Origin: a virus
Taxonomy: Duplodnaviria > Heunggongvirae > Uroviricota > Caudoviricetes
Length of the DNA stretch: 64,000 nucleotides
Strand: one strand, 5' to 3'
Virus record (IMG/VR): IMGVR_UViG_3300045996_002451
Location: 1-64,000 of that record
Shown here: positions 1 to 64,000 of the stretch, in pieces
How the letters are laid out: every line of letters begins with the position of its first letter
How positions within the stretch are numbered: the stretch's first letter is position 1
The notes under the pieces: model-generated
The model's database searches: none
What the model was told of the DNA's origin: nothing
What the model saw: only the letters and a program-made list of their open reading frames with translations
Program-made: the position numbers and the translations under genes

Positions 1-9
1 CTGGCAACT

Positions 10-384
10 TTACCCGTTATCGTAAGGGTCGTACGCGTCGCCCACCACGGTCGGTTTTTTGTCAGCGTAGACGAGCTGGTTGAAGTCATGGAGACTGACC
101 CAGAGACGTTTGTTCTTCAGCCAGGAAAGGTCTGACTGCTGAATCAATATTCCTACTAAACGGAGCGAACCCAAGTACTGATACGAGGTGACGCCGAAAC
201 GCGTCCCAGCAGGTACGACCAGGGGAAACTCTTTCCCCCGAGGTATCCGGGAGTCATTGCCACCTGGAACAGGGAGGTGCTTCCGCACTGGTTTGACCTG
301 ATTACCGTAAACCAGGATAAACGTATACGGCTCTGACAGGCTGTACTCCTCTAAAGGAGCAGGCACGTTGAACTGAGGCATCAC
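10..384 (-). CDS. hypothetical protein, PAGT/YDP-tail paralog family
   Basis: VVPAGTRFGV core shared with neighbours; C-terminus AYDPYDNG. Confidence 0.75.
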   Translation of the reverse strand: MMPQFNVPAPLEEYSLSEPYTFILVYGNQVKPVRKHLPVPGGNDSRIPRGKEFPLVVPAGTRFGVTSYQYLGSLRLVGILIQQSDLSWLKNKRLWVSLHDFNQLVYADKKPTVVGDAYDPYDNG

Positions 385-797
385 TCCTCCTCGTTGGGAT
401 CGTAGCCCATCTCCTGAGGAGGCGGGGCGGCTGGAGAATGGGTGGGCAGCGGTTCATGCGGACCCACATATTCTACACCATTCAAGGCTTCCTTGCTAGT
501 GATAACTGCTAGCTTATTCAGGGATGTGTTGGGGCACTCGCTGATCTGGATCCGAAAGCAGCGGGCATCCTTGTCCGCGCTGTTCAGGATGCGTTCCAGC
601 TCCAGTACCGTGCCTGCTGGAATGAGGACTTCGAACTCCCGGTGCCAACCTTTGACCAACGCGCGTTCCGTAGCCTTGGCCTTGCGGGCAAAGGAGACGT
701 TTCCGTCGTTCATGAGAAAAAAGCACTTCCAGTCCTGCACCAGGCGCAGAGACATCCCTGCCCGCACAAAGTGTACGATCGGCATCTTAGTCCTCAC
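381..797 (-). CDS. hypothetical protein, PAGT/YDPNE-tail family
   Basis: LVQDWKCF...LIPAGTVLEL; ends GYDPNEEE; overlaps next start. Confidence 0.8.
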   Translation of the reverse strand: MRTKMPIVHFVRAGMSLRLVQDWKCFFLMNDGNVSFARKAKATERALVKGWHREFEVLIPAGTVLELERILNSADKDARCFRIQISECPNTSLNKLAVITSKEALNGVEYVGPHEPLPTHSPAAPPPQEMGYDPNEEE

Positions 798-1212
798 CTT
801 CGTTCGGGTCGTAGCCCAAAGAGGCTGCTGTCTTAGCCGGAGGTGGCGCGTCTGGATCTACCAGCTCCATCTGTTCCAGATCGTCGGCATAAACGTAGAA
901 CAGCTTCCGGCCAATCTTCGGCAAGGGGCACGACAGGACCTTGAGCCGGGCGGTCCGGTGGCTTCGATTTTCGTAAACCGTGTCCAGCTTTTGCACCTCG
1001 AAGACCGTTCCGGCAGGGAAGGTAATGGGACTGGTAGTTCCAGGACGATAATTCGAAGTCTGGTTGACCGAGTCCCACACGGTGTGCGGTTTTAAGTAAG
1101 GAACCCCGAACGCCTTAGCCAGGTGATCACTGTACGTACGATAAGGAAGCGTAAACGTCCAGTCCTTTTCCAAGGTGATGCGGTCTTTGTAGCCGAGGAT
1201 GCGTACCTTCAT
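787..1212 (-). CDS. hypothetical protein, PAGT/YDPNE-tail family
   Basis: start moved to MKVRIL (ATGA overlap); LEKDWTF...FPAGTVFEV; ends GYDPNEGED. Confidence 0.8.
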   Translation of the reverse strand: MKVRILGYKDRITLEKDWTFTLPYRTYSDHLAKAFGVPYLKPHTVWDSVNQTSNYRPGTTSPITFPAGTVFEVQKLDTVYENRSHRTARLKVLSCPLPKIGRKLFYVYADDLEQMELVDPDAPPPAKTAASLGYDPNEGED

Positions 1213-1601
1213 GCGTCTTCCTCCGTGGGGTCGTAGTCCAGGGCCGCGGGCGCAGACGATGCCACGGGCGCGGTCAGATCCACCCATTCTGCCTCAGCCA
1301 GATTAGCGAAGCGACAGTAGAACAACTTGTTGATTACCCGCGGCGTGGGTCCCGGTACCAAGGGATACGTAATGGCACTTAAGCGCACCCAACGCAGGTT
1401 GGAGGGGATGTTTGCCTCAAACCGGTCTACCGAGAACCGAGTGCCTTTGGGAAAAACGACTTCAGCAACGCTGCGCTTAAACGGGACCCCGAAGGCTTTG
1501 GCAAGTCGCTCGGAGTAGGTGAGGTGAGACTCCAGACGAACCGTCCAGTCCTCGGCCAACTGCAATAGGTCTCCGCGACCTAAAGTACGATACTGCATCA
1601 T
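1209..1601 (-). CDS. hypothetical protein, PAGT/YDPNE-tail family
   Basis: LAEDWTV...TYSERLAKAFGVPF...FPKGTRFSV; ends DYDPTEEDA. Confidence 0.8.
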   Translation of the reverse strand: MMQYRTLGRGDLLQLAEDWTVRLESHLTYSERLAKAFGVPFKRSVAEVVFPKGTRFSVDRFEANIPSNLRWVRLSAITYPLVPGPTPRVINKLFYCRFANLAEAEWVDLTAPVASSAPAALDYDPTEEDA

Positions 1602-1945
1602 TCCTCCTCGTTCGGGTCTGCGGCCATGGCTTCTGCCGACGGTTGCTCCAGGTGGAGCGCGCGCAGAACCTCTTGCTGTTTGGCACGACAGGCTTCGTCA
1701 ACCTGGTGAGGTTCCAGCACGATGAAGTTCTCGGGGTCGTTTACCCGCGTGGTACCAAAAGGTTGGTGCGTCGCCCACTTGCGGTAGTACCAGCCAGTCA
1801 CGTAGGGATGGCCGACGTACCTTCCAGTTTTCCAGTACTTGATCTTCTCAACGATGATCACGAGAACCGAGTTCTGACCACCCGTGACCAAAAAACAGCC
1901 GGGCGTAATCGCCCGGCCAAACAAGTCCTCACACGGTCTCATCAT
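1598..1945 (-). CDS. hypothetical protein with DPNEEE tail
   Basis: coupled ORF; different core but ends ADPNEEE. Confidence 0.7.
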   Translation of the reverse strand: MMRPCEDLFGRAITPGCFLVTGGQNSVLVIIVEKIKYWKTGRYVGHPYVTGWYYRKWATHQPFGTTRVNDPENFIVLEPHQVDEACRAKQQEVLRALHLEQPSAEAMAADPNEEE

Positions 1946-2406
1946 TCGTCCTCGTTCGGATCGTAGTCGTTGCTGAAGGCCGACTGCGTCGGTAAAGGCA
2001 CCCTTGGATCGACGGCATGGAGACCCTCAAACTCATCCACAGTTGCCTGAAAACGCTTCTTCAGCATCGGCTTACACAGTGGATCCGGATGACTGCGTAT
2101 GGTGAGGGTGACGTAGCAGCCACCCTTTTCGGTCAGCAGCAGTCGTTCGACGCGTAATACACAACCCGGAGGGAACGTCAGCACTGGGTTGATCTGCGGG
2201 TCGATGACCTCTTGCATGTAAGGAATCGCGGCCAAGCCGGTAGCCGGATCTTTTTTCCAACACCACCGCAGTTCCTGGTAGCTGGAAGCGGGGAGGTTGC
2301 AGCCGATTCTAGCGAAGCGGTGGTTTTTTGACCGGGCTTCGAGGGTGAAGCTCCAGGGTTGGGCGAGGGTAACTAGCTCGCCCAACCGGGGAAGTCGGTA
2401 CGTCAT
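1942..2406 (-). CDS. hypothetical protein, PAGT/YDPNE-tail family
   Basis: LAQPWSFTL...FPPGCVLRV; ends DYDPNEDE. Confidence 0.8.
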   Translation of the reverse strand: MTYRLPRLGELVTLAQPWSFTLEARSKNHRFARIGCNLPASSYQELRWCWKKDPATGLAAIPYMQEVIDPQINPVLTFPPGCVLRVERLLLTEKGGCYVTLTIRSHPDPLCKPMLKKRFQATVDEFEGLHAVDPRVPLPTQSAFSNDYDPNEDE

Positions 2407-2415
2407 CGCGCACCT

Positions 2416-3438
2416 CTAAAGATCGTCCTCCAGGGTGCTCGCCTGGGCATATTCGGTAACCTGTGTTTCAAAGAAGTTCTCCTTCTTCTTCATATCGATC
2501 TGCTCGGACATCCACGGGAAGGGGTTCTTCGTACCGTAGATCTTGTTCAGGCCGATACGCTCGAGCCTGCGGTCCGCAATGTAGCCGACGTAGTCCTCGA
2601 ACATTCCGGCGTTCAGTCCCAGGATGCCGCGCGGCAGGCACTCCTTAGCGTAGGCGATCTCCAATTGCACGCCTTGCTGGATGTCTCCGTAGATCTGCTG
2701 CTTGAACTCATAGGTCCAGACGTCCGGGTTCTCGGCCTTGATCCCATTGATCAGGTCCACCCCGAAGTTCATGTGGATGCTCTCGTCCCGCATGATGTAG
2801 CGGAACTGCTGGCGGATCCCGGGGAAGTAGTTCCGCTGTCCGAAGTTCAGGATCATCACAAACCCGGAGTAGAACATGATCCCTTCCAGGATCACGTAGA
2901 ACCCGATCAGGTTACGGAGGAAGCGCTGGATGTCCTGGGGTTGCGAGAGATCCAGATTGCCTTCGAGGATGTCCCGGGTCAACGGTACCTCGAACTCCTT
3001 CTTGGCGGCGACCGAGGGGATCTCATTGTACATGTTGAAGATCTCACCTTGATCCAGGCCAAGGGACTCACAGCAGTACATGAATGTGTGCGTGTGAATC
3101 GCCTCTTCTACGGCCTGACGCAGAATGTACTGGCGGCACTCCGGCGCCGAGACCATCTTGTAGATGGCCAGACACAGGTTGTTGGCCACCAAGCTCTCCG
3201 CGGTAGCGAAGAACCCCAGGTTACGCATCAGGACCAGGCGCTCATCTTCACTGAGCTGACTACTCTTCCAGAGCTTGACATCGTCTCCCATGGAGATCTC
3301 TTCCGGGTTCCAGTGATTACGGTTCCCGTTCAGGTAGTGCTCCCATGCCCACTCGTAGCGAAGTGGCATGATCTGATTGACGTCTACGGGGCTGTTGATC
3401 AGCCGCTTCTGCTCTGCGTTGAATCTTCCGTTACTCAT
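2416..3438 (-). CDS. nrdB: ribonucleotide reductase small subunit (class Ic-like R2)
   Basis: [43 protein letters not shown] ferritin-fold metal ligand motifs. Confidence 0.95.
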
Positions 3439-3496
3439 AGTGCTCTACTGGTTCAGCTCGTTGGTAATAGGTCTACTTGATTAACGCTAGCCCGGA

Positions 3497-3973
3497 CTAC
3501 ACGCCCTGGGCTAGGTCTTCGGGTCGACGGGGTCGGATGTCTTCCCCGGTTGCACGGAGGGCTTTGGCCTCCTTCAGGTTGAGGGTACGCTCGCCTTTAC
3601 GCGCGAAGTACACTTCGTACCCGTACGTTTCCGCGGAGAGGATCAAGGCATCGATGTCGTCCCAATCGTACAGGGTGCCTTGGCCGCGTTCCAGATAAAA
3701 CTTCATCCGCTCGGCACTCTGCACGAGGTCGGGTCGGGGCGTCAATTGGATGCGCACCTGCTTTTGTTCGGTCGCTTCCCATACCCGGCGCTCTCCGTTG
3801 ACGTTGGCGGTGCCCATCCCTGCATCTTCCCGCCAGACGTGGAAGTAGCCTTTCCTGGGGCCCTTACTCGAAAGGCGGTAGTATTGGTTAGTGTCACGGC
3901 TGTAGACGCGGAAACCACGGATGTCGTTCTCCCGTCCAGCCGCTTTTAGCAGTTCCGGAATCGTACTCTTCAT
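3497..3973 (-). CDS. hypothetical protein
   Basis: ORF in co-oriented array; start moved to MKSTIP. Confidence 0.65.
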   Translation of the reverse strand: MKSTIPELLKAAGRENDIRGFRVYSRDTNQYYRLSSKGPRKGYFHVWREDAGMGTANVNGERRVWEATEQKQVRIQLTPRPDLVQSAERMKFYLERGQGTLYDWDDIDALILSAETYGYEVYFARKGERTLNLKEAKALRATGEDIRPRRPEDLAQGV

Positions 3974-3974
3974 T

Positions 3975-4511
3975 TCAGCACTCTCGATCTCCTTGGAAAA
4001 ACTCTCGCCAGGGGGTAAACACCGCGCCCTTCCAAAAGCCCCAGGACTTTTTCTTTCCCGAGACAAAGCAAAGGCTCCAGGTCTTCTTCCCTTCGTCCAT
4101 GAGGACCCGGTGGGTATGCGCCGCGTCCATGTAACGGAAGCTACCCGGACCGTACCACATCTTCATGCGGGTCAGGTAGACGGAGTTGGGATGCGTCGCC
4201 TTGGCCCGGTCCTTCGCATCAAACACGAACGTCTCTTCCCAGTAACCCCCTGCCAAGATGAGGCTGGTGAAGTTCCAGGGATGGTCGTGCAGACAGCGGT
4301 CGTTGTCGGGTCGCACAATCTCGTGGATGTAAAGACCGCCCAACGGGGTACGGCAAAGCATGAAGCGGCGCAGGTACAGCTCACCTGGATGATCGAAGTC
4401 CATGATGTCTTGCCGCTTGAAGGCAAGCCACTTTAGATGCGGCTGACCCGGAGCTGGATCAGGAAGGAGGGGAAACACTCTCAGGGCCAGGCGATATAGC
4501 CAGTCTTTCAT
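3975..4511 (-). CDS. cupin-like phage protein
   Basis: LHDHPWNFTSLILAGGYWEE...HTHRV cupin signature. Confidence 0.75.
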   Translation of the reverse strand: MKDWLYRLALRVFPLLPDPAPGQPHLKWLAFKRQDIMDFDHPGELYLRRFMLCRTPLGGLYIHEIVRPDNDRCLHDHPWNFTSLILAGGYWEETFVFDAKDRAKATHPNSVYLTRMKMWYGPGSFRYMDAAHTHRVLMDEGKKTWSLCFVSGKKKSWGFWKGAVFTPWREFFQGDREC

Positions 4512-4522
4512 CTAACGCACCT

Positions 4523-4729
4523 CTAAATAATCTTGGCCGTGCTGACCTTCTGGCACGACGGACAGTGTAAGTACGCGGAGAGCTGGCGATCGGTGCGATC
4601 ACAACCTGCCCACTCGTAACTTTCGATATCGAACTCCCAGTCCAACTCTCGCAGCGGTCTTTCGACTTCTAGTTGACAGTGCGGACAAGTCCAACACACG
4701 CTCACTACGAGCGCACACGTTTCTCCCAC
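4523..4729 (-). CDS. small zinc-ribbon protein
   Basis: CPHC...CPSC; GAGG RBS before GTG. Confidence 0.6.
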   Translation of the reverse strand: MGETCALVVSVCWTCPHCQLEVERPLRELDWEFDIESYEWAGCDRTDRQLSAYLHCPSCQKVSTAKII

Positions 4730-4753
4730 ACGGCACCTCTTGTTACACGGGTA

Positions 4754-5062
4754 TCAACGCCAGAACATCCACCAAGGCTTCTGCTTAGCGCGCAGTCTTC
4801 GGACCTCGAAGTACCAGTCGTTCGGCACCGCGTAGCGATCTCGATCCTGGTGTAGCGTTGCACGCCAGCCATGTTCGGCCAACAGTGCGTTAAGCTCCTG
4901 CATGTTCGCGTTCTTCTCGGTAAGCCGCGTAGAAACAATCAGCGGTTTATCGTTGTAATGATGGTACAGTTGGTTGTTGACTAAGCTCAAGGCTTCTGCC
5001 AACCAGATCTTGCGGCGTCTTTCCAACTGTTCCATGATCACCTCAAAGGAATGAAACTCCAT
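4754..5062 (-). CDS. hypothetical protein
   Basis: ORF with AGGAG RBS. Confidence 0.65.
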   Translation of the reverse strand: MEFHSFEVIMEQLERRRKIWLAEALSLVNNQLYHHYNDKPLIVSTRLTEKNANMQELNALLAEHGWRATLHQDRDRYAVPNDWYFEVRRLRAKQKPWWMFWR

Positions 5063-5083
5063 TGCTGTAAGTACTCCTAACGA

Positions 5084-5111
5084 AAGCAGGGGCTCCTAGG
5101 AGCCCCTGCTT
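5084..5111. terminator. perfect 28-bp palindrome, probable terminator
   Basis: AAGCAGGGGCTCCTAGGAGCCCCTGCTT between genes. Confidence 0.55.
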
Positions 5112-5117
5112 GCTTTG

Positions 5118-5363
5118 CTAGATGTCTGGTCGCTTGACTCCGTGTTCGGCTTGCCAAGCTTCAGCCCGAGCTATCTGTTCGTCTATCGCCGTCAAGATTT
5201 TCCAGTCTACAACGACCGGATCTGCCATGACGATCTGTCGGTAGTACTGGAGCATATAGACGAAGTTCTGATCCTGGGCCCGCAAAAGAAAGACCGGTTC
5301 GTCTGCACCAATCTTTCCTTCGGGGTCCTGGATCCGGTTGTAGTCTGCTCGCGCGTGGATCAT
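5118..5363 (-). CDS. hypothetical phage protein (DEPVFLLRAQD)
   Basis: start MIHARAD after GAGG RBS. Confidence 0.65.
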   Translation of the reverse strand: MIHARADYNRIQDPEGKIGADEPVFLLRAQDQNFVYMLQYYRQIVMADPVVVDWKILTAIDEQIARAEAWQAEHGVKRPDI

Positions 5364-5370
5364 AGCTACC

Positions 5371-8211
5371 TCACTGGCAACTTTCGCAGTCAGGGTTATC
5401 CAGGCGGCATGCCTGCATCCCCGGCTGCTCGACGTCACGGGCGATCGCCACGTCGGAGGAAGCACTCTTGCTCTTCATCCAGCTAGGTTGTACCCCGTAC
5501 TTGTTCACGTCCACGGTGCTCTTCTCGATGTCCGTGGCGCTTTTGGTACGCAGGTAGTAGGTGGTCTTGAGCCCTTCTTCCCAGGCCGCGACATAAATGT
5601 CACGGAGCGCCTTCATCGAGGTACCGGAGTACCAGATGTTGGTGCTTTGTGCCTGGTCGATCCACTTCTGCCGGACGGCTGCCGCGCGAATGACCCAGAT
5701 CGGATCGATCTCGTAGCAGGTCTTGTACTTGCGCTTCAAGTGCTCCGGCACGCGTTCCAACTGCTGCACGCTGCCGTTGTAGTACTTCAGGTCGGAGACC
5801 AGGTCCTCGTCCCACAGTCCCAGTGCCTTCAGATCACGTACCAGGAACTCATTGACCTGGGTGAAGTCACCGGACATGGTCGACTCCGAGTAGAGATTAT
5901 ACTGCGGAGGTTCGGTTACCGGGTAGGTCCCGATGATGTTGCCGATGGTGGCCGTCGGTGCCAGGGCCATGTGGTTGGACTGGCGCAGCCCGTGCCGCAT
6001 GACATCCGCCTTCAGCTCATCCCAGTTCAGCGTGCTGCTGCGGTTGACCTTGCTGACTTCACCCCGCTCCTGGTCCATCAGTGCCAGCGTGTCGAGTGGG
6101 AAGATCCCGCGGCTCCACTTGCTGCCTGGGAAGCTGGAGTAGGCACCCTTCTCCTGGGCCAGCTCGCAACTTGCCGAAAGGTGCGCGTGGCTAATGATCT
6201 CCATCAGGCGATCACTGAACTCCACCGCTTCCCAGCTCTCGAATGGGATGTCCATCATGAAGAGCGCGTCCTGCAGGCCCATCATTCCCAGACCTACCGG
6301 TCGGTGGCGCTTGTTGGAGCGTTCCGCTTCCGGGATCGGGTAAAGGTTCTGGTCGATCACGTCGTCCAGGGCCCGCGCTGCGATGCGTACCGACTTACAC
6401 AGTTTCGGTACGTCCAGTACCCAGTCGCCATTAGGCATCTGCATCAGGTGATTGGAGATCACGAGGGAGCCGAGGTTGCAGACTGCCACCTCTTCATCAC
6501 CGTCATCAGCAGGTCGGTAACCATTCGGGATCACCACCCGATCAAAGTCGGTCTTGATGAAGTCCGGAATCTGTTTCGGGGTCCCGGTGTTCAGGGTGAT
6601 CTCGGTGCAGAGATTGCTGGAATGGATGACGCCCATGTGGTCTTGTGGCGAGCGCACGTTACACGGGTCTTTGTAGACCAGCCACGGGCGTCCCGTTTCG
6701 AACACCATCTGGATCATCTTGCGCATCAGGTCTTTAGCCGGGATGAACCGAGCGCTTTTCAGCTTCCCGGCCCGAGCCAAAGCCTCATACTCTTCGTAGC
6801 GCCGTTTGAACGCAGCCCCGTACAGTTCCGGTAGGTCCGGAGCCTCGTCCGGGCTGATCAGCATCCATTCTTCTTCGGCGATCAGGCGCTGCATGAACAG
6901 GTCGTTCACCCAGACTGCGAGGTTCAGGTTCTTGACGCGGCGACGCTCGTCTCCGGTGTTGCGGCGAGCTTCGATGAAGTCTTCGATGTCCCGGTGCCAG
7001 GTCTCGGCGTAGACAACCCAGGCGCCTTTGCGCTTACCGCCCTGGTCCACCGCGCCGCACGTAGCGTCCCAGATCTTCAGCCATGGCAGCAGTCCGGAGG
7101 ACGTGCCGTTGGTGCCTTTGATCAAGGCGTTCATGCCGCGGATCTTGCTGCCGTTGACACCCAGACCGCCGCTCCACTTGGAAAGCATCCCAGTCTTGTA
7201 GGGCACCATCAGGATGTCCTTCAAGCTGTCTTCGCAGTCCAGAATGAAACAGGAAGAGAGCTGGGGAGAAAGCGTTCCGGCGTTGAACAGGGTCGGCGTG
7301 CTCGGACAGTAGAGCTGTTGGCTGAGGATGGCGTAGAACTGCGCGGCCCACTCGGTCCGGACCTCGGGGTGCTCGTTTAACGCCAGACCCATGGCGACGC
7401 GCATCCAGAACCACTGTGGCAGCTCGAAGCGGCGCCCGTCTTCATGGAGGAGGTAGCGATCGTAAATGGTGTGGGTGCCGAAGTACTTGAACCGGAAGTC
7501 TTCTTTGGCGTCGAAGGTTAAAGCCAGCCGGTCCAGGTCAAAGTCCAGCAGCCGGGGGTCCAGACGCTTGGCCGCAACACCGGTCTCCAGGTAGCGACGG
7601 AACTCGCGTCCGTACAACACCTGCATGTCTTCGTTGGTAGCCGGAGCGCCGAGGGCCTCTTCGTACAAGAACTCCAGTTGGATCCGAGAGGCCATGTAGC
7701 TGTAGTCGGGATCCTGCTCGATGCGCGCTCTCGCTGCCTGTACGAGGGCCTGCTGTACTTCTTTGACGGGGGCACCCTGATACAAGGCACGCTGGGCGTC
7801 GGCAAGGACCTCGGCCACAGAGACGCCGTCCAGGTTGCGGGCAGCACGGTGGACGGTAGCGACAAAGCGCTCTGGGATGGGGCCTTTAGCGGCTCGCTCG
7901 CGTTCGCGCTCGGAGCGGTAACGAATGTAAGCTCGGGCGGCTTCGTACTGCCCGGACTCCATCAGGGCGGTCTCGACCATGTCTTGGATGGCTTCGATGT
8001 AGACCGGCCAGCTATTGGCCTTTTCCAGTTGGGTCTCGACCAGCTCGGCTACTTCGACGGCGATGGTGCCCGAAGTGATGCCGGTATGTTCCAGTCCTTC
8101 ATGGAGGCACTTGTAGACGGCGTGTTGGATCTTGCTGCGATCGTAAGGCTGGCGCCGTCCGTCGCGCTTTACGATCTCGCGAACGGAGACCGCGTAGGAC
8201 TGACTACTCAT
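5371..8211 (-). CDS. nrdA: ribonucleotide reductase class I large subunit with N-terminal ATP-cone(s)
   Basis: IVKRDG cone, TPTLFNAG, SSCF, SNLCTEI, VCNLGS, APTATI, KTTYYLR, C-terminal CxxC. Confidence 0.97.
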   Translation of the reverse strand: MSSQSYAVSVREIVKRDGRRQPYDRSKIQHAVYKCLHEGLEHTGITSGTIAVEVAELVETQLEKANSWPVYIEAIQDMVETALMESGQYEAARAYIRYRSERERERAAKGPIPERFVATVHRAARNLDGVSVAEVLADAQRALYQGAPVKEVQQALVQAARARIEQDPDYSYMASRIQLEFLYEEALGAPATNEDMQVLYGREFRRYLETGVAAKRLDPRLLDFDLDRLALTFDAKEDFRFKYFGTHTIYDRYLLHEDGRRFELPQWFWMRVAMGLALNEHPEVRTEWAAQFYAILSQQLYCPSTPTLFNAGTLSPQLSSCFILDCEDSLKDILMVPYKTGMLSKWSGGLGVNGSKIRGMNALIKGTNGTSSGLLPWLKIWDATCGAVDQGGKRKGAWVVYAETWHRDIEDFIEARRNTGDERRRVKNLNLAVWVNDLFMQRLIAEEEWMLISPDEAPDLPELYGAAFKRRYEEYEALARAGKLKSARFIPAKDLMRKMIQMVFETGRPWLVYKDPCNVRSPQDHMGVIHSSNLCTEITLNTGTPKQIPDFIKTDFDRVVIPNGYRPADDGDEEVAVCNLGSLVISNHLMQMPNGDWVLDVPKLCKSVRIAARALDDVIDQNLYPIPEAERSNKRHRPVGLGMMGLQDALFMMDIPFESWEAVEFSDRLMEIISHAHLSASCELAQEKGAYSSFPGSKWSRGIFPLDTLALMDQERGEVSKVNRSSTLNWDELKADVMRHGLRQSNHMALAPTATIGNIIGTYPVTEPPQYNLYSESTMSGDFTQVNEFLVRDLKALGLWDEDLVSDLKYYNGSVQQLERVPEHLKRKYKTCYEIDPIWVIRAAAVRQKWIDQAQSTNIWYSGTSMKALRDIYVAAWEEGLKTTYYLRTKSATDIEKSTVDVNKYGVQPSWMKSKSASSDVAIARDVEQPGMQACRLDNPDCESCQ

Positions 8212-8316
8212 TACAGGTCCTTCGGTGGTAAGTAGGGGGATCCCCAGGTGTCACTGCTAAAGGTCACGAACCTTTATTTCCGCAGGGCACCCTGGGAATG
8301 AGGAGCAGGAAACAGA

Positions 8317-8604
8317 CTACTTGGGGTATTGCGCACCGTATTTGGTGTAATGCTGCTTGGCCAGCGGAATCTGGTTGCTGTCGTCGAAGGTACCGGGACG
8401 CTCAGCGTTCTCCAGGTAGACGCCGACGCAGTCTTCAAACTTGATCTCGGTACCATCTCGACCGAGGGCACCACTCTGCTTACGGCCCAAGACGAAGAGG
8501 CGCTCGTTGGGAATGTCCCAGCGGCTGATGTTTCCGATGATGTCGGCGGCGTTGTTATAGCGAGACCGTGCCGCGGGCTTGAGACGAACTTTGCAAAGTT
8601 TCAT
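8317..8604 (-). CDS. hypothetical protein
   Basis: ORF MKLCKV... Confidence 0.5.
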   Translation of the reverse strand: MKLCKVRLKPAARSRYNNAADIIGNISRWDIPNERLFVLGRKQSGALGRDGTEIKFEDCVGVYLENAERPGTFDDSNQIPLAKQHYTKYGAQYPK

Positions 8605-8745
8605 AGTGTTTAGAGACGACAAGGGCGCTGCAACCAGCGAGTGCGGATGCAGCGCCAAAACTGAGAACGGACGGTTCGATGTCCCCTTCAGTTTACCCTG
8701 CGGAGTCGGGAGCAGCAGTCCGCTTCCCGGCTGAGGTATGACGCG

Positions 8746-9144
8746 TCATACAGACTCGCAGATCCCAGGCGGGTTGTCAAGAGAGTTTAGCAAGTCAGCC
8801 CTCGGTAAGGTAGCTAGAGCGTCAGGGAACGTTTCCCGGACCAGAAACAGGTTCCAGACGCGGGTGATCTCCAAGACCCGACGAACGCGCACTTCCGTGA
8901 TGACCAGGCGTAGCTGAAGGTAGCGATCGGTCAGTCGTTTGAGCAGGCTGATGAGCACACCCACTCCGACCGAGTCGATCTGGTCGACGGCGCTGAGGTC
9001 CAACACGACATTTCCGGAACGCTGTTCCAGGCAGCCCATCACCTCCTGACGGAGGTGGGGCGCTTCAAACACCGTCAACTGTCCTGAGAGACGCAGCACC
9101 CACGTACCGCTTTCCAGATACTGCGTCTCTACTTGCAACATCAT
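8746..9144 (-). CDS. STAS-domain anti-anti-sigma factor (SpoIIAA/RsbV-like)
   Basis: VVLDLSAVDQIDSVGVGVL with phosphorylatable Ser; VRRVLEIT. Confidence 0.9.
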   Translation of the reverse strand: MMLQVETQYLESGTWVLRLSGQLTVFEAPHLRQEVMGCLEQRSGNVVLDLSAVDQIDSVGVGVLISLLKRLTDRYLQLRLVITEVRVRRVLEITRVWNLFLVRETFPDALATLPRADLLNSLDNPPGICESV

Positions 9145-9153
9145 CCCAGACTC

Positions 9154-9678
9154 CTATCTCTGTGCCGGTTCCAGGTAGTACTTCTTCAGCTCGGTCGAAG
9201 CCGTCTTCTCGAGTTTTCGAAGCTCCGCCAGCGCAGGGATCGCCCAGGTATCAAGCTGCCCCGCCTTTTCCAGCTCCGCCAGCTCGCCCATGTTTACCCA
9301 GCGCTGTTCGGTACACTTCGTGGGTTCTACAATACGCAGCGTACCGATATTCCCAAAGAGCGGCAAGCAGAAGAAGACGTGGTTGTGCCAGTGGTGCCCT
9401 GTGTCCGGGTAGATGATCTCGATCATCGGTAGCCGGAGTAGGGGGTACACGACAAGGTTGGTTTCTTCAAACACTTCCCGGCTTACAGCAGTCTCAATCG
9501 GCTCACCGAGGTCTTGCTTGCCCCCGGGAAACTCCCAGAGACCTACGTCGTACGGACAGGCGGGACCCCGCCGCTGAATCAAGAGAGTACCGTCCAGCGG
9601 ATGCTGGATGAGGGCGCCTACACCGATGCCGATAAAGTCTCGGCCATGCTTGAGCTGCGCCACGTTTTGTGTTTCCAT
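9154..9678 (-). CDS. NUDIX hydrolase
   Basis: Nudix box GGKQDLGEPIETAVSREVFEETNL. Confidence 0.92.
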   Translation of the reverse strand: METQNVAQLKHGRDFIGIGVGALIQHPLDGTLLIQRRGPACPYDVGLWEFPGGKQDLGEPIETAVSREVFEETNLVVYPLLRLPMIEIIYPDTGHHWHNHVFFCLPLFGNIGTLRIVEPTKCTEQRWVNMGELAELEKAGQLDTWAIPALAELRKLEKTASTELKKYYLEPAQR

Positions 9679-10982
9679 TCCGGGCCTCGACTTTCTAGAA
9701 GTACTGGAAGTTGGAGGTGGTTTTCCAGGTTAGGGATCAACCGCTCACTGCCGAGCGTGCCGTAACGAGGCAGGGCCTCTTTCAACTTTTCGGTTTTCTT
9801 TTCCCGGCCCGCAAAGTCATCCGGACGGGTGCTGGGGATGTAGTGGATCGGGAACCCGTTGAAGTAACGGATGCATCCCTTGCGCTGTTCCAGCGCTTCC
9901 CACCGGTCCAGGTGGGTCAAGGCGAGACCGTCCAGCGGTCCGCCTACCTGCTGCTGCACGCGCACCGCGTACTCCCACGCCACAAAGTCCGGCCAGCCTA
10001 CCCGAAAGACTCCTTGAGTACTATCGTCGGCACTGAACGTCTCGGGCAACAGCTTTTTTAGTTCCGCGTCTTCGGTCACTAAAGGACCTGCGCCGTGCCG
10101 GGTCATGTACGCCCGCATGACTCCCAGGCGGTGCACGTTACCCGTGTAACTCCGAAGGAGTGTCTCGGCGTTCTTGGAAGTGGTGTGGGACCAGGTGGTG
10201 TGGGGATGGAAACCCCAGTCCTCGTCAAGCAGGACACCCTGCGCGCCCTCGAACACCACGTTGGTTTGTTCCAGGCGTTCCTGGAGCCAGAGATCGCTGA
10301 CGACTTGCTTGTACAGCACGTCTTTGAACAGGCTGCACCGACTCGTGGCTTTACGCAACCAGTCCGTATCCTTCAGGATGTTCCAGTAGGGACCGGCTTC
10401 AGGTAGGTGCGCGATCTGGTCGAAGGTGCCGTCCTCCAGCAACTCTTCGTACTTGTAAAGTTGCATCAACCAGAGTCGATCGGAAAGGTCTGAGTAAGAA
10501 AACTTAACCGCCTCTCCCACCGTCAAGGTGCATCCTGGTTTGTCTTTCAGGAGATCCTGCTGGGCTTCGCCAACGCCCATGCCGCAGGTACCGTGGGCTG
10601 CTGCGCCCCGGGCCAGCTCACGCAACATGTTGGCGGCTTGATGAAACGGGGTAATGACCGAACACTGGTGATCAATGTAAAGTCGGTCAATGGCATCCGC
10701 ATAGCCGATCTTTGTCAGATGGTTGTACTCGTTGTATAAGTTATAGGGGTTGACCAGCATGTGCCGGGAAAGGTAGGTCTCTACTCCCGGCACAAACGTC
10801 CCCGAACCAAACTGGGAGAAGACATGGTCGCGGTCTCCCTCGACTACTGCGTGGCCTGCTTGCGGTCCTCCGTTATAACGCACGACCAGTCCGGCTTTTT
10901 TGTCGCGGACCAGGAAGTCGGTAACGGTACCTTTGCCGCTATCCCCATAACCCAAGTCGACCACGATCCATGCTTCTCTCAT
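9618..10982 (-). CDS. adenylosuccinate synthetase-like protein (divergent PurA family)
   Basis: GYGDSGKG, RYNGGPQAGH, HGTCGMGVG, FEGAQGVLLD, YMTRHGAGP, LTHLD. Confidence 0.9.
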   Translation of the reverse strand: MREAWIVVDLGYGDSGKGTVTDFLVRDKKAGLVVRYNGGPQAGHAVVEGDRDHVFSQFGSGTFVPGVETYLSRHMLVNPYNLYNEYNHLTKIGYADAIDRLYIDHQCSVITPFHQAANMLRELARGAAAHGTCGMGVGEAQQDLLKDKPGCTLTVGEAVKFSYSDLSDRLWLMQLYKYEELLEDGTFDQIAHLPEAGPYWNILKDTDWLRKATSRCSLFKDVLYKQVVSDLWLQERLEQTNVVFEGAQGVLLDEDWGFHPHTTWSHTTSKNAETLLRSYTGNVHRLGVMRAYMTRHGAGPLVTEDAELKKLLPETFSADDSTQGVFRVGWPDFVAWEYAVRVQQQVGGPLDGLALTHLDRWEALEQRKGCIRYFNGFPIHYIPSTRPDDFAGREKKTEKLKEALPRYGTLGSERLIPNLENHLQLPVLLESRGPEWKHKTWRSSSMAETLSASV

Positions 10983-10994
10983 TGGTTGGTTCCT

Positions 10995-11948
10995 CTAGGC
11001 ACGCCCTCCCACCAGTTCGGTGTCGGGTTCGCTGAAGTCGTAGATGCGTACCGGTTGTACGCTGGACACGGTGTTGGCCAGACTGGCGGCTGCCGGACCG
11101 AGGTCCGCTTTTACCTCTTCCCAAGGCACACCCTCACACATCGAAATGGTGCTGGCGATCAACTCGCAGACCAAGTCCGCGTCATCCAGCAGCAAGAGCC
11201 GCTGGCCAAGCGCTTCCCGCCACGGATCCAGGATGTCCGGTCGGTTGCGGTAAGAGCCCTGCTGCACGTGAATGTGGTAGTACTCGAAGTTCTGCAAGGT
11301 GGCTTGCAGCAACTCGTCGAACGACAGGTCTGCCTGCGGGCTTTCCCCGAAGACCGCGTAGATCTTGCTGCGGGGAAGTTTGTCGTAGAAGCGCTCATCC
11401 CCCATCGTGAAGAGGTAGCCTTTCTTCTTGCGCTTCTCGACCGAGTCGAGCGCGACTTTGTAGCCGCCGAAGTAGAGCGCCAGCTCGTAGCTCTCGGTGC
11501 CTCCACCTCCGCCGCCGCCTTCCAAGATCGCGTTGCGGAGCTGTTCATCGCACCGGTTATCGGCTTCGAACTGTCCGACCTGGAATGGGAACCGGTCCGC
11601 GTAGGCATCGCCGACGGCACCGAAGAGGACGTGGGGGTCCTTGATGTTGCCGCGCCGGGTGAGTAGGCTCATCAGGTTGGGCAGCTTCTGCTGGAACGTC
11701 CGGGGCAACGTCCGCATCGAACCCGTCACGTCGAAGAAGACCGCGACCGGCAAGCTTTCCGGATGGTCCGAGGAGTCACGCGACTCTCGTACGCCCTTGA
11801 TCTTCTTTGGATCGAGCGTCTCATGAATGATTGCTGCGGTTTGTCCGCTCTGTACGGACTTGGAGTAGGCAAAGTCGTCTACTCCCTTAGCCACGCGCTC
11901 GGAGCGTGCCGAGCGATAGGTCGCTTCGTTCCATCTACCGTCACCCAT
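10995..11948 (-). CDS. vWA (MIDAS)-domain protein
   Basis: FDVTGSM MIDAS, QVGQFE, EGGGGGGGTESY, FTMGDE. Confidence 0.85.
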   Translation of the reverse strand: MGDGRWNEATYRSARSERVAKGVDDFAYSKSVQSGQTAAIIHETLDPKKIKGVRESRDSSDHPESLPVAVFFDVTGSMRTLPRTFQQKLPNLMSLLTRRGNIKDPHVLFGAVGDAYADRFPFQVGQFEADNRCDEQLRNAILEGGGGGGGTESYELALYFGGYKVALDSVEKRKKKGYLFTMGDERFYDKLPRSKIYAVFGESPQADLSFDELLQATLQNFEYYHIHVQQGSYRNRPDILDPWREALGQRLLLLDDADLVCELIASTISMCEGVPWEEVKADLGPAAASLANTVSSVQPVRIYDFSEPDTELVGGRA

Positions 11949-11980
11949 CGGAGTTGGTCCTTTCTGGCTGCCAAGCAGCC

Positions 11981-12385
11981 CTAACAGGGGTCGTGCGGAA
12001 TCGGAAGTCCCTCATTCTGTGGGGTCTTCTCCCGCTTAATTGTAAGCTTACCACGCAGGCTCTGCACACCTTTTTCCAGATCCCCTTGTAAACTGGTGGG
12101 ATGGTTCCTTGCTTGAATGATGTCCTTGCGCAGTTTCTCGTCGTGAAGCTCCAGCCGTTGAAAAACTTTTTTCAACAGCGTGTAGACCACGGAGAGTAGT
12201 AGTAAGGTCAGATGTCCTGGAAGTGTGATTGGCCAGAAAACCAACACCACGGATGTGTTGTTTATAAAATGGTTGTCTGCTTGATAGCAACCCCACCGGA
12301 CCATGCCACACCGCAACTGGTGCGTCAGGCGTATACCGATGGGGTAGAGCAGCGCGATCAGTAGGGCTATTAACCAGAAGTTCAT
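11981..12385 (-). CDS. membrane protein, paralog family M
   Basis: two TM segments; GIRLTHQLR...FWPITLP; ends PIPH. Confidence 0.7.
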   Translation of the reverse strand: MNFWLIALLIALLYPIGIRLTHQLRCGMVRWGCYQADNHFINNTSVVLVFWPITLPGHLTLLLLSVVYTLLKKVFQRLELHDEKLRKDIIQARNHPTSLQGDLEKGVQSLRGKLTIKREKTPQNEGLPIPHDPC

Positions 12386-12744
12386 GGCACCTCCTTTGTG
12401 TGGGGGATCGGACGTCCTTCTTTACGTATCGGCTTGAGCTTCTCGCGAATCTGGGGCAAGGCTACATGCAGAGGCACAGAGCGCTGACTGGCCTGCTCAA
12501 ACGCTTGGTGTGCGTCTTTGCCATTGCTGCGCTGCTTTAAGACAGCGTAAATGAAGATACCAAGGTCTACGGGAAGCGTGAACATCCAGAAGAACTGGCA
12601 GATCCAGTTGGTCTCTTTCATCGACCAATTGTACTCATAGACGGAGCACCAGACCAGGAACAAGCGTAGCTTGTAGCTCAACCACATACCGAATAGCTGA
12701 AGTAAGCAGATCCCCAGCGCGATCCATAACCAGGTTAAGTCCAT
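12382..12744 (-). CDS. membrane protein, paralog family M
   Basis: GMWLSYKLRLFLVW...FWMFTLP; PIPH. Confidence 0.7.
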   Translation of the reverse strand: MDLTWLWIALGICLLQLFGMWLSYKLRLFLVWCSVYEYNWSMKETNWICQFFWMFTLPVDLGIFIYAVLKQRSNGKDAHQAFEQASQRSVPLHVALPQIREKLKPIRKEGRPIPHTKEVP

Positions 12745-13205
12745 GGGATCTCAATCTCCTCGATGTGTTCCAGCACGGCCTCGATGTACGTGCCGCCTTT
12801 TGCCCGCTTTGAGCTGCGCCACCACTCTCGGCAGGCGGACAGGGTACCCGAGTAACACCCTCGGTGTGACCCGTCTGGATCGTGATACCAGGGCAACTTT
12901 TTCGGGAGCCGCTTAGGGACGTACTTGTACCGGATCTGGTACTTACCTGTAGGCAACCCCTTCCCGACGTAACGATCGCCGTCCGTAAGGGTTGCCAGGA
13001 GCGTGACCCGGAAGAGTCGAGGCGAAAAACTAGACAGCGTTTCATCCGCCGACAAGCGCGCGTAGTGGTCTCGACAGCCTTGAAGCGTGCTGCTCAAATA
13101 TATGGATCCCAGTTCACCACACCCACGCCATTTTTTGTTGACCGGGCTGTAGTGAAACTCGTAATGGTCACCCACCACCGGCAGCGGATGCTTGATGTGT
13201 TCCAT
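12735..13205 (-). CDS. hypothetical protein with internal repeat
   Basis: SSTLQGCRDHY / SGTLSACREWW repeat. Confidence 0.65.
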   Translation of the reverse strand: MEHIKHPLPVVGDHYEFHYSPVNKKWRGCGELGSIYLSSTLQGCRDHYARLSADETLSSFSPRLFRVTLLATLTDGDRYVGKGLPTGKYQIRYKYVPKRLPKKLPWYHDPDGSHRGCYSGTLSACREWWRSSKRAKGGTYIEAVLEHIEEIEIPWT

Positions 13206-13622
13206 CTACTCTTTCTCTTTTGGTTGGTGAACGACCGGGTAACCGACCTTCTTCGCGGCCTTTTCCTGGGCGTTCCGCACCAGGGTAGGAAAGACTTCTT
13301 TGAGCTTTACCTGCTGGAAGTGAGCACGTTCATACTGCGCAGCCATCTCTTTTTCAGTAGACAGCATGGTTGGTAGCTTGAACTTTTTGAGTGCGCAGTA
13401 CATCCCTACGCAGAGGGCTTCGCAGAAGAAATAGATCGGAGCGAGTAGATAGCCCAACCAGGTAATCGGCCAAAACCAGATGGACAGTACGTGGCTTTCT
13501 TGAAAGTAGCGGTCGTATTTGAAGAAGCCGATCCAGACCAGGAAGAGGCGCAGCCAGTGGGTAAGCTGCGCCCCGGCAACATAAAGGGTTATCACAAGCA
13601 GTATCCATAACCACCAAGTCAT
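13206..13622 (-). CDS. membrane protein, paralog family M
   Basis: start MTWWLW; GAQLTHWLRLFLVW...FWPITW. Confidence 0.7.
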   Translation of the reverse strand: MTWWLWILLVITLYVAGAQLTHWLRLFLVWIGFFKYDRYFQESHVLSIWFWPITWLGYLLAPIYFFCEALCVGMYCALKKFKLPTMLSTEKEMAAQYERAHFQQVKLKEVFPTLVRNAQEKAAKKVGYPVVHQPKEKE

Positions 13623-13990
13623 ACGGTTAGTACCTCCGCTACGACCTCTGAAAGCACGATCCGGTGCACCAAGACCAGATTGGACTGTTTGGCCAGGTAG
13701 TGCTGGAACCGATCGTACCAACGGTACTCCTCGGCCTGGTACTCGTGGATGTACCAGCCCAGTTCCTGGAGCTTCCGGATGTCGTCCTGGGTAAACCACT
13801 GAAACAGTTGGTCCAATGTCTCCACCACAGAGACGTAGCCCGAAACCTCTGGGTCGAAGTCCATCTCCAGCTTGGTGTTCGCGCAGAACGAGAACTCGTC
13901 GTGGATCAGGCCGGTGAAGTTACCCGTGTAATCATACCAGAGGCCCTGCAACGTCTCAATGTGGTTGACGCGATAAAATGTCTTGGTCAT
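13619..13990 (-). CDS. hypothetical phage protein
   Basis: AGGAG RBS; FYRV...QGLWYD. Confidence 0.7.
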   Translation of the reverse strand: MTKTFYRVNHIETLQGLWYDYTGNFTGLIHDEFSFCANTKLEMDFDPEVSGYVSVVETLDQLFQWFTQDDIRKLQELGWYIHEYQAEEYRWYDRFQHYLAKQSNLVLVHRIVLSEVVAEVLTV

Positions 13991-14005
13991 CGTGATTCTC
14001 CTTGA

Positions 14006-14080
14006 GGGCTCCTACGGGAATCGAACCCGTATCTTCCGCTTGATTAGGGCTGGATGTACTGGCCGTTGTACTAAAGAGCC
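14006..14080 (-). tRNA. tRNA-like gene with non-canonical anticodon arm (undetermined)
   Basis: GGCTCTT/AGGAGCC acceptor, GTAC D-stem, ACGGG-TTCGATT-CCCGT T-arm; anticodon arm TCC(A)GC-CCTAATCAA-GCGGA (bulge plus 9-nt loop). Confidence 0.75.
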
Positions 14081-14093
14081 GGGCAGCGGGTTT

Positions 14094-14612
14094 TTACCTG
14101 CCCCACCGTTTCCAAAAAGATATACCTTCTCGTTTTTGCTTCAGCTCTTCCTGCAGTTCGTTCTCAGCCTCAGCTTTCAAACGCGCCTCGTGTTGCTCCT
14201 GGAGTTGCGAAGTTCTTTGTGCACGACGTTCGTTACACAGCGCGGCTGCTTGTTCGTAGGTGCGCTCGTACCATTCGCTTCCCCAGGTTTCCGAGACGCT
14301 CATGATGTCGTGCCGCTGCTCCAAGGGCTTGAAGATACAGGCGCTGTAGGGACCAATACGGTACTCGATCCCGTCTAGGGTGGCTTTCGCGTACCACCGG
14401 TTCAACCGAAAGAGTCCGGTGGACGGAGACCATTCTACCCCTGTGAACGGAACGTAGATCTGCCGGTGGTCAAGATCAAAAAGCAGTCCGGTAGCCTGGG
14501 GGGTCACCGATTCGTACGGAACCAGGAAGTCTTGCTGTTCCGCCACGGTATAGCGAGACGGTGTGCTTCTGCGTTGAGGGTTGAGCACGCGCTCAGCTCG
14601 TAATCGGCTCAT
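14094..14612 (-). CDS. hypothetical protein
   Basis: 172-aa ORF with GAGG RBS. Confidence 0.65.
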   Translation of the reverse strand: MSRLRAERVLNPQRRSTPSRYTVAEQQDFLVPYESVTPQATGLLFDLDHRQIYVPFTGVEWSPSTGLFRLNRWYAKATLDGIEYRIGPYSACIFKPLEQRHDIMSVSETWGSEWYERTYEQAAALCNERRAQRTSQLQEQHEARLKAEAENELQEELKQKREGISFWKRWGR

Positions 14613-14671
14613 AGTGTACCTCGTGAAAGTAGGGCCCGAGATGCATCCCCGGGCCCCACTAACATGCAGCG

Positions 14672-14941
14672 CTAGCAGCGCATGATCCCTATTTCGTTGT
14701 CCCGATTATCGGGCGAGAGCCTGTGCGGCTTGGGAGGAGTAGGATGCTGGACCGCTGCGACGCCGTCGTGTACCTCCTGAAGCTTCTGTGGATCTCCAGG
14801 AATGGACGGGTCGATGTCGTGGACAAAGACCAGGTTCAGGTGGTTCTGCACGACCTTTACCTGCTCCGGACTGAGGCCGTTCGTAGCGGCACCCAACTCC
14901 AAGGCTCCTTGGAGCCAGTAACAAAAGTCTCTGCTCAGCAT
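14672..14941 (-). CDS. hypothetical phage protein
   Basis: MLSRDFCYWLQGALEL; AGGAG RBS. Confidence 0.7.
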   Translation of the reverse strand: MLSRDFCYWLQGALELGAATNGLSPEQVKVVQNHLNLVFVHDIDPSIPGDPQKLQEVHDGVAAVQHPTPPKPHRLSPDNRDNEIGIMRC

Positions 14942-14983
14942 AACGCTCCTAAAGAGTGCCCCAGTCTCCCGGGGCACCGTTGC

Positions 14984-15277
14984 TTATGATTCGATCCAGA
15001 CCTCTTGCAGATAACGCCATTTGGGATCCAGCATCAGCTCTGCGGCCTCTTGGAAGAGGGTCACCCGCAGGATGCTGTGGTTCTTACTGGACATCAGTGC
15101 ATAGAGACCGCTGCGACTCACTTCTCCCGGTTGAAGCCGTTTGCCTAGCCGCAGTTTTAAGCGCTGGATCTCGAAGGGCTCAGCCGCTTTCTCACAGATG
15201 TACTCGGCGAGTGATCGGCTGAAAGTAAGGCGATGGAGGCGCTCGTTCTGGACAACTGCCCAGACTTTGTTAGGCGC
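14984..15277 (-). CDS. 97-codon ORF lacking a canonical start (not in ORF track)
   Basis: GGAGG-7nt-GCG CCT AAC AAA open to TAA; internal repeat VWAVVQNERLHRLTF / LYALMSSKNHSILRVTL. Confidence 0.5.
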   Translation of the reverse strand, partial: APNKVWAVVQNERLHRLTFSRSLAEYICEKAAEPFEIQRLKLRLGKRLQPGEVSRSGLYALMSSKNHSILRVTLFQEAAELMLDPKWRYLQEVWIES

Positions 15278-15532
15278 TCACGTCCCTCCAGGAAGGAGGG
15301 AGCAGGTGTTAATCCTTCAAAATGATCTCCTTGGGCCTGACTACCCTACACCCGATTGCGTAGGACTTCCACGGTTGTCCTAGCTAGGACAACATCTCGG
15401 AGAGGAAGAGGGTGAGAATCGTAAAAAGGGCCGCGCTGGAAACGTTCCTGCCTTGGTTGCTCACCATATCCACCATCATGGCCAGTGCACCCAGAGCAAT
15501 GATGCTTACGCGGCGGTTGTTGTCGTTCATCC

Positions 15533-15760
15533 TTACTTCTCCAGGAGTGCGCAGAGGTAGACGTACTCATACCCAGTATTTTGACTGGGGCGTAGTTGCA
15601 GCGTCTCCGGGAGCACCCGCCAGCCCTCAGCAAGGAGTACCGCGATCTCTTTTTCTGCCTTCTGGTAGATATCGACCACCAGTTTCTGCTTCTTGTGTAC
15701 GATGGGGTAGGAGCTGATTTCGCCTCCCACGTAAGGAAGCTGGGAACTCTCAGCACTCAT
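15533..15760 (-). CDS. hypothetical protein
   Basis: GGAG RBS, 75 aa. Confidence 0.55.
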   Translation of the reverse strand: MSAESSQLPYVGGEISSYPIVHKKQKLVVDIYQKAEKEIAVLLAEGWRVLPETLQLRPSQNTGYEYVYLCALLEK

Positions 15761-15807
15761 GGTCGGTTCTCCGGAGATGGGAGGGGATCTTCCCCTCCCA
15801 TCAGTTA

Positions 15808-17232
15808 CTACGCTGCCGTGATGCGTTGGCGAACGGTATCCAGGTCCTCATCTACCAGGAGTTTTCCGTTTTCGAACACCGTGCGCATGACGTCTACTCC
15901 TGCTTGGTGTTCCTGGACGGTCATGAGACGCTCTCCGGAACCGTCTAGGCGGAGCTGCTTGGTCAGTTTCAGGCGCCCGCGCTTGCTGCGCTTACCTGCC
16001 GCGTCGACCGGACTCTTGAAGACGTCGTACCAGCCGTCTTGCTCGGTGCAGGCAGCACTGTTCTTGATCGCCATCTGCAGGTCGTCGCGGTTCAGTTTTT
16101 GCAGGAGTCCGCCACCAGAGCCGAAGGCCAGGTTGTCCGCGCTGTAGCCTTCTTCCTTCTGCACGCGCAGGATCGGTTCCAGGGTGTCGTGATCGATGCC
16201 GTCGCCTTGGATGACCTGGACGCTGGGATGGAGGACCTTGTAGCCCTTCTTGTTCAAGCTGCTGCCGAACTTCAGGTCCAGGATCTGCACCACCTTGCGG
16301 ACCATTTCATGGGGCACCCCGCTGTCCGGTCGGACCACCAGTACGCCGTCTCGCTCGGTGACCAGGCTCTTCAGCTCACCGCCCCACATCTCTCGACAGG
16401 CGTTGTAGATGTTGTAGCTGTCCGAGACGCAGGCAATGGTACCGGTCGGGAACTGCGTGAGGAGGTTGCGGTAGGCTTCGACTTCCCGGCTCTGGCCCCA
16501 GCTTGTGATGGTGCTGTGCTCGGTGGCGGGAATCGAGTAACCGGCCATCTCACAGCCATAGTACTTGCGGGCGTACATGATCGCTTCCATGGTATCCGTG
16601 CCCTGGAAGTTGACCAGGTGGGCCATCCCTCCGATGCCTGCGGTTTCGACGGAGCTAACGCCGCGGAAACCGAAGTCATGCAGCTTGAACGGGATCAGGG
16701 AGGGATCGCCGGTCTCCTCCAGGTAGCGCAGGATGATGCCGCGCATCCTGTTGCTCTGGGTGGCGACTGTGATCGGATACCAAAGCTGGCAGAGGAGTGT
16801 CTCGCAGAAGTTCGTGAGCCAGGGGACCGCGGGGTCCGTGTTCACGATCGTCATGAGCGCGTTGCCGGTCGGTACATCGGTACCTTCTGGAACGGCCCGG
16901 ATCTGGAGCGGGAGATAGCCGCCGTGCACGTTCAGGATGTGCTCCCAACCCGCACGATTGAAGTTGCCGGGTCCCAGGTGAGCTTCGATTACCTCCTGGG
17001 CCTGGTCGATGTACCGGGTGTGCTCGACCGCACAGTCCCAGTTTTTCCCGGACACGACCGGTCCGGTGAAGTACCGTTTCAACAGGTACTGGAGTCCGAA
17101 GAAGATCGAGCTGTCCCACTTTCCGCCGCGGCTCTCCAGGTAGCTGTAGATGTACCGGGTGTTGGGCGGGTACTGCTTGTGGTGCGTGTACTTGTAGCTG
17201 TCAGACCTCAAGATGAAGTTGTTGTCGATCAT
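15808..17232 (-). CDS. nadV: nicotinamide phosphoribosyltransferase (NAMPT)
   Basis: SDSYKYTH, LHDFGFRG, NFQGTDT, IPATEHS, VSDSY, VRPDSG, IQGDG, FGSGGGLLQ. Confidence 0.96.
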   Translation of the reverse strand: MIDNNFILRSDSYKYTHHKQYPPNTRYIYSYLESRGGKWDSSIFFGLQYLLKRYFTGPVVSGKNWDCAVEHTRYIDQAQEVIEAHLGPGNFNRAGWEHILNVHGGYLPLQIRAVPEGTDVPTGNALMTIVNTDPAVPWLTNFCETLLCQLWYPITVATQSNRMRGIILRYLEETGDPSLIPFKLHDFGFRGVSSVETAGIGGMAHLVNFQGTDTMEAIMYARKYYGCEMAGYSIPATEHSTITSWGQSREVEAYRNLLTQFPTGTIACVSDSYNIYNACREMWGGELKSLVTERDGVLVVRPDSGVPHEMVRKVVQILDLKFGSSLNKKGYKVLHPSVQVIQGDGIDHDTLEPILRVQKEEGYSADNLAFGSGGGLLQKLNRDDLQMAIKNSAACTEQDGWYDVFKSPVDAAGKRSKRGRLKLTKQLRLDGSGERLMTVQEHQAGVDVMRTVFENGKLLVDEDLDTVRQRITAA

Positions 17233-17701
17233 AGTTTGTGTGAACCTGGGCGCAACTCATGCATGATCTGCATGAGTGTGCTGAAGAGATAGAAAAACAG
17301 CATCAAGTGAGAGGCCAGCTCCCAATTGAGAAGCAGCAGTCTCCTGGTGAAGACGTAAAGAATGCCTAGTGCCAGGAGATGGAACAGCGCGTTGGTGAAC
17401 GCGATATAGAGCGCATGCAAGCCGGACATAGGTAGGGCCTCGCTAGTTTTCGTCGGGCAGAAGCTGCACCTGGACCAGCCGTAAGGCACGTAGCTTGCCG
17501 ATCGACTCAGAAGAGTTGCCAAGCTTGTCCTGCATCGCGCGGGTGCTGATACCGAGGACCTCGGGATGATCCTTGCGCGCTATACGCAGTCGCAGTAGCT
17601 CGATCTCGCCGATCAGTTCAGTCAAAGACCGCAGCAGCGTAGCTTCGGTATTGGCGTACTCAGTATCAATTACTTCCAACGCAGTGTCGATAGTCATGGG
17701 G

Positions 17702-18352
17702 TTACTCCGCACCGCAGGTGTGCCAGGCAAAACAACCGCACGGCTCTTTAGGTAAGCTCTCCCGGATCTGGGTCGAGGAGAGGTTTTCCAGCTCAGGCGA
17801 TAGGCGCTTGCCGGGTTTGAAGTTACTCGGCAAGTCCGAAAAGTCCGCCAGACTTTGCCCGTTACGCGTGTACACGTAGAAGGTAGCCCGGATCCCCTGC
17901 ACCCCCAGTTTGGTCTCTGCCGCCCACAACCGCCGCGCGGTGTCGTAGCCGATGTGGAAGTAGAGGTTGTTGCAGGTGCTGAAGAGTCCGGCTTTCTGCG
18001 CCATCCGCGGGGACAAGGTGACCAGTACCGGGACGTAGTTCCAGAACTGTTGCACGCGACCTGCAAGATCCGGCAGGGTCAGGTCCGGCTTGTTCCAGTT
18101 GCGAACCGAGATCTCGAACGTGGTTTGCTTGAACCGGACGGACTGGTTGAATGGAGAAGTGGGCACGGCTTCGTACAGCTCGCGGTGCCGAGCGTGCAGC
18201 GGGTTGAAGCTGCCGGGAATCAGGTGCAGCTCGTTGAGCATGAGCGGCATCCAGGGCAGGGTAACTGTCCCGTCCGGCCAACACCAAAACATTTCCAACT
18301 TTCCGGAGACTAGTTGGTGGTAATACTCCGTCAGCTTTTCTGAGATGGCCAT
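17702..18352 (-). CDS. cytidylyltransferase-superfamily (NMNAT-like) protein
   Basis: PGSFNPLHARH (HxGH-like), IGYDTARRL, LSSTQIR. Confidence 0.8.
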   Translation of the reverse strand: MAISEKLTEYYHQLVSGKLEMFWCWPDGTVTLPWMPLMLNELHLIPGSFNPLHARHRELYEAVPTSPFNQSVRFKQTTFEISVRNWNKPDLTLPDLAGRVQQFWNYVPVLVTLSPRMAQKAGLFSTCNNLYFHIGYDTARRLWAAETKLGVQGIRATFYVYTRNGQSLADFSDLPSNFKPGKRLSPELENLSSTQIRESLPKEPCGCFAWHTCGAE

Positions 18353-18912
18353 AGCGTCATTTCTCCTTCCGGGTTAAAGGCCTCAAGCGTTCCCTCGTTT
18401 ACGACGTGCTCGATCAGGCATAGTACCTTGTCGGTCAGTTCCCAATCTTCGAGAAGACGACGCTCTGTCTTTTCGCTTTCGGTCAGCGCAGCATGTTCTT
18501 CTTCGGAGAACTTACTGAACCGGATGTGAAAGTTTCTCCGGGCCTGACCGTCGACCGAGAGTACCACGTACGCGTGGTTCTCACCGCGACGATAGCGCTG
18601 CGCGGTTAAGGCCGCGCTGACTACCACGCGTACCAGCGGTTCCGAACGGGCGAGTGTCTGTTGCTCTAACCCAGACAACATTTCCGACACTTTTTCCGGA
18701 GACACCGCACCTAGAGAGGCGACTGGGAAAAGGCAGCACGCATCCGAGGCCTCAGTGGCATACGGAACATGGATGCTATCCAGGATCCGGCTGACTCCGG
18801 GCACTGTCGCCAGCATGCTCAGGGTGGCTGCACCCCCGGTGGCTAGGATCGCCAACTTCGGTCCCTGGTATCTGCGAACAAACACGCGCAAGCGTTCTTG
18901 ATAAGGTTCCAT
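18331..18912 (-). CDS. CinA/PncC-like protein
   Basis: ATGG...VPGVSRIL...PYA...AVSPE...RRGENHAYV pattern of CinA C-terminal-like fold. Confidence 0.65.
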   Translation of the reverse strand: MEPYQERLRVFVRRYQGPKLAILATGGAATLSMLATVPGVSRILDSIHVPYATEASDACCLFPVASLGAVSPEKVSEMLSGLEQQTLARSEPLVRVVVSAALTAQRYRRGENHAYVVLSVDGQARRNFHIRFSKFSEEEHAALTESEKTERRLLEDWELTDKVLCLIEHVVNEGTLEAFNPEGEMTLWPSQKS

Positions 18913-19049
18913 GAGCCCTCGTTTTCCAGAGCCGCTTTGGGCTCAATGTGATGCGAAGCTGGGCAAAGAGGGCGGACCAGTACCCGGAGGTGCTGGCCTG
19001 TCCCAGTGCCGTCAGCCCCGCTTGTTGACAATGGGGACAGGTCAGGATC

Positions 19050-19307
19050 TCAAGCATCGCCGTTTTTCTCCGCAATTGCTGCTTCAGTGGACTTCACGGC
19101 CCGCGTAAAAGCGCGCTGGATGACGTCCGGAATGATACTGCTTGCGAGCGACCACGTCCCGCCACACTCAGAGCACCGGACGTTGATCGACGAGCTGTCT
19201 CGGTTCGAAGTGACGCATGCTTCCGGCTCAGGCTCAGAATAAACAACGGTCTCGTAGACGGTGGTGGCAGTAGCGGTTACCACTACCTTGGTATGGTTAC
19301 AGTCCAT
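19050..19307 (-). CDS. small Cys-rich protein (MxCNH paralog)
   Basis: MDCNH...CSECGGTWS. Confidence 0.65.
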   Translation of the reverse strand: MDCNHTKVVVTATATTVYETVVYSEPEPEACVTSNRDSSSINVRCSECGGTWSLASSIIPDVIQRAFTRAVKSTEAAIAEKNGDA

Positions 19308-19310
19308 GGA

Positions 19311-19556
19311 TCACTCCTCTTTCGGCAACAAGGCTTCCACCGCATCAGAGGCTTCTTGCATGATGCGCTCGATGCGTTTAGGCATCTCGCTGCCATAGGA
19401 CCACTCGTCCCCACATTCTGTGCAGCTCGCTGATTCGGCAAAGCTCTCGTATGGATCGGACATGTACGGATCAGGTGCACTGTGCGGACGAATCGTCACT
19501 TCGTACCTCGCCTCCACCTTGATAGCTACGGTGAACTCAGGATGGTTACAGGCCAT
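19311..19556 (-). CDS. small Cys-rich protein (MxCNH paralog)
   Basis: MACNH...CTECGDEWS. Confidence 0.65.
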   Translation of the reverse strand: MACNHPEFTVAIKVEARYEVTIRPHSAPDPYMSDPYESFAESASCTECGDEWSYGSEMPKRIERIMQEASDAVEALLPKEE

Positions 19557-19559
19557 GGG

Positions 19560-19952
19560 TTATTCCTCGTCTTCAAAGCTGTAGACCCGCTTGCCGGAAC
19601 CGATCTCCGCTGAGGCGGGTTGGGCAAAGACTGGGGCAGGTGCCTTGTTAAGCCGCAGCGCGGCAAACGCCTTAGGCGCGGCGCCATAGGTGCATGCAAT
19701 GTCACTTGCGGATACTTCTTTGTAACCTTGCGCGAGTTGCTCCCGCACTTTAGCGGCATGGGCTTGTCGGGCTTGTTCCCGGGTCGGGTAGTCCTTGACC
19801 TGCTCGGTCTTGGTACCGTAACGCTTTCCGTAAGCGTAGAAATGGAAGAAGGTACCGTTGGCTTCAATCAGCTTGGAAAGGTAGCCCTTATCCGAGGTTC
19901 CCTTCTCGTAGTGCAGAAAGACCTCGTCATGAATCGTCACACCGTCGCTCAT
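19560..19952 (-). CDS. WGR-domain protein
   Basis: GTSDKGY...YGKRYG...KVREQLAQGY. Confidence 0.75.
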   Translation of the reverse strand: MSDGVTIHDEVFLHYEKGTSDKGYLSKLIEANGTFFHFYAYGKRYGTKTEQVKDYPTREQARQAHAAKVREQLAQGYKEVSASDIACTYGAAPKAFAALRLNKAPAPVFAQPASAEIGSGKRVYSFEDEE

Positions 19953-19975
19953 GGCGACCTCCTGTTACACGGGTA

Positions 19976-20350
19976 TCAAGTGTTGTACTCAGATCCTGCG
20001 ACCGGTTGAAACGTCGCACAAATGCTTACGACTACTCCGCCCGCATCAAGATTAGGTAGATCGGTATATTCCAACCGCGTAAACTGGGTAGGCGGTTCAA
20101 GCAGTAGGGTGCGCACGCGGTTGATTAGGCGCTCTACCGGCGAGGTAGCCTCGCGGTTTACCGCAGCCAGGGTGCTGCGCAGCGCTTCACCCCAGTCTGC
20201 GGTAGCAGTGATCTCGTAACAACCTTCACCCAGCGCACTGAGTTGAAAGAGCATGCCCTGGTCCTCGTACGGACGCAGGGCACGCAGAAACAGGTCTAAG
20301 CACTCGGCTCCGTAGAAACGGACCGCGGACCGTTCATCAGCGGGGTACAT
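19976..20350 (-). CDS. hypothetical protein
   Basis: AGGAG RBS. Confidence 0.6.
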   Translation of the reverse strand: MYPADERSAVRFYGAECLDLFLRALRPYEDQGMLFQLSALGEGCYEITATADWGEALRSTLAAVNREATSPVERLINRVRTLLLEPPTQFTRLEYTDLPNLDAGGVVVSICATFQPVAGSEYNT

Positions 20351-20447
20351 TGCAGTTCTACTCCTAGAGTTTCCGGGTGGGCGTACACGAGTTCCCCCAG
20401 GGCCTGGGACACGGTTTTCCCGTAGCCCCAGGCACCGGGCTTCTCTT

Positions 20448-21377
20448 TTACGTAGCTTCGGTAGTTGCCGTCCCCGAAGGGTTCGATGCAGATAATTGTG
20501 CGATCAGCTCTTTGATCGCCTGGCCCGCTAGTTGGTCGCATCGTTCGTTCTCCACATGACCGCGGTGTCCCCGCACGTGCTGGAAACGGAGGAGTCCGCA
20601 GCTCCTGACCAGGTCGACGACTGGTTGTAGGCGCTTCATACTTTCCGCTTGGAAGTTCTTGTAGGGAGCCTTGCCTTCGAGCGGAGGCCGTCCTAGTAAA
20701 GCATGCAGCGACATAATCGTCCACTCACTATCCGTAATGAGGTCCACAAAGAGCCGGGCGCGTAGCTCGGGGGCAAAGAACTGCAAGGCACGCGAGACGC
20801 ACTCCAACTCGGCCCGGGGCGAGCCGACCTGTTCCAGCCACTCGGCAAAGCTGTACTCGTGGGTTTTACCGGCTGACCGGATCATGTACCCGTAGCCCTG
20901 CACCGAGTGCTTGAGAGAGACTCCGGCGTCCGTCCAGACCTGTACGTACTTCAGCAGCTTGCGCTCTGTTTCCGGCAGGTAAAACTTGTGCTCGTCTTTG
21001 GGGCAGTAGACCACCGTGATCGGCTGCTGTCCGTGTCCGCGCTCCCGAAGTAGCTTGAGCGTCGAAACGCTGAGGCCATCCCAGAACACCAGGAGCGCAT
21101 GTGCCGAGGCGCTGATCTTCTGGATGCTCTCCTCTCGCGCCCGACTGCGGTTTTCGGGATGCTTTTCGTAGTCGGGGTAGTGTTCCCGGGCAGGTTTACC
21201 CAGGACACGTTCACTGTACCAGGACGCGAACGTGCTGATGCCATGCGCGTCGGGCTGCTTACCCGCGGTGACCAGGGTCACATCCGGACCCAATTGCATC
21301 TGATCCAGGACCCGCTTGACGTACTCGTAGTCCTTGAAGTCGCGGGCGCCCCAAACAGCTAACAAACGTTCAGACAT
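20448..21377 (-). CDS. SLOG (DUF2493-like) + RNase HI fusion
   Basis: N-term AVWGARDFKDYE...LVFWDG; C-term WTDAG, RAELE, TDSEW, HVRGHRGHVENERCDQLA. Confidence 0.85.
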   Translation of the reverse strand: MSERLLAVWGARDFKDYEYVKRVLDQMQLGPDVTLVTAGKQPDAHGISTFASWYSERVLGKPAREHYPDYEKHPENRSRAREESIQKISASAHALLVFWDGLSVSTLKLLRERGHGQQPITVVYCPKDEHKFYLPETERKLLKYVQVWTDAGVSLKHSVQGYGYMIRSAGKTHEYSFAEWLEQVGSPRAELECVSRALQFFAPELRARLFVDLITDSEWTIMSLHALLGRPPLEGKAPYKNFQAESMKRLQPVVDLVRSCGLLRFQHVRGHRGHVENERCDQLAGQAIKELIAQLSASNPSGTATTEAT

Positions 21378-21594
21378 TACGCCTCCTTGCGAAAGATGAT
21401 CTCCTCGTTGCGCCGGATCTGGGCCAAATTACCTTTGACCAGGATGGCGTAGTACCAGGGAGAATGTTCGTCCGCAGCAGCGCGAACATCCACCACTGCT
21501 ACCTCGTGGTCTTGCGAGTAGACCTGCAATACCAGGATGCAGGTCCCGTCCAAAAGCGTTACAAAGTCGCCGATTTTGATGTGCATGACTATTC

Positions 21595-21643
21595 AAAAAA
21601 GAAGACCGCCCTGCTGCCGAATGGGGCGAGCAAAGGCGGTCTT
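21595..21643 (-). terminator. intrinsic terminator
   Basis: AAGACCGCC...GGCGGTCTT stem plus T-run on minus strand. Confidence 0.65.
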
Positions 21644-21663
21644 TAACTATTCAGTATGACGCG

Positions 21664-22083
21664 TTATACCAACGCGGGTTCCCGTACGTCGACGGGCTGC
21701 GTGAGGCACAGATCGCGATTGACGCGTTGCAGCAGTTCCAGGTTGCGCACGATCTGGATGTTGCGCGTATCGTGCTCGGAAGCGGGTAAGGTACGCAGTT
21801 CTTCACACAAGGTGTACTGCATCGTGGCGAGGAGCCCTTGCAGCAACTGGTACGGATGCAGCTCGGACGCGATGAAGGGAAGTTCCCCGACCTGGCGGAT
21901 CGCCTCGTTCCGGATCTGATTCTCGGAAGAGACCTGGTCCAGGAAGGAAACGTCGGGCATCTGGACGGAAAGTACGGCGCGCAACTCTTGACGCACGGAG
22001 ATGAACAGGACAGAGATGGCACTCGGACCCGTCAACCCTACCTCGGCCAGTAGTTTGCGGACTTGTTCGGCTACATCAGTCAA
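21664..22083 (-). CDS. hypothetical protein
   Basis: 139-aa ORF, GAGG RBS. Confidence 0.6.
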   Translation of the reverse strand: MTDVAEQVRKLLAEVGLTGPSAISVLFISVRQELRAVLSVQMPDVSFLDQVSSENQIRNEAIRQVGELPFIASELHPYQLLQGLLATMQYTLCEELRTLPASEHDTRNIQIVRNLELLQRVNRDLCLTQPVDVREPALV

Positions 22084-22173
22084 AATCGCGCCTCAGTTCT
22101 AAAGATTAACAAAGGGAGGGACAAGCAGGGTTAGTGTATCAGAAGTGCGCCTGCTTGTCCACCACGAAAGCGC

Positions 22174-22437
22174 TTAATCGTTGACCCGATCGATCGCATC
22201 CTGTACCGCACTTCGCATACGGTTTATTGTCGGTGTCACCGCTTCTTTGAGCGGTTCCGACTGCTCTTTTGTTGCGCTTGTAAACCCGTCTACCAGACCT
22301 CCCACCGCGCCGAACGCACCGCTGACCAGTGCGCAGACGCCTTTTACTGTACCGCGAGAAAGGGTGCGTGCCAGATGGTGGGTTGTCTGGTAAGCAGAGG
22401 CACTGACAGGTTTCTTGTTATCAGTTTCGGTAGACAT
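22174..22437 (-). CDS. hypothetical protein
   Basis: MSTETD..., glycine-rich hydrophobic segment. Confidence 0.55.
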   Translation of the reverse strand: MSTETDNKKPVSASAYQTTHHLARTLSRGTVKGVCALVSGAFGAVGGLVDGFTSATKEQSEPLKEAVTPTINRMRSAVQDAIDRVND

Positions 22438-22510
22438 CTTCAGTTTTCCTTTCGGTAACTTACTGCTTAAAGGCACCCGAGAGGGAGTGGGGCTAGCCCC
22501 ACTCCCAGGG

Positions 22511-24451
22511 TTACTCGTCGTTGGCCACGCCGACGTAATCGTAGTAGAACGTGCTGATACTACGCACGGCCTCCCGATCTTCCGGCGATTCTGGAAACTG
22601 GAGCTGGATCATGTTGCGCCCGTGCTGATCCACGGCAACCCCGCGCGCAGCTTTGCTTTGGCGGCTTTCCGTTTCCACGGCCCGCATCACCCCAATGACG
22701 CCGGTAATACAGGAACCGATCTGTACCGGCAGCGTCCCCTTTTCCAACTCAAACCCCATGTCCAGGAGTTCCTGGGAGATCTGCGGAGGAAGGGCTTTGC
22801 CGGTGGCGTCGGTGTACGTCAACGCGTTGCAGAAGAGCGGCAGTTTACCGGTCTCCGGATCTTCGATTTGCCAATGTTCGAAGCCGCGCTTGCGCAAACC
22901 ACAGGAGATGATGTGCACGAGCGTTGCCATGTCCCACTTGGGGTGGATCTTCTTCAGGCCCGCCGCCCATGCCAGCGCGGAAAGGTACGCATCGCGTGCG
23001 CCCTTACCCAACCCGGTCTTTTCCGAGACGACCAGGTCCACTTCGACGCGTTCTCCGTTCGGAAGATAGGTCCACAACTGACGCACGGGCCGGGTCACGG
23101 CTTTGATGCCGCCTGCGGCCAGTTTGATTTTGTCGTAGCCCATCTTTACCGGTACATCGTACCAGTAGCGGTACCGGATGCGGTAGATCGGCGTGGTGTC
23201 ATCCAGCATCTCCGTCAACTCATAAATGGGTTGATGCTTGAAGCCGGGTAACAGCGCCAGTTCTTCGCGCCGTTCGTCCCATTCCTCCTGGGTAAGCTGC
23301 TCGCTCTTGGTGTGGTAGGCCACGAGCTTACGGCGTCCGGAAGGGGTGACTAGGAGGGCGTCTCCCGAAACGATCTCGCCGTCAGCCAGATCTTCTGCAG
23401 CTACGCCCATACTTTCCAGCTCGGCGCGTTCAGTCGGGTCCGGCTCGAAGACGTTTTGTCCCTGGATGTTGATGAACGCAACTACCAGGCCTTTCAGGCG
23501 ACTACTCAAGATCGGCGGACGCGGATGTCCGATACTCTGGAGCAGGGGATGTCCGTCCTCTTGGGTGACGTACGGAAAGCACGTCGGCCAGGCTCGCCCT
23601 TCACGGTGATCGCGCAGGGGGTTGGCATGACACCCAAACGGGTTGCGCGCCAGGACCTCATCCGGAACCGGCTGTTGGGTGACGAAGCTGAGCGGGTTAC
23701 CGGGACGTACCCGCATGACATGCCGTCCCACGTCACTCTTACCGGTGTGCAGGACACACACGAACGGGTCCAGGTACTCGATGAACTTCAGCTTGATCGT
23801 CTCTGCCAGCAAGGTGTCTCCGGGTACCGCAGGGTACCCGAGTTCCACTTCGTGCATCTGGAAACAGAGGAGCGCGTCGTCGGTCAAAGGCATGCCGGAA
23901 AGATCGGGTCCGCCGTTGACTAGCTGGGAGATGGCCCGCTGCAGGTAGGAACGGCACAGCTTGGTGTCCGGTCTCCGAGTGCTGGAGACCAGTCCTTTCG
24001 CTTTGCCTTCCTGACGATCCTTCGGAGAACCGAAGAACGCCTCTACCAGGGCATCGAACAGCCGTCCGTAGAAGTTGTCCCACCGCCAGCCCCATTGTGC
24101 CAGCGGCGTCTGCCCAACTCGACTGCGCGTTGTGGGCAGGGCTTCGAGCGCCAACTGATCGGCTAACGTGGACCGGAGCCGCGGATGGCAGAAGCGGAGG
24201 GCGCCTTTGGGCTGCTCCTGTTGCGGCCCCACAAACTGGATCAGGTGACCGTGGATCCCCGCGTCCCAGGCGTAGGGGATCGCTTTGACGGTAGGCAGAT
24301 GCAGCGTCACATCCACGTAGTCCACAAAGCTGGACCAGAAGGTGTGCACCCGTACCAAGGCACGCTCCGTGTCGGTCCAGGAGAGCAGTTCCAGAATGGG
24401 AGCGCCGTCCGAGCCGCGCATGTTCAACGCTTCTTGGTAAGAACTGATCAC
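22511..24451 (-). CDS. diverged RNA polymerase beta-like subunit
   Basis: GYDKIKLAAGGIKAVTRPVRQLWTYLPNGERVEVDLVVS aligns with beta GDKMAGRHGNKGVIS...MPYxxxGTPVDIVLN; next to beta'-like gene. Confidence 0.7.
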   Translation of the reverse strand: MISSYQEALNMRGSDGAPILELLSWTDTERALVRVHTFWSSFVDYVDVTLHLPTVKAIPYAWDAGIHGHLIQFVGPQQEQPKGALRFCHPRLRSTLADQLALEALPTTRSRVGQTPLAQWGWRWDNFYGRLFDALVEAFFGSPKDRQEGKAKGLVSSTRRPDTKLCRSYLQRAISQLVNGGPDLSGMPLTDDALLCFQMHEVELGYPAVPGDTLLAETIKLKFIEYLDPFVCVLHTGKSDVGRHVMRVRPGNPLSFVTQQPVPDEVLARNPFGCHANPLRDHREGRAWPTCFPYVTQEDGHPLLQSIGHPRPPILSSRLKGLVVAFINIQGQNVFEPDPTERAELESMGVAAEDLADGEIVSGDALLVTPSGRRKLVAYHTKSEQLTQEEWDERREELALLPGFKHQPIYELTEMLDDTTPIYRIRYRYWYDVPVKMGYDKIKLAAGGIKAVTRPVRQLWTYLPNGERVEVDLVVSEKTGLGKGARDAYLSALAWAAGLKKIHPKWDMATLVHIISCGLRKRGFEHWQIEDPETGKLPLFCNALTYTDATGKALPPQISQELLDMGFELEKGTLPVQIGSCITGVIGVMRAVETESRQSKAARGVAVDQHGRNMIQLQFPESPEDREAVRSISTFYYDYVGVANDE

Positions 24452-24705
24452 AGGAAAACTCCTACTTTGGTCAGGTCCGCCACGCCGCGGATCTTCCGAA
24501 ACTGCGAAAGCAGTTGCTCGCAGATGGTGTGCGCGCGGGGAGGCACATCGCCGATCGAGAACTCGCGCGTCCCCCAGACGTAGCTGTAGCTGGACTCGTC
24601 GGTGGGATCTTCCGCCTGAAGCATCAGCGGTAGTCCCGCTAACCCGCCAGGATACTGAAGGTACCAGATGCCGTACTGATCACGGGTTAACAGAAGCTTT
24701 TTCAT
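24448..24705 (-). CDS. hypothetical protein
   Basis: coupled ORF within RNAP cluster. Confidence 0.6.
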   Translation of the reverse strand: MKKLLLTRDQYGIWYLQYPGGLAGLPLMLQAEDPTDESSYSYVWGTREFSIGDVPPRAHTICEQLLSQFRKIRGVADLTKVGVFL

Positions 24706-24708
24706 GGC

Positions 24709-24966
24709 TTACTCCGGAAGAATGTCGAGGCGCGACCAGGTAATGAACTTGCCGCCGTGCTCAGATCTATGTGGTTCGAACTTCTTGTATCCTCCTCCAG
24801 GGAGGACTTCATACCACAGACTATCAATCAGCTCGGCCACGCGCGTCTCGCCGATAAAGATGACGTCTAACTGGATGGAGATCGGTCCGTCGAGACCAGG
24901 CGTGTACGCATGGGGACGACTCCAGTCATGTGTGTCTTGTTGGGGGTTAGAAAAACGAATCTTCAT
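24709..24966 (-). CDS. hypothetical protein
   Basis: MKIRFSN... Confidence 0.55.
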   Translation of the reverse strand: MKIRFSNPQQDTHDWSRPHAYTPGLDGPISIQLDVIFIGETRVAELIDSLWYEVLPGGGYKKFEPHRSEHGGKFITWSRLDILPE

Positions 24967-24967
24967 G

Positions 24968-25324
24968 CTAGCTTTTCCCCCGCGCCGTACTAGACGGCTT
25001 GTTGTAGGCCAGCACTTCCTCGTCAAATTGGCGTGGTGTCAGTTGCAAGGTATGCAGCACGTCGCGAATGGCTTGCCCAATCTCGGAAAGATGTTGCGCC
25101 TCTCGGGCAAAAGCCACCTGCAGCATCGGACACGCCTTTTTGCGCAGTTCGGGAGAGTTCGCGCAGCGCTGCAACGCCTCAGTAAGGCTGGACACAGTTT
25201 CGTTTTTAGGCAACTCCAGCCACGAGATACCGCCGCGCCAGTGCGCCATCGCGCGTACGAGGACGGTGTTTTCAGCAGGGGTAAGTTGCGTACCGACTGG
25301 GACTGTGTGAGGATCAAGAGACAT
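24968..25324 (-). CDS. hypothetical protein
   Basis: MSLDPH..., GGAG RBS. Confidence 0.6.
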   Translation of the reverse strand: MSLDPHTVPVGTQLTPAENTVLVRAMAHWRGGISWLELPKNETVSSLTEALQRCANSPELRKKACPMLQVAFAREAQHLSEIGQAIRDVLHTLQLTPRQFDEEVLAYNKPSSTARGKS

Positions 25325-25380
25325 GTTCGTTCTCCGGTACACGGGTAACGGTGGGGTAGCTCTTACCCCACCGTTAACAC

Positions 25381-27042
25381 CTAGTATTGATACAGCTCGC
25401 TGAAGTCCGCGATATCCGCCAGGTCGTCCGACTGAGAGACGGGCCACTGGGTAACCGCGGCGCCGGTGAGGTCGGCGAGCATGGCGTCATAGACCCGTTC
25501 GGGTGGGATCTCTAACTGCATCATGGCGTCGAGCATCGCCAGGACACTCTTCTCCATGCTCTTGCGCTTCAGCACGAGAGCCCAATAGACCGGACTCTTG
25601 GCACAGAAGCTGCGGAGATTGCCTTCCGCGAGCCGCCAGGCAGTTTTCAGCACTTCCAGACTGTCCGGAGGGATCCCGATCTGTTCTAACCCTTCCCAGT
25701 CCAATTCACCGCCCTGGAGCAGGGTTTCCATGTGCGCGTACGGATCCCAGGTATGGTTGCTGGCAAACTGGGAGTTGCCTGCCCCTTTGCGCGCATCCAT
25801 GCAGTTCTCCATGTACCACTCCAGCAGTCCGTACGAGAGTTCGTAGGCCCGCTTCATGGGTAGCCCGCCTTCCAGGCCCAGTACGCGACTGCACCACCAG
25901 CCAATGGCCATGGTGTAGACTGCGACGTGCTGCCGCGTGTCGGCGTTGTGGATCGCCTCTTTGCGCAGGTGGGTGGAGGAAAGGGCCGGAGGCATGAACT
26001 TATCCTGAACGGTCTTCTCTTTGACTCCGGCAGCAATGAGCTTTTCCGGATGGAGGAGACTGCCGAGGGACATCACGCTGTGGGTCTCGGTCCAGGTGTC
26101 GTACTCTTGGAGTGGCTCGAGCTTCAGCACTTCCAGCTCGCCGCTGAGGACTTCCTTGACGCGGAGGAACGCGAACGCACAATCGCCGTCCTCATCGCCT
26201 AGCCACAGCTTTTCCAGGTTCCAGGGGTTGGCCCAGATGACCTTGCCGTTACCGGGAACTATCCGTAGTGTCATAGCCTGGATACCGGAGGCGTTGGCCA
26301 AAGGAAAGCGGATGCACCAGCACGGCATCCCGTCGAGCAGTTCCCAGACTAGCTGGAGGTAGCGGTGTTTTTCAGTTTCACTGAGGGCACCCAGGCCCTG
26401 AGCAAATAACTGCGCCGCATCCGGGTAGGCTGCAAACAGCTCCGGATGTTCTTTGTAGACCCCTTTCAGGATCTGCTTGGCAAACCCTTCCGTCACAGCG
26501 ATCTGCCGCGGAGGAAGATTTTTGCGCGTCTGCACGTGCGCCATGAAACCGGGACGCTCCCGGACCTTGATCATCCCACCCTTGAGCACGGACGCCAGTA
26601 ACCGCCCCGAAGCCTCGACCATTTTGGCGATCTCGTAGCGGTAGTTGTAGTCCTCGTTCTGGGTGAGGTAATTGGACAGGAGGTTGTTGGCCCGGACAAA
26701 GAGGTCCGGTACCCGAATCTGGATACCGAGGGGACGACCCTTCTCATCCCAGACCCGTTCTTCCATCAGTTCACTGCGACGCAGGGGCGGCAACTTTACC
26801 AGGTGATACGGCTCCGGTAAGAGCGTGGGTATCTGTACTTCCGTTTCAAAGTACGCCCCGGCAAGCACCGTGCGGTGCAGGTCCGTGAGTTGGAGCACGC
26901 GCCGATCCGAGGTGGAGCGGACGCTTTTTGGGTCACGTACGATGCACAGATGCTGCGACCCGCCGACCCATGGGTAAGGTACGGAGGCCGTGATTAAGGA
27001 CGTAGCGGAAGACGAAACAGGAGACGTATCTACGGTAGACAT
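25381..27042 (-). CDS. diverged RNA polymerase beta'-like catalytic subunit
   Basis: IRFPLANASGIQAMTLRIVPGNGKVIWANPWNLEKLWLGDEDGD matches beta' NRAPTLHRLGIQAF...IEGKAIQLHP...NADFDGD. Confidence 0.82.
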   Translation of the reverse strand: MSTVDTSPVSSSATSLITASVPYPWVGGSQHLCIVRDPKSVRSTSDRRVLQLTDLHRTVLAGAYFETEVQIPTLLPEPYHLVKLPPLRRSELMEERVWDEKGRPLGIQIRVPDLFVRANNLLSNYLTQNEDYNYRYEIAKMVEASGRLLASVLKGGMIKVRERPGFMAHVQTRKNLPPRQIAVTEGFAKQILKGVYKEHPELFAAYPDAAQLFAQGLGALSETEKHRYLQLVWELLDGMPCWCIRFPLANASGIQAMTLRIVPGNGKVIWANPWNLEKLWLGDEDGDCAFAFLRVKEVLSGELEVLKLEPLQEYDTWTETHSVMSLGSLLHPEKLIAAGVKEKTVQDKFMPPALSSTHLRKEAIHNADTRQHVAVYTMAIGWWCSRVLGLEGGLPMKRAYELSYGLLEWYMENCMDARKGAGNSQFASNHTWDPYAHMETLLQGGELDWEGLEQIGIPPDSLEVLKTAWRLAEGNLRSFCAKSPVYWALVLKRKSMEKSVLAMLDAMMQLEIPPERVYDAMLADLTGAAVTQWPVSQSDDLADIADFSELYQY

Positions 27043-27149
27043 AGGCCCTCCGGGACCGGGTCAAAGAGGCGTCTATATAAACCACCGTGAGGTGGGAAAC
27101 CGGGTAGCCAGACGGTTAAGCCTGGCTACCCACGTACTACGGGCCTCTC

Positions 27150-27947
27150 TTAGGAGAGGTTGTCTTGCCACGGGTTGTACGGTTCATCGGAACCGGCACC
27201 TGCGGGGGCCAGCTCACGCGGAGGCGGCGCATCCTGGTAGCTGCTGCTGGTCGGAGCGGAGACGCCCGGCTGCACGTTGCGGAAACGCTCACGTCGCTCT
27301 TCCGGAGTCTCGCGGTTCTTGCGGGCCGACTCGTACGGGAACTTTTCGGCGACCATGACCGCCGTCATCACGCCTTCCATGTTCTGGAGGTTCTCCAGAG
27401 TGGCCAACCGATTCTTACGGGTAGCCGGACCGTTGGCCGTGGTGCGCACGAACGAGGTGTACAAGCGGCTGGCGAACTCCAGCTTGTACGTCTTGCCGTC
27501 GAAACCGAGGTCCACGGCCAGCACGAGCGCCTGGGAGTTCTCGCCGACCGTCTGCGGGATCACGAGCGCGTAGCTCCAGAACGTGCTGGAGCCGCTTTCC
27601 GTCGCGGTACCGAAGCGCTCGACGGCCACGAGGTACGCGGTCTGATCGGCGTTTTCGTCCAGCTCGATCTTGTACGCTTCGCGGTTCTGCGGCTTGACTT
27701 CCAGGTAGCCCTTGATGGAATCGACCAGGGCGCCCAGCTTCTCGAACGCGACCGCGGTCAGGTTGGCGATGTGGATGCGCGGAAAGCGGATGACCATCGG
27801 CGCGTTGTTGCCTTCGAACACGGCGCGCAGCTTGTTGGCGGAGATCGGATCCACGTTGTCGATCTCAACCGCCGCGGTGATGACCTGATCCAGGATGTCG
27901 GTGCGAGCGTCGCGCGGAGCCACACCATCTCGAGTAACGATATACAT
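27150..27947 (-). CDS. hypothetical protein, probably highly expressed
   Basis: 265 aa, strongly C/G-ending codons, preceded by both recurrent motifs. Confidence 0.75.
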   Translation of the reverse strand: MYIVTRDGVAPRDARTDILDQVITAAVEIDNVDPISANKLRAVFEGNNAPMVIRFPRIHIANLTAVAFEKLGALVDSIKGYLEVKPQNREAYKIELDENADQTAYLVAVERFGTATESGSSTFWSYALVIPQTVGENSQALVLAVDLGFDGKTYKLEFASRLYTSFVRTTANGPATRKNRLATLENLQNMEGVMTAVMVAEKFPYESARKNRETPEERRERFRNVQPGVSAPTSSSYQDAPPPRELAPAGAGSDEPYNPWQDNLS

Positions 27948-28051
27948 TGGAAGCTCTCTTTCTGAACAGTGACGAGGCTCTCTAGGAGCCGGGTTGTTAC
28001 ACGGGTATCAACAGTGGAAGGAGGGAACCCGTAACCCCAAACCTTCCCCAA

Positions 28052-28066
28052 CCCTACACGCAATCT
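28052..28066 (-). promoter_or_regulatory. candidate phage promoter AGATTGCGTGTAGGG (representative copy)
   Basis: exact copies also at 28682, 42985, 58058; variants at 48959, 56046, 59295, 59965; always upstream of minus-strand genes. Confidence 0.7.
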
Positions 28067-28224
28067 AGCGGTCCGCACCCTCTGAAAAGAGAACGGACCG
28101 CTTAACTTTCCTACCTGCACCTACTGTTCCAGCGAGGCTGTACGCGAACGCGCCTGCTTGTGCGGCCCACTTACCGCGGCCTTCTGGAAAAGGGATAGCC
28201 AGTATGAAGTTGTGAATGGCTTGG

Positions 28225-28594
28225 TTAAGCCGGAGAAAGCTTACGGTGATCCATTTCCGCTTCCATGGCTGCTCGGAGCAGCGCGTCCCCTGCGGCGTCT
28301 AGGTCGAGGGGCGTGGTGAACTGAAGGGACTTGCCGAGCAGGGACAGCATGCCGTGCTCCTTCAGGAGCGTGGTGACCGCATCTGCCGTCTCTTGGCAGG
28401 TCAGTCCGGTGCTGTCTATCTCCCAGCACTCTGCACCCACAGGCCGGGCGATATACCCGATGGGAGCTTCGACTTCCTGAAGCTGACCGCTCTTCAGGTT
28501 GACTTCTGAGACGGTGCGGGTCACGAGGAACATCTCGCGGGTGCTGTTGTGCAGCGGTTTCAACTCAATTTGAGACATGGACGTAGCTCCTGAC
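28225..28594 (-). CDS. hypothetical protein
   Basis: ORF downstream of promoter motif; start uncertain (28594 or 28579). Confidence 0.6.
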
Positions 28595-28756
28595 ATAGTG
28601 AGTGTGATGGCAACGCTTCGGGTGTCATGTGGACACCCGTAATCTGGGAGAGGGCGAGCCTTAAACTCCACCCAACCTCACCCCTACACGCAATCTCCTA
28701 AGCTGGCAGAATCTCCCAAAAGAGAGAACCTTCCCTCACTTTCCAGCCCTGACCAT

Positions 28757-28787
28757 AAAAATACCCCTGCCTGTAAGGCAGGGGTAT
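28757..28787 (-). terminator. intrinsic terminator
   Basis: ATACCCCTGCC/GGCAGGGGTAT stem plus T-run after helicase. Confidence 0.7.
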
Positions 28788-28812
28788 CTCTACGTAGGAG
28801 ATCAGCTAGTAC

Positions 28813-30486
28813 TCAGCGGTTAGCGAGGACCGCACTGATCATACTGGAGGCTTCTCCCTTGGTCAACTTGGAGACCGCATCCGGGTTGAAGCCCGAACGC
28901 ACCAGCATCTTGATCTGCCCCTCGGTAGGCGGATCTTTGCGCCAGCGCGCACCACTGTCCGCGATGTAGCCCACGCTGGGCCAGTAAGCGCGTACTTCCC
29001 GGTCCGCTATGCGGAGTACCGGTCCGATCTCCTGGTCGTAAGGACCGCGCCCGTCCACGACCACGCCGCCTACCAGGAACTGCAGCACCCATTGACCCAT
29101 CAGGTCCTGGCGCAGGTGCGCTTCCTGCTGGGGTCCGCGCACGGCGGGATCATCGGTACGCACGCTGCCGCAAGACAGCAAGTAGTGCTCCGCGTTGATC
29201 TTCACCCAGGTCATGGTGCTGTTCTCCTTCACCTCGGCAGCAGGTTCTACCGCGGCGAAGAGATCCACCTTTTCCAGCACGGTTTGCAGCTCGCTGAAGG
29301 TGCTTGGCATCTCTTCCTTCAGTAAGGAGAGCTTGGACTCCACCTGATCCATGTACTTCGCTGCTTGGGAAAGACTCTTGCCTTGCAGGTCGAGCCCCGG
29401 GGGCAGGTCGAGGATCGCCGGAACGCCCGCGAGGGAGTGTTTCCGGCAGTTATCGACCACATCGATCACGATCAGGTCTTCTTTACCGTCACAGATGCGC
29501 GTACCGCGACCCGTCATCTGCATGTACAGCGACCAGCTTTTGGTGGGACGCATCATCAAGACGCAGGAGAGCGGAGGGTGGTCAAAGCCTTCCGTCAGGA
29601 CCTCTACGTTGGTGAGGATCTGCGTCTCACCCTGCTTGAACCGCTCCAGGATGGCGCGGCGTTCCTCTTTCCCCAGGTTGCCGTGGATGCACTCGGCTTT
29701 GAAGTTTTTGGAGCGGAACGTTTCGGCTACCATCTCCGCATGTTCGACACTGGCGCAGAAGACCACCGTCTGCCGGTTACGCGCCACGCTCCACCAGTGG
29801 GAGAGCGCTTTACGCGTGCGGTTCTGGTCCATGACCGCGGCAGCCAGCTCGCCCTGGTTGAAGTCTCCGCCGAGCGTCTTGACCTTATCCAGGTTGACGT
29901 CGGAGCGGACCCGGTAACCGCGGATGTCGCAGAGGTAGCCCTCTTCGATGGCCTGGCGGATCGGGTAGTTGTACACCTGACGCTGGAAAACGGAGGCCAG
30001 GTTCAGTTTATCGAGACGCTTCGGCGTCGCCGTGCAGCCCACCAGTTTGACCTCACCTGGCTGCATGGCACCATAGCGCTTGAAGATCTTCACGTAGCTT
30101 TCCGCCACCGCGTGATGGGCTTCATCCGTGATGATCAGGTTCGGACTGAACCAACCCAGTCGCTTACCGCGGGAAAGGGTCTGTACGGAGGCGATCACCA
30201 CCGAGCAGTCTTTCTCGGCATACCGATCGCCTTGTTCGATCCCGACTACGGTGCCGGGAGCCGACCGTTCGAACATCCCAGCAGCTTGATCGAGCAGCTC
30301 TTCCCGGTGCGCCAGGACCAAGGTTTTGCCTGGTCGCTCTGCCTGGAGCGCGTTGTGGATCGCTCCGAACGTGACGGTCTTGCCGGTCCCAGTAGGTAGC
30401 GCGTAGAGCACGCTGTGGAGGTCGTCGGCGGTGAACGCTTTGACGACCTCGTCACGCGCTGCTAGTTGATAAGGTCTCAGTTCCAT
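28813..30486 (-). CDS. SF2 DEAD/DEAH helicase (ResIII/Irc3-like)
   Basis: LRPYQ, PTGTGKT, DEAHH, TATP, LTEGFD, QMTGRGTR. Confidence 0.95.
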   Translation of the reverse strand: MELRPYQLAARDEVVKAFTADDLHSVLYALPTGTGKTVTFGAIHNALQAERPGKTLVLAHREELLDQAAGMFERSAPGTVVGIEQGDRYAEKDCSVVIASVQTLSRGKRLGWFSPNLIITDEAHHAVAESYVKIFKRYGAMQPGEVKLVGCTATPKRLDKLNLASVFQRQVYNYPIRQAIEEGYLCDIRGYRVRSDVNLDKVKTLGGDFNQGELAAAVMDQNRTRKALSHWWSVARNRQTVVFCASVEHAEMVAETFRSKNFKAECIHGNLGKEERRAILERFKQGETQILTNVEVLTEGFDHPPLSCVLMMRPTKSWSLYMQMTGRGTRICDGKEDLIVIDVVDNCRKHSLAGVPAILDLPPGLDLQGKSLSQAAKYMDQVESKLSLLKEEMPSTFSELQTVLEKVDLFAAVEPAAEVKENSTMTWVKINAEHYLLSCGSVRTDDPAVRGPQQEAHLRQDLMGQWVLQFLVGGVVVDGRGPYDQEIGPVLRIADREVRAYWPSVGYIADSGARWRKDPPTEGQIKMLVRSGFNPDAVSKLTKGEASSMISAVLANR

Positions 30487-30928
30487 TAGCGTCTTTCTCG
30501 TCTACGTAACTCCAGGTAGGCACCTGGTCATCTGGCAGTTGTAGCGCCGCCAACATCTCAGGAAGTAACCGAACCGGGATATATTGCGTGACCGTAAACG
30601 AGCACGCGTAGTCCGGGTTATACCAATTGACGACCCAGACTTCCGCGGTAACGCGCGTGTCACCCAGTAGAAAACGCCCCACGGCGGAGCTGGGTGCACA
30701 GCGCCGGAACAACTGCATGAAGAACTGCTGGTAGTCCGCGAACGTAGTGAAGATCAGGTAAGCGTTTCCCGTCTCTTTTCTGCCGGATCCGTTGAGGCAG
30801 TTCTGACAGGAATGGTTCGTCTGGATGCCAAGACGCCACAACTCAGCTAAGAGGGGAGCCATCCCCACATCAACGTGGACGTCACCCAACCAAGGGTTTA
30901 AGAGTTTGATCTGGGGATGGTGGGACAT
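30452..30928 (-). CDS. hypothetical protein
   Basis: VDVGMAPLLAELWRLGIQTNHSCQ (short Tyw3-N-like pattern). Confidence 0.65.
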   Translation of the reverse strand: MSHHPQIKLLNPWLGDVHVDVGMAPLLAELWRLGIQTNHSCQNCLNGSGRKETGNAYLIFTTFADYQQFFMQLFRRCAPSSAVGRFLLGDTRVTAEVWVVNWYNPDYACSFTVTQYIPVRLLPEMLAALQLPDDQVPTWSYVDEKDANGTETLSTSSA

Positions 30929-30929
30929 G

Positions 30930-31241
30930 CTACTTCCTCTTGGGGGTGAACACGAAAAACGCTTCGTAAGTTTCGCAGTAACCGGGCTTGTCGTATGTGA
31001 CTTTCCAGCCTGCCTCGCGGTAGATCGCTTCGATCTCCAGCCAACCTTGCTTGAAGACGTGCTGACGTGTACAGTCCATCTTACTACACAGCGCGGCCAC
31101 TACTTCGTTCTGCAATACGGTGCTGCTTCCATCACTCATATTCCGGGCGATGGCTTCGTTCCAGACCTCGAGGATCGGGTCCGGCAGCAACCGAACTTTT
31201 GCAGCTACAACTTCGTCGGGACGCAATGGTTGTACGGGCAT
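30930..31241 (-). CDS. hypothetical phage protein
   Basis: WLEIEAIYREAGWKVTYDKPGY. Confidence 0.7.
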   Translation of the reverse strand: MPVQPLRPDEVVAAKVRLLPDPILEVWNEAIARNMSDGSSTVLQNEVVAALCSKMDCTRQHVFKQGWLEIEAIYREAGWKVTYDKPGYCETYEAFFVFTPKRK

Positions 31242-31289
31242 GGATCACCTCTTGAAGAGTGGGGACTCAGGTCCCCACTCGAGTTTGGC

Positions 31290-32048
31290 TCAGGATGTTT
31301 GGACGACTGTCTCCAAGGCGTTGTGAACTTCTTCCCAAACACGGCCCTCGGTATCATTCCAGCCGATGGTGAAGCCCGCTGCCTCCAACGCGTCTGACAG
31401 TCTGGTGCCCCAGTCCGGTCCGGCAATGTAGCGCGCTGCACCGTGCAGGCACACCTTGCACTGTCCGTTCCAAGCACCTTTCGGAGTTTCGATCCAGCCT
31501 CCGGCGAGCCACCGCTCGGGAGTTAGCCAGTCGCGCACCGCGATGGCAGCTTCCTTTAAGCTAGTAGGTTCTCGGATCCCTGGAAAGACCGGCATGATCA
31601 CTGCCAGCAGGTTAGCTCCGGTAAAGCGAGTTTCCGTCAGATCAGCCCCCGAGAAGAGCGCATACACCAGATCAGCACCCTGCAGATCCGTGCGCTGAAG
31701 ATTTGCGCCTTGAAACGACGCGTGCTCACATCTAGTGTACACGAGCTTAGCACCACTGAGATTGGCGCCGTCTAACCGAGCGTAATCCAGATCCGCGTAG
31801 CTCAAGTCTGCGCCGCTCAAGTCAGCGCGCTGCAAGGAGGCGTGAGAAAGATTCGCCTCTCTTATCTGGGCACCGGTCAGGTCGGCATCGTCCAGGTTAG
31901 CCCGCATCAGATCGATAGCGGAAAGATTCAGTCCTCGTAGATCAGCGCCTTGCAGCTGTTTATCAGCAAGATCAAACCTACCTGATCTATCGCACGGAAT
32001 GGTGTAAAGCAGCTCACCGGTGATTTTGTGTTTGATTTCGTATTTCAT
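31290..32048 (-). CDS. pentapeptide-repeat protein with C-terminal Cys domain
   Basis: A(D/N)LxG repeats; C-term CKVCLHGAA. Confidence 0.88.
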   Translation of the reverse strand: MKYEIKHKITGELLYTIPCDRSGRFDLADKQLQGADLRGLNLSAIDLMRANLDDADLTGAQIREANLSHASLQRADLSGADLSYADLDYARLDGANLSGAKLVYTRCEHASFQGANLQRTDLQGADLVYALFSGADLTETRFTGANLLAVIMPVFPGIREPTSLKEAAIAVRDWLTPERWLAGGWIETPKGAWNGQCKVCLHGAARYIAGPDWGTRLSDALEAAGFTIGWNDTEGRVWEEVHNALETVVQTS

Positions 32049-32091
32049 GACAACTCCTGGAAGGGAGGTGGTACTCTTACCGCCTCCCTTA

Positions 32092-33675
32092 TTAGGCAAC
32101 GGGCAGTTCTTCGAGGCGATGACCATACTGCGCGTGTAGCCAGCGAAGTCCCGTCTCAGTATCACTGAAGTCACCGTTGAGCTGCGCTTCGTAGGCTGCC
32201 GCCACCGCTTCTCCGATGTGGGGACCGCCCTTGTACTCGAAGTAAGGCATCACGTGCCGTCCGAGTACCAGTTTGGCGGGCGGCTCGTAGTAGACGTTCA
32301 GCTTTTCGGCTAGCTCCAGCATGAAGAACGCGGCTACCGGCATCCCGGTTGGCAGCGGCGGTCGACCGCTGGCGTCTGCTTCCATCAGCCACGCAAGCAT
32401 CTGGATGTTGGCCGGAGCCAGGCGCTTGGCCAGACGACGCACCACTGTCTCTGGTCGATCGCTGTTCAGGATGTCCCGGTGGGCCAGGTGATCCTCAACC
32501 AATGGTACTACCTGCGCGGTGATCTGCGGATGCATCTTGGTGATCCCGATCCGGTCCAGGAACCGCTGGGCGATGGGACCGCCTGCGCGTTCATGCCCGT
32601 GACTGGTCCAGCGCAGCTTGCCCTTTTTCTCCAGTTGCGCGGTGACTACCGGCTTGGCGAAGTCGTGACAGAGGGCGGAAAACACGAGTACCGCCCTGGC
32701 TTCGGGTTCCAACTTTTCGCGGATAGCGATGTTGTTGGCCGCATCCACGACGTACCGGGTGTGCCGGTAGACATCCCCTTCGGGATGCCACTCCGGGTCT
32801 TGTGGGCACCCATACATCCGGCGCAGTTCTGGGTAGAAAACGTCCCAGAGCGTGCTGGACAAGAACTCCAGTCCGAGGGAAGGACGGGTGCTCTTGGTGG
32901 CCCACTTCAGCCATTCTTCCGCTACTCGTTCCCGAGAGACACAGCGCCCTTTGTCGGTGAGTCGACTGAGGGCGAGGTAGTCGCCGGTGGCACGGTAGAA
33001 GTTGCGCCCGTGCCAGGTCTTTAACTCCGGGTATGCTCCCAGTTCCGGATCCGGCGCATCCTCGCGATACCGCTGGCGGATCTGGATGCCCAGGTTGTTG
33101 AGCAGATCCTCGGTCTGCACCTCGACGTCCCAACCAAAGCGGGAAACGAACTGCATCCCGCGTAGGGCCCGTAGTGGATCGTCCGCGAAGAGGTTCATGT
33201 CTACTGCACGCAGCAGGCCTTGCTGGATGTCTTCGACCCCGTCAAAGAAGTCGAGTAGCTCTCCGGTGAGAGGATCAAACAGGAGCGCGTTACACGTGTA
33301 ATCGCGCCGCCGACAGGCTTCGCTAGGAAGCATCTGAGGATCGTACTCGACTACATAGTCGTGGCGGGTCGGATCGTTGCCCTGCCTGCTGTCTTTACGC
33401 GGTAGGCTGACGTCGTAGGTGGCGCCGTCCACGCGCCACTTGAGGACACCAAAGCTGGAACCTTCCAGTTGGACGGAGCCGGGCTGCTGTTCCAGAAGGT
33501 CCTGAAGAGCTGGAAAAGGGAGGCCGTAGACCTCGACGTCGATGTCCTTGGGTTCGAGTCCTAGGAGGGCGTCGCGGACACAGCCTCCGACCAGGTAGCC
33601 CTGAAGGCCTCTAGCCTTCAGGTCCAGTAGGAACTTCCGGAGTTGGGACGTCACCGGGATCTTTAGGGTCTGCAT
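32092..33675 (-). CDS. cca: tRNA nucleotidyltransferase (CCA-adding/poly(A) polymerase family) with HD domain
   Basis: LVGGCVRD, DIDVE, RRDYTCNAL, DDPLRALR, HPEGDVYRHT, CHDFAK. Confidence 0.9.
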   Translation of the reverse strand: MQTLKIPVTSQLRKFLLDLKARGLQGYLVGGCVRDALLGLEPKDIDVEVYGLPFPALQDLLEQQPGSVQLEGSSFGVLKWRVDGATYDVSLPRKDSRQGNDPTRHDYVVEYDPQMLPSEACRRRDYTCNALLFDPLTGELLDFFDGVEDIQQGLLRAVDMNLFADDPLRALRGMQFVSRFGWDVEVQTEDLLNNLGIQIRQRYREDAPDPELGAYPELKTWHGRNFYRATGDYLALSRLTDKGRCVSRERVAEEWLKWATKSTRPSLGLEFLSSTLWDVFYPELRRMYGCPQDPEWHPEGDVYRHTRYVVDAANNIAIREKLEPEARAVLVFSALCHDFAKPVVTAQLEKKGKLRWTSHGHERAGGPIAQRFLDRIGITKMHPQITAQVVPLVEDHLAHRDILNSDRPETVVRRLAKRLAPANIQMLAWLMEADASGRPPLPTGMPVAAFFMLELAEKLNVYYEPPAKLVLGRHVMPYFEYKGGPHIGEAVAAAYEAQLNGDFSDTETGLRWLHAQYGHRLEELPVA

Positions 33676-33898
33676 GTTTGTTTCTCCGGGAGTGCAGGGC
33701 TGCGCGGATGCGTTCCGTGGCCAGTTCGCAAGTCAGGGTGCTGACCACCACGGTTTCAGCCAGGTGGCGATCGATCGGGTCCAACTCCGCGTCCTCAAAG
33801 ACTTGCAGCAGTTCTTTGACAAATTGCCGCGTCTTTCTTTCCAGGATCTTAGCGGTGAGTGAGTCCGCGGCCCCGTACTGGTTGAAGATCTTGCTCAT
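33611..33898 (-). CDS. hypothetical protein
   Basis: coupled ORF. Confidence 0.55.
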   Translation of the reverse strand: MSKIFNQYGAADSLTAKILERKTRQFVKELLQVFEDAELDPIDRHLAETVVVSTLTCELATERIRAALHSRRNKHADPKDPGDVPTPEVPTGPEG

Positions 33899-34539
33899 CG
33901 CCGTGCTTCTCGTAGGAGCTGGTCTGCTTCTTCCGGCGTCAGGCGCTCCAAAGGCATCGTTGGTGCCTGGTTACTGGCCTTGGTCGCAACGGTTGCCGGA
34001 TCGGGAGGGGTCAGGAGTTCGAGATCTTTACCAGTCAGTTTTTTGGCGAACTCGATGTTGAAACGTGTCCAGAAGAGTTGGGTAATGCACATCCCCACGT
34101 GCGTGGACGCGTAGAAAAACGCCATGAACACGTGCCCGTGTTGGGTCAGGGTTAAGGTTAACCCAAGTATCGACAGGTAGCTCACGCAGCTCAGTACTTG
34201 CGTTAACGCGTTGCTGCGGAGCTGCATCTCCAGCCAGCTTTGCAAGCCTTTGCCTCTTGTGGAACGGTCTTCGAGCTGTTTGGAGAGCCCGATGGCTGCC
34301 ATGATGAGGATCGCGGGGAAGATCAGCCCGAGCAGTGCCGTCGTGGTCAGGAGCATGTACGAGAGCAGCATCCCGTAGTTCTGGTAAGCCGGGAGGGTAA
34401 GTAGCCCTGCGGTTAACAGGTGGAGCAGGATACTGAACGTGGATGTCAAGTAGCGATTTGTTTTGATAGGCGGTCCCGCGGCATCCAGGTAAGCGCGGGT
34501 AAGTACGGGGACATCCTTGCTGGTATAAACGTTGGCCAT
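33895..34539 (-). CDS. multi-pass membrane protein
   Basis: about four hydrophobic segments. Confidence 0.7.
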   Translation of the reverse strand: MANVYTSKDVPVLTRAYLDAAGPPIKTNRYLTSTFSILLHLLTAGLLTLPAYQNYGMLLSYMLLTTTALLGLIFPAILIMAAIGLSKQLEDRSTRGKGLQSWLEMQLRSNALTQVLSCVSYLSILGLTLTLTQHGHVFMAFFYASTHVGMCITQLFWTRFNIEFAKKLTGKDLELLTPPDPATVATKASNQAPTMPLERLTPEEADQLLREARR

Positions 34540-34567
34540 GAGAAAGCACCTCTGGGAACGGGGAGGC

Positions 34568-34963
34568 TTAAGCCTCCGGAGAGTCTAACGTGCGCTGCGC
34601 CAGAAGGGTGCGCGCGTGTTCTTGTACTGCAGCTACGACGGTGTTTAGGTCCAGCGTACGGCACAGGTGATCGAACGCGTTGTGAACAAAGAGCGTGTCG
34701 TCCAGGGTTACGGTGTGCACGCTTTTGACTGTACGCCGCTTTTGCTTTACGCGCGCTCTGCTTTGGTGATCGGACGTAGCGTAGTAAACACCGTCAGCGT
34801 GCCCGGTCAGACAGCACGCGCCTTCTTGGTTAATCGGTACGTACGCGGTCCACTTTTCGGCCTGGGCCACGTCCTGCAGGGCTTCAAGAGGCAACCCTTC
34901 CAGGTAGGTAAATACGGTTTCCCAGGCGGCTTGTGGCACGAGGTGTTCATCGATACTAAGCAT
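34568..34963 (-). CDS. CLxGH paralog family A protein
   Basis: EALQDVAQAEKW...CCLTGHADG. Confidence 0.65.
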   Translation of the reverse strand: MLSIDEHLVPQAAWETVFTYLEGLPLEALQDVAQAEKWTAYVPINQEGACCLTGHADGVYYATSDHQSRARVKQKRRTVKSVHTVTLDDTLFVHNAFDHLCRTLDLNTVVAAVQEHARTLLAQRTLDSPEA

Positions 34964-35011
34964 CAGCGGAACTCCTTTCAATTGAGGGCACCCAGGCACA
35001 GCGCAACAATT

Positions 35012-35059
35012 AAAAAGGCGACCCTGAAGAAGACCGGAGTCTCCCTCAAGGTCGCCCTT
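35012..35059 (-). terminator. intrinsic terminator after Ro60 gene
   Basis: AAGGCGACC...GGTCGCCTT plus T-run. Confidence 0.65.
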
Positions 35060-35077
35060 ATCTAGGTCGGTAGGAAC

Positions 35078-36802
35078 CTAGATATTGCCCAGCGCAAATT
35101 GCCCCATGATGTTCGGTGTGGAGGCATCAAAACCCACACAATCGATCATTCCCCGATCTTTGGGATCGGCGATGGTGAACCCGTTCGAGACCATACCGCA
35201 CACGATCAGCTTGGCGTCGATGCCCATCTTCTCCCGGTACGCGCGCAGGGCCTGGACGGGCTGTACCGGTCCAGCGTACGTCTCGGAGTCCGTGTAGACC
35301 ACGAAGACATCGAACGGGATCTTCTTTGCCAGCGCGTAACGCATCGGCAAGGAGCAGTCGGTGGAGCCGAAGGCAAGGTTGTTGACTTCGTTGCATGCAT
35401 CGGTCAGCCGCTGGCGCGGACTGACTTTCAGCTCACTGATCCCATCGATCTCGTCCGCTGTTGCGCGGTTACGCGCGTAGTAACCCCGGCTGCCTGCGGT
35501 GAAGCCCGTGATCATGTACTGGTCTTCGACGTTTGCCGTGACCAAGGCCATCGCCACGGAGCCCACGCGCGGGGAGAGCCCCTGCACGCCGCCGCACATT
35601 CCACCCGTCATCGAGCCCGAGACGTCCAGGGCCAGCATCCACCGCTTGCCGGTCGGCTCCACGTTCTTGAACGCCAGGTAGAACGCCTTGTCCAGTCCGT
35701 CCACGATCTGACGCACAGGAGACCAGACGTTGTCCCCTTTCAGGGATCTGCCGGACTCGTACGTCTTCATCGCAGTGAGCACGGCGATCGGATGGATCCG
35801 CGAAGCCGCCAGTCCTGCCGGATCGGTCAGCTTGTTCACCACGAACTTGGTGGCGTCGGACATCGGTCCCAGGACTCCGTAGCGGGTCATGTTCGCCAGG
35901 TTGCGCAGCATCGCCGTAAGACCCATCTCCGGCAGCAAGGCCTCCCAGACAGCCGGGCTGGTCTTGTACTGCGTCGGGATGCACTCGTGCGGCAGCCGGA
36001 ACTCCTTGAGGACCGTGATCACGTCCTTTTCGGTCGGTACCCGCTTGATCAGCTCGAAGCCCCGGATCATATCCGGCAGGTGCTGCGAAAGATCTTCGTA
36101 CATCACCGCACCGGTGGACAGCTCGCTGCCGCACTTGACGCCCTTCTTGCGCGAGACCGTACGCGTACCGAGATCGCCGCCCACGGACCAACGCATCGCC
36201 GCGTCCTTGCTCTTGCTCTCCGTGATCGGATGCGCGAGGCGCAAGACGTCGCGATGGCTCCAGCCGTCCCGCTGCTGATACTTGATCAACTGCAGGGCGA
36301 GGGAGTTGTCCGAGCGCTCCGTGTACCAGTTGGCCACGGCACGTCGCAGTCCTCGACCCCAGCCGCGCATGCCATCGACGTGCTCGCAGAACTGGAACAG
36401 GTGGGTGCCGATGCGACATACCTTGGGTAGTGCCGAGAGGGCAGCCGCCCGGGTCGGGTCGTCGCCATAGCTGGCCGCGATCGCCAGGACGAAGATCGCC
36501 TGGTCGTTCTTGGGTGCTCGCGCCTGATCCGAGACTTCCGTCACGATCTGTACGGTCCGGAGACCATCCGCCTTGACGCACTCCTGTGCCGCCTTCGCGT
36601 TCTCCAGGGTCAGCTTCTGCTGCGTGGCGTAGTAGGAACCGCCTTCACTTCCCAGGATGAGGAAGCGCTGGAGGCGGGTCCAGCAATCCACGCCAAAGAC
36701 GACGCCTCCGGCACTGTTGGGGACCATGTCGGCTTCTCGGCCCGGGATCGCCCGCGTCTGCGGCGTCTTCTTGCTGCTCAATGTACCCTTCAGATAACTC
36801 AT
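35078..36802 (-). CDS. rsr: Ro60 / Rsr TROVE-domain RNA-binding protein
   Basis: NSAGGVVF, RLQRFLILGSEGGSYY, GWGRGLRRAV, KYQQRDGWSHRDVLRLAHP, TAMLRNL, vWA LDVSGSM, VYTDSET. Confidence 0.97.
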   Translation of the reverse strand: MSYLKGTLSSKKTPQTRAIPGREADMVPNSAGGVVFGVDCWTRLQRFLILGSEGGSYYATQQKLTLENAKAAQECVKADGLRTVQIVTEVSDQARAPKNDQAIFVLAIAASYGDDPTRAAALSALPKVCRIGTHLFQFCEHVDGMRGWGRGLRRAVANWYTERSDNSLALQLIKYQQRDGWSHRDVLRLAHPITESKSKDAAMRWSVGGDLGTRTVSRKKGVKCGSELSTGAVMYEDLSQHLPDMIRGFELIKRVPTEKDVITVLKEFRLPHECIPTQYKTSPAVWEALLPEMGLTAMLRNLANMTRYGVLGPMSDATKFVVNKLTDPAGLAASRIHPIAVLTAMKTYESGRSLKGDNVWSPVRQIVDGLDKAFYLAFKNVEPTGKRWMLALDVSGSMTGGMCGGVQGLSPRVGSVAMALVTANVEDQYMITGFTAGSRGYYARNRATADEIDGISELKVSPRQRLTDACNEVNNLAFGSTDCSLPMRYALAKKIPFDVFVVYTDSETYAGPVQPVQALRAYREKMGIDAKLIVCGMVSNGFTIADPKDRGMIDCVGFDASTPNIMGQFALGNI

Positions 36803-36864
36803 TGCACACTCTCTTTCGGCCCGTTTACGGGCGTTACACGTGTATCACACGTCATACAACACTA

Positions 36865-37019
36865 CAGGGGAGGTAGGAGTCGAACCTACACGACACACTG
36901 CCAAGTCGTTATCTCAACAGTAGCAGACGGGAAAGCTAACGACACTCGACCGTACTGCTTATTACCGTGTCTGACCCAGGGTTGGTCCACTGGCGCTCTG
37001 ACCATTAAGCTACTCCCCT
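36865..37019 (-). ncRNA. tRNA-like RNA with ~80-nt insert in variable-arm position (possible Y module)
   Basis: AGGGGAG/CTCCCCT acceptor, canonical D and T arms; insert GACAC...GGTCGAGTGTCGTTA...TAACGACTTGGC...GTGTC. Confidence 0.7.
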
Positions 37020-37143
37020 AAGAAACCATGTCCGGGGTAGGACTCTCACCTATTTGATTTCAAGCAAGAACGGGTGGCCACCCGTCTTCCTGCCCTCTCC
37101 GACTATACGGTCCCGAACTCTACCGAGCTGTTTCCAGCTCAAC

Positions 37144-37221
37144 TCAACGTAGGGGGAGTTGAACACCCCGACCTCAATCACGGTTTCCGTGACTGCGCTC
37201 TTACCCCTGAGCTATACGCCG
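37144..37221 (-). ncRNA. tRNA mimic, anticodon loop replaced by long hairpin
   Basis: CGGCGTA/TACGTTG, GCTC D-stem, CAGTCACGG-AAA-CCGTGATTG, TTCAACT T-loop. Confidence 0.75.
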
Positions 37222-37258
37222 TGCTTAACTTAGTGGTCTCCACTGAGTTAAGGGGGGC

Positions 37259-37331
37259 CGATCGTGGTAGGAGTTGAACCTACGACCTCCAGGTGTACAT
37301 CCTGGCGCTCTACCAACTGAGCTACACGATC
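37259..37331 (-). tRNA. atypical tRNA, GTA anticodon (Tyr-like; short variable loop, A32, C37)
   Basis: full cloverleaf GATCGTG/CACGATC, CCAGG-ATGTACA-CCTGG; no encoded CCA. Confidence 0.7.
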
Positions 37332-37335
37332 GACA

Positions 37336-37404
37336 TTAGGACAGGCAAGTTGATTGAAGTGGGGAGTTCATGCGAGATAACCCACCTCATTCGGCCCGTC
37401 TTAA
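37336..37404 (-). ncRNA. short Y RNA-like (Ro60-binding helix)
   Basis: GACGGGCCGAATG...GGGTTATC...ACTTGCCTGTC, bulged C. Confidence 0.75.
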
Positions 37405-37408
37405 AAGT

Positions 37409-37786
37409 TTACTGGGTTGTGAAGCGGCAGTTGCTTTTACGCGTATGCTCCTTCAAGTTGACCTTGATCGGGCAGCGCTTGGAGTTCAAGCGTGCCAGGA
37501 TGTGTCCCTCGTGCGGGTTGTAGTAGTGCAGCGGTGGATAGTCCCAGATCGCAACCTCAGTCTTGCTCCAGTCCATCACGAAGCTGCGCTCGGCAAAGCC
37601 CCAGATGACGCCATGGTTGTCCCGTTTGAGCAGCACGTAGCGGCGCCAGCGGGGGATCGGGATCTTTTCTGAAGACAGGGCACGTTGGACGCCCCGCTTA
37701 TTGAACGGACTACCCCCGGTGACATCAGTGCCTGTGTTCCACATGGCGCGTTGGATGCGCGCGCGTTTGGTGGTCAGTTTAGGCAT
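37409..37786 (-). CDS. basic hypothetical protein inside RNA cluster
   Basis: AAGGAGG RBS, 125 aa, K/R-rich. Confidence 0.7.
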   Translation of the reverse strand: MPKLTTKRARIQRAMWNTGTDVTGGSPFNKRGVQRALSSEKIPIPRWRRYVLLKRDNHGVIWGFAERSFVMDWSKTEVAIWDYPPLHYYNPHEGHILARLNSKRCPIKVNLKEHTRKSNCRFTTQ

Positions 37787-37810
37787 GACAGCCTCCTTGG
37801 GGTAAATGTT

Positions 37811-37941
37811 GCGGCCTGCGGGAATCTAACCCACACTCGTTAGGTGTACTGCGCTTACTCGCTTGCTTGAACATCCCGTCTGGAATGGCGTGAAGGAAGA
37901 CGGGCCTACCAGGTCTGCACTGAAGCGCACATAGAGGCCGC
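37811..37941 (-). ncRNA. tRNA-like-domain RNA (acceptor + T-arm, ~105-nt body)
   Basis: GCGGCCT/AGGCCGC and GTGGG-TTAGATT-CCCGC; no canonical D arm. Confidence 0.5.
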
Positions 37942-38092
37942 TTAGTCCGCACGAATGAGTCCCCGTGCCATACGGCAACTCAGTCATTGTACCAAGCGGT
38001 GATCTCTAGACAGGGACCTCGGACGATTTGCAGTCGCCCTCTTAGCCTGTGCTACCAACTCTGCTCTCGGGCCGCACGAAATTGTTTGACTA

Positions 38093-38236
38093 CGCCAGGG
38101 GATGGACTCGAACCACCGACCCGTAGTGTATGGTAACCTTCAAACGCCGACCCCGACCAGGGTAGTTAGCCCTCGCTGAGATAAGTGTGTAAGAAGACAT
38201 GTTGGACTGCTGCTCTACCAACTGAGCTACCCTGGC
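38093..38236 (-). ncRNA. tRNA with circularly permuted Y module in anticodon arm
   Basis: GCCAGGG/CCCTGGC, canonical D and T arms; insert TCTTC..ACTTATCTC-hairpin-GGGGTCGG..GAAGGTTACC. Confidence 0.7.
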
Positions 38237-38242
38237 AAGGGA

Positions 38243-38309
38243 GTCCGGGCAAGTGGTTGCGGCGAGGGGTGTTACTTGAAAGGGTAACCCTCATTGCTCC
38301 GGCCCGAAC
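38243..38309 (-). ncRNA. short Y RNA-like
   Basis: GTTCGGGCCGGAG...GGGTTACC...ACTTGCCCGGAC. Confidence 0.75.
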
Positions 38310-38315
38310 AAAAAC

Positions 38316-38434
38316 TTTGAAGAGGACAAGGGAGTTAACCTCGACTGAAACGGCCACCAAGGCAGCGCCCGACTCGAACGGGCTTCGTCTTGTTTTGTAA
38401 GCAAGATAACCGAAGTCATCCGGCCCTCTTCAAA
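38316..38434 (-). ncRNA. YrlA-like Y RNA (T-arm plus acceptor-like hairpin)
   Basis: TTTGAAGAGGGCCGGATG..GGTTATC..GCCCG-TTCGAGT-CGGGC..GCTGCC-TT-GGTGGC..CTTGTCCTCTTCAAA. Confidence 0.75.
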
Positions 38435-38516
38435 TGAAGGTGGTTGCTGCGACCTGCCTAGCGGTATCCCCACCGGTATGGAGATATGGTTCCGCGGTCT
38501 GCGCTCTCACCACCAG

Positions 38517-38615
38517 GATACACCGTGGGACTCGAACCCACCCGTATGACACTTTTCAGGTCATCGCCGTCCCTGGTTCTTCACCAGGCGCTCTGCCAAC
38601 TGAGCTACGTGCATC
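38517..38615 (-). ncRNA. atypical tRNA-like RNA (loop TGAAGAA, G33; long variable region)
   Basis: D arm GCTCAGTTGGCAGAGC, CCTGG/CCAGG stem, GTGGG-TTCGAGT-CCCAC. Confidence 0.7.
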
Positions 38616-38734
38616 ACACCAACTATTTAGTTGTAAGGGAGGCAGGGAACATCAGCTAGTCGCGCTTTGCTGACTCTTCTAGGGGCTTTGTATCTGTACG
38701 TCTACTCGGGTAACCATCCCCTTACACCTGCCAA

Positions 38735-38806
38735 GCTGCAACGTGGGACTCGGACCCACACAAACCAAGCGTACTTAGTTGCTCTACCAGTTAAGCTAGT
38801 TGCAGC
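38735..38806 (-). ncRNA. tRNA mimic with UACG tetraloop instead of anticodon loop
   Basis: GCTGCAAC/GTTGCAGC, ACTAAG-TACG-CTTGGT, T-loop TCCGAGT. Confidence 0.75.
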
Positions 38807-38851
38807 TCTCTGAAAACTGAAAGGACTCTCACCCACTCAGTTGCCAGAAAA

Positions 38852-39163
38852 TCAGTCGGACCAGGTAATCTGGGCGTCATCCCAGCGCACGTTGTACTCG
38901 ACCGGGGAGACGGTGGGCCACTCGCCGACCCAGAGGATCTGAGTCTGCTCTTCGGAAGGCCCGTCGGAGTAAGCCGAGAACTCCTGTCCAGTCTGGGGAC
39001 CCGTCAGGTTCTGCGCCGTGGTGAACCCGGTCCACGGATCGTAGGACCGCACCGCGCACGTTTCTACTGTGGTCGCAGTGGGTTCCGCGCGGCTCTGGGT
39101 GCCTGGAAAAAGAAGACTGGCTGCGAGGGCCAGGATCAGGGCGAACAGTACTGGGAACTTCAT
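38852..39163 (-). CDS. putative secreted protein
   Basis: signal peptide MKFPVLFALILALAASLL...SRA; GGAGG RBS. Confidence 0.7.
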   Translation of the reverse strand: MKFPVLFALILALAASLLFPGTQSRAEPTATTVETCAVRSYDPWTGFTTAQNLTGPQTGQEFSAYSDGPSEEQTQILWVGEWPTVSPVEYNVRWDDAQITWSD

Positions 39164-39221
39164 GGAAACCTCCGTTCAGGTAAAAGATTACGAACTGCTC
39201 AGGTTACCCGAGCGTGGTTAG

Positions 39222-39341
39222 GTGGGGAAGCAGGAATCGAACCTGCGTCTCGATCTCCTCAAGATAAACCTTCAACACCGGCCCATTGCTGGACAAAAAA
39301 GAAGAAGGGTTTACGCGCCTTGCCACTAGGCCATTCCCCAC
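39222..39341 (-). ncRNA. tRNA with circularly permuted Y module in anticodon arm
   Basis: GTGGGGAA/TTCCCCAC, D and T arms; TAAACCCTTC..TTGTCCA-GCAA-TGGGCCGG..GAAGGTTTA. Confidence 0.8.
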
Positions 39342-39414
39342 ATGTGATCCGCTATGAAATTGAAACAGTCTGGGTAGGGACGGAGGTGCTGACGCCCCCA
39401 CCCCGACTGCGCTA

Positions 39415-39548
39415 GGACCAACTACCTCGATTACGCCAGGCAGCCCACGAGAAGGCACTTCCGGTCTAGGGAGCACAGCGATCCCTCGCTGTTCCGGTCA
39501 CCCGTTCTGGGTGGAGACAGTAACTCCCACCTGTTTACCTGCTAGTCC
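39415..39548 (-). ncRNA. unknown structured RNA, copy A
   Basis: paralog of 39688..39827 with compensatory stem changes. Confidence 0.7.
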
Positions 39549-39552
39549 AATA

Positions 39553-39625
39553 GAGCGGGAGAGGGACTTGAACCCTCAGTCTTTGGGTTATGAGCCCAAC
39601 GTTTTACCAATTACACTATCCCGCA
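39553..39625 (-). tRNA. tRNA-Met(CAT), initiator-like
   Basis: unpaired 1:72, TTGGG-CTCATAA-CCCAA with three consecutive G-C pairs; no encoded CCA. Confidence 0.88.
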
Positions 39626-39687
39626 ACAAATGAGGGTTAGGTAGGGGACGACCACCCGTTGTCTTGATCTGTCCCCTACCGTTCTCC

Positions 39688-39827
39688 AGAGTTAGACATC
39701 CCCGATTACAGCAGGCACCACACGGGAAGGCGCGTCCGGTCAGAGTGCAAAGGCATCCCTGCCCTTTCCGACCTCTGTTCTAGAGGTTAGATACGTTAAC
39801 ACTCACCTGTTTGCCTTGTCTAACTCT
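39688..39827 (-). ncRNA. unknown structured RNA, copy B
   Basis: 11-bp terminal stem AGAGTTAGACA/TGTCTAACTCT; conserved loops AGAAC, GGGA, TTCYCGTG. Confidence 0.7.
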
Positions 39828-40248
39828 TCCGTAGCTACTTCCTGACGGCTATCGCTTTTCGAACCTCACGGGAAGTGATCCCTTCGTCAACATTCAACCT
39901 ACCCCGTATTAAACGGATCGATCTAGTTAACCACGCAGTAAACTGCGCCGGAGGAACGTGTCCGGTCTTGCGCTGGACGAACCTAGCTCAGACTACCCCA
40001 CAAGGGTGGTTATCAGGTGGCCCGACTGCGTCTTGCGACGTCACCACGGTTGGGCCTTCTTCAGGTGTTACCCCGAAGCCGTTATTTAGTTGTGATTGCG
40101 TCAACCTACACATTCAGGGACCACGGGACTAGCCCCCTGAACCCTTCCTGCGCCCCAGTTCCCGATTCCGGGCGCAGCTCTCCACGGTACCTCGCTGTTT
40201 GCACGTTCAAGAAAGTTCGTGCTCCAGCTTCCCTCGGTTGACACAGCT

Positions 40249-40384
40249 TAGATGGACAAGGAGTTTTTGTTTGGGGGTTAGGTGGGACTCGAACCCACAA
40301 CCTCCGGGCTATGCACCCGGCGCTCTACCGATTGAGCTACTCGTGCAGTGTGAGCGCGATAACCCAAACAACACGGCCCATCTA
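40249..40384 (-). ncRNA. Y RNA whose effector domain is a D-anticodon-T tRNA body attached at the acceptor end
   Basis: TAGATGGGCCG..TTGTTTGGGTTATC..D arm..CCGGG-TGCATAG-CCCGG..T arm..CCCAAACAA..CTTGTCCATCTA. Confidence 0.8.
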
Positions 40385-40391
40385 GAAAATG

Positions 40392-40568
40392 AAGTCGAGC
40401 AAGTTAGCGCAGTCGGAGGTTTATGGCCGTGCGTACAGGGTCCCGAAGGCTGACCTGCCGTTTACACGAGTACCTTCACCCAAAGGGCACCAGTACCCTC
40501 GCTGTGCCAGTTGCCTGGCCTGAGCTACCTTAGGACCATTAGATTACCGAAATGCTTCGGCTCGACTT
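40392..40568 (-). ncRNA. long Y RNA-like with multi-hairpin effector domain
   Basis: AAGTCGAGCCGAAG..GGTAATC...ACTTGCTCGACTT. Confidence 0.72.
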
Positions 40569-40918
40569 AAAACTACCAGAGCGGTCCGTATACCGCTCTG
40601 GTCGCGGTAGTGCTTTAGTGCCTACCTCACTTCTCCCAGTCTCGTTGGGAGTTCCCGCCGACCTTATCTTTTAGCAGGTCAGTCGCTGCAGATTATGACG
40701 CTATCTGCGATCGTTGCGCAAGAGTCGTTATACGGCGTCTCTCCTGCCCTAAAGCTGGGCAGTTGCGCTCCAGGAAGCAACACGCTGCAACTGTTGTAAC
40801 TAACGGTCTGTAAACGGTTTCGGAGTAAGCCCTTCCGCAGCCTAGGTACCCTCTGCGGTGCTTGTTTACAAACGGTTGTCCCGTCACAGCGGACGGTGTG
40901 TCGCTTACCTGGCTTCCG

Positions 40919-41365
40919 TTAGGAAGTCGGTTCGGAAAGGTTGGTGCGCAGCAAATGAAGCATCCGCTTTGCTGGCAAGGACAAGGCGCCGAGATCGGTC
41001 AAGGCGCAGCGCAGCCGGATCTTCTGGTAGTTTTCCAGCAAGGCGCGCATGTAAGACTGACCTTCCGGGAGTTTCCCGTAGATACGCTTGATGACCAGAA
41101 ACTTGTTCAAGGCCACGGCGGTACCCAGTTCGAAGTGGCAACCTCGAGAGGTCTCATCCCAGAAGACGTGCACCACGTCCGCGTCCACCATGGCTCCCAG
41201 GTGACCGAACAGGATCTCTGCTCCTGTCGGGCAGGCTTCCATGGGAGTGTCCCAATAGGAGAAGACCGTGTGACCCTCGTCGCGAAGACCCGCTATGTGG
41301 GCCTTGATCAGCAACGTACGACCGGGTTCAGCAGCACGTACCGGACAGATCACAACGATCTTCAT
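40919..41365 (-). CDS. nucleoside 2-deoxyribosyltransferase-like protein
   Basis: AMVDADVVHVFWDETSRGCHFELGTAVALNK. Confidence 0.75.
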   Translation of the reverse strand: MKIVVICPVRAAEPGRTLLIKAHIAGLRDEGHTVFSYWDTPMEACPTGAEILFGHLGAMVDADVVHVFWDETSRGCHFELGTAVALNKFLVIKRIYGKLPEGQSYMRALLENYQKIRLRCALTDLGALSLPAKRMLHLLRTNLSEPTS

Positions 41366-41394
41366 GCTTTACCTCACGATGAAGTTGTCAAAGA

Positions 41395-41467
41395 TTGAGC
41401 AGGCAAGTTAAGCGGGGCTGGGGGTGATCGTTAACAGTGATAACCCAATCCCATTCGGCCCGATCAA
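41395..41467 (-). ncRNA. short Y RNA-like
   Basis: TTGATCGGGCCGAATG..GGGTTATC..ACTTGCCTGCTCAA. Confidence 0.75.
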
Positions 41468-41502
41468 AAAACTGGAGAAAGCGCGCTGGCGATCTTTGCT
41501 AT

Positions 41503-41531
41503 AGCTTAAGCTACAAACAAACGCCTGTCAA
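41503..41531 (-). promoter_or_regulatory. sigma70-type promoter heading the RNA cluster
   Basis: TTGACA-17 nt-TAAGCT on minus strand about 35 nt before first Y RNA. Confidence 0.75.
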
Positions 41532-41705
41532 GGTCTTTCTTCCCAAAAGGCACCCTAAGCTAACAGGACGTGGCGATAGCTACAGGTAGGTTCGTCCAAC
41601 AGCGCGTTAGGGCACGTAAGCGTCAAGAGATAACCGCGCGGCGTCACGTACTGGAGCACCGAGACTAGCTCGGCCTCACAGTACGGACACCGTCCCAGGG
41701 GCGCC

Positions 41706-42077
41706 TCAGGCCGAGGCTGGGTTTCCATCTGAAACCTCTGCTGCTTGGCGTAGTACGCGCGCCACGTTTTCTGCCGTCTGGTCCTGGCGGTCATTGAACA
41801 TGGACAACGAGAAACCAGGCAGCAACGGACGTACGGTTTCCATGGCATCAGACACCAGGTTTGCCTGAGCGAACCCGTTCTGCTCATTGCACAGTTCATA
41901 AGCAGCCCGGGTCATTGCCCCGAGCATGCAGAATCTACACGCCTGGGGGTTAACCGCAAAGACCGGCTTGCCCGTGGCGTCAACCGCCATCGAGCCTTGA
42001 TGCCACCCGGTTTCGATCAGGTCCGCAGCCTGGAGCAGTACCTGGCGCACACTTACGTTGTTCTCGAGACTCATCAT
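41706..42077 (-). CDS. DUF6197-like phage protein
   Basis: VLLQAADLIETGWHQG...CRFCMLGAM...FND...TAENV. Confidence 0.7.
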   Translation of the reverse strand: MMSLENNVSVRQVLLQAADLIETGWHQGSMAVDATGKPVFAVNPQACRFCMLGAMTRAAYELCNEQNGFAQANLVSDAMETVRPLLPGFSLSMFNDRQDQTAENVARVLRQAAEVSDGNPASA

Positions 42078-42085
42078 GACTCCTG

Positions 42086-42931
42086 TTACACGGGTACTCG
42101 GCGCGTGAGTTCCTGCCGGATCTCTTCCAGCATGGCGCCCATATGATTCTGGCCCTGTTCATCCGGCCCATCGCCCCAGTACGCATCCCACGGTGCCGCA
42201 TGAATGAGCGTTCTGCCCCCCGTAGCGAGGAGACGTTCTGCCAGCAGTGGGTGCTGATCGAACTTGGCCCATAAGAGCTGAGCCATCACGTGTCCGCGTA
42301 AGGTGTCCCAGTCCGGGATCGCTTCGACCTTACCACCCAGCTTCTTCGCCGCTTCCGGGGTCGGAGCTAGCTCTACTTTGGTCCGCTCCTTCGGGTCTGC
42401 GCACTTGGCACCCTGATAGGCGTGCTCCGCAGTCAGCCAGAGCGTTCCCTCGAAGATCACGGGGTGTGAGCTGAAATTACTCAGCCAACTCCACTCCGGC
42501 GTCTTGCTGTTGAACCGAATGGCGTCATCCGGCTGAAACCGGTGGGGCCAGCGCTGCGCGGCTTCCTGGATCAAGAGATGCGTGTGACAGAACTGATTGT
42601 CGGCACAATAGCAACAGAGCACCGCGCGGCCCTTCTTTTCCAGACCAAAGAGATAGAGCTGTCGCCAGGAGGCTCCGGCAGACCGCATGATCGCCTGGTA
42701 CTGCTCAGTATACTCGGCGTCGCTCAGCGGTGGGTAGCCTGGGTACGGCATCGGGAGACCGCGCTGGAGCGCCGTGTGATTCTTGTGTCCCAGGACCATC
42801 GGCCAGTTAGGCGCGAAGCCGCGGGCCCAGTCTTTACCGCTCTTGACCGTCACGTCCACGTAGTGGTCTAGCAGTGGGGTGGAGCCGCGTAGTTGGGCCC
42901 GGCGTAATTGGACTACCTGGATCTCACTCAT
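42086..42931 (-). CDS. NADAR (YbiA-like) domain protein with N-terminal Cys/His domain
   Basis: WLSNF, TAEHAYQGAK, AKFDQH, LLATG, DAYWG, GQNHMG; N-term LCCYC...CHTH. Confidence 0.9.
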   Translation of the reverse strand: MSEIQVVQLRRAQLRGSTPLLDHYVDVTVKSGKDWARGFAPNWPMVLGHKNHTALQRGLPMPYPGYPPLSDAEYTEQYQAIMRSAGASWRQLYLFGLEKKGRAVLCCYCADNQFCHTHLLIQEAAQRWPHRFQPDDAIRFNSKTPEWSWLSNFSSHPVIFEGTLWLTAEHAYQGAKCADPKERTKVELAPTPEAAKKLGGKVEAIPDWDTLRGHVMAQLLWAKFDQHPLLAERLLATGGRTLIHAAPWDAYWGDGPDEQGQNHMGAMLEEIRQELTRRVPV

Positions 42932-43041
42932 CAGCGCGTCTCCTTCTTAGTAGAGGTGGGAGCCTGGACTTAACCCTCTCCCACCCCTACACGCAATCTT
43001 CCCTAAAGGCACCCCTTACCAAAAGAGGGTCACTGCGCCTT

Positions 43042-43488
43042 CTACGTTCGGGGAAGCTTGAGATTCTTTCGTAAGGCAAACCCCCGAAGACGATGTTCCA
43101 CCTGGACGTGATAGGTCTCGAGATTGCTAGACATAGCGGCGTCATCGTGTAACTTTTGCAACTCTTCTAGGAAGGCGAGCCGGTTCTTCTCCGCGGTTAA
43201 ACCGAAGCATGCGTTCAACTGCGGAAAGCTGCGACAAAGAAGGTCAAGCGAACTGGCTTTCTCCATCTCGGGAACATAGAGTTCGTCCGGGATCAAGGCG
43301 CCGACAAAGCAGCGAACCGGATCCGCTGCTTTTAACGAAGCCCGGAAGGTACAGACTCCGGTTTCACCAGAGGGGTCTTGAGATAGGCTGGGCGGGGTGC
43401 GCTTGACTACTGCCAGGTCCCAGACCTTGTCGAAGATCTCTTGCTGGGTCAGCGGCGTTTCAGGCAGCTTGTAGTTGTTCTGGCTCAT
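43042..43488 (-). CDS. paralog family B protein
   Basis: QEIFDKVW...CTFR...RCFVGALIPDELYVPEME...LQKLHD. Confidence 0.75.
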   Translation of the reverse strand: MSQNNYKLPETPLTQQEIFDKVWDLAVVKRTPPSLSQDPSGETGVCTFRASLKAADPVRCFVGALIPDELYVPEMEKASSLDLLCRSFPQLNACFGLTAEKNRLAFLEELQKLHDDAAMSSNLETYHVQVEHRLRGFALRKNLKLPRT

Positions 43489-43831
43489 CGCTAAGTCCTT
43501 CGACGGGGTTGGTCAGTGCGTCCATACGCTGGCGATCATGCTGGGTAGCATACTCGCCAAGAAAGTACGAGTTGGAAAAGGTGACGTTCCAGTCGCTGAA
43601 GAAGATGAACAACAAGCTGCCGTTCTGCTGACGCAGTACGTAGCCTTCGTGGTTGTCGGGTCGACTATTCGCACGCTTGGCCAACGTCTGGTGCAGCTTC
43701 TGAAAGTCGCTCTGTCCATTATACTTGATGCGCAGGAACGCATCCTGGGGCCAGGCGTGGCGGTAGGTGAAGTGGTGGCCGATCTCGGCATCGTACAGCT
43801 CTACGTCAAACTCGGGCATGCTACCCTCCAA
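43460..43831 (-). CDS. hypothetical protein
   Basis: coupled ORF. Confidence 0.6.
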   Translation of the reverse strand: MEGSMPEFDVELYDAEIGHHFTYRHAWPQDAFLRIKYNGQSDFQKLHQTLAKRANSRPDNHEGYVLRQQNGSLLFIFFSDWNVTFSNSYFLGEYATQHDRQRMDALTNPVEGLSDEPEQLQAA

Positions 43832-43849
43832 AAACAGGTAATTAGCAGT

Positions 43850-44434
43850 CTAGGACCTGCTTTGATGAATGATTTCCGCAAACAACTGGCGCAGCCGCTC
43901 GGGATCCAACGGTTGGTGGTACTCCGCTTCCGCCACCTCTAGCAGGGCACGATCCGTATGGTAGAGCTGGTGCAGGCCCTGCTCCGTGATGATGACCGGA
44001 GGCTGCGCTGCTCCCTTTAACCGTGCCGCATCTTCCTGGTTAACACGCACCATCTGCTCACCGAGATGTCGCCACAGAATGTTTAACCCGTGCAAGGCTT
44101 CGGCGGGCGTTTCGCCGGTGCTATTGAGCGCGTTGATACCTAGTTGGGGGATCGTGGCCGTGTAGCCGCCGCCTTCTTCCGGGGTCAACCGACGCACCGC
44201 GACCAGGTAGGGATGTTCAAACGGTGAACACGCCAGCTTTTCCAGCTCCGCAATGTAGTCGCCTTGCTTAACGTTCTGGATCCGAAGATTTTCCAGCGTC
44301 TTGGCGATCGAGAACAGGCGATCCAGCAGTTGCTCCTGCTTGGCGCCTGCCTTGCTTTGCTGCTGTTGGATGAGGTACGCCAGGAGCAGTAGCAAGGCGG
44401 CACAGAAAAGCTCCACGACTAAGGTCACACTCAT
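43850..44434 (-). CDS. membrane-anchored protein with HicB-like domain
   Basis: N-term TM plus coiled coil; YLVAVRRLTPEEGGGYTATIPQL...STGETPAEAL. Confidence 0.7.
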   Translation of the reverse strand: MSVTLVVELFCAALLLLLAYLIQQQQSKAGAKQEQLLDRLFSIAKTLENLRIQNVKQGDYIAELEKLACSPFEHPYLVAVRRLTPEEGGGYTATIPQLGINALNSTGETPAEALHGLNILWRHLGEQMVRVNQEDAARLKGAAQPPVIITEQGLHQLYHTDRALLEVAEAEYHQPLDPERLRQLFAEIIHQSRS

Positions 44435-44799
44435 GGTGAGGCTCGCAGTTCTTGTAAGAGGCTGCGAACTTGCAGCGCGGTGAGTTGATTGTCGTGGTCC
44501 TGGCTGCGTTTGTCCAGGAGCTGGATGAACGACTGGAACTGGGGGTCCAGTCGGTAGTGCTGACCGTCGGCGCAGAACTTGTCGTAACCGACTTCTGCAC
44601 GGGGGAAACCGTGTTGCCGCAGGAACGTTGCGACCACGCACCGATGCGGTGCTTGCGGATGGGTCCAGCGTATCGGCAAGTAGAGCAGCGCTTCTTCCGG
44701 CTGGGTGTACACCCATTGCTCCAAGGCCGCAAAAGAAACCGTAGCCGGAGCAGGCACGACGCGTGCCCGACCGGTTAGCGAGTGAGTTTGTTCAGGCAT
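44431..44799 (-). CDS. hypothetical protein
   Basis: GGAG RBS, coupled. Confidence 0.6.
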   Translation of the reverse strand: MPEQTHSLTGRARVVPAPATVSFAALEQWVYTQPEEALLYLPIRWTHPQAPHRCVVATFLRQHGFPRAEVGYDKFCADGQHYRLDPQFQSFIQLLDKRSQDHDNQLTALQVRSLLQELRASP

Positions 44800-44874
44800 C
44801 CACGTACTCCAGGTAGTCCCTAGCGTAGTACCCGACCCATCTTGCAGGTCGCCGGGTACTACGCTAGGAAAGGG

Positions 44875-45258
44875 TCAGGCCGCGTCTTTTCGTTGGTCCA
44901 GAACGGCTTGAGCGTAGCTTTGCAAGTAGGGGACCAGTACTTCCAGTCCTACCAGCGCACCTAAGAGGTCAAATGAGAGCGCGATGAACACCTGATCCTC
45001 CGGATCAGGGCGTGCGCAAAAGTCATTGCAGATGGTGTAGTCGCCATTTGCCATGTACTTGTAGTCACCGACGTGTCCAAGCAAGCAGCGCCGTTGAAGC
45101 GCGTCACAACGGCTCTCACGACGCCAGCTTGGTAAGGGCGCATCGATCACACGCTGTAAGGCTGCAGGGCTGGTCTTATCGAGCAGCCTCTCCAGCCGGA
45201 GTAAACGCGTTTGGTTGGTTGCTGATAGTTCCCCGATTGCGGTCGGTTTAGTTACCAT
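44875..45258 (-). CDS. CLxGH paralog family A protein
   Basis: ALQRVIDAPLPSW...RCLLGHVGDY. Confidence 0.75.
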   Translation of the reverse strand: MVTKPTAIGELSATNQTRLLRLERLLDKTSPAALQRVIDAPLPSWRRESRCDALQRRCLLGHVGDYKYMANGDYTICNDFCARPDPEDQVFIALSFDLLGALVGLEVLVPYLQSYAQAVLDQRKDAA

Positions 45259-45632
45259 CCAAGAAAACTCCTTAACGCGGCATCCGAGACGCAGCCATCT
45301 AAGATGTCGTCCAGTAGGTGCACGATGCGCAGGTGACTCAAGCGTACCTTGTCGTGGGTTTGCTTGGCTTGCTCGGCGTGGTGCGTGCGTTCTCGCACCA
45401 GGTTTTTCCGCGGTTCGGACCACGTCTTTTCCGGATCAAGCGGTTGAACGTAGCTGCTCTTGCCCGCATCATCCAGAAACGGGCAGTGGACTGTGCCGTC
45501 AGGACGGATCCGACTGGCATGCACGCGATGCGGCGCGGCACCATCCAGTTGGAGCGTGAACGCATGGACGCGCGTGCCGCGGAGGATGTAACCGGGATGG
45601 TTCCCGTCTTCGAAAATGATCTGCTCCAACAT
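45252..45632 (-). CDS. hypothetical protein
   Basis: AGGAG RBS. Confidence 0.6.
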   Translation of the reverse strand: MLEQIIFEDGNHPGYILRGTRVHAFTLQLDGAAPHRVHASRIRPDGTVHCPFLDDAGKSSYVQPLDPEKTWSEPRKNLVRERTHHAEQAKQTHDKVRLSHLRIVHLLDDILDGCVSDAALRSFLGW

Positions 45633-45668
45633 GGTAGCAACTCCTGTATGACGTGTGTTACACGGGTA

Positions 45669-46058
45669 TCAACGCGAGCCCCGTCGCTTGGCCTCAAACC
45701 ACTCCAACTCCAGCTCTTGTAGGCTGACCGGACGGAGTTCTGGAAAGAACAGCGTCGGATCCCAAGGCTCTTCGTAGCGGAGCAGTTCCTCGGCGCGCTG
45801 CTTCAGCTCCCAGTTACCGCTGTAACCATTACACACGTAGGCCAGTTCACAGCCGGTGGTGTGAGGGTTGACGAACAGGTGAATGTCCGTCTCGATGCGG
45901 GTAGCGAGGAGACGTAGGGAACAACGCAGGTACGTCATCATCTCGGCGTCGGCATCCGCCAACTCGATCGCCAGGTCTAACGCGCGCGCCTGGAGAGGGT
46001 CGTTGTTCCAGGATCCCAGCACGTACAGCGTGTTGAGGCGTAGTTTAATGTTCTTCAT
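45669..46058 (-). CDS. hypothetical protein
   Basis: GAGG RBS. Confidence 0.6.
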   Translation of the reverse strand: MKNIKLRLNTLYVLGSWNNDPLQARALDLAIELADADAEMMTYLRCSLRLLATRIETDIHLFVNPHTTGCELAYVCNGYSGNWELKQRAEELLRYEEPWDPTLFFPELRPVSLQELELEWFEAKRRGSR

Positions 46059-46067
46059 TCGGCACCT

Positions 46068-46460
46068 CTATGGAGCAGGGATCGACAACTGCTGTTTTGC
46101 GGCGAGCGTCTCAAGTCTACGCTGCAAGGTCTCTCTGAACGCTTTGTGAGAAGCAGCAGTATGACTATCATCCTCGTTAAAAGCAGCTTGATCGTGCTGA
46201 ACCTGAAGCTCCGACAGCAGCTCCTTCAGCGGCAGCAGATCCGCCAGGACTTCCGGATAGTGCTCGAAGAGATCAAAGGCGACGTAGCCTTCCATCTCAG
46301 GATCGTACTGCTCATCGGGAATAAACAGTCCCAAGGCACAGCGCCGACCATCAGACATTCGGTACCGGCAGACACCCAGCTCGTGGATGCTGGGTGGGTG
46401 GTTTTCGTGGATGAAGTGCCGGTAGACACGGTTAAAGGCTTCTTGTGCAGTGATAACCAT
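46068..46460 (-). CDS. paralog family B protein
   Basis: CRYR...RCALGLFIPDEQYDPEME...LQVQHD. Confidence 0.78.
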   Translation of the reverse strand: MVITAQEAFNRVYRHFIHENHPPSIHELGVCRYRMSDGRRCALGLFIPDEQYDPEMEGYVAFDLFEHYPEVLADLLPLKELLSELQVQHDQAAFNEDDSHTAASHKAFRETLQRRLETLAAKQQLSIPAP

Positions 46461-46463
46461 CGC

Positions 46464-46907
46464 TTAGCCCTCCGGGTGGGGTGGTAACGTAAAGCCAAAG
46501 AGCTTGGCAAGGCTGTTAAGCCTACAGGCTACCCGATCGGTGAAATCGTTCTCTGCGTAGCGTGCGCCTAGGTAATGCGAACTCTCGACAGCCGAGGTGT
46601 CGTGCACACACTGCAGTTCTCGTAAAAGCTGCTTGTACGGCTTTAAGAACGCCAGCTCCGAAAAGGACTCAAGCAAGCTATTGGAGTCGTTACACTCCAT
46701 CTCAGGTTTGTACAACACGTCAGGGATGTGTAGCCCCAAAGCACACCGGCTGCCGTTCGGGCCACGATAAAGACAAGCAGACAATACTCCCGAAGGTGTA
46801 TAGAGTGCGGCAGGTGCGCTGCGCTCGTAAACAAACGCGGTGTATGTGCGATCGAACAGGAGCTGCGCGTAAGCCCGCTCCTCGGAAGTCTCAAACGAGG
46901 TGCTCAT
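46464..46907 (-). CDS. paralog family B protein
   Basis: CLYRG...RCALGLHIPDVLYKPEME...LQCVHD. Confidence 0.78.
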   Translation of the reverse strand: MSTSFETSEERAYAQLLFDRTYTAFVYERSAPAALYTPSGVLSACLYRGPNGSRCALGLHIPDVLYKPEMECNDSNSLLESFSELAFLKPYKQLLRELQCVHDTSAVESSHYLGARYAENDFTDRVACRLNSLAKLFGFTLPPHPEG

Positions 46908-46910
46908 GGG

Positions 46911-47354
46911 TTATCCCTCCAAACATGGCGGCAGCGTGAGTTTGAACTGCATCGCCACCACGCGGAACTCGGTTTCAATCGCCTGGGTGAAATCTACCTG
47001 TCCCTCAGCAACAACTTCGGGACAGTACTTGTAATGTGCCGCGCGGTCGTGTGCTGATTGCAAGCTTTGCATGAGTAGGATGACAGGTTGCAGGAACGCC
47101 AGGCCTGCATACTTATGGATCACAGCGTCGGCGTTAACGCTTTCCATCCGACTGTCATAAACCGCATCGGGGATGTGCAGCCCCAGCGCGCAACGTTCCC
47201 CCTTATGGCCCCGGTAGAGACAGACGACTTCTCCAAGGTCGACGTTGCCATCAAACGAAGGCGGATACCGATCATACACGAAAGCGATGTACGTGCGGTC
47301 AAAGAAGAGCTGATCAAGCTCCTGCTGCGTCAGTTGGGAGAGCTGGTTCATCAC
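46911..47354 (-). CDS. paralog family B protein
   Basis: CLYRG...RCALGLHIPDAVYDSRME...LQSAHD. Confidence 0.78.
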   Translation of the reverse strand: MMNQLSQLTQQELDQLFFDRTYIAFVYDRYPPSFDGNVDLGEVVCLYRGHKGERCALGLHIPDAVYDSRMESVNADAVIHKYAGLAFLQPVILLMQSLQSAHDRAAHYKYCPEVVAEGQVDFTQAIETEFRVVAMQFKLTLPPCLEG

Positions 47355-47363
47355 ACACTCCAG

Positions 47364-47708
47364 TTATACCGGCAAGGTATCAGGCAAGACGTACGGATCA
47401 TGTTGATCGAGCTGGAAAAGGTGGTCGAACTCATCCTGCTCGGAGACGCCTGCGTCCGGATCGGTCTCGACCATGTCTACGACCTGATTGATCTGCTCTG
47501 GCAGCCGGACGGCGATGTAGTACTCGCCGGTCGAGAGGTCCTCGACCATGATGCGCAGGCACGGCTCTACTTCGCTGTCCGCGAAGTCGCGAGAGGTTGA
47601 CTGGAACACCGGCATGGGCGTGTCCTGAAACATGATGCATGCTTCGCCATTGACCGTGACCCAGTTGCCGTCGCTATCGCCGCGGGTTGATGCGTTGAAG
47701 AAGTTCAT
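47364..47708 (-). CDS. acidic hypothetical protein
   Basis: MNFFNAS..., D/E-rich. Confidence 0.6.
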   Translation of the reverse strand: MNFFNASTRGDSDGNWVTVNGEACIMFQDTPMPVFQSTSRDFADSEVEPCLRIMVEDLSTGEYYIAVRLPEQINQVVDMVETDPDAGVSEQDEFDHLFQLDQHDPYVLPDTLPV

Positions 47709-47722
47709 AGTTTTCTCAAAGG

Positions 47723-48400
47723 CTAGCAAGTAGGCGCTAGCAACCATTTAGCACGCGCCAAGGGGTCACCCCAGTACGCTAAAGGGATCTCTGTCTTGGA
47801 GCTAAGCTCAGCTTGCCAACAACCTAACCAGTCCAACCATTCCAGCTCTGCCGTGCGCTGAGCATAGACTTCTTCACGAAGCAGGTGCTTTAACTCAGCC
47901 CAGCTTTGGTTGGACCAATAGTTTTCTTGAAAGGCGAAACGTTCTTCGTATTGCTCCCGCAAGTTGTTGCTGTAGCCTGCGTAGGCCAACCGCTGCTCTT
48001 CGAGCTTCTGCTCGTAGGCTGCGTACAGCTCGATGTGAGCGTCTTGTTGACCTTCCTGATAAGCTAGCTTTCGCTCTCTTTCTAACTGTGTCTCAAGGTG
48101 CTTAGGTGTTGCTGTCCGTTCGATGACACCTTCTTCGAAGTTCCACGTCAAGCGTCGCGTTAACTCGAGCAAGTCTGCTTCGGGGAGTTCGAACCACTCA
48201 CCTTGCTTGCGGTACTCTGCGTACTTGAAATGTAGGTAGCGCTCCAAGGCAGACATCGCATCCGTGCGAATGGTGTGGATGATCTCTGCGTAAAACGGCG
48301 CGCGCTCAAAAGACTTGACCCGCTCTCGTGGAGTGCGGCTCTTACCGATTTTAGTTAAGCCGAGTCGAGAACTGAACAAATAGATATAGCCCGCGTCCAT
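47723..48400 (-). CDS. GIY-YIG superfamily (T5orf172/MUG113-like) protein
   Basis: GYIYLF...TKIGKS...RVKSF...LERYLH...GEWFEL. Confidence 0.85.
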   Translation of the reverse strand: MDAGYIYLFSSRLGLTKIGKSRTPRERVKSFERAPFYAEIIHTIRTDAMSALERYLHFKYAEYRKQGEWFELPEADLLELTRRLTWNFEEGVIERTATPKHLETQLERERKLAYQEGQQDAHIELYAAYEQKLEEQRLAYAGYSNNLREQYEERFAFQENYWSNQSWAELKHLLREEVYAQRTAELEWLDWLGCWQAELSSKTEIPLAYWGDPLARAKWLLAPTC

Positions 48401-48410
48401 GCTTGCTCCC

Positions 48411-48914
48411 TTACTTGAAACCAGGTGGTAAAACCACCGCGTGTCGATCGCTAGGCAGGTGCTTGACCATTAAAGGTTCGATCTCGAGCGTCCAGTCCCG
48501 TCCGCCATGTCCGCAACCCAAGGGTGGCCAGGCCACGTACGGCCCTTCATTGACACACCGGTTGAAGCGGTCATCGACAAACTCTCGCCAGAGATCGCGA
48601 AAGATGAGCAGGTTGCCCCGGATCAGGTCGAGTGGAGACGGAGCGCGCCAATCGCGCTTGGTGGGAAAAAGAATGAGCCGGTGGTCTTCTACCAGGTAAG
48701 GATGTTCCGGGTGGCCTTCGTTGTTCGGATCCTGCTCTTGCAGATAGAGACCATAACGGGCAGGCAAGTCCGGGAAACGTAGTGCGGCTTGCTGGGCGAG
48801 GCCCGCACCCATGATCGCGGTGCCGTCCTTGCGGGTCTGGGTATTCGTGGTAACCACTACCCACGCCCCGCGCTCGTAGTACTTCCAGATGTCGGAGTTT
48901 GGTAATAGCTGCAT
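48411..48914 (-). CDS. macrodomain (ADP-ribose-binding/hydrolase, DarG-like)
   Basis: VVTTN...MGAGLA...FPTKRDWR...PPLGCGHGGRDW. Confidence 0.88.
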   Translation of the reverse strand: MQLLPNSDIWKYYERGAWVVVTTNTQTRKDGTAIMGAGLAQQAALRFPDLPARYGLYLQEQDPNNEGHPEHPYLVEDHRLILFPTKRDWRAPSPLDLIRGNLLIFRDLWREFVDDRFNRCVNEGPYVAWPPLGCGHGGRDWTLEIEPLMVKHLPSDRHAVVLPPGFK

Positions 48915-48996
48915 GTCAGTCTCCTAAGAGGGGTGGGGCTTAACAAGACTCCCTACACCCTTACACGCAACCCTACGTGAAAAGACCCAGGGCGCG

Positions 48997-49200
48997 TTAA
49001 CGCGCCCTGGGTCTGAACCATTGCGAGGACTGCTCGGGAGTCCGATGCTTTTCTAAGTACTCTTCCCGGTACCGGTAAGCGCACTTTTCCGAGCAAAAGG
49101 GCCCCACGTCGGATAAGAGGAGCTTGAACGCTTGCTCAGGACGTTCAATGTACTTACTGCAAGCAGGCAGGCTGCACACAAGGCGTTGTGATTCAGGCAT
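48997..49200 (-). CDS. small zinc-finger protein
   Basis: CSLPAC...FCSEKC. Confidence 0.55.
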   Translation of the reverse strand: MPESQRLVCSLPACSKYIERPEQAFKLLLSDVGPFCSEKCAYRYREEYLEKHRTPEQSSQWFRPRAR

Positions 49201-49737
49201 CTACTTACCTCGGTCGAAGACCGCGTTGTGGATGTTCCGATCCCAGCAGGCTTGTTGTGACAACCAGCGCAACTGGGCCAGGTACTCACTGCCACAGTAT
49301 ACGCGCCCGGACGGCTCGTCGACATAGATCTGCTCAGCCGGAAAGTACCGGTGGTAGTGCGTCTCGGCCAGATGCATGGTCGTCTCAACGTCCAACGGAC
49401 CGTAGGTCTTGCGCGGATGCCGGATCCCCAGACGTTCGGCAAGGAGGGTTGCGTCTCGCAGGCTGACCTCCAGGTGATGCTGAGCTGCTACGCTGCGGAC
49501 GTGCTTGATGGCTTCAATGATGTGGACGCCCTTTTCGATCTGCTGCGTCAGGAGCAGGCCTACATCTTCGAGGGTCATCGTGACTGCGTTGATGCAGCCC
49601 AGGGTTATTACCTGCTGGACTTCGTCCACATCGATTAGCTCGATGTGGTACAGCTTGCCTTCAAGCTGTACCTGTACGGTCATTGCGGAGTTAGCTGGTT
49701 TCGTCCAGATCTGCTCTTGGAGTTGTTCGAGATTCAT
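49201..49737 (-). CDS. hypothetical protein with L7/L12-CTD-like segment
   Basis: IIEAIKHVRS...VSLRDATLLAE. Confidence 0.6.
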   Translation of the reverse strand: MNLEQLQEQIWTKPANSAMTVQVQLEGKLYHIELIDVDEVQQVITLGCINAVTMTLEDVGLLLTQQIEKGVHIIEAIKHVRSVAAQHHLEVSLRDATLLAERLGIRHPRKTYGPLDVETTMHLAETHYHRYFPAEQIYVDEPSGRVYCGSEYLAQLRWLSQQACWDRNIHNAVFDRGK

Positions 49738-50095
49738 CAGGGTTCTCCCGGCGAGCTTTCGCCGCCCGTGCGCGAACACGCACCGCTTCGATGCGCGCGT
49801 GGTATTTGCCGTGCGCGTACGCGCTGTCGTAGCTGACCGGTAGCTCCGGGTCGCTGTACACAAAGTCATCGATGTTCAGGCAGTAGATATCTACCTTGGG
49901 CTGACCTGCGCAGAAGCGCCCACCCACGATGCGTTCCGGGTCGTTTGGATCCCGTTCCAGGATCTGGAGGCACCCATCCCAGTAGCCCACGTTAATCACG
50001 TTGATCTCTACGATATCCATGTTGGCTACGCATGCCTGCATCTCGCCGCTGGGATCGGCCTCTTGTAACAGGCGAATCACGTCTTTAGTCTTCAT
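49691..50095 (-). CDS. hypothetical phage protein
   Basis: MKTKDVIRLLQEADPSGE...GYWDG. Confidence 0.7.
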   Translation of the reverse strand: MKTKDVIRLLQEADPSGEMQACVANMDIVEINVINVGYWDGCLQILERDPNDPERIVGGRFCAGQPKVDIYCLNIDDFVYSDPELPVSYDSAYAHGKYHARIEAVRVRARAAKARRENPDESRTTPRADLDETS

Positions 50096-50100
50096 CGGTG

Positions 50101-50646
50101 CTAGCCTTCAAGTCGCTTGGGCCGTTCCATCCGAGGTATCCGGTCCAGGGAGACCAGGAGCAGGTAGACTACCGTCCAGAGCTGGCAGTTGTTCTGGATC
50201 TCCGCCGACCACTCCCGAATGTTCTCCGTGTAGTAGCTACGGATGAGTTCTTTTGGGAAGCCTTCGAAGTAGCAGTCCGCCAGCTCGTTACCCGTGTACT
50301 CCGGATCGAGGGGCGGGGTGACAAAGCACAACCGACTGAGGTCCGCGACGATGGGCTGCTCGGAGAGCACCGTCAACTTCCAGTTGTAGAAGTTATTGCG
50401 CAGGATCAGTCGGAGTCCCCAGTCCGGACGGTACAGCTCAAAGACCGGCAGCACGATGCTGCACGACCGGTGTTCGCCCACGATGTGGATCAACTGATCC
50501 CGGCGCAGTTGGTAGTCCATGCCGATACCCATCAGGGCGGCAATGTCCGACCGGATGAACGCGACTTGTTGAGTAGCGCCGTCTTGATGGTCAGCCGGTT
50601 TACTCAACCAACGTGCGGCCCACCATTCAGTCAGAGGTATTCTCAT
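50101..50646 (-). CDS. hypothetical phage protein
   Basis: VGEHRSCSIVLPV...LRNNFYNWKL...CYFEGFP. Confidence 0.7.
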   Translation of the reverse strand: MRIPLTEWWAARWLSKPADHQDGATQQVAFIRSDIAALMGIGMDYQLRRDQLIHIVGEHRSCSIVLPVFELYRPDWGLRLILRNNFYNWKLTVLSEQPIVADLSRLCFVTPPLDPEYTGNELADCYFEGFPKELIRSYYTENIREWSAEIQNNCQLWTVVYLLLVSLDRIPRMERPKRLEG

Positions 50647-50897
50647 TAGCTAGGTCCTCTTTCTCAGTATCAGAAAAGCCGAGGCTTTCCAGCCTCAAAT
50701 GGAGCCGGACGTTGGGGAGCCGCTGGGGCAGGTGGCTTAGGTCCACGATCTTACCGCGTTCCAGTCCGGGTCCCAGGTGAACTTGGTCAAGTGCGACATC
50801 CAGTCGCGTCAGGAAGTCCTGGGCCTCGGCTTTGGCCAGCGGGGTAGCAGGGGTCTGCAGCACTTCGTCGTCATCCAAGGGAAAGGACACAGCGCAC

Positions 50898-51263
50898 CTA
50901 CGCTTTCTGGTTCAAGAGTTCCCGAGCGTATTCACGTACGGCCTGGATGGCCGCTTTCTGACCGCAGTGCAGGGTGAGGGAGACAAAGTAGCTGGAGATC
51001 TCCATCATTGCTCCATCCCGGAAATAGAAGCCAGGCAGGTACTGGTATCCTTCTTTGAAATCACCTTTCGGCTGCACGTGCTGGTACTTACCAAGATGAC
51101 CCACCAGACAACGTTGCGTGTTGTCTGGTGTGACGTACTGCAGAGCACACCAAGCAGACTCCGGCGCATCGACGACGCGTTGTAGCGCGGCGCGTGGCTG
51201 CTCGGCGAGTAGCGCTTTCAAGAGCTGGAAAGTGAGGACCTGAGCGGGTTGACAAAAGGCCAT
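50898..51263 (-). CDS. CLxGH paralog family A protein
   Basis: ALQRVVDAPESAW...RCLVGHLGKY. Confidence 0.75.
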   Translation of the reverse strand: MAFCQPAQVLTFQLLKALLAEQPRAALQRVVDAPESAWCALQYVTPDNTQRCLVGHLGKYQHVQPKGDFKEGYQYLPGFYFRDGAMMEISSYFVSLTLHCGQKAAIQAVREYARELLNQKA

Positions 51264-51264
51264 C

Positions 51265-51648
51265 TTAGTCCGCTTTCTGTAAGAGCTTCCGGGCGTCATC
51301 CTGGATCGCCACGATCAAGTCGTGAGTGTCGTAGCGTTGTCCAAGATGGATCGCCAGGCTGGAAAAACGCATCATCGCGGGTTCATAGGTCTCGAACCCG
51401 GGCAGTTGGATGGTCCGCCTGCCATCAGGATGCTCTTGATAATCGCCGAGATGCCCTACCAGGCAGCGGGTACCAGTGTCGCTACTGAGGTAAAACGACA
51501 GGTTCCAACTCTCTAAGGGCGCCGAGACCACCCGCTGCAAGGCGTCTGCGGGTTGTAGGCGGAGCAAGGACAGCAGTTCCTGATACTGCTCGGTTAAACG
51601 GAACGGAGGCTGTTGTGTTTCAGCATGGATGCGCTTAAGCTTGAACAT
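51265..51648 (-). CDS. CLxGH paralog family A protein
   Basis: ALQRVVSAPLESW...RCLVGHLGDY. Confidence 0.78.
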   Translation of the reverse strand: MFKLKRIHAETQQPPFRLTEQYQELLSLLRLQPADALQRVVSAPLESWNLSFYLSSDTGTRCLVGHLGDYQEHPDGRRTIQLPGFETYEPAMMRFSSLAIHLGQRYDTHDLIVAIQDDARKLLQKAD

Positions 51649-52355
51649 CAGAATACCTCAGTGGTAGGAACGCAGGAGTCGACCATCGGGTTGTAGACTG
51701 TCGGGATGTCAACTGCCGAAGTGCGCCCTGCTAAAAGACAGCGGGCAGTGTGTTGAACCGCCCTCACCACATTCGGCGTGGTGTGGGTCGTGGTGTTCAG
51801 GATGAAGTTGAACGAGAGGTTGTGCGTATGGTAGTTAGCCGGGCTGAAAGGGCTGTAGCCCGGCTCAAAATCATAAACAACGTCGGCGTTCGAGGGCGCA
51901 TATCGGTAGTTGCCCAGGTGTCCGACCAGGCAGCGATGGCCCAAGCGATCGCAGTAGGCCATCGGGTTCCACTTGTTCAAGGGTGCATCCAGGACGCGTT
52001 GTAGCGCCTCGTTGGACTGCTGGGACAAGCCGTTTGCCAGGGGCACATAAATCGGGTCGTCCAATACCTTTAGCACCGAAGGGTTCAGGAGCGGACGAGC
52101 CAGCTCCTCATAACCCTGCTGGGGATCCGGGCCATAGACGGCGTCATTGCCGGGGTAAGAGACGCGGACGGACAGCCCGTTGATCAGGTGCGTCTCGGTG
52201 GCATCGCCCCGATCGACATTGCGGACGATGTGCCATTCTTCCAGCTCGCCGTAGGTGCGGCCACACAGGCTGGCGAGCACCTGATCCAGGTAGACGTGGT
52301 CCGGATCGTTCAGCGTGCAATCATCCTCTATCCAGTACGGAATCAAAGTGTGCAT
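51648..52355 (-). CDS. family A protein with extra N-terminal domain
   Basis: ALQRVLDAPLNKW...RCLVGHLGNY. Confidence 0.78.
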   Translation of the reverse strand: MHTLIPYWIEDDCTLNDPDHVYLDQVLASLCGRTYGELEEWHIVRNVDRGDATETHLINGLSVRVSYPGNDAVYGPDPQQGYEELARPLLNPSVLKVLDDPIYVPLANGLSQQSNEALQRVLDAPLNKWNPMAYCDRLGHRCLVGHLGNYRYAPSNADVVYDFEPGYSPFSPANYHTHNLSFNFILNTTTHTTPNVVRAVQHTARCLLAGRTSAVDIPTVYNPMVDSCVPTTEVF

Positions 52356-52366
52356 CGAGTTACCTC

Positions 52367-52708
52367 TTACGTGTTGGCGACGCCGATTCCGGCGATCAGG
52401 AAGTCGGCGTAGCTAAGGACGCGCATGAACGCTACGTCCCACGTTACGTTTTTTCCCGGGTCAGGCGGGTTGGTGAGTACCGAGATCTTGTACAGCAACT
52501 GCCAGTTACCGTCCGTGGACAGGCGTTGCAGCACCACGGTGTGCTTGGTGTCGCCGCGTAACACCTGGGTAGGCATGACGCGCCAGACAATGTTGCGCTC
52601 CCGATCGAAGCGGTGTAGCGCTGACAGCTCGCTGTTAAACACCTTCCAATTTCCATTGGCAAAGTGCAGCATGCTTTGGATCCCTTCATCTAGCGTAGTC
52701 AATGGCAT
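52367..52708 (-). CDS. hypothetical protein
   Basis: AGGAG RBS. Confidence 0.6.
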   Translation of the reverse strand: MPLTTLDEGIQSMLHFANGNWKVFNSELSALHRFDRERNIVWRVMPTQVLRGDTKHTVVLQRLSTDGNWQLLYKISVLTNPPDPGKNVTWDVAFMRVLSYADFLIAGIGVANT

Positions 52709-52719
52709 CGAACTGCTCC

Positions 52720-52977
52720 TTATTCGAAATGGATCATGCGCTGAGGACGTCCCAGGTTGTCGCGCTCTTCACCATCGTAGCTGATTTTGGGTCCGGAGAG
52801 AGCGGTCAACGCGAAGTAAGGCGGGGAGATCTCAGCCTTCAGCTCACCTGATTGGATGCGGGCCAGGACCTCTTCCGGCGTCAGGCCTGCGTACTGTTCG
52901 CGCACCTGGGTGGCTTGTGCATCGTCCGGGACCTCAATGGTCACACACTGTCGAATCTGCGTATACAGCTTGCCCAT
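52720..52977 (-). CDS. hypothetical protein
   Basis: MGKLYTQ..., AGGAG RBS. Confidence 0.55.
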   Translation of the reverse strand: MGKLYTQIRQCVTIEVPDDAQATQVREQYAGLTPEEVLARIQSGELKAEISPPYFALTALSGPKISYDGEERDNLGRPQRMIHFE

Positions 52978-53266
52978 AGGTTGGCTCCTGCTTAAAAAGG
53001 ATGCGGGGCTTGAGCCACCCCGCCGAGAGTTGTTCGTCTTACGCACCGTCTCAGGCAGTCGTTCACACCGACTGGTAAGTTCGTCCACAACTCAGGCGCC
53101 ACTGGTTTCTTTCCCGTGGCCGGAAACGCTATGCCCTGTCTTTCCTGGAGAGGTGGTAGCCGTGGCTACGCTCCAGTGTCTCGAGGCCCGTGGTAGCGCT
53201 GCCCGCGCCTGCCCGTTCACGTCGCAGGTGTATGTAGTTGTAGCTTGGCCCGCCACAGCCAAGGGG

Positions 53267-53662
53267 TTAGGACGCGGACTTAACCCGCGCCTTCAAGATC
53301 TGCTGCGCGGCTGTCTGTAGCGCAGCGACAATCACCGGCGTAACGTACCGGTCTTCCAGTTCGAGCGCCCAGTCCGAGTAGTCGTACATCCGGGGAAGGT
53401 GGCTTTCATAGCCAGGTTCGATGAGACGACCCCACCTGCCTTCAATGAGCGCGTACCGGTAATCACCCAGGTGTCCTACCAGACAGCGGCGCGTGTCTAC
53501 CGTGTTGAGGTAGTGACCGAAGTCCCACATCCCCACGGGGTTGTCTACGACGCGCTGGAGGGCGGCATCCGGCTCTTCCTGGAGGTAAGTCACGATCTTC
53601 TGGAAGGTTGGATCTTGCTCGATCGGTGGCGTCTCTGGGGTTGCACTTAGGGTCTCAGCCAT
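53267..53662 (-). CDS. CLxGH paralog family A protein
   Basis: ALQRVVDNPVGMW...RCLVGHLGDY. Confidence 0.78.
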   Translation of the reverse strand: MAETLSATPETPPIEQDPTFQKIVTYLQEEPDAALQRVVDNPVGMWDFGHYLNTVDTRRCLVGHLGDYRYALIEGRWGRLIEPGYESHLPRMYDYSDWALELEDRYVTPVIVAALQTAAQQILKARVKSAS

Positions 53663-54104
53663 CGTTCGGTTCCTTTCGTAGATCGAGCAGCGTTTGCGCC
53701 GCCTGGCGTAGCGCAGCGATCACTAACTGTTCGTCGTGTCCCTCGATTAGCCTAAAGCACAGGCTGGAGAGTTTGCCTGGAATCTGCTGGAACGGTTCGT
53801 AAAGCGGCAGCCCGCTGAGGAGCCACTGGTCGTCTACACGCTTAAGCGTAAGGTCGCCCAGGTGTCCGACCAGACAACGTGGACCAGCAGCGTTGAGGCT
53901 GCGGTACTGATCGAAGTTCCATTTGCCGGGTTCAGCCTGAACAACCCGCTCCAGCGCCTCGGCAGGCGCCGTGGAGATCAGTTCGAGCACTTCCTGGAAC
54001 ACGGGGTCCAGATAGAGCGGGTGCAGAAAGTATTCGGAGCTGTCCAGTAGTGGACGTAGGGCCTGTTCTGCGGTTTCGGTTAGGGGGAAAGACGTTTGTT
54101 TCAT
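53655..54104 (-). CDS. CLxGH paralog family A protein
   Basis: ALERVVQAEPGKW...RCLVGHLGDL. Confidence 0.78.
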   Translation of the reverse strand: MKQTSFPLTETAEQALRPLLDSSEYFLHPLYLDPVFQEVLELISTAPAEALERVVQAEPGKWNFDQYRSLNAAGPRCLVGHLGDLTLKRVDDQWLLSGLPLYEPFQQIPGKLSSLCFRLIEGHDEQLVIAALRQAAQTLLDLRKEPNDG

Positions 54105-54134
54105 GGCAGCACACCTCTTAAAAGAAAACGAGGG

Positions 54135-54497
54135 TTAACGGTAGAGACGCTCCCCGCAATGACTACAAAAGTGGTCCGTACAGAGTGTGCTCTGTTTACA
54201 GACCGGACACGTAGAGTCTGTGCGTGCGCCACACTCCGGGCAATAGGATGTCAACCCACCGGAATGGAAACGGTTGATCTGATGTTGATTCAAACACTGG
54301 ACAGGAGTTTGAACCAACGCGTTGAGTTGGGACAACAGTTCGGAAGCCACTTGGGGTTGGAGTGCGTCGTTTTCTAGCTTATTCAGCAAGCTGGCGCTTT
54401 TACCGATCAGGGAAGCTAGATCTTTCTGGGTAAGTCGCATGCGTGTCCTAAAACGCACCACTGCTTCACTGTTGTCCAGCTCGAAGTTAGTGTTCAT
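54135..54497 (-). CDS. XRE-family HTH protein with double zinc ribbon
   Basis: RTRMRLTQKDLASLIGKSASLLNKLEN; CPECG..CPVC..CSHCG. Confidence 0.85.
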   Translation of the reverse strand: MNTNFELDNSEAVVRFRTRMRLTQKDLASLIGKSASLLNKLENDALQPQVASELLSQLNALVQTPVQCLNQHQINRFHSGGLTSYCPECGARTDSTCPVCKQSTLCTDHFCSHCGERLYR

Positions 54498-54529
54498 GGC
54501 AGCACACCTGTTACACGGGTAACTCCTGG

Positions 54530-55027
54530 CTAGAGCGCCAGGAGCACGTTCGGGTCAAAGTACAGGGGATACTCGAAGTACCCTAGATAGTCCAAGCGGC
54601 CAAAGCCGTAGGTCATGCTGCCGCAGATGCCGGTGGAGCAGCTCCAACGCTCGCCCGCGTAAAGACGGCGCAACGCTTCTTGTTCGTCATCTACGGGGGT
54701 AGCGCACAGGCGGCAGCAGCCATCCGAGCAACAGATCGGCGCGTCTGCATCCAGTATGGCTCCGTTCCGCACCTGAAAGAGGAAGTACTGCATCAACCAG
54801 CGACCATTGCATCCGGAGTAGACATTGAAGCCGTACCCGCTGGTGTGCATCAAGAAATCGACCGGATCCCGGTAGTAGTCATCGGTGGCCTGGTCTTTGG
54901 CGTCCTGGAGCACCTGCTCTTTGGACTCGCCGTAGATGGCACCGAGTACATCCAAGTACTTATCCTCGTCGGCGGGCACCGCAACCCACTGAACCACGGG
55001 CGTGACTGTTTGAGACTCGTTGGGCAT
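54530..55027 (-). CDS. Cys-rich hypothetical protein
   Basis: MPNESQ...; CSTGICGSMTYGFGRLD..GYFEYP. Confidence 0.6.
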   Translation of the reverse strand: MPNESQTVTPVVQWVAVPADEDKYLDVLGAIYGESKEQVLQDAKDQATDDYYRDPVDFLMHTSGYGFNVYSGCNGRWLMQYFLFQVRNGAILDADAPICCSDGCCRLCATPVDDEQEALRRLYAGERWSCSTGICGSMTYGFGRLDYLGYFEYPLYFDPNVLLAL

Positions 55028-55084
55028 CGAAGTAGCTCCTGGAAAAGAGGAGGCAGGCACCCCGCAGGGCACCTGCTGCGTAGC

Positions 55085-55672
55085 TTAGATAACGGAGACG
55101 CGGTGCGTGAGAGGGTCCAGATTGTACAGGGTCCGCTCCAGCTTGCGCGCGACCGCGACACAGTTTCCGGTGCCGCCACGTGTACCATCCCAACAAGATA
55201 GGACGCGCTTACTCCGCTCGACCATCCAGGTGTTGCGCGCGTTCAGCAAGGCCGGTGCGTTCGGCTCTTTCTGCTCCTGCGCCGCGGCCTCATTGAGCCG
55301 CACCATCAATTCGGAGAAGGTGATCTGCTCATCCCGATCGGTCAGCCAGATCTCGTCCGCCTGCTGCACGATGTTGCGCCAGCGGATCTGCGACTCCAGC
55401 GGCCAGATCAAGGGCTGGGTCAGGAACGGCACCGCGGCGATGAGGCGCACGTCCGGGTGAATCGACTTGAGCTGCAAGACTGCCTCGGCAGCCCACGTGT
55501 CCCAACCCAGCGCCATCCCCGACACACAGGTCCGCATCGACACGTTGTAGAAGCGCTCCAGGGTCTGGTAGAGGACCGGGTAGAGCACGGAATGGAAATT
55601 GGTCTGGTCGTTATACCCGCCGAGTTTGACTGGGCGGTGGCCTGTAAAGCACAGATGGTACCGAGGAGTCAT
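55085..55672 (-). CDS. YspA-like SLOG (DUF1273) protein
   Basis: CFTGHRP, SGMALGWDTWAAE, AAVPF, RNTWMV, WDGTRGGTGNCV. Confidence 0.9.
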   Translation of the reverse strand: MTPRYHLCFTGHRPVKLGGYNDQTNFHSVLYPVLYQTLERFYNVSMRTCVSGMALGWDTWAAEAVLQLKSIHPDVRLIAAVPFLTQPLIWPLESQIRWRNIVQQADEIWLTDRDEQITFSELMVRLNEAAAQEQKEPNAPALLNARNTWMVERSKRVLSCWDGTRGGTGNCVAVARKLERTLYNLDPLTHRVSVI

Positions 55673-56290
55673 TGCACCGTCTCCAGGAGAGAGCACCCAC
55701 CCCGCCTTGCTCCAGTGTAAGGACTACCAAGTAGAGTAAAACTTAGTAGTAGGAACAGGAGTAGTAGCAGCGGTACGTAGGTCCGTATGGAAGTGAGGGT
55801 AGAGGAAGAGGTAGTAGATCTCTTCCCAGAGGGAGAGCTGCACCCCTTTAGCGCACCGCATGCGTAGGATCCGAAAGTCCTCGGAATGAGCAGCAGTAAG
55901 GGTATCAGTAGGCTTCAGAGCCATGAATCGTTCTCGCACGGTGGACACTCCAGTCGTAGTGAAGGGAAGTTATTCAGTTGTAGGGACCTAAACGTTACAT
56001 AGTAGCCTCCTAGGTGAGTGGTAACTCAAGAACCTTTACCCACACCCCTACCCGAAATCTTCCGGGTTTTATCAACAATGTATAAGAAGATCACACTTCG
56101 TGCCTAAAACAGGCCCATACACCCTCAGATACACCCCTAAAAGAGGGATCTATACGCTTTCTGAACCTACTATATCGCCTTTACACTAGGTACTTTTACG
56201 TCCAAGGGACGAGGGAAACGGCGAGCGTTTCTTAAGTTAAATGTAAGGGGAATGACTCCGTACACTCCCCCTACGACCCCTACGTGGTTA

Positions 56291-56620
56291 CTTCCCTACT
56301 ACTCCCGCTACATCCGAGTTGTTCTCTCTACTACTACGGGAAACGATAACTCCTGGAGCATAGTGGGGCGGGCGCAGCCTACTACGAGGCGGGCCACGCC
56401 CTTGTGATCCAGGAGATCCTTTACTCTTCCTAGTAGTAGAGAGTACTGGAGGTAGAGAGACCGGTGGGTACACGGGTAACGGAGTACCTCGGGTACTCCT
56501 GGGAGGAGACCGGAGAGCCTTACTCTGCAGCGTTCCAGAACGATCCATCAGCGGAGCATGATGCAGGGTAAGGGTAAGGAGAGTCCAGTAGTAGGAGAGT
56601 GCGCTCGCTTCGCTCGCGCC
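56291..56620. other. long imperfect inverted-repeat region (possible origin or structured element)
   Basis: CTCTCTACTACTA/TAGTAGTAGAGAG and CTCCTGGA/TCCAGGAG nested stems; outer CCTACTACT/AGTAGTAGG. Confidence 0.55.
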
Positions 56621-56627
56621 TTCGGCG

Positions 56628-56825
56628 CTACCGGATGCCGTGCTTCTCCAGCATCTGGGCGTAGTCCAGGATGCCGCGGAGGTCGATGGTGGTCGCCTCC
56701 TTGATGTGTATCGAGCCGGAGAGGTTCCAGCGCTCCAGGGCAATCTGGGCGGCAGCCTGCTCATTCGGCGCTACTACCAGGTGGTGTCGCTCTTGCTCGT
56801 CGGTGAGCACATAGATATAAAGCAT
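56628..56825 (-). CDS. small hypothetical protein
   Basis: AAGGA RBS. Confidence 0.55.
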   Translation of the reverse strand: MLYIYVLTDEQERHHLVVAPNEQAAAQIALERWNLSGSIHIKEATTIDLRGILDYAQMLEKHGIR

Positions 56826-56887
56826 GCCGTTCCTTTCTAGTGAGGGAGCTTTCGCTCTACTACTACGGGAAAGAAGAGATGCGCTCG

Positions 56888-57106
56888 CTACGCTCGCGCC
56901 AGCGCGACGAGCTGGGTGACCTTGTCCAGCTCCTTAGTAGTAAGCTGAAAGTCTTGCAGGGTTTCGCCGTCCTTCATCAGGGACAACTCACACAGCTCGG
57001 GATGGTCGGTGTCGATCACCAGGTTGAGGTGACCATACTCCCGGTTGCCGCCATACGGACAGGGCAGGACGGCAGGCAGTGAGAACTTGATTTCCATAGA
57101 GGGCAC
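56888..57106 (-). CDS. small hypothetical protein
   Basis: 72 aa ORF. Confidence 0.5.
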   Translation of the reverse strand: MPSMEIKFSLPAVLPCPYGGNREYGHLNLVIDTDHPELCELSLMKDGETLQDFQLTTKELDKVTQLVALARA

Positions 57107-57571
57107 CTATCTATGCGCAGGAAAAGGTGGGCCCCGGGAAGGGGCCGGTTAAAACAGGGAGAGTTGGGAAAGGGACGCGCTCGCTGACGCTCGCGCTGCG
57201 CGCGCCTCCCGGCTACGCCGGGCTAGCTCTTGCGCTAGCTCTTTCCGCGGCAGGGCCTCTTCGCGGGCCAGGTGCGTCAGCACCCGTCCGGCATCGAAGC
57301 CAAGCCGAATACGCCGGGCAGCTTCCGTCGCGACGCGCTGAAGGCGCAGTTGGTACGGAGACGGTCCGGACTCGCTCATTTGCGGTTCCCCGCGGCCAGG
57401 CCCTTCAGGGCCACGACGCAGAGGACGATGACTGCCACGAAGGCGAAGCCGAGCAGATATAAGATGCCGCCGATCAAGGCTGCCATGTCTTCTTACTCCA
57501 GACGAAAAAACACCCCGCCCTCTACTACTAGGTAGAGAGCAGGGTGTCTGGTTGGTCCTACGCGTTACCGA

Positions 57572-57991
57572 CTACTCGTTGAAGTCGTTGTCCAGGCCGC
57601 CGTCATCGTAGTTGGCGCTGGTCTGGGCTTCCGGTCGTGCAGTTGCCGCCGCACGGTTGTCGCCCTGGCCGTCTTTCGGCTTGTCGATCAGCTTGATGTT
57701 GTCGGCCACGAACTCGACGGCACGGCGCTTGTTGCCTGCCTGGTCCTTGTACTCGCGGACCTGGACCTTGGACTCGACCGAGACCATCCGGCCCTTGGAG
57801 CCGTAGTTCGCGATGTACTCGGCGGACGTGCGCCAGATCACGAAGTCCAGGAAGTCGGCCTCGTAGACCCCTTCCTTGTTCTTGTAATCGCGCGTGAAGG
57901 CGATCCGCACGTTCACGTAAGCGACCCCGCCCGACGTGTACTTCAGTTCCGGATCGTTCGCCAGTCGGCCTACGCCACAATGCTTGTTCAT
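57572..57991 (-). CDS. ssb: single-stranded DNA-binding protein
   Basis: GRLANDPELKYT...ADFLDFVIWR..AE..ANYGSKGRMVSVE...REY; acidic tail. Confidence 0.95.
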   Translation of the reverse strand: MNKHCGVGRLANDPELKYTSGGVAYVNVRIAFTRDYKNKEGVYEADFLDFVIWRTSAEYIANYGSKGRMVSVESKVQVREYKDQAGNKRRAVEFVADNIKLIDKPKDGQGDNRAAATARPEAQTSANYDDGGLDNDFNE

Positions 57992-58144
57992 GTCTCTATT
58001 CTCCGTCGTTAAAAAGAGCCGAAGCTCCCCGGTGTTTTGGGAATCTCTCCCCCACACCCCTACACGCAATCTTTCGGATCAGGTCAGCCTTACGCTTTCC
58101 AGCCCCTCAAGGCACCACGTGTAGGGGAAATCTTACGCCTAATG

Positions 58145-58768
58145 TTACCCTTTTTCAGCGTCGAAGTGACCTACCGACAGCAGCGTAGCCCCCTTCATAT
58201 CGGTGTCCTGCGTCTGGGACTCCGGCGCGGTGACCCGCTTCAGGGACGCCCCGCGGAAGTGCATGCTGTAGCACTGGGAGAAGTAGAAGCAGACGTCCGC
58301 CAAGTTAGCGGCGTTGAACTTCGCGTAGCTGAGGTCGCAGCGGCGGAAGTGGCACTTGATCCAGAGGCTGACCTCGCACCGGGTCCCGGTCAGGTCGCAG
58401 CCTTCGAACTCGCACTGCTCCCACTGGGTGCTGGACAGGTCGGTGGTGTAGAACTTGCACCCGAAGAAGATGCACCGTTCGAACTTCACGCCCCGAAGAT
58501 CCTGGTTGCTGAAGACCAGGCCGTAGAAGCTTTCGCCCCGCACGGTGCCTTGCTTGCGGAGGCGCGCCGCCAGGCGGTCCATCTTGCGGGCCGCAGCCCA
58601 CTGGCGGTTCCACTCGCGGCGGCTCTGCCGCTCTTGCGGGGTGCCGCAGCAGAGCGTGTACAGCTGGCTGGGATGCAGCGCGTAGAACACGATCAGGCAC
58701 AGCCAGTGCCAGGCGCCTTCCCAGAGGCTCGTCTCGTTGTGGTTGGTATTCAAAATAATAGCGCTCAT
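58145..58768 (-). CDS. pentapeptide-repeat protein
   Basis: DLRGVKFERC, CDLTG, CDLSYAKF, ANLAD repeats. Confidence 0.85.
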   Translation of the reverse strand: MSAIILNTNHNETSLWEGAWHWLCLIVFYALHPSQLYTLCCGTPQERQSRREWNRQWAAARKMDRLAARLRKQGTVRGESFYGLVFSNQDLRGVKFERCIFFGCKFYTTDLSSTQWEQCEFEGCDLTGTRCEVSLWIKCHFRRCDLSYAKFNAANLADVCFYFSQCYSMHFRGASLKRVTAPESQTQDTDMKGATLLSVGHFDAEKG

Positions 58769-58861
58769 GGAGATACTCCTGGAAAGGGAAAGAGAGAACC
58801 GAGGATGATGAGGCAAGCGGGCCCGACCGGGGCCAGACCCGCTTGCGTAGAGAGACACGGA

Positions 58862-59212
58862 CTAGCCGGGGAGCTGCGGGTTCGGGACGTGCACCACAGT
58901 GGCTTGCGGAGCCTGCTGCGGTTTGGCCTGAGCCTGACCGGCAAGTCCCTGGAAGAGGCCACCCACAAACGCGGTAGCGCCCGAGATCACCGAGTTGCCT
59001 ACGGTACCGACCACTTTGCCTGCGGAGTCCAGGAACTCCCGACTCTGGGCCGGATCGAACCAGTTGATGCCTGGCTTGTTCTGGAGCGCCGCCATGAGCT
59101 GAGCGTTCTGCTGCGCGAGCATCTGCTGCTGGGCCAGGAGCTGCTGGATCTGCTCGTTGGTGAGCGCGGGAGCGGAAGCCTGGGCTACGGGAACCTGATT
59201 CGCGTCTTGCAT
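58862..59212 (-). CDS. Q/A-rich hypothetical protein
   Basis: low-complexity ORF with promoter motif upstream. Confidence 0.65.
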   Translation of the reverse strand: MQDANQVPVAQASAPALTNEQIQQLLAQQQMLAQQNAQLMAALQNKPGINWFDPAQSREFLDSAGKVVGTVGNSVISGATAFVGGLFQGLAGQAQAKPQQAPQATVVHVPNPQLPG

Positions 59213-59224
59213 GGAACACCTTTC

Positions 59225-59238
59225 GTTACACGTGTAAC
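59225..59238. promoter_or_regulatory. perfect palindrome GTTACACGTGTAAC (representative of dispersed site)
   Basis: near-identical copies at 4742, 19964, 25336, 27996, 36833, 42085, 45657, 54510, 56467 and within CDSs. Confidence 0.7.
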
Positions 59239-59306
59239 CGTTTTACGCTAGAGACAGGGTTGCTGGGTAGAGGGCTAGCGCACCCCCTACCCAACCCTAC
59301 ACGCAG

Positions 59307-59915
59307 CTACTTGACTTTGATGCCGAGATTGCTCAGCACGCGCTCCTTCGGCACGTGGCACGCAATCATCTTCGAGGCCTTGAACGCCACCGGGCAGAGG
59401 TGCTCGGCGTTGCCATACTGACCGTGCTGGTTGCACTTCTCGCCCGCGGCCAGCGGGGTGCCACACGAGCAGCGCTCGAACGTCGGCAGCGCGCGGACTT
59501 GCGCCCACACATCGTTGCTCTCGATCTTCCGCTCGAACTGGCTGCGGGCGCTCTTCTTGGCCACGTGGCCATCCGCCAGCACCTGGAGCACGTCCAGGAT
59601 GAACATCGGTCCCGTCAGCTCATCGATCGAGGCGTCTTCCGGCAAGGTCATCCCGAGCGTGTGGGCCAGCTTGGTGACGCGGGCTAGCGCAATGATCCGC
59701 ACCTGGTCGGATGCACTGCTGACCGGCACCTGCTCTACCGGAGCCGAAGGCTCCACGGTGGTGCTCACCGACTCCAGGACCGCACCCGCGGCCTCGGCTG
59801 TCGCCACCGCTGCTTCATCCAGCTCATCGACAAACGGGTTCTCCAACTCCACGGGCGGCGGAACCATCTCGTCCGTCACGGCAACCTGCGGGTCGTTCTT
59901 CGTCTTCGTCTTCAT
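59307..59915 (-). CDS. hypothetical protein with C-terminal Cys/His cluster
   Basis: CSCG...CNQH...HLC...CH. Confidence 0.7.
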   Translation of the reverse strand: MKTKTKNDPQVAVTDEMVPPPVELENPFVDELDEAAVATAEAAGAVLESVSTTVEPSAPVEQVPVSSASDQVRIIALARVTKLAHTLGMTLPEDASIDELTGPMFILDVLQVLADGHVAKKSARSQFERKIESNDVWAQVRALPTFERCSCGTPLAAGEKCNQHGQYGNAEHLCPVAFKASKMIACHVPKERVLSNLGIKVK

Positions 59916-60328
59916 GTCAAGCTCCTCTTAGTACGCAAGTCAACTGGGACCCATGTCCCCACACCCCTGCACGCAATCTCTCGAGCCGGTACCCGTAGAC
60001 GTGGAGCGGACCAGGCTGAACGGGATGAACGCTCAGCCGGGCACACTCCACGCCCCAGGTCGGGTGGGGTGCCGAAGGCACCTAGCTCTTCAAGGTCCAG
60101 GTTTTGGGATCACGAGGCACAATGAGCCCCTCTTGCTTGAGACGCTGCACAATCTCGTTAGCAGGCCGACCTAGCCGGTTAGTGCCACTTTGGGTGTACA
60201 GCTCCCAACTCTCGAGGTAAGGCCCTTCCGGGGCATCGTAGCGCAGTACAGCGCCACCCTTGAGAAGGCGCACGACCGCGTCGTACGGGATGTTGCTCTT
60301 GCTAGCTCTCTTAGTCATCTGTATCTCC

Positions 60329-60820
60329 TTAGCGTGCGTACAGTTCGTCGTACGCAATGTTGCGGTTGTCGTCGCGCTGGGTCTGCTCACCCTTACCATC
60401 ACAGCGGAAACACTTGTCGGTGCGGCCATCCCGGAACTTGAACAGTCCGGTGCCTGCACACTTCCAGCAGACAACCCGGGCATCTTTGTCCAGCTTGGAC
60501 CATTCGATCGGTTCCGGATCAGCAGGCTTCCAGTCATCGGCGGGGCGATGGTCAAACTCAATCTCCAGCGTCCAACCGGTGTCTGGCGGCAGCGTGCTCG
60601 CCGGATCTTTCTTGATATGCAAGGAGATCAGGTGTGCGTAGTACGTGGCCTTTCCACCCCGAGCGTTAATCGCGGCCTCTTTCTTCTGCAGCCACGCACT
60701 GGCCGCTTCAGCACTCTCGAACGTGCGTGTGTACATGGGCTTGTAATCCTGCAACCAGCACGGGTAGCCCATCCCGTGATCCTTGTAGGTCGTACGGAAG
60801 CACTCAACAATGACACTCAT
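60329..60820 (-). CDS. protein with DnaJ-type CxxCxGxG zinc finger
   Basis: CWKCAGTG...CFRCDGKG. Confidence 0.7.
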   Translation of the reverse strand: MSVIVECFRTTYKDHGMGYPCWLQDYKPMYTRTFESAEAASAWLQKKEAAINARGGKATYYAHLISLHIKKDPASTLPPDTGWTLEIEFDHRPADDWKPADPEPIEWSKLDKDARVVCWKCAGTGLFKFRDGRTDKCFRCDGKGEQTQRDDNRNIAYDELYAR

Positions 60821-60840
60821 CTCTAGTTCCTCCTGTCTTC

Positions 60841-62664
60841 TTAGCGCATCGCGTAGGCCGACCACCGCGCACGGTGAGCCTGGCGTCGTTCTTTCCAACC
60901 ACTCTTGCTGCTCTCGAACACCTCAGGCACCGCGACCGGCTCACCGGCCACGACCGGAACCTCAAGCTTCACTACTTGCGTCCGGCAGCAGTCACACACT
61001 CCACAACCCAGGATGGAGCGATCGAACAGCAACTGACCGTTCGTGCTGTCCTGGATCTCGAAGTAATCAGAGATCACCTGCTGTCGGCATCCCTGAGCCT
61101 GCACGTAGGTACGCAGACCCTGGATGCGACGGCGCTCAGCCAGCGAGAGCTGGAGCGTGAGGGTCTTGACTACCTGCTTCACCTCCACCACTTCCGTGAG
61201 CTTGATGTGCAGACCGATCGGACCCGGCACCGCCTTGAGCGCGCCTTTGTTCTGCGCGATCTCCATCGCCCGCTGCAGTTGCACAGTGGGCTTCTTGAGC
61301 TGGCTGCAGAGCATCATCGTCGAGAGGTGATACTCCTTACCCACCACCAACGTGTTGAGGGAGGCCACCGGTCGTTGCAGCGTCAGGCTGTAACCGATCG
61401 GCAGGTCATAACCGCGGGTGATTGCTCCCACCTTTTCCAGGTGAGACAGCATCACGCGCACCTGAGTCTCATCACCCCCGGTCTGGGCAATCAGCTCGGC
61501 CATGGAGAGCACCCCCTCACGGCGCTTACCCAGCTTGACCACCAGCGTTTCGTACAGCTTGGCAATCTGCGCGGACGACACCTTACCGTGATCTGCCCGT
61601 AGCTCCATCGAGAGCAGGTCAGACTGGGAAAGGAGAAGGACACACTTGCTCGGTAAGCCATCCCGTCCAGCACGGCCTGCTTCCTGGGTGTACGCTTCCA
61701 GGCTGCGGCTCGGGGACCAATGGGCGACCAGACGTACGTTCGGCTTATCCACACCCATCCCAAACGCGATGGTGGCGATGATGACCTTCAGCTCATCCTT
61801 GATGAACGCATCCTGGGTAGCCGCACGCTCTTCCTTACCCATACCGGCGTGGTAATGGGCCGCGTTGACTCCCAGCTCCTGGAGCCGTGTGGCCAGCGTC
61901 TCACATGCCTGGCGCGTATCGGCGTAGATGATCGAGGCACCACCCTTGGCTTCTTCGAGCAGTTCCAGGATGCGCACCATCTTCAGCTCATCGTGATTCA
62001 CCACCTCGACGCTGTAGCGCAGATTACCGCGGCGTACCCCGTGGTTGATGGTGTGCCACTCTCCACCAAAGCAGGAGGTGATGGCTTCCTGCGTACCCGG
62101 CGTAGCGGTAGCCGTCAGGGCGAGTACACGGGTAACACCCAGCTCGCGGGCCACCTCACCCAGGAACAGGTAATCCGGACGGAACTCGCTACCCCACAGG
62201 GAGAGGCAGTGTGCTTCATCCACAACCAGGAAGTCCACCTTAGCCTGCTTGAGGGTGTTGATGAACTTGGCCTGGCGCAACCGCTCCGGCGCCACGTACA
62301 GCACGTCGACCTGCTTCAGGTCATCGAAGCCTTCTTCGCCGTCCTGCATGTTGAAGCGGGAGATCACCTCCTTGATCTCCTCCGCGCTCATCTGCGAGTT
62401 GACGCACGCTACCCGGTCACGCAGGGTGGTCGGGATGCCTTCGACCTGATCCTTCTGCAAGGCGATCAGGGGCGAGATCACGATGGTCTTCCAACCCTGA
62501 GCCAGGGCAGGCACCTGATAGATGCGGCTCTTACCACCACCCGTGGCAAGCAGTACGAGCGTGCGGCTGTTCTCTTCCAGCACCTTACCAATGGCTTCAG
62601 CCTGAGCCGGGCGGAAACTGTCTGCGCCCCAATGGGCCTTGTGAAACGCGTTAACGGTATTCAT
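60841..62664 (-). CDS. recQ: RecQ-family helicase
   Basis: FRPAQ, TGGGKS, SPLIAL, YVAPERL, VDEAHCLSLWGSEFRP, ATIAFGMGVDKPNVR, QEAGRAGRDG, CGVCDCC. Confidence 0.95.
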   Translation of the reverse strand: MNTVNAFHKAHWGADSFRPAQAEAIGKVLEENSRTLVLLATGGGKSRIYQVPALAQGWKTIVISPLIALQKDQVEGIPTTLRDRVACVNSQMSAEEIKEVISRFNMQDGEEGFDDLKQVDVLYVAPERLRQAKFINTLKQAKVDFLVVDEAHCLSLWGSEFRPDYLFLGEVARELGVTRVLALTATATPGTQEAITSCFGGEWHTINHGVRRGNLRYSVEVVNHDELKMVRILELLEEAKGGASIIYADTRQACETLATRLQELGVNAAHYHAGMGKEERAATQDAFIKDELKVIIATIAFGMGVDKPNVRLVAHWSPSRSLEAYTQEAGRAGRDGLPSKCVLLLSQSDLLSMELRADHGKVSSAQIAKLYETLVVKLGKRREGVLSMAELIAQTGGDETQVRVMLSHLEKVGAITRGYDLPIGYSLTLQRPVASLNTLVVGKEYHLSTMMLCSQLKKPTVQLQRAMEIAQNKGALKAVPGPIGLHIKLTEVVEVKQVVKTLTLQLSLAERRRIQGLRTYVQAQGCRQQVISDYFEIQDSTNGQLLFDRSILGCGVCDCCRTQVVKLEVPVVAGEPVAVPEVFESSKSGWKERRQAHRARWSAYAMR

Positions 62665-62800
62665 TACAGGACTCCCTTCACGAGGTTGATCAGGAACAGC
62701 GCAGTGTTCCAAAGCTGTTGCACCAACATCACCACCAACACGTAGCCGATACACCGGCCCACGATCTGTGCCCACTGGGGCAGCTCCTCTTCGGTCTTCT

Positions 62801-63037
62801 TCATTGCGCCTCGTTCATTACGTCGTAATGGAGCGTGTGTTCGACGCCCGTGCTAGTGATGGCGGTAACCCCCTGGCGATGCAGGAGTACGCCGCCCCCA
62901 TTGCGGAGGATACGGGTTACGATGTTCACGATGTACTGACGCACTTCAGTCTCATCTCCGAACCAGTCTGCGTCATTCAGCTCAGGCAGTTCACCTGCAG
63001 CCTGAACGTGCCATTGATAGCCGTAAAGAGTTTGCAC
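62801..63037 (-). CDS. small hypothetical protein
   Basis: AGGAG RBS before GTG. Confidence 0.55.
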   Translation of the reverse strand: MQTLYGYQWHVQAAGELPELNDADWFGDETEVRQYIVNIVTRILRNGGGVLLHRQGVTAITSTGVEHTLHYDVMNEAQ

Positions 63038-63113
63038 TTCTGTCTCCTAAACAAGCGTGAGGGCCAGGGTGTTACCCCTGACCCCCAGCACACGTGGTGT
63101 CTAAGCCTCGTGT

Positions 63114-63998
63114 TTAGTCCAGCGCTTTGAGCTGCGTCATCACCGCTGCGAGTCCCATTCCGATCTCTTCCAGTTCGGCAGAGACCTCGGAGAACTCACG
63201 GCTGCTGACGTCCGGCCAGATCCCTGCGAACAGGGCTGCGTGCAGCTCTACCTTGACCTGAGCGTCGACGTTGCTCGTGATCTCCACCGTCTGGCTCGGA
63301 CGGTAGCACGGCATCGGAACCACCACTGCTCGTCCCAGTTCGTGGCGATCCACGTCCGGGTTGAGGCAGCGTCCGATGTTGCGCGTATCGCCCGGGGTGT
63401 AGATCCCCTCTTCGTAGAGGTTGGCCCAGGTTACGTCGCGTACGCAGTCCTGATCCAAGCCCTTGGCGACGAGCTTGGCGCGGATGTGCGTGACGTACTG
63501 TTCAGCGGTAGCCGTGGTGTCCTTGATGGACTTGATGCCCGCTTCAGCAGCCATCCCACTACCTACCGCACCCAGGGCTTCCTTTCCAGCCTTGACCGCC
63601 GTATCCTTAGGGAACACGACGTCGACCGGTTGCTGGTTGCCCTTCTCATCCGTGTACCAGAACTGGATCGGGATGATGTTCAGCGTCCCTTTGAAGGGGC
63701 TGAGGAACTTCACCTTACCAGCGTCCAGTCGCGGCCAGGTGACCGTGACTCGGTACTTGGGCACCATCAGACCCGGATGCTTCTCGATTGGGCGCTCTTC
63801 GATGACGAACACCCCCGGGAAGTCCACCGGTACTCCGTGGTGGATCAAGGTCTCGCGGTAGCTTTCCACACGCTCCATCGTGGCCAGGTCCTCATGGGTT
63901 TGGATGAGGGCTAGCTTCAGCAGCGCGCTCGGGCAAGCCGCGATCGTATCCAGACACGCGCCATTGTAGATGGTCACGTTCTCGATGTTGGCCACCAT
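63114..63998 (-). CDS. second RNA polymerase beta-like protein (likely 5'-truncated by window edge)
   Basis: PKYRVTVTW..GKVKFLSPFKGTLNIIPIQFWYTDEKGNQQPVDVVFP aligns with the 22511 ORF and beta GDK...KG...PVDIV. Confidence 0.6.
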   Translation of the reverse strand: MVANIENVTIYNGACLDTIAACPSALLKLALIQTHEDLATMERVESYRETLIHHGVPVDFPGVFVIEERPIEKHPGLMVPKYRVTVTWPRLDAGKVKFLSPFKGTLNIIPIQFWYTDEKGNQQPVDVVFPKDTAVKAGKEALGAVGSGMAAEAGIKSIKDTTATAEQYVTHIRAKLVAKGLDQDCVRDVTWANLYEEGIYTPGDTRNIGRCLNPDVDRHELGRAVVVPMPCYRPSQTVEITSNVDAQVKVELHAALFAGIWPDVSSREFSEVSAELEEIGMGLAAVMTQLKALD

Positions 63999-64000
63999 GG

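What the first reader, a model, noticed from the sequence alone, without database searches (positions are those of the whole stretch)
22511..27042. Minimal, highly diverged two-subunit two-barrel RNA polymerase
The 553-aa ORF has the beta' catalytic block (R-x-P...GIQA...GK-x-I...P...GDEDGD). The 646-aa ORF has the beta block with both conserved lysines and PNG..VDLVV. Both are about half the size of cellular subunits and would probably be annotated as hypothetical. Known: phiKZ/AR9-type phages encode split multisubunit RNAPs. Inference: a distinct phage RNAP lineage; the three small intervening ORFs may be accessory subunits.
Basis: partly seen in the sequence, partly recalled or inferred. 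Interest (0 to 1): 0.78.

Follow-up and report, generated by a model that had tools for sequence, protein, structure and literature searches.

The report
Minimal two-gene phage RNA polymerase
An uncultivated 211-kb tailed phage carries two adjacent genes that together look like a stripped-down, very divergent version of the cellular RNA polymerase core, plus a fused second copy elsewhere in its genome, which adds a lineage to the known phage-encoded transcription enzymes.

Summary
Window 25381-27042(-) encodes a 553-aa beta'-like protein. R245-x-P247 and G282-D-x-D-G-D287 are invariant in 8 close homologs, and DxDxD is present in 46 of 49 distant relatives. Window 22511-24451(-) encodes a 646-aa beta-like protein with invariant D364, K441 and K450. 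Pfam, PHROGs, NCBIfam, PDB sequence searches and tblastn against deposited phages find nothing. AlphaFold models nevertheless match only RNA polymerase largest and second-largest subunits (Z about 11 and 10), in searches with and without Foldseek.

The beta'-then-beta gene order is kept in 9 of 9 relatives. The three small intervening ORFs are not conserved, so the accessory-subunit idea fails. The conserved partner is instead the 265-aa gene just upstream (27150-27947).

The same genome encodes a fused beta'::beta paralog (1196 aa, genome 63114-66704), homologous end to end to the split pair. All fused forms I know of from the literature read here have the opposite order.

My reading is a new minimal lineage of two-barrel RNA polymerase, probably one of two phage transcriptases acting in sequence. 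First-stage notes had already flagged this stretch and the fused gene in an overlapping window of the same genome, not on other DNA.

The parts
25381..27042 (-). beta'-like subunit gene (553 aa, P0002). A clamp-like N-terminus (about residues 14-151) is followed by a double-psi beta-barrel (about 163-298) carrying R245-x-P247 and D283-x-D285-G-D287. The C-terminus is helical, with invariant A367-D-T369 and M415-D-A-R-K419.
   Evidence: AF2 model, pLDDT 74.5. Foldseek against the PDB gives 394 hits at E<=1e-3, and every listed hit is an RNAP beta' chain. VIA-align gives Z 11, with residues 159-304 matching E. coli beta' 345-478 at 2.8 A over 131 aa. The Foldseek-independent search puts RNAP largest subunits in the top 11 places.
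26182..26196 (-). Codons for D283-E-D-G-D287, the predicted Mg2+-binding aspartate triad.
   Evidence: Invariant in alignment A1. hhalign places it on E. coli beta' D460/D462/D464, although that alignment is not significant on its own.
22511..24451 (-). beta-like subunit gene (646 aa, P0001). The C-terminal ~300 residues carry the second barrel, with invariant D364, K441 and K450. The N-terminal ~300 residues could not be modelled.
   Evidence: The AF2 model is poor (pLDDT 44.6). Even so, the listed top 50 Foldseek hits are all RNAP second-largest subunits. Residues 298-593 match yeast Rpb2 797-1097 with Z 9.4-10 and 3.3 A over 145 aa. In the Foldseek-independent search the top 9 of 48,161 chains are RNAP beta/Rpb2-type subunits.
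23102..23131 (-). Codons for K441...K450, the two invariant lysines of the beta-type barrel.
   Evidence: Alignment A3. In the fused family the equivalent K997 and K1005 are 8 residues apart, as in cellular enzymes.
27150..27947 (-). Conserved 265-aa gene (P0079) directly upstream of the beta'-like gene. It is a candidate third subunit or specificity/assembly factor. It has a globular core, a disordered tail and a conserved C-terminal [DN]-P-[FW] motif.
   Evidence: A homolog sits immediately upstream of the beta'-like gene in all 8 loci with DNA (blastp 1e-55 to 1e-3; alignment A5). It has no Pfam, PHROG, NCBIfam or PDB match.
24448..25324 (-). Three small ORFs between the two polymerase genes (118, 85 and 85 aa). 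They are not conserved in relatives.
   Evidence: ORFs. Codon-position GC is gene-like but weaker than in neighbouring genes. They have no blastp match in relatives, including the 68-aa ORF at this position in L010.
28049..28063 (-). One copy of the strand-specific motif TTGCGTGTAGGG(G/T)TG, about 100 nt upstream of the 265-aa gene. It is a candidate phage promoter for the operon.
   Evidence: The window has 9 matches at up to 3 mismatches against 1.7 expected, and 0 of 100 shuffles reach that number. The 7 best copies are all on the minus strand, at 28-60 kb. A related GTAGGGGGTG lies upstream of the homologous gene in L010.
27043..27149 (-). Intergenic spacer between the 265-aa gene and the beta'-like gene, with two GC-rich hairpins.
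   Evidence: Sequence. One terminator-like hairpin is listed, but the region's hairpin count is not above the shuffled expectation.
28813..30486 (-). SF2 (ResIII/DEAD/SWI2-SNF2) helicase gene upstream of the operon. A similar helicase is also linked to the module in L010 and L014.
   Evidence: Pfam hits. Neighbourhoods.
63114..64000 (-). 3' end of the fused beta'::beta paralog gene, which runs to genome position 66704 (1196 aa).
   Evidence: It hits both profiles, A1 at E 1e-8 and A2 at E 3e-17, with DEDGD at residues 226-230. hhalign shows the split beta' family equals the N-terminal half (E 9e-35) and the split beta family equals the C-terminal half (E 7e-53).

Best explanation
The two genes encode the two catalytic modules of a minimal, very diverged two-barrel DNA-dependent RNA polymerase of the cellular (beta/beta') type. 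The 265-aa gene directly upstream probably belongs with them.

The beta'-like protein supplies a double-psi beta-barrel with the R-x-P sugar/phosphate contact and the DxDGD Mg2+ triad, a clamp-like N-terminus and a helical C-terminus. The beta-like protein supplies the second barrel with two lysines and an aspartate. The active site forms at the interface of the two barrels.

The phage is a 211-kb tailed myovirus. It also encodes a fused beta'::beta paralog, so it most likely runs two phage polymerases in a temporal cascade, as phiKZ-like phages and P23-45 do. The split-enzyme operon sits behind a phage-specific promoter-like motif.

Shown here: fold, motif conservation, synteny and paralogy. 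Inferred: DNA-templated RNA synthesis, the heterodimer, any role of the 265-aa protein, and the cascade.
For: beta'-like protein:
- The model matches only RNAP largest subunits. Foldseek gives 394 hits at E<=1e-3.
- VIA-align gives Z 11, with barrel residues 159-304 on E. coli beta' 345-478 at 2.8 A over 131 aa.
- The Foldseek-independent search places 11 RNAP largest subunits at the top (Z 10.7-8.0), including AR9 (Z 9.4) and phiKZ (Z 8.8) non-virion enzymes. Generic barrels follow at Z 5-7.6.
- Residues 14-151 match an archaeal RNAP clamp domain (Z 6.2).

beta-like protein:
- The top 9 of 48,161 chains are RNAP second-largest subunits (Z 9.7-6.9), and unrelated folds start at Z 6.4.
- Residues 298-593 match Rpb2 797-1097, the stretch that holds K979 and K987.

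Catalytic residues:
- The eight residues said to be invariant in all two-barrel RNAPs (PMC2919709) have invariant counterparts: R245, P247, D283, D285, D287 and D364, K441, K450.
- The same positions are invariant in the fused family.

Linkage and completeness:
- The beta'-like and beta-like genes are adjacent, in that order, in 9 of 9 relatives.
- The fused paralog equals the split pair end to end, so about 1,100-1,200 aa make a complete unit.
- The fused plus split pair recurs on the only other contig that could be searched.
- No other beta or beta' piece was found in the genome.
Against: No enzymatic evidence exists, and the phage is known only from an assembled metagenomic record.

Sequence methods give no significant link to known RNAPs. 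Pfam, PHROGs, NCBIfam and PDB profile searches are empty. hhalign against E. coli beta' gives E 0.086, and against beta it gives nothing.

The beta-like model is of low confidence, and its first ~300 residues are uninterpreted. N458 of the cellular NADFDGD motif is not conserved.

Bridge-helix and trigger-loop assignments rest on motif resemblance and loose superpositions (rmsd 6-7 A). No complex was modelled.
Confidence: 0.85

Rival explanations
1. The two proteins are only part of a phiKZ/AR9-type enzyme of four to five polypeptides. The missing beta-N and beta'-C pieces would be encoded elsewhere and be too diverged to detect.
For: The closest phage structures include AR9 and phiKZ non-virion RNAP chains. 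The phage is a jumbo myovirus with two RNAP sets. The N-terminal ~300 residues of the beta-like protein are unassigned. A conserved third gene exists.
Against: The beta'-like model is laid along the whole of beta' (residues 14-529 against 33-1351). The fused paralog holds one beta' module and one beta module in 1,000-1,235 aa and matches the split proteins end to end. Profile searches of all genome ORFs find no further piece. tblastn against deposited phages finds nothing.
Confidence: 0.07
2. One or both two-barrel enzymes are not transcriptases. They would be a DNA polymerase or primase (PolD-like), or an RNA-templated polymerase (QDE-1-like).
For: No family A, B or C DNA polymerase domain is detectable in a 98%-complete 211-kb genome. 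That genome does encode ribonucleotide reductase, ThyX, CTP synthase, a PurZ-like enzyme, helicases and RNase H. PolD shows that the two-barrel core can replicate DNA (PMC7708050).
Against: Both paralogs keep the RNAP-type R-x-P rather than the PolD P-H-T selectivity motif (PMC7708050). The best structural matches are transcriptases. QDE-1 scores only Z 5.3, and PolD is not among the 50 entries listed.
Confidence: 0.06
3. Chance motifs in unrelated or decaying phage ORFs.
For: No sequence-database annotation exists.
Against: Catalytic residues are invariant down to 18-26% identity. Synteny is conserved. The ORFs are intact with gene-like codon-position GC. The fold matches are specific to RNAP subunits.
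Confidence: 0.02

Closest known systems
Bacterial RNA polymerase beta' and beta (rpoC/rpoB)
   Same: These are among the best structural matches for both proteins (beta' top at Z 10.7-11.2, beta at Z 8.6). The barrel, R-x-P and DxDGD on one chain, and K...K plus D on the other, are shared. A clamp-like N-terminus is also present.
   Different: The phage proteins are less than half the size. They have no significant sequence similarity to the cellular subunits and miss the Pfam RNAP models. The gene order is beta' then beta. No alpha or omega gene was recognised in the genes examined. N458 of the NADFDGD motif is not kept.
phiKZ / AR9 non-virion multisubunit RNAPs of jumbo phages
   Same: Both are divergent beta/beta'-type enzymes encoded by jumbo myoviruses. 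Both occur as two paralogous sets per genome. An SF2 helicase is linked to the RNAP genes (PMC7824862). The structures match at Z 9.4 and 8.8 for beta', and 7.5 and 6.9 for beta.
   Different: There, beta and beta' are each split into N- and C-terminal polypeptides, and a fifth subunit is present. Here each is a single short polypeptide and the second set is one fused chain. tblastn finds no similarity to any deposited phage.
Single-chain two-barrel RNAPs (SPbeta YonO, crAss-like gp66, P23-45 gp64/gp96, QDE-1)
   Same: They are minimal phage two-barrel enzymes, invisible to ordinary annotation, with only the catalytic residues conserved. P23-45 also uses two paralogous enzymes in sequence (PMC10770324, PMC5467207).
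   Different: [quoted passage not shown] Here the genes are separate, and the fused paralog has the opposite order. Structural scores are lower than for cellular-type subunits (gp96 Z 7.0, P74 gp62 Z 5.9, QDE-1 Z 5.3).
Fused beta::beta' enzymes (Helicobacter, pGKL2 Orf6, NCgl1702)
   Same: These are precedents for joining the two catalytic subunits in one chain (PMC2919709).
   Different: All are beta first and beta' second. The paralog here and 9 database relatives are beta' first.

Membership tests
Two-barrel (double-psi beta-barrel) nucleotide polymerase superfamily | A beta'-type double-psi beta-barrel carrying R-x-P and DxDxD | tested here: met
   Model residues 159-304 match E. coli beta' 345-478 at 2.8 A over 131 aa. 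Generic DPBB domains match residues 163-298. R245, P247, D283, D285 and D287 are invariant.
Two-barrel (double-psi beta-barrel) nucleotide polymerase superfamily | A second barrel with two invariant lysines and an aspartate (Rpb2 K979, K987, D837) | tested here: met
   Residues 298-593 match Rpb2 797-1097 (Z 9.4-10). The top 9 hits in the Foldseek-independent search are beta/Rpb2-type subunits. K441, K450 and D364 are invariant. The residue-to-residue mapping is inferred from motif position, and the lysines are 9 apart here against 8 in the fused family.
Two-barrel (double-psi beta-barrel) nucleotide polymerase superfamily | Template-dependent nucleotide polymerisation | not testable with these tools
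   Needs purified protein.
Cellular-type multisubunit RNAP (beta/beta' clade) | Match to the curated RNAP sequence models (Pfam RNA_pol_Rpb1_2, RNA_pol_Rpb2_6) | tested here: not met
   There are no Pfam hits for either protein. There is no match in the whole genome even at E<=1, while all 14 control genomes match.
Cellular-type multisubunit RNAP (beta/beta' clade) | Overall architecture beyond the barrels (clamp, bridge helix, trigger loop) | tested here: inconclusive
   The whole-chain superposition covers residues 14-529 against beta' 33-1351, but at 6-7 A rmsd. A clamp-domain match gives Z 6.2. The invariant ADT and MDARK motifs resemble bridge-helix or trigger-loop sequence by eye only.
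Cellular-type multisubunit RNAP (beta/beta' clade) | An alpha-dimer and omega assembly platform | tested here: inconclusive
   Nothing alpha- or omega-like was recognised among the neighbouring genes scanned. One relative (L012) has an alpha-CTD (PF03118) protein next to its beta-like gene. The genome was not searched with alpha or omega models. The conserved 265-aa protein has no detectable fold.
phiKZ/AR9-type jumbo-phage RNAP | beta and beta' each split into N- and C-terminal polypeptides, plus a phage-specific fifth subunit | tested here: not met
   There is one gene per module. The fused paralog of 1,196 aa covers both split proteins end to end. No further pieces were found in the genome.
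phiKZ/AR9-type jumbo-phage RNAP | Two paralogous enzyme sets in one genome | tested here: met
   The split set lies at 22.5-27.9 kb and the fused set at 63.1-66.7 kb. The same pair is present on contig JBKBRF010000069.1. Which set, if either, is packaged in the virion is unknown.
YonO/QDE-1/crAss-type single-subunit clade | Both barrels in one chain, with the lysine barrel N-terminal to the DxDxD barrel | tested here: not met
   The genes here are separate. In the fused paralog and 9 relatives, DxDxD lies at residues ~200-280 and the beta module at ~560-1200.
Archaeal PolD DP2 (two-barrel DNA polymerase) | A P-H-T selectivity motif with a histidine steric gate in place of the RNAP R-x-P (PMC7708050) | tested here: not met
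   IRFPLAN in the split enzyme and MRYPVGG in the fused enzyme keep R-x-P.

The most novel reading that the evidence does not exclude
In this 211-kb phage no family A, B or C DNA polymerase is detectable, although it has extensive nucleotide metabolism including a PurZ-like enzyme. One of the two paralogous two-barrel enzymes could therefore be the replicative DNA polymerase or primase. That would be a PolD-like use of the RNA-polymerase core in a bacterial virus, with the other paralog acting as the transcriptase.
Probability: 0.05. Interest if true: 0.95.

Novelty: new variant of a known kind. Interest (0 to 1): 0.66.

Why it matters
Two-barrel RNA polymerases are the universal transcription enzymes, and their minimal, divergent phage relatives are the main evidence for how the core evolved. 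This lineage packs a beta'/beta-type core into about 1,200 residues. It exists in both split and fused forms within one genome. The fused form has beta' before beta, the reverse of every fused form I found described.

It is absent from the curated families searched (Pfam, PHROGs, NCBIfam), from about 50,000 deposited phage genomes, and from the other IMG/VR contigs scanned. Only one contig among 185,579 species genomes carries a relative. It therefore offers a small, tractable model of the cellular-type active site. It also adds a case of a two-polymerase transcription programme, and a conserved unknown partner protein to characterise.

Tried and rejected
Sequence searches that found nothing:
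- Pfam, PHROGs and NCBIfam scans of both proteins, the 265-aa protein and the fused paralog.
- phmmer and profile searches against PDB sequences.
- tblastn of five family members against 50,697 deposited phage records.
- Scans of IMG/VR with both alignments.
- A second word-indexed search with the beta-like alignment, which added nothing new.
- Pfam and PHROG scans of ten distant profile hits.

Comparisons that were uninformative:
- ESM Atlas look-ups, because its own models have pLDDT 0.32-0.36.
- hhalign against single E. coli sequences. For beta' it picks the right region but at E 0.086, and for beta it finds nothing.
- BLASTP of the lysine-motif region against E. coli beta found no alignment.
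- Sigma-70 promoter and terminator scans around both polymerase loci, which did not exceed shuffled controls.

Literature:
- Supplementary Data 4 of PMC10770324 lists viruses with two or more RNAPs. It contains no DEDGD, DADGD or DSDGD enzyme.

Ideas rejected:
- The three intervening ORFs as subunits, because they are not conserved.
- A phiKZ-type multi-piece enzyme.
- Membership of the YonO/QDE-1 clade.

No third structure prediction was available. The complex, the 265-aa protein and the fused paralog were therefore not modelled.

Full report
**Context.** The window is the first 64 kb of a 211,171-bp IMG/VR virus record rated 98% complete. The genome encodes a large terminase, portal, tail sheath and baseplate wedge, so it is a tailed jumbo myovirus. 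The window's minus-strand block carries nucleotide-metabolism and RNA-biology genes: ribonucleotide reductase, a PurZ-like enzyme, NAMPT, a CCA-adding enzyme and a Ro60-like protein.

**Observation.**
- The 553-aa protein (P0002) has 7 metagenomic homologs of 36-57% identity.
- In their alignment R245, P247, A249, N250, G253, G282, D283, D285, G286 and D287 are invariant, as are A367, T369 and M415-D-A-R-K419.
- The conserved N-terminus shows that the database's own 505-aa gene call (P0003) is truncated.
- The 646-aa protein (P0001) first gave 3 homologs. Taking the neighbours of beta'-like genes raised this to 9 sequences.
- In those 9, K441, G448, K450, D364, N333, G237, K238, R280, R283, E284 and R590 are invariant.

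**Sequence methods are blind to it.**
- Pfam, PHROGs, NCBIfam, PDB sequence and profile searches, and tblastn against 50,697 phage records return nothing.
- The Pfam models for the two catalytic RNAP domains find nothing in the genome even at E<=1, while they match all 14 control genomes.
- A profile of the beta'-like family run against 1.84 billion representative proteins gives only 70 hits.
- None of the ten distant hits tested has a Pfam or PHROG family.
- 46 of 49 distant hits carry DxDxD at the aligned place.

**Fold evidence for the beta'-like protein.**
- The AF2 model (pLDDT 74.5) gives 394 Foldseek hits at E<=1e-3, and all listed hits are RNAP beta' chains.
- VIA-align gives Z about 11. 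Residues 159-304 superpose on E. coli beta' 345-478, the barrel that carries NADFDGD, at 2.8 A over 131 residues with 18% identity. A looser whole-chain superposition runs from residues 14-529 to beta' 33-1351.
- A search that does not use Foldseek puts eleven RNAP largest subunits first. These are bacterial (Z 10.7), plastid (Z 10.3), Pol I, AR9 non-virion (Z 9.4), Pol II, archaeal, phiKZ non-virion (Z 8.8), ASFV, Pol IV, vaccinia and a second Pol I (Z 8.0).
- Generic double-psi barrels follow on residues 163-298 at Z 5-7.6. P23-45 gp96 scores Z 7.0 and QDE-1 Z 5.3. An archaeal clamp domain matches residues 14-151.
- The viral library returns assorted viral RNAP subunits, plus uncharacterised proteins of Acinetobacter phage ME3 and Microcystis phage MaMV-DC.

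**Fold evidence for the beta-like protein.**
- With only 4 sequences the model is poor (pLDDT 44.6).
- Even so, its 50 listed Foldseek hits are all second-largest RNAP subunits.
- Residues 298-593 align with yeast Rpb2 797-1097 (Z 9.4-10, 3.3 A over ~145 residues). That stretch contains K979 and K987.
- In the Foldseek-independent search the top 9 of 48,161 chains are beta/Rpb2-type subunits (Z 9.7-6.9), including AR9 and phiKZ chains. The next, unrelated fold scores 6.4.
- The first ~300 residues remain uninterpreted.

**Catalytic residues.** Ruprich-Robert and Thuriaux (PMC2919709) list eight residues invariant in all two-barrel RNAPs: Rpb1 R446, P448 and the aspartate triad, and Rpb2 D837, K979 and K987.
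- Invariant counterparts exist here: R245, P247, D283, D285, D287, D364, K441 and K450.
- The beta' mapping agrees with the otherwise insignificant hhalign alignment to E. coli beta' 418-467.
- The beta mapping is inferred from motif context (sGDaLLVTPsG against EDSILVS; DKxK...GGxKAV against DKMAGRHGNKGV) and from the structural range.

**Gene neighbourhood.**
- In all nine relatives examined, the beta'-like gene is followed by a 581-664-aa gene, confirmed as beta-like by profile search wherever DNA was held (profile confirmation).
- Seven relatives have nothing between the two genes, one has an unrelated 68-aa ORF, and one has a 586-aa AAA protein.
- The window's three small ORFs have no counterpart in any of them. 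Their codon-position GC is gene-like but weak. They look like lineage-specific insertions, not subunits.
- By contrast, the gene immediately upstream of beta' (window 27150-27947, 265 aa) has a homolog at the same place in all 8 loci with DNA.
- Its alignment shows a conserved core, a disordered tail and a C-terminal [DN]-P-[FW] motif. No family or fold could be assigned. It is the best candidate for a third component.
- An SF2 helicase lies upstream here and in two relatives. This recalls the helicase-RNAP linkage described for phiKZ-like phages (PMC7824862).

**A second polymerase.**
- Searching all genome ORFs with both profiles found a 1,196-aa ORF at genome 63114-66704(-), whose 3' end lies in the window. 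It has DEDGD at residues 226-230 and a beta-like C-terminal half.
- Nine database proteins of 980-1,235 aa share this architecture.
- In that family R187, P189, D226, D228, G229, D230, D383, K386, D919, K997, K1005 (lysines 8 apart) and R1135 are invariant.
- hhalign shows the split beta' family equals its N-terminal half (E 9e-35) and the split beta family equals its C-terminal half over 510 columns (E 7e-53).
- A beta' module plus a beta module of about 1,100-1,200 residues is therefore a complete unit. This argues against missing phiKZ-style pieces.
- The same fused-plus-split pair, on one strand with the fused gene upstream, occurs on the 26-kb contig JBKBRF010000069.1, binned with an Armatimonadota MAG.
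- That contig is the only hit among 185,579 species genomes.
- The fused and single-chain enzymes whose order the papers read here give have the lysine barrel first (PMC2919709, PMC10770324). This family has it second.

**Promoter lead.** Following an earlier first-stage note, I tested the motif TTGCGTGTAGGGGTG.
- The window has 9 matches against 1.7 expected, and 0 of 100 shuffles reach that number.
- The 7 best copies in the genome are all on the minus strand at 28-60 kb, and most lie at gene gaps by my ORF set.
- One lies about 100 nt upstream of the 265-aa gene. A related GTAGGGGGTG sits upstream of the homologous gene in L010.
- All copies lie transcriptionally downstream of the fused gene.
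- This fits, but does not show, a cascade in which one enzyme expresses the other. Sigma-70-like sites are not enriched.

**Alternative functions.** No family A, B or C DNA polymerase domain is detectable in the genome. A PolD-like role for one paralog therefore cannot be excluded. Both paralogs keep the RNAP-type R-x-P rather than PolD's P-H-T steric-gate motif (PMC7708050), and their structural neighbours are transcriptases, so I rate this at about 5%.

**Verdict.** This is a distinct, minimal lineage of beta/beta'-type two-barrel RNA polymerase in uncultivated large phages. It is not a member of the phiKZ/AR9 family or the YonO/QDE-1 family as those are defined. Three things are new relative to the finding:
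- the conserved 265-aa partner gene;
- the non-conservation of the intervening ORFs;
- the reversed-order fused paralog.

Activity, subunit composition and timing remain untested.

Noticed in passing
window 9618-10982 (-) and 10995-11948 (-): There is a strong match to the PHROG named '2-aminooxy adenylosuccinate synthetase' (phrog_1211, E 9e-72). I take this family to be PurZ-like, from memory. It sits next to a conserved phrog_2971 gene. The phage may replace adenine with 2-aminoadenine, which would give a reason to carry its own polymerases.
   Followed up: no
whole genome (G000:C1): No Pfam DNA_pol_A, DNA_pol_B or DNA_pol3_alpha match was found in a 98%-complete 211-kb genome. Several large ORFs (777, 557, 495 and 415 aa) have no family.
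   Followed up: partly
window 8737-8752 and a variant at about 21655; about 12 more sites across the genome (e.g. 70220, 80963, 110785, 126900, 179733, 186153): The perfect 16-bp palindrome GTATGACGCGTCATAC recurs in intergenic regions, often 20-60 nt upstream of plus-strand gene starts. A ParB gene without ParA lies at genome 69141-70151. The sites could be parS-like or a late regulatory/promoter element. A second inverted-repeat motif, GTTACCCGTGTAAC, often lies nearby.
   Followed up: partly
L014:1-3638: A relative's contig carries type I-E-like Cas genes (Cse2, Cas5, Cas7-type) directly upstream of the helicase and RNAP module.
   Followed up: no
L012:6821-7405: In one relative, a 194-aa protein with a zinc finger and an RNAP alpha C-terminal domain (PF03118, E 1.5e-11) directly follows the beta-like gene. 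No such match was seen in the window genes scanned around the operon.
   Followed up: partly
L011:7670-9430: A 586-aa protein with a precomputed AAA (PF00004) hit is inserted between the beta'-like and beta-like genes of one relative.
   Followed up: no
window 20448-21377 (-): A 309-aa protein with a C-terminal RNase H domain lies downstream of the operon. An RNase H gene occupies a similar position in L010.
   Followed up: no
window 25381-27042: The public protein collection holds this gene only as a 505-aa product that starts at residue 49. The conserved N-terminal block (YPxVGxSQH) supports the longer 553-aa reading.
   Followed up: yes
P0053 (1185 aa, metagenomic): A distant relative has its beta'-like module at residues 707-1053, with a 700-aa N-terminal region that does not match the beta-like profile. 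It may be another domain arrangement of the superfamily.
   Followed up: no
L016 (contig of 538,537 bp): The three-gene module also occurs on a 538-kb contig, so the lineage reaches megaphage-sized genomes.
   Followed up: no

What the first reader, a model, noticed from the sequence alone, without database searches (positions are those of the whole stretch)
37144..38806. Set of tRNA mimics with intact elbows but disabled anticodon loops
All keep near-perfect acceptor, D and T arms, so the changes are concentrated in the anticodon loop and look unlike random decay. 37144 has a 9-bp hairpin with an AAA loop. 38735 has a UNCG-type UACG tetraloop. 38517 has G33 and a long variable region. 37259 has GTA with A32/C37 and lacks the long variable arm of bacterial tRNA-Tyr. 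Several also have a -1:73 base pair, and none encodes CCA. Inference: non-decoding, nuclease-resistant tRNA shapes acting as decoys or as RNase P/Z punctuation marks that release the neighbouring RNAs.
Basis: partly seen in the sequence, partly recalled or inferred. Interest (0 to 1): 0.72.

Follow-up and report, generated by a model that had tools for sequence, protein, structure and literature searches.

The report
Anticodon-less tRNA look-alikes beside phage Ro60
A 211-kb phage carries, just upstream of its Ro60 (Rsr) gene and among its Y RNAs, four RNAs folded like tRNAs whose codon-reading loops are closed off or abnormal; they most likely serve the Ro60/Y-RNA system as cutting marks or tRNA dummies, but no expression data exist.

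Summary
On the minus strand, 37144-37221, 37259-37331, 38517-38614 and 38734-38806 are tRNA cloverleaves. Their anticodon arms are a 9-bp stem with an AAA triloop, a GUA loop with C37 on a short class-I body, a loop with G33 plus a 30-nt variable region, and a 7-bp stem with a UACG tetraloop.

Context changes the reading. They lie in a roughly 4-kb array directly upstream of a phage Ro60/Rsr gene. The array also holds Y-RNA hairpins, tRNA bodies carrying Ro60-binding helices, and two small ORFs. It has no internal promoter or terminator matches. The phage keeps 37 normal tRNAs elsewhere, all with U33 and a purine at 37.

Similar capped tRNA shapes recur within 1.6 kb of rsr in about ten other phage contigs, some free-standing and some inside Y helices. 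"No CCA" and "-1:73 pair" are not distinctive.

Best reading (about 0.55): non-decoding tRNA-shaped modules of the Ro60/Y-RNA operon, mainly RNase P/Z processing handles. Rivals are decoys for tRNA-binding factors and decaying relics.

No RNA data and no close relatives were available. The literature describes Ro60-linked tRNA mimicry (YrlA) but, as far as I could find, not this free-standing form. Earlier notes of this scan flagged similar RNAs in other phages.

The parts
37144..37221 (-). tRNA-shaped RNA. It has a 7-bp acceptor stem, a GCUC/GAGC D arm, and a T arm with one bulged U. The anticodon arm is replaced by a 9-bp stem and an AAA triloop.
   Evidence: Rfam tRNA 31 bits; R1 34.3 bits; cloverleaf as minimum-energy fold, z = -2.73
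37259..37331 (-). tRNA-shaped RNA with loop AUGUACA (GUA anticodon, C37), a class-I body, G73 and C-1.
   Evidence: ARAGORN tRNA-Tyr; Rfam 67.6 bits. All 24 tRNA-Tyr in relatives are 81-92 nt with a purine at 37. The phage's own tRNA-Tyr lies at 73824-73902 of the genome.
38517..38614 (-). tRNA-shaped RNA with loop UGAAGAA (G33, AAG), a 30-nt variable region containing a hairpin, G-G at 7:66, and G-1:C73.
   Evidence: Rfam tRNA 32.3 bits; R1 32.5 bits; not called by default ARAGORN; model alignment
38734..38806 (-). tRNA-shaped RNA. Its acceptor helix can extend to 10 bp with the flanks. The anticodon arm is a 7-bp stem with a UACG tetraloop, and the T loop is UCCGAGU (C55).
   Evidence: ARAGORN 'tRNA-???'; R1 41.5 bits; cloverleaf fold, z = -2.93; fold with flanks
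37335..37403 (-). Small Y-RNA hairpin (GGGCCGAAUG...GGGUUAUC...CUUGCCUGUCC). The element ends 3 nt before 37259; its helix ends at 37342.
   Evidence: Rfam sbRNA family ceN72-3 41.6 bits (cut-off 38) and Y_RNA 26.4 bits; fold z = -4.3
37224..37252 (-). Hairpin of about 12 bp with one bulge, between the two tRNA shapes 37259 and 37144.
   Evidence: Read from the sequence
38242..38311 (-). Second small Y-RNA hairpin, ending 5 nt before the tRNA-framed RNA at 38093-38236.
   Evidence: Rfam ceN72-3 21.8 bits; fold z = -2.2
38316..38434 (-). Y RNA whose end helix (GAAGAGGGCCGG.../...CUUGUCCUCUUC) encloses a T-arm-like hairpin.
   Evidence: Fold; R1 15.4 bits partial
38093..38236 (-). tRNA body whose anticodon arm is replaced by a 94-nt arm carrying Y-helix motifs (tRNA-form Y RNA).
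   Evidence: Rfam tRNA 42.1 bits with a 77-nt insert; scan
36865..37019 (-). tRNA body with a 105-nt insert between the D and T arms, the last RNA before the rsr leader.
   Evidence: Rfam tRNA 41.1 bits; scan
37811..38075 (-). 265-nt RNA framed by a GCGGCC/GGCCGC end stem and a T-like arm.
   Evidence: Fold; T-loop match at 37821-37831
39222..39341 (-). tRNA body with a loop-closed Ro60-binding helix in place of the anticodon arm.
   Evidence: Fold; R1 44.4 bits
39553..39625 (-). tRNA-Met (CAU) with a normal loop and a GGG/CCC anticodon stem. It is the only fully ordinary tRNA in the array.
   Evidence: ARAGORN; Rfam 62.4 bits; 89% identical over 46 nt to tRNA-Met at genome 75788
40250..40383 (-). 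Y helix continuous with the acceptor end of a tRNA body. The body's loop is UGCAUAG (CAU with G33).
   Evidence: Rfam tRNA 45.3 bits covering model positions 6-65 only; fold
37409..37786 (-). 125-aa ORF with a GGAGG ribosome-binding site, embedded in the RNA array. No family match.
38852..39163 (-). 103-aa ORF with a GGAGG site and a hydrophobic N-terminus, embedded in the RNA array. No family match.
35078..36802 (-). Ro60/Rsr gene (574 aa).
   Evidence: Pfam TROVE 2e-45 and vWA_Ro60 2e-56; PHROG 850 RNA-binding protein
35015..35058 (-). 20-bp terminator-like hairpin with a T tract, directly after rsr.
32092..33675 (-). tRNA nucleotidyltransferase (CCA-adding enzyme type, with an HD domain), about 1.4 kb downstream of rsr.
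   Evidence: Pfam PolyA_pol plus HD; PHROG 2244

Best explanation
The four elements are non-decoding tRNA-shaped RNAs that belong to the phage's Ro60 (Rsr)/Y-RNA operon. They are not spare tRNAs.

Proposed mechanism:
1. The stretch from about 40.4 kb to the terminator at 35.0 kb is made as one long minus-strand precursor.
2. Each tRNA shape keeps what host RNase P and RNase Z recognise: the acceptor/T-arm stack and the D/T-loop elbow. It is therefore cut out, which gives defined ends to the adjacent Y RNAs and small mRNAs.
3. The released roughly 75-95-nt RNAs may receive CCA from the phage's own nucleotidyltransferase.
4. Their anticodon arms have been closed (AAA, UACG) or altered (G33, C37), so they cannot read codons.

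Shown: the structures, their position, the separate full tRNA set, and recurrence of capped tRNA shapes beside rsr elsewhere. Inferred: co-transcription, cleavage, CCA addition, and any role after release. The broad claim (functional, non-decoding, tied to the Ro60 system) I put at about 0.7. The specific processing-handle role I put at about 0.4.
For: - Context: Rsr lies immediately downstream. Y-RNA hairpins and Y-helix/tRNA fusions are interleaved with the four elements.
- Transcription unit: there is no sigma-70-like promoter and no terminator-like hairpin with more than 11 pairs inside the array, while a 20-bp terminator follows rsr.
- Adjacency: the Y hairpin 37335-37403 ends 3 nt before 37259.
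- Not needed for decoding: the phage has 37 ordinary tRNAs plus a tmRNA at 71-81 kb, all with U33 and a purine at 37. The only aberrant free-standing tRNA shapes my scan found in the whole 211-kb genome are at this locus.
- Not simple decay: nearly all stem positions are paired. The anticodon arm of 37144 is 4 nt longer than normal and fully paired. Both capped RNAs fold as cloverleaves with z near -2.8. Core positions versus loop positions give p = 9e-6.
- Recurrence: capped or shortened anticodon arms on tRNA bodies occur in L051 (two), L054, L070, L071, L077, L088, L093, L094, L101, L144 and L174. Those in the 100-locus set lie within 1.6 kb of rsr, against 65 of 166 ordinary tRNAs. L071 and L088 are free-standing with 7-bp acceptor stems. 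L077 and L144 are enclosed by Y helices.
- Precedent: M. smegmatis YrlA is cut by RNase P and receives CCA, and YrlA and YrlB are processed from one precursor upstream of rsr (PMC4201824).
Against: - No RNA data exist for this phage, so transcription, cleavage and stability are untested.
- No relative closer than about 55% Rsr identity was found. Orthologues of these four elements, and compensatory change in them, could not be examined.
- Capped shapes are sporadic: about 10 in 100 viral or metagenome loci and 2-3 in 80 genome loci. Several have weak or 4-bp acceptor stems.
- Some loci, such as L003, have Y RNAs with no tRNA-like neighbour, so punctuation is not required for Y RNA production.
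- Ordinary tRNAs could serve as cutting marks equally well, so this role alone does not explain why the loops are closed.
- The acceptor helix of 38734 can extend to 10 bp, which may shift or hinder RNase P cleavage.
- The T-stem bulge, C55 and the G-G mismatch could be early decay.
- The core-versus-loop test is biased because the elements were found by their tRNA core.
Confidence: 0.55

Rival explanations
1. They are free tRNA dummies. They display the same elbow as the tRNA-like domain of YrlA-type Y RNAs but lack the Ro60-binding helix. After release they would bind and titrate a tRNA-recognising factor. That factor could be a host tRNA-cleaving defence nuclease or the unknown elbow-binding partner proposed for YrlA. 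The two with 7-nt loops, GUA and AAG, would present uncleavable or poorly cleavable anticodon loops.
For: - YrlA RNAs lack an anticodon loop and conserve the D and T stems, which led to the proposal of an elbow-binding effector (bioRxiv 10.1101/312249).
- Capped anticodon arms also occur on tRNA bodies that are clearly part of Y RNAs (L077, L144), so the closed arm is a recurring design of this system.
- The cap sequences differ (AAA, UACG, GAAA, GUA, GUC, UAUA), so what is shared is the absence of a loop, not a motif.
- Related arrays show heavy anticodon-loop variation: 15% of tRNAs are non-U33. This is the pattern linked to escape from tRNA-targeting defences in PMC10264068.
- Phage tRNAs are known to counter tRNA-degrading retron effectors (PMC11555353).
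Against: - No target is known.
- An RNA without an anticodon loop is a poor bait for nucleases that recognise the anticodon.
- No binding or protection data exist.
- The elements are sporadic across relatives.
- The phage lacks RtcB and Rnl2-type ligases, so a role as cofactor of RNA ligation, the b7a-tRNA idea, has no partner here.
Confidence: 0.25
2. They are relics without function. They would be decaying tRNA genes left from an ancestral tRNA array around rsr, or tRNA-form Y RNAs that lost their Ro60-binding arm by internal deletion.
For: - In relatives rsr sits inside large arrays of normal tRNAs: 28 in L005, and 563 ARAGORN tRNAs in 80 genome loci.
- In this phage the working array lies elsewhere, so rsr-proximal copies would be redundant.
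- Each element has small defects: a T-stem bulge, C55, or G-G at 7:66.
- Capped shapes are sporadic and heterogeneous.
- A deletion inside a long Y arm would leave a short capped stem. 37144 and the tRNA-form Y RNA at 38093-38236 both start the arm with CAGUC.
Against: - Nearly all stem pairs are intact, and the capped stems are long and perfect (9 and 7 bp), which unselected sequence would not keep.
- Changes are concentrated in the anticodon loop (p = 9e-6, with the ascertainment caveat).
- Phage genomes are compact, and the elements abut other RNAs at 3-40 nt spacing.
- Similar shapes arise independently next to rsr in other phages, within 1.6 kb in every case in the 100-locus set.
Confidence: 0.2
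3. The two elements with 7-nt loops, 37259 (GUA) and 38517 (AAG), are working tRNAs with unusual loops. They would have been altered to escape host anticodon nucleases, as proposed for other phage tRNAs.
For: - 37259 scores as a very good tRNA (67.6 bits).
- Non-U33 and pyrimidine-37 tRNAs are frequent among apparently functional tRNAs of related arrays: 107 and 19 of 729.
- PMC10264068 proposes loop mutations as an escape route.
Against: - The phage already has a class-II tRNA-Tyr(GUA) and four tRNA-Leu genes.
- 37259 lacks the long variable arm found in all 24 relatives' tRNA-Tyr and has G73, not A73 as in its own tRNA-Tyr.
- G33 is rare even in these arrays (2 of 729).
- 38517 also has a 30-nt variable region, A34 and an acceptor mismatch.
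Confidence: 0.1

Closest known systems
YrlA-type bacterial and phage Y RNAs bound by Rsr/Ro60 (Rfam RF02553; Chen et al. 2014, PMC4201824; Wang et al. 2018, bioRxiv 10.1101/312249)
   Same: Both are encoded next to rsr. Both have a tRNA-like acceptor, D and T arrangement with the elbow nucleotides and no usable anticodon loop. The M. smegmatis member is an RNase P and CCA-adding substrate.
   Different: YrlA carries a Ro60-binding helix formed by its 5' and 3' ends, has a loop-closed acceptor stem, and has the T arm before the D arm. The four elements have free tRNA-like ends, normal arm order, no Ro60-binding motif, and no RF02553 match even at E <= 10.
tRNA-like 3'-end processing signals such as mascRNA downstream of MALAT1 (as summarised in bioRxiv 10.1101/312249)
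   Same: In both cases a tRNA-shaped, non-decoding element sits directly downstream of another non-coding RNA. RNase P cleavage there would create the upstream RNA's 3' end and release a small tRNA-like RNA.
   Different: That is a eukaryotic nuclear system. Cleavage is demonstrated there and only inferred here.
b7a-tRNA, a predicted tRNA-like RNA next to Band-7/RtcB repair genes and occasionally next to Rsr (Burroughs and Aravind 2016, known to me only through bioRxiv 10.1101/312249)
   Same: Both are free-standing RNAs closely resembling a real tRNA and linked to RNA-repair or Ro60 loci.
   Different: The phage has no RtcB. Its two Band-7 genes lie about 160 kb away. I could not read the original description, so the defining sequence features are untested.
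Phage tRNAs with altered anticodon loops that escape tRNA-targeting defences (van den Berg et al. 2023, PMC10264068; Azam et al. 2024, PMC11555353)
   Same: These are phage-encoded tRNA genes whose differences from host tRNAs are concentrated in the anticodon loop.
   Different: Those tRNAs still decode. Two of the four elements here have no anticodon loop at all.
Stable RNAs (species 1 and 2) co-transcribed and processed with the tRNAs of phage T4 (from my own memory, not checked here)
   Same: They are small phage RNAs of unknown function made from a tRNA-cluster precursor by the tRNA-processing enzymes.
   Different: They have no known link to Ro60, and their structures were not compared here.

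Membership tests
Canonical tRNA (Rfam RF00005) | Cloverleaf with a 7-bp acceptor stem, D arm, T arm and elbow nucleotides (U8, A14, G18, G19, G53, U54, U55, C56, A58, C61) | tested here: met
   Rfam scores are 67.6, 32.3 and 31 bits for three elements. The fourth scores only 20.8 bits (as tRNA-Sec) in Rfam but 41.5 bits with R1. 43 of 44 core positions are kept.
Canonical tRNA (Rfam RF00005) | 5-bp anticodon stem with a 7-nt loop, U33 and a purine at 37 | tested here: not met
   The loops are an AAA triloop, a UACG tetraloop, one with G33 and one with C37. All 37 tRNAs of the phage's main array meet this feature.
Canonical tRNA (Rfam RF00005) | Aminoacylation and use in translation | not testable with these tools
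   No charging or ribosome data are available.
Y RNA / YrlA (RF00019, RF02553) | Ro60-binding helix with the GNCGAA-type motif, formed by the RNA's two ends | tested here: not met
   There is no such motif or enclosing helix in or around the four elements. There is no RF02553 or RF00019 match on them at E <= 10. The neighbouring RNAs do have it.
Y RNA / YrlA (RF00019, RF02553) | Encoded beside an rsr/Ro60 gene | tested here: met
   The elements lie 0.3-2.0 kb upstream of rsr on the same strand.
Y RNA / YrlA (RF00019, RF02553) | tRNA-like domain without an anticodon loop | tested here: met
   This is met by 37144 and 38734. It is only partly met by 37259 and 38517, which keep 7-nt loops.
Y RNA / YrlA (RF00019, RF02553) | Bound by Ro60/Rsr | not testable with these tools
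   This needs immunoprecipitation or gel-shift assays.
tRNA pseudogene | Uncompensated stem mutations and loss of conserved core nucleotides spread over the molecule | tested here: not met
   Across the four elements there is one mismatch, one bulge and one core change. The changes are concentrated in the anticodon loop. Comparison with orthologues was not possible.
RNase P/Z processing signal (tRNA punctuation, mascRNA-like) | tRNA-like fold directly flanking another RNA within one transcript | tested here: inconclusive
   The layout fits: spacers are 3-40 nt and no internal promoter or terminator match was found. A single transcript is inferred, not shown.
RNase P/Z processing signal (tRNA punctuation, mascRNA-like) | Cleavage by RNase P at the 5' end and RNase Z at the 3' end | not testable with these tools
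   No RNA reads exist for this phage.
b7a-tRNA | Adjacent to Band-7 and RtcB genes | tested here: not met
   No RtcB is present. Band-7 genes lie at 198-200 kb of the genome, far from this locus.

The most novel reading that the evidence does not exclude
Phages with Ro60 make free, anticodon-less tRNA dummies as a separate working part of the Ro60/Y-RNA system. Released from the operon transcript by the host's own tRNA-processing enzymes, these RNAs would occupy tRNA-recognising host factors, such as tRNA-cleaving immune nucleases or the still-unknown elbow-binding partner of YrlA. Being loop-less, they would be invisible to the ribosome and to anticodon-directed nucleases.
Probability: 0.2. 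Interest if true: 0.8.

Novelty: new variant of a known kind. Interest (0 to 1): 0.55.

Why it matters
Ro60 and its Y RNAs are conserved from bacteria to humans. Why bacterial and phage Y RNAs imitate tRNA is still unexplained.

This locus shows the tRNA-like module in every arrangement at once:
- fused to the Ro60-binding helix at the anticodon side;
- fused to it at the acceptor side;
- free-standing with the anticodon loop closed, as in the four RNAs examined here.

Free-standing forms separate the tRNA shape from the Ro60 handle. They therefore offer a direct way to ask what the tRNA shape does on its own: processing signal, protective fold or bait.

If they prove to be decoys, they would add an RNA-based entry to the list of phage counter-measures against tRNA-targeting defences. 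If they are only cutting marks, they show tRNA punctuation used to build a multi-RNA operon in a phage.

About 350 cultured phages of Mycobacterium, Streptomyces and Gordonia encode Ro-like proteins, so related loci are open to experiment.

Tried and rejected
- RNA evidence: the look-up of sequencing runs listed no RNA holder. The single soil DNA run held only exact, low-coverage fragments of the same phage, with no variation or ends to read.
- Close relatives: the DNA search of the phage collection found only generic tRNA matches. Rsr-based searches gave nothing above about 55% protein identity, so stem-versus-loop selection on orthologues could not be measured.
- Origin from the phage's own tRNAs: BLAST of the four elements against its 41 tRNAs found only shared D-arm and T-arm words. 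The exception was the ordinary tRNA-Met at 39553.
- '-1:73 pair' and 'no CCA' as special features: both were rejected as background.
- GCUC/GAGC D stem as a YrlA-like signature: it occurs in 5 of 8 locus elements against 11 of 37 ordinary tRNAs, too weak to use.
- Linkage of the CCA-adding enzyme or the small ORFs to rsr in relatives: tblastn found one weak CCA-enzyme match and none for the ORFs.
- GGTGAGAGTCC as a promoter or processing motif: only six genome-wide matches allowing one mismatch.
- RNA-ligation cofactor idea: there is no RtcB and no Rnl2-type ligase in the phage.
- Phage-encoded RNase P RNA: none found.
- Cultured examples: Sinorhizobium phage Phosso and Gordonia phage Sixama showed no free capped tRNA shape near their Ro-like genes with model R1. 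The Mycobacterium phage region was fetched but not scanned.
- Papers: Burroughs and Aravind 2016 and two Wolin-lab reviews are not held, so b7a-tRNA features could not be compared.
- Survey false positives: L013 1720-1785, L039 5610 and L005 6766 turned out to be parts of tRNA-form Y RNAs.
Full report
**What is there.** The window is the first 64 kb of a 211,171-bp IMG/VR phage record estimated 98% complete.

ARAGORN finds four tRNA genes in the window. Three lie between 37.2 and 39.7 kb on the minus strand, and one of those is called 'tRNA-???'. Rfam adds further tRNA-model matches in the same stretch, several with long insertions. It also reports Y-RNA-type matches at 37335-37403 and 38242-38311.

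The ORF immediately downstream, 35078-36802 on the minus strand, is a Ro60/Rsr protein (TROVE 2e-45, vWA_Ro60 2e-56). A tRNA nucleotidyltransferase with an HD domain follows at 32092-33675. The finding therefore lies inside the RNA array of a phage Ro60 operon.

**The four elements.** Each is a cloverleaf on the minus strand.

| Element | Scores | Anticodon arm | Other features |
|---|---|---|---|
| 37144-37221 | Rfam 31 bits; R1 34.3 bits | 9-bp stem closed by AAA | Fully paired 7-bp acceptor stem; GCUC/GAGC D arm; T arm with one bulged U |
| 38734-38806 | R1 41.5 bits; ARAGORN 'tRNA-???' | 7-bp stem closed by UACG | Acceptor helix can extend to 10 bp with the flanks; T loop reads UCCGAGU |
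| 38517-38614 | Rfam 32.3 bits; R1 32.5 bits | 5-bp stem, loop UGAAGAA (G33, AAG) | 30-nt variable region with its own hairpin; G-G at 7:66 |
| 37259-37331 | Rfam 67.6 bits | Loop AUGUACA (GUA, C37) | Otherwise flawless 73-nt class-I tRNA |

The two capped RNAs fold as cloverleaves as their minimum-energy structure, with z-scores of -2.7 and -2.9 against shuffles.

**What is and is not distinctive.**
- The phage has a separate plus-strand array of 37 ordinary tRNAs and a tmRNA at 71-81 kb.
- All 37 have U33 and a purine at 37, and 34 of them lack an encoded CCA. 'No CCA' is therefore a property of the genome.
- A Watson-Crick -1:73 pair occurs in 64 of 155 ordinary tRNAs of related loci, so that point carries no weight either.
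- In the related arrays 107 of 729 tRNAs lack U33 (nearly all have C33) and 19 have a pyrimidine at 37. G33 or C37 alone does not prove loss of decoding.
- All 24 tRNA-Tyr(GUA) genes in those arrays are 81-92 nt class-II tRNAs with a purine at 37. G33 occurs in only 2 of 729. 38517 adds an oversized variable region and an acceptor mismatch.
- A scan of the whole genome for tRNA bodies found aberrant free-standing ones only at the rsr locus.
- Across the four elements, 1 of 44 universal core positions is changed against 6 of 8 anticodon-loop positions (p = 9e-6). This is biased by how the elements were found.

**The surroundings.** Read 5' to 3' on the minus strand, the array runs:

| Coordinates | Element |
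|---|---|
| 40383-40250 | Y helix enclosing a tRNA body |
| down to 39636 | Other structured RNAs |
| 39625-39553 | An ordinary tRNA-Met |
| 39341-39222 | tRNA body with a loop-closed Ro60-binding helix |
| 39163-38852 | 103-aa ORF |
| 38806-38734 | tRNA shape with UACG cap |
| 38733-38615 | 119-nt spacer RNA |
| 38614-38517 | tRNA shape with G33 |
| 38434-38316 | Y RNA with a T arm |
| 38311-38242 | Small Y hairpin |
| 38236-38093 | tRNA-form Y RNA |
| 38075-37811 | 265-nt tRNA-framed RNA |
| 37786-37409 | 125-aa ORF |
| 37403-37335 | Small Y hairpin |
| 37331-37259 | tRNA shape with GUA and C37 |
| 37252-37224 | Hairpin of about 12 bp |
| 37221-37144 | tRNA shape with AAA cap |
| 37140-37025 | Another Y-like RNA |
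| 37019-36865 | tRNA body with a 105-nt insert |
| 36864-36803 | rsr leader |

This map rests. Consensus scans find no sigma-70-like promoter and no terminator-like hairpin with more than 11 pairs inside the array. They find a 20-bp terminator right after rsr. That fits one long precursor but does not prove it.

**Relatives.**
- Rsr-based searches gave 100 viral or metagenome loci and 80 loci from genome bins.
- In this clade rsr typically sits in or beside large tRNA arrays: 28 tRNAs in L005, and 563 ARAGORN tRNAs in the 80 genome loci.
- tRNA bodies carrying a Ro60-binding helix in place of the anticodon arm are common. There are 38 in 28 of the first 100 loci and 81 in 44 of the 80 genome loci. 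Another sits inside this phage's own main array at genome 78085-78206. An earlier agent of this scan reported that design on 39222-39341. I reached it independently and do not claim it here.
- With a tRNA covariance model built from 32 phage tRNAs, I listed tRNA-model matches that ARAGORN does not call.
- Tri-, tetra- or six-base loops on tRNA bodies occur in L051 (two), L054, L070, L071, L088, L093, L094 and L101. L077 has a 6-bp stem with a GUA triloop, which ARAGORN miscalls as tRNA-Tyr. L144 and L174 are the cases in the genome set.
- In the 100-locus set all lie within 1.6 kb of rsr, against 65 of 166 ordinary tRNAs (roughly p = 5e-4 counting loci).
- They are heterogeneous. L071 and L088 are free-standing with 7-bp acceptor stems, like the window's. 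L077 and L144 are enclosed by a Y helix at the acceptor end. Several others have short or poor acceptor stems.
- The cap sequences share nothing but shortness.

**Reading.** The published frame is YrlA. These are Y RNAs encoded beside rsr in more than 250 bacteria and phages. Their effector domain is a tRNA mimic that keeps the elbow, lacks an anticodon loop and has a closed acceptor stem. The M. smegmatis member is cut by RNase P and receives CCA, and YrlA and YrlB come from one precursor upstream of rsr (PMC4201824; bioRxiv 10.1101/312249). Phage Ro60 with upstream Y-like RNAs has been characterised in Thermus phage phiLo (PMC12135203).

The four elements work like the tRNA-like module of such RNAs but fail the defining test for a Y RNA. 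They have no Ro60-binding helix and give no RF02553 match. I therefore read them as free tRNA-shaped modules of the Ro60 operon.

The role best supported by anatomy is a processing handle. Each keeps the RNase P and RNase Z determinants and sits between RNAs that need defined ends. The transcript appears to lack internal promoters and terminators, and a CCA-adding enzyme is encoded about 1.4 kb downstream of rsr. What this does not explain is why the loops are closed, since ordinary tRNAs would serve equally well.

Closure makes sense if the released RNAs must stay out of translation and away from anticodon-directed nucleases, or if they have a second life as dummies for tRNA-binding factors. 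That second idea is my main rival, and it is also the most novel reading not excluded.

Neutral decay of an old tRNA array, or of tRNA-form Y RNAs that lost their arm, remains possible at about 0.2. It fits poorly with the long perfect capped stems and the recurrence beside rsr.

**Limits.**
- There are no RNA reads, no variant data and no orthologues of these four elements.
- The promoter and terminator scans are consensus matches only.
- My survey depends on a home-made scanner and a tRNA model, with no matched control set of tRNA arrays lacking rsr.
- I could not read Burroughs and Aravind 2016, where a free tRNA-like RNA (b7a-tRNA) near repair genes, occasionally near rsr, is described. 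I know it only through.
- The phage has no RtcB or Rnl2-type ligase, and its Band-7 genes are distant.

**Verdict.** It is a new variant of a known kind, Ro60-associated tRNA mimicry, of moderate interest. Earlier notes of this scan report similar anticodon-less tRNA shapes beside Ro60-like genes in other phages. I did not check those.

Noticed in passing
window 36803-36864 (minus strand); also L004 about 240-289, L005 about 6950-7000, L014 about 1300-1344: The rsr leader holds a short hairpin whose 3' arm runs into a GGNCCG(A/U)A motif, just before the ribosome-binding site. The window reads CGCCCG-UAAA-CGGGCCGAAAG, and L005 reads GUCCGC-ACUUCC-GCGGACCGUAAC. This is the 5'-strand motif of the Ro60-binding helix, so Rsr may bind its own mRNA leader.
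   Followed up: partly
L003-L182 (tRNA arrays around rsr in relatives): 15% of ARAGORN tRNAs (107 of 729) lack U33, almost all carrying C33. tRNA-Asp(GUC) with loop CUGUCUA (U37) recurs in at least nine loci. The window's own phage has U33 and a purine at 37 in all 37 tRNAs of its main array.
   Followed up: partly
genome G000 78085-78206 (+), outside the window: A tRNA body carrying a loop-closed Ro60-binding helix sits inside the main decoding tRNA array, between tRNA-Ala and tRNA-Lys, about 40 kb from rsr.
   Followed up: no
window 14006-14080 (-): A solitary tRNA is called Ile(AAU), with A34. The tRNA model can align its anticodon arm only through a local gap, so the stem looks irregular. 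It lies far from both arrays.
   Followed up: no
window 38615-38733 (-): The spacer between two of the tRNA shapes contains GGCAGG-UGUAAGGG...GGUUACC upstream and CCUGCC-UCCCUUACA downstream. The two complementary pairs are in crossing order, so they could form a pseudoknot or alternative helices.
   Followed up: no
window 37036-37057 and 38817-38838 (-): The motif GGUGAGAGUCCU occurs twice in the RNA array. Allowing one mismatch, it matches only six places genome-wide, so it is not a general promoter.
   Followed up: partly
L103-L182 (genome contigs): Contigs binned as Armatimonadota, Myxococcota, Chloroflexota and Actinomycetota MAGs carry rsr at about 50% identity inside dense tRNA arrays (699 tRNA-model matches in 555 kb). 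They look like phage or prophage DNA, not host chromosome.
   Followed up: no
L077 5875-5948, L051 4366-4434, window 37259-37331: GUA sits at the tip of the anticodon arm in three rsr-linked tRNA shapes. Two have GUA triloops and one has a 7-nt loop with C37. This may be coincidence or a tRNA-Tyr theme.
   Followed up: no
rsr-proximal tRNAs in L045, L059, L071, L076, L080, L095/L096 and window 39553-39625, 40280-40341: tRNA-Met(CAU) is the commonest ordinary tRNA within 1 kb of rsr (7 of 45). The window also carries a CAU loop with G33 on a Y-helix-enclosed tRNA body.
   Followed up: no
genome G000 71452-71910 (+), outside the window: The phage encodes a tmRNA with predicted tag GREPTALLTQV, just upstream of its main tRNA array.
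   Followed up: no

What the first reader, a model, noticed from the sequence alone, without database searches (positions are those of the whole stretch)
39222..39341. Circularly permuted YrlA: intact tRNA acceptor, D and T arms with the Ro60 helix in place of the anticodon loop
The order is acceptor-5', D arm, TAAACCCTTC, pyrimidine loop, TTGTCCA-GCAA-TGGGCCGG, GAAGGTTTA, T arm, acceptor-3'. The Y helix strands are reversed relative to normal Y RNAs (the usual 3' strand comes first) and are capped by a GNRA tetraloop. The acceptor end is free, with a G-1:C73 pair. 38093..38236 repeats this design with a different sequence. In YrlA the acceptor is closed and the Y helix is open; here it is the reverse. 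Inference: these RNAs could be matured by RNase P and the phage CCA enzyme, and possibly aminoacylated while bound to Ro60.
Basis: partly seen in the sequence, partly recalled or inferred. Interest (0 to 1): 0.88.

Follow-up and report, generated by a model that had tools for sequence, protein, structure and literature searches.

The report
tRNA-shaped Y RNA beside phage Ro60
A 211-kb phage encodes, upstream of its Ro60 gene, a 120-base RNA built like a complete tRNA that carries a loop-closed copy of the Ro60-docking Y-RNA stem as a side arm, and the same design, which I found in no paper or Rfam family, sits next to Ro60 genes in many phages and bacteria.

Summary
The structure at 39222-39341 (minus strand) is real. 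It has an 8-bp acceptor stem with G-1:C73, canonical D and T arms, and a 48-nt hairpin. That hairpin repeats the phage's own Y-RNA stem in swapped strand order (UUGUCCA-GCAA-UGGGCCGG, bulged C, then GGUUUAUC).

A covariance model built only from 87 bacterial sequences scores it 84 bits; ordinary tRNAs score 52 or less. Across 125 relatives next to Ro60 genes, 95-96% of predicted pairs form, and every acceptor pair covaries.

By homology the Y module does not replace the anticodon loop. It splits the 5' strand of the anticodon stem between nt 28 and 29, which leaves a perfect 5-bp stem and the 7-nt loop UUGAGGA. This split arm occurs in 52 of 125 relatives, against about 1 per set in shuffles.

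G-1:C73 occurs in 36% of the family and in 1 of 179 ordinary non-His tRNAs.

Ro60 binding, RNase P and CCA maturation, and charging are inferred, not shown.

This scan has noted the same design on other DNA several times. I found no published description. I rate it a new variant of a known kind.

The parts
39222..39341 (-). The whole RNA, 120 nt, from G-1 (39341) to C73 (39222). It is a tRNA-shaped Y RNA.
   Evidence: Fold. R1 93.3 bits. The independent model R2 gives 84.1 bits, E = 1e-20. ARAGORN finds it only when introns are allowed.
39334..39341 (-). Acceptor 5' strand: G-1 (39341) plus UGGGGAA. The preceding bases are CACAU.
   Evidence: In the family alignments, 98.8-98.9% of acceptor cells pair and all 7 pairs show compensatory changes.
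39317..39333 (-). U8 and G9, then the D arm GCCU-AGUGGCA-AGGC, with A14, G15 and G18G19.
   Evidence: aligned to the model's D arm. The D stem is 94-98% paired in the family.
39314..39316 (-). G26, C27 and G28. C27 and G28 are the first two bases of the split anticodon stem and pair with G43 and C42.
   Evidence: The same split occurs in 18 of 38 and 34 of 87 relatives, against about 0.5-0.9 per set in shuffles.
39266..39313 (-). The 48-nt Y module (side arm). It holds the distal stem UAAACC(C)UUC/GAAGGUUU, the internal loop UUCUUUU/UGUU, and the Ro60-type helix closed by GCAA.
   Evidence: The distal stem is 93% paired and the Y helix 90-93% paired, both with covariation.
39278..39296 (-). 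The permuted Ro60-type helix: UUGUCCA (39296-39290), cap GCAA (39289-39286), UGGGCCGG (39285-39278). The bulged C is at 39280.
   Evidence: It matches the GGGCCG(R) and YUUGYCC strands of the phage's ordinary Y RNAs. The pattern occurs once; none is expected by chance.
39251..39265 (-). A29, U30, C31, the loop UUGAGGA (U33, anticodon-like GAG, G37), then G39, A40, U41, C42, G43. In the RNAfold optimum the overlapping bases 39249-39263 instead form the hairpin CUUGA-GGAGA-UCGAG.
39247..39250 (-). Variable loop AGAC. A44 lies opposite G26, and C48 could pair with G15.
   Evidence: Read directly from the sequence. The tertiary roles are inferred from standard tRNA numbering.
39230..39246 (-). T arm GCAGG-UUCGAUU-CCUGC.
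   Evidence: The T stem is 98-99.5% paired in the family.
39222..39229 (-). Acceptor 3' strand UUCCCCA plus C73. The next bases are CUAACCA, so CCA is not encoded directly after C73.
38093..38236 (-). A second family member. Its anticodon stem, GCAGU/ACUAC, encloses the Y module, and the cap is extended by an extra hairpin.
   Evidence: Rfam tRNA 42.1 bits with a 77-nt insertion. R1 87.1 bits. R2 76.3 bits.
35078..36802 (-). Ro60 gene (TROVE plus Ro60 vWA domains), 2.4 kb downstream on the same strand. This is the presumed protein partner.
   Evidence: Pfam E = 2e-45 and 2e-56. PDB Rsr 2NVO and human and Xenopus Ro60 at E about 1e-111 to 1e-115.

Best explanation
39222-39341 (minus strand) encodes a tRNA-shaped Y RNA.

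Structure:
- It is a full tRNA cloverleaf in normal 5'-to-3' order, with an 8-bp His-type acceptor stem (G-1:C73) and canonical D and T arms.
- It carries a 48-nt side arm that is a GCAA-capped hairpin version of the phage's own Y-RNA stem.
- By homology the arm is inserted in the 5' strand of the anticodon stem between nt 28 and 29. A 5-bp anticodon stem, the 7-nt loop UUGAGGA and a 4-nt variable loop remain.
- It belongs to a large family, uncatalogued in Rfam, found next to Ro60 genes in phages and bacteria.

Likely mechanism (inferred):
- The RNA is cut out of a multi-RNA transcript like a tRNA. RNase P cuts after the U of CAU|G, the 3' end is trimmed, and CCA is added.
- The side arm docks on the outer surface of the phage Ro60 ring, as ordinary Y-RNA stems do.
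- Ro60 thereby carries an exposed tRNA body with a free acceptor end, which recruits or occupies a tRNA-recognising factor.
- It is probably not a decoding tRNA. Its acceptor identity (His-like) and its loop (GAG, Leu-like) disagree. From general knowledge of ribosome contacts with the D and anticodon stems, a bulky arm at nt 28/29 should clash there.
For: Shown:
- Fold and motifs.
- Ro60 lies 2.4 kb downstream on the same strand.
- R2, trained only on 87 bacterial sequences, scores the candidate 84.1 bits and ordinary tRNAs 51.8 or less.
- In the 38 viral and metagenomic members 94.9% of cells pair, and in the 87 bacterial members 96.4%, against 36-54% when the partner is slid. All 7 acceptor pairs and 6 of 7 Y-helix pairs show compensatory changes.
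- Hits lie on the Ro60 strand in all but one locus (L187). In the viral loci they lie within about 1 kb of the Ro60 gene; in the bacterial loci most lie within 1-2 kb. They occur in 15 of 80 viral, 42 of 80 bacterial and 7 of 19 metagenome Ro60 loci.
- A split but perfect anticodon stem with U33 and R37 occurs in 52 of 125 members, including this one. Shuffles gave means of 0.5 and 0.9 per set.
- With the module removed, the remainder is a canonical 72-nt cloverleaf.
- The Y-helix cap is short, median 4 nt, and includes GNRA and UUCG loops.
- G-1:C73 occurs in 45 of 125 members against 1 of 179 ordinary non-His tRNAs.
- The phage has a separate, complete array of 38 tRNAs.

From the literature:
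- M. smegmatis YrlA, which has a 7-bp acceptor stem, is cut by RNase P and gains CCA (PMC4201824).
- A phage Ro60 binds phage Y-like RNAs and host PNPase (PMC12135203).
Against: - There are no expression, end-mapping or binding data.
- For this sequence RNAfold prefers a fold without the anticodon arm: -44.2 kcal/mol, against -29.6 for the hand-built split-stem fold, or -35.9 when only the anticodon stem is enforced.
- The Ro60-motif strand reads CCGGU here, not the published GNCGAA, although two of the phage's ordinary Y RNAs also read CCGG.
- Only 5 bp separate the bulged C from the cap. Whether Ro60 accepts a capped helix is untested.
- CCA is not encoded here.
- No close relative of this phage was found, so the candidate itself has no orthologue series.
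Confidence: 0.7

Rival explanations
1. The Y stem takes the place of the whole anticodon arm, and the following 15 nt form a 5-bp hairpin (CUUGA-GGAGA-UCGAG) at the variable-arm position. On this reading the RNA has no anticodon loop at all. It would still be a Ro60-docking tRNA mimic with an open acceptor end.
For: - This is the RNAfold optimum: -44.2 kcal/mol, against -29.6 for the hand-built split-stem fold, or -35.9 when only the anticodon stem is enforced.
- Some relatives truly lack an anticodon arm (L007, L008:5578, L016, L099, L075).
- Others enclose the module within the anticodon stem (L009:5788, L008:2458, window 38090).
Against: - The same bases give a perfect C27-G43, G28-C42, A29-U41, U30-A40, C31-G39 stem with U33 and G37, plus G26/A44 and G15/C48. 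About one such case per 80-90 shuffled sequences is expected.
- The paralogue at genome position 78083-78209 and 50 other relatives use the split-stem design.
- Nearest-neighbour energies ignore tRNA tertiary contacts.
Confidence: 0.3
2. It is a tRNA gene with an intervening sequence. The 48-nt module is removed and the halves joined, giving a working 72-nt tRNA (anticodon GAG, G-1:C73).
For: - Exact removal of 39266-39313 leaves a canonical cloverleaf.
- ARAGORN in intron mode calls it a tRNA.
Against: - The 'intron' is the most conserved part of the family and carries the Ro60-type helix.
- It sits at nt 27/28, not the usual 37/38. It is far too short for a group I intron. The junction shows no bulge-helix-bulge shape (my reading of the fold).
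- The phage has no RtcB.
- The phage already has a tRNA(GAG) in its real array.
- His-type acceptor features do not fit a Leu anticodon.
Confidence: 0.06
3. The RNAs are ordinary YrlA-type molecules read in the wrong register. On this reading the real ends lie in the Y helix, and the 'acceptor' is a closed hairpin shared with a neighbouring unit.
For: In bacterial tandem arrays, the acceptor strands of adjacent units can also pair: 6.0 of 7 pairs across units against 6.9 of 7 within a unit.
Against: - The candidate stands alone. No T arm lies upstream and no D arm downstream.
- The Y strands are joined by only four bases (GCAA).
- Rfam's YrlA model finds nothing here, even at E = 10.
- RNase P cleavage of 7-bp acceptor stems would yield the tRNA-order unit in any case (PMC4201824).
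Confidence: 0.03
4. It is a decayed tRNA gene that picked up a chance insertion and has no function.
For: Default ARAGORN and Rfam's tRNA model both miss it.
Against: - The independent model gives 84 bits.
- All helices pair.
- The family is conserved and covaries in 125 sequences next to Ro60.
Confidence: 0.02

Closest known systems
YrlA (Y RNA-like A; Rfam RF02553; Chen et al. 2014, PMC4201824; Wang et al. 2018, bioRxiv 10.1101/312249)
   Same: Both are encoded next to Ro60. Both join a Ro60-type stem to a tRNA-like body with D and T arms and elbow nucleotides. In both, the Y stem meets the body at the anticodon-stem region.
   Different: - Connectivity is opposite. YrlA starts and ends in the Y stem and closes its acceptor stem with a loop. 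This RNA starts and ends in the acceptor stem and closes the Y stem with GCAA.
- YrlA lacks an anticodon loop and a free CCA end. This RNA probably keeps an anticodon-type loop and has a His-type 8-bp acceptor.
- The Rfam YrlA model finds no match here.
[quoted passage not shown]
   Same: Both would be Ro60 partners with a tRNA body whose acceptor end is open and CCA-tailed.
   Different: That product is two RNA pieces held together by base pairing, with an open Y stem. Here a single chain is encoded in tRNA order.
D. radiodurans Yrn1, and the window's own element at about 40249-40392
   Same: Both are Y RNAs with D-like and T arms in tRNA order.
   Different: There the Ro60 stem occupies the acceptor position, so no acceptor end is free. 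Here it is a side arm of the anticodon stem.
Metazoan Y RNAs and nematode sbRNAs (RF00019, RF01656)
   Same: Both have a helix with a bulged C, followed by G(G/U)UUAUC. The phage's ordinary mini Y RNA at 37335-37403 matches these models.
   Different: In those RNAs the stem is formed by the 5' and 3' ends, and there is no tRNA body.
tRNA-His
   Same: Both have G-1:C73, giving an 8-bp acceptor stem. The upstream context AU|G matches that of the phage's own tRNA-His.
   Different: The loop here reads GAG, not GUG, and there is a 48-nt side arm. There is no evidence of charging.
tmRNA and plant-virus tRNA-like structures
   Same: Both are tRNA mimics with a free acceptor end that tRNA enzymes can process and that can be aminoacylated.
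   Different: They have different partner proteins and architectures and are unrelated to Ro60. Charging of this RNA is untested.

Membership tests
tRNA-order Y RNA family defined here (models R1 and R2) | The RNA scores well above ordinary tRNAs with a model that never saw it. | tested here: met
   R2, built from 87 bacterial sequences, gives 84.1 bits. The best ordinary tRNA in the same search gives 51.8 bits.
tRNA-order Y RNA family defined here (models R1 and R2) | The RNA is encoded on the same strand as a Ro60 gene and within a few kb of it. | tested here: met
   Ro60 is at 35078-36802 on the minus strand, 2.4 kb downstream. The family hits cluster beside Ro60.
Y RNA (Ro60 partner RNA) | A helix with a bulged C and the conserved 5'-strand motif (GNCGAA in bacteria, per PMC4201824). 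| tested here: inconclusive
   The helix and bulged C are present (UGGGC[C]GG / UUGUCCA). The motif reads GCCGGU, not GCCGAA. Two of the phage's ordinary Y RNAs also read CCGG.
Y RNA (Ro60 partner RNA) | The Ro60-binding stem is formed by the RNA's 5' and 3' ends. | tested here: not met
   The stem is closed by the tetraloop GCAA.
Y RNA (Ro60 partner RNA) | The RNA is bound by Ro60. | not testable with these tools
   This needs an EMSA or a co-purification experiment.
YrlA (RF02553) | The RNA matches the Rfam covariance model. | tested here: not met
   No YrlA hit was found in 36700-40900 at E up to 10. The related locus L001 does give one, at 48.9 bits.
YrlA (RF02553) | The order is T arm, closed acceptor hairpin, D arm, with no free CCA end and no anticodon loop. 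| tested here: not met
   The order here is D arm, Y module, T arm, and the acceptor strands lie at the two ends.
YrlA (RF02553) | tRNA-like D and T arms with elbow nucleotides. | tested here: met
   U8, A14, G18G19 and UUCGAUU are present.
tRNA (RF00005) | A standard cloverleaf that tRNA finders recognise. | tested here: not met
   Default ARAGORN does not find it, nor does Rfam's tRNA model at E up to 10. Only ARAGORN's intron mode finds it.
tRNA (RF00005) | A 7-nt anticodon loop with U33 and R37 on a 5-bp stem. | tested here: inconclusive
   The feature is present if the stem is read as split by the module. It is absent in the RNAfold optimum.
tRNA (RF00005) | Acceptor identity and anticodon agree. 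| tested here: not met
   G-1:C73 is His-type, whereas GAG with a short variable loop is not. The identity rules are from general knowledge.

The most novel reading that the evidence does not exclude
[quoted passage not shown] HisRS is the first candidate because of G-1:C73. The phage Ro60 particle would then carry an aminoacylated tRNA body. That would link Ro60 RNA surveillance to translation factors, to aminoacyl-tRNA-using enzymes, or to host tRNA-targeting defences. It would also suggest what the tRNA-like domain of bacterial Y RNAs is for.
Probability: 0.15. Interest if true: 0.9.

Novelty: new variant of a known kind. Interest (0 to 1): 0.76.

Why it matters
- Since 2014 it has been unclear what the tRNA-like domain of bacterial Y RNAs does. 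The known form, YrlA, has neither a free acceptor end nor an anticodon loop.
- This family is a natural version with a tRNA-type acceptor end. Many members also have an intact anticodon arm and a His-type G-1:C73 pair. Processing, CCA addition, charging and Ro60 docking can therefore be tested directly on one short RNA.
- It may also be the missing Ro60 partner RNA in lineages where YrlA searches found few candidates. Chen et al. found few in delta-proteobacteria. Here Myxococcota, Chloroflexia and Armatimonadota loci are rich in it.
- It shows that genome annotation can mistake such genes for intron-bearing or broken tRNAs.

Tried and rejected
- Nucleotide searches of the phage collection, near and distant, found nothing. 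Records of the window's own genome, or of one very near it, may be left out of those collections.
- A degenerate pattern for the capped helix found nothing in the viral contigs.
- The idea that a CCA-adding enzyme is part of the system was rejected. tblastn found no homologue near Ro60 in 179 other loci.
- The phage encodes no RtcB ligase and no HisRS.
- Eight cultured phages with Ro60 (Phox, Sparky, Pumpernickel, Comrade, NootNoot, Phosso, Sixama, GMA2) have no family member of 60 bits or more near the gene. I did not find a cultured phage host system.
- 36862-37021 scored 59.6 bits with R1, which was trained on it, but only 42 bits with R2. I do not count it as a secure member.
- No genuine tRNA of the phage is close to the candidate's body; the best is 72% identity. 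Its origin is therefore unresolved.
- Pair counts alone did not exclude the YrlA register in bacterial tandem arrays.

Full report
**Setting**

The window is the first 64 kb of a 211-kb virus record, rated 98% complete. Genes around the finding run on the minus strand.

- 35078-36802 encodes a full Ro60: TROVE plus Ro60 vWA domains, with E about 1e-111 to 1e-115 to D. radiodurans Rsr, human RO60 and Xenopus Ro60.
- 32092-33675 encodes a CCA-adding-type nucleotidyltransferase with an HD domain.
- Upstream of Ro60, from about 41470 down to 36865, lies a dense row of small RNA genes.
  - Ordinary Y RNAs sit at about 41395-41468, 38320-38431, 38242-38311 and 37335-37403. The last matches Rfam Y_RNA and the nematode sbRNA family.
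  - A Y stem continuous with a tRNA core sits at about 40249-40392.
  - Several tRNA look-alikes and tRNA-like genes with large inserts fill the rest.
- The phage's real tRNA set, 38 tRNAs plus a tmRNA, is elsewhere, at 71-81 kb on the other strand.

**The observation**

On the minus strand, 39341-39222 reads as follows:

- G-1
- UGGGGAA (acceptor 5')
- UG
- GCCU-AGUGGCA-AGGC (D arm)
- G, C, G
- UAAACCCUUC
- UUCUUUU
- UUGUCCA-GCAA-UGGGCCGG
- UGUU
- GAAGGUUU
- AUC-UUGAGGA-GAUCG
- AGAC
- GCAGG-UUCGAUU-CCUGC (T arm)
- UUCCCCA (acceptor 3')
- C73

The phage's five ordinary Y RNAs share a 5' strand GGGCCG(R)-N7-9-GG(G/U)UUAUC and a 3' strand (C/U)UUGYCC. The candidate carries both, but with the 3'-type strand first and four bases (GCAA) between them. 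The helix keeps the single bulged C.

The permuted motif occurs once in the window; 100 shuffles gave none.

The second element, 38093-38236, is also real. Rfam's tRNA model spans it with a 77-nt insertion.

**Is it a family?**

I found no close relative of this phage.

Loci that encode Ro60 proteins 41-57% identical carry the same design. ARAGORN in intron mode, followed by folding, revealed tRNA-order RNAs with a capped Y helix directly beside Ro60.

Fourteen of these aligned well. Model R1, built from them, separated such RNAs (about 60 to 110 bits) from ordinary tRNAs (57 bits or less). R1 then found:

- a fourth copy in this phage at genome position 78083-78209, inside the real tRNA array;
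- 23 hits of 65 bits or more in 15 of 80 viral Ro60 loci;
- 87 hits of 65 bits or more in 42 of 80 bacterial Ro60 loci, mainly Armatimonadota, Chloroflexia and Myxococcota, and often as tandem arrays.

Hits are on the Ro60 strand in all but one locus (L187).

Pair counts were as follows.

| Set | Cells paired | Slid controls | Acceptor pairs covarying | Y-helix pairs covarying |
|---|---|---|---|---|
| 38 viral and metagenomic | 94.9% | 38-51% | 7 of 7 | 6 of 7 |
| 87 bacterial | 96.4% | 36-52% | 7 of 7 | 6 of 7 |

These alignments are fitted to the model, which favours it somewhat. The slid controls and the first MAFFT alignment (90% against 41-54%) point the same way.

As an independent membership test I built R2 from the 87 bacterial sequences alone. 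It scores the candidate 84.1 bits (E = 1e-20), 38090-38238 at 76.3 bits, the 78083 paralogue at 88.6 bits, and ordinary tRNAs at 51.8 bits or less.

**A correction to the anatomy**

In many relatives the stretch after GGUUAUC is a hairpin with a 7-nt, anticodon-like loop. Its stem is completed by one or two bases that lie before the Y module. A scripted test asked for a perfect 5-bp stem split in this way, plus U33, R37 and a 3-6-nt variable loop.

| Set | Members passing | Shuffle mean | Shuffle maximum |
|---|---|---|---|
| Viral and metagenomic | 18 of 38 | 0.49 | 3 |
| Bacterial | 34 of 87 | 0.94 | 4 |

The commonest insertion point among the 34 bacterial members is after nt 28 (21 of them).

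The candidate passes:

- C27-G43 and G28-C42, then the module, then A29-U41, U30-A40 and C31-G39;
- loop UUGAGGA;
- variable loop AGAC;
- G26 opposite A44, and G15 with C48.

With the module removed, the remainder is a canonical 72-nt cloverleaf.

Against this, RNAfold prefers another pairing of the same bases, CUUGA-GGAGA-UCGAG. That fold scores -44.2 kcal/mol, against -29.6 for the hand-built split-stem fold, or -35.9 when only the anticodon stem is enforced.

I therefore favour 'a side arm splitting the anticodon stem' at roughly 60:30 over 'the Y stem in place of the anticodon arm plus a variable-arm hairpin'. Both forms occur among relatives. Some relatives have no anticodon arm at all, and others enclose the module within the anticodon stem.

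**The acceptor end**

| Feature | Family members | Ordinary non-His tRNAs, same loci |
|---|---|---|
| G-1 with C73 | 45 of 125 distinct (16 of 38 and 29 of 87) | 1 of 179 |
| CCA encoded | 23 of 125 | 46 of 179 |

The bases before the 5' end are often (C/U)AU|G, the same context as the phage's own tRNA-His. This fits RNase P cutting after a U and leaving an 8-bp stem, as it does for bacterial tRNA-His (general knowledge).

G-1:C73 shows no clear link to the presence of an anticodon arm: 21 of 52 with the arm against 24 of 73 without.

**Register check**

Chen et al. warned that tandem tRNAs can imitate YrlA. The reverse could also happen.

In bacterial tandem arrays, neighbouring units' acceptor strands pair nearly as well across units (6.0 of 7) as within a unit (6.9 of 7). 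Pairing alone therefore does not settle the register there.

Three points favour the tRNA-order unit:

- The caps are short, median 4 nt, with GNRA and UUCG loops.
- The acceptor stems are 7-8 bp, the feature that makes M. smegmatis YrlA an RNase P substrate.
- The candidate stands alone, with no partner strands nearby.

**How it probably works**

Shown: the fold, the family, its link to Ro60, and the tRNA-type features.

Inferred:

- The RNA is released from a multi-RNA transcript by tRNA-processing enzymes. The two mini Y RNAs at 37335-37403 and 38242-38311 each end a few bases before a tRNA-shaped gene, so RNase P may also set their 3' ends.
- The arm docks on Ro60 as ordinary Y stems do.
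- The exposed tRNA body engages a tRNA-binding factor.

A 2025 study showed that a Thermus phage Ro60 binds phage Y-like RNAs and host PNPase (PMC12135203). A tethering role therefore has precedent.

Decoding seems unlikely, because the acceptor and anticodon identities disagree. An arm at nt 28/29 should also clash with ribosomal contacts; this last point rests on my general knowledge and was not tested.

Splicing is unlikely. The module is the conserved part, and the phage has no RtcB.

The adjacent CCA enzyme is not a conserved neighbour of Ro60 in other loci.

**Comparison with what is known, and novelty**

YrlA is defined as a circularly permuted tRNA mimic with a closed acceptor stem, no free CCA end and no anticodon loop. 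This RNA fails those tests and the Rfam model, so it is not a YrlA. It most likely works like one.

I found no description of the tRNA-order form in the papers I could search: Chen 2014, Wang 2018, the jumbo-phage survey, the 2025 phage Ro60 structure and a 2026 preprint on tRNA mimics. Two reviews were not held.

Rfam labels such RNAs, where it sees them, as tRNA with an insertion.

Earlier notes of this scan report the same design in several other genomes. Those are unchecked AI notes. My family-level tests here were done independently on my own loci.

**Verdict**

The RNA is real and conserved, and it is a new topological variant of the tRNA-like Y RNAs. The functional claims remain open.

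Noticed in passing
G000:C1:78083-78209 (+), outside the window (L028:1501-1627): A fourth tRNA-order Y RNA of this phage sits inside the real tRNA array, one base before tRNA-Lys. It shares UAAACCCUUCUUC with the candidate. It has the cap GAAC, a split anticodon stem with loop CUGUUAA (GUU), and a pairable C-1:G73. It scores 74 bits with R1 and 88.6 bits with R2.
   Followed up: partly
window 40249-40392 (-): A tRNA core (D arm, 5-bp stem with loop UGCAUAG, T arm; Rfam tRNA 45 bits for model positions 6-65) is enclosed by a Y stem, GAUGGGCCG...CUUGUCCAUC, at the acceptor position. This is a Yrn1-like wiring in the same operon.
   Followed up: partly
window 38320-38431 (-): An ordinary-order Y RNA (GAGGGCCGGAUGACUUCGGUUAUC ... 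CCCUUGUCCUC) carries an internal T arm, GCCCG-UUCGAGU-CGGGC. It resembles YrlB.
   Followed up: no
window 37335-37403, 38242-38311 and 41395-41468 (-): These are three minimal Y RNAs. The first two end 5-6 nt before a tRNA-shaped gene (37331 and 38236), so RNase P cleavage of the neighbour may create their 3' ends. The third follows a TTGACA-N17-TAAGCT site at about 41531-41503.
   Followed up: no
window 37144-37221, 37259-37331, 38517-38612 and 38734-38806 (-): These are tRNA look-alikes with good acceptor, D and T arms but odd anticodon loops: a 17-nt region, A32/C37 around GUA, G33 with a long variable region, and a shortened loop that ARAGORN reads with a two-base anticodon ('ac'). They lie between the Y RNAs, not in the real tRNA array.
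   Followed up: no
window 36862-37021 (-): A tRNA-like gene with a roughly 79-nt insert and a long variable region. It scores 59.6 bits with R1, which was trained on it, but only 42 bits with the independent R2. Its Y helix is degenerate (ACGGUCGAG). It is a doubtful member.
   Followed up: partly
window 38852-39163 and 37409-37786 (-): Two small ORFs (103 aa, with a hydrophobic signal-like N-terminus, and 125 aa) lie inside the RNA array. Neither has a Pfam match.
   Followed up: partly
L114-L193 (bacterial contigs), e.g. L129:4853-5546, L153, L186, L187: Armatimonadota, Chloroflexia and Myxococcota contigs, some of them megabase-sized, carry tandem arrays of 2-6 tRNA-order Y RNAs beside Ro60. 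In L187 the array is on the strand opposite to Ro60.
   Followed up: partly
L001:5715-5983 (+): A related viral locus (Ro60 47% identical) instead has an ordinary YrlA (Rfam 48.9 bits) and two mini Y RNAs directly upstream of Ro60. Both wirings therefore occur among relatives.
   Followed up: partly
window 42086-42931 (-): A protein with a NADAR domain and a DUF488-N3a region is encoded just upstream of the RNA array. It may be relevant to nucleic-acid ADP-ribosylation conflicts.
   Followed up: no
window 40575-40602 (-): An 11-bp terminator-like hairpin followed by a U-rich tail lies inside the RNA cluster. The array may therefore be more than one transcription unit.
   Followed up: no
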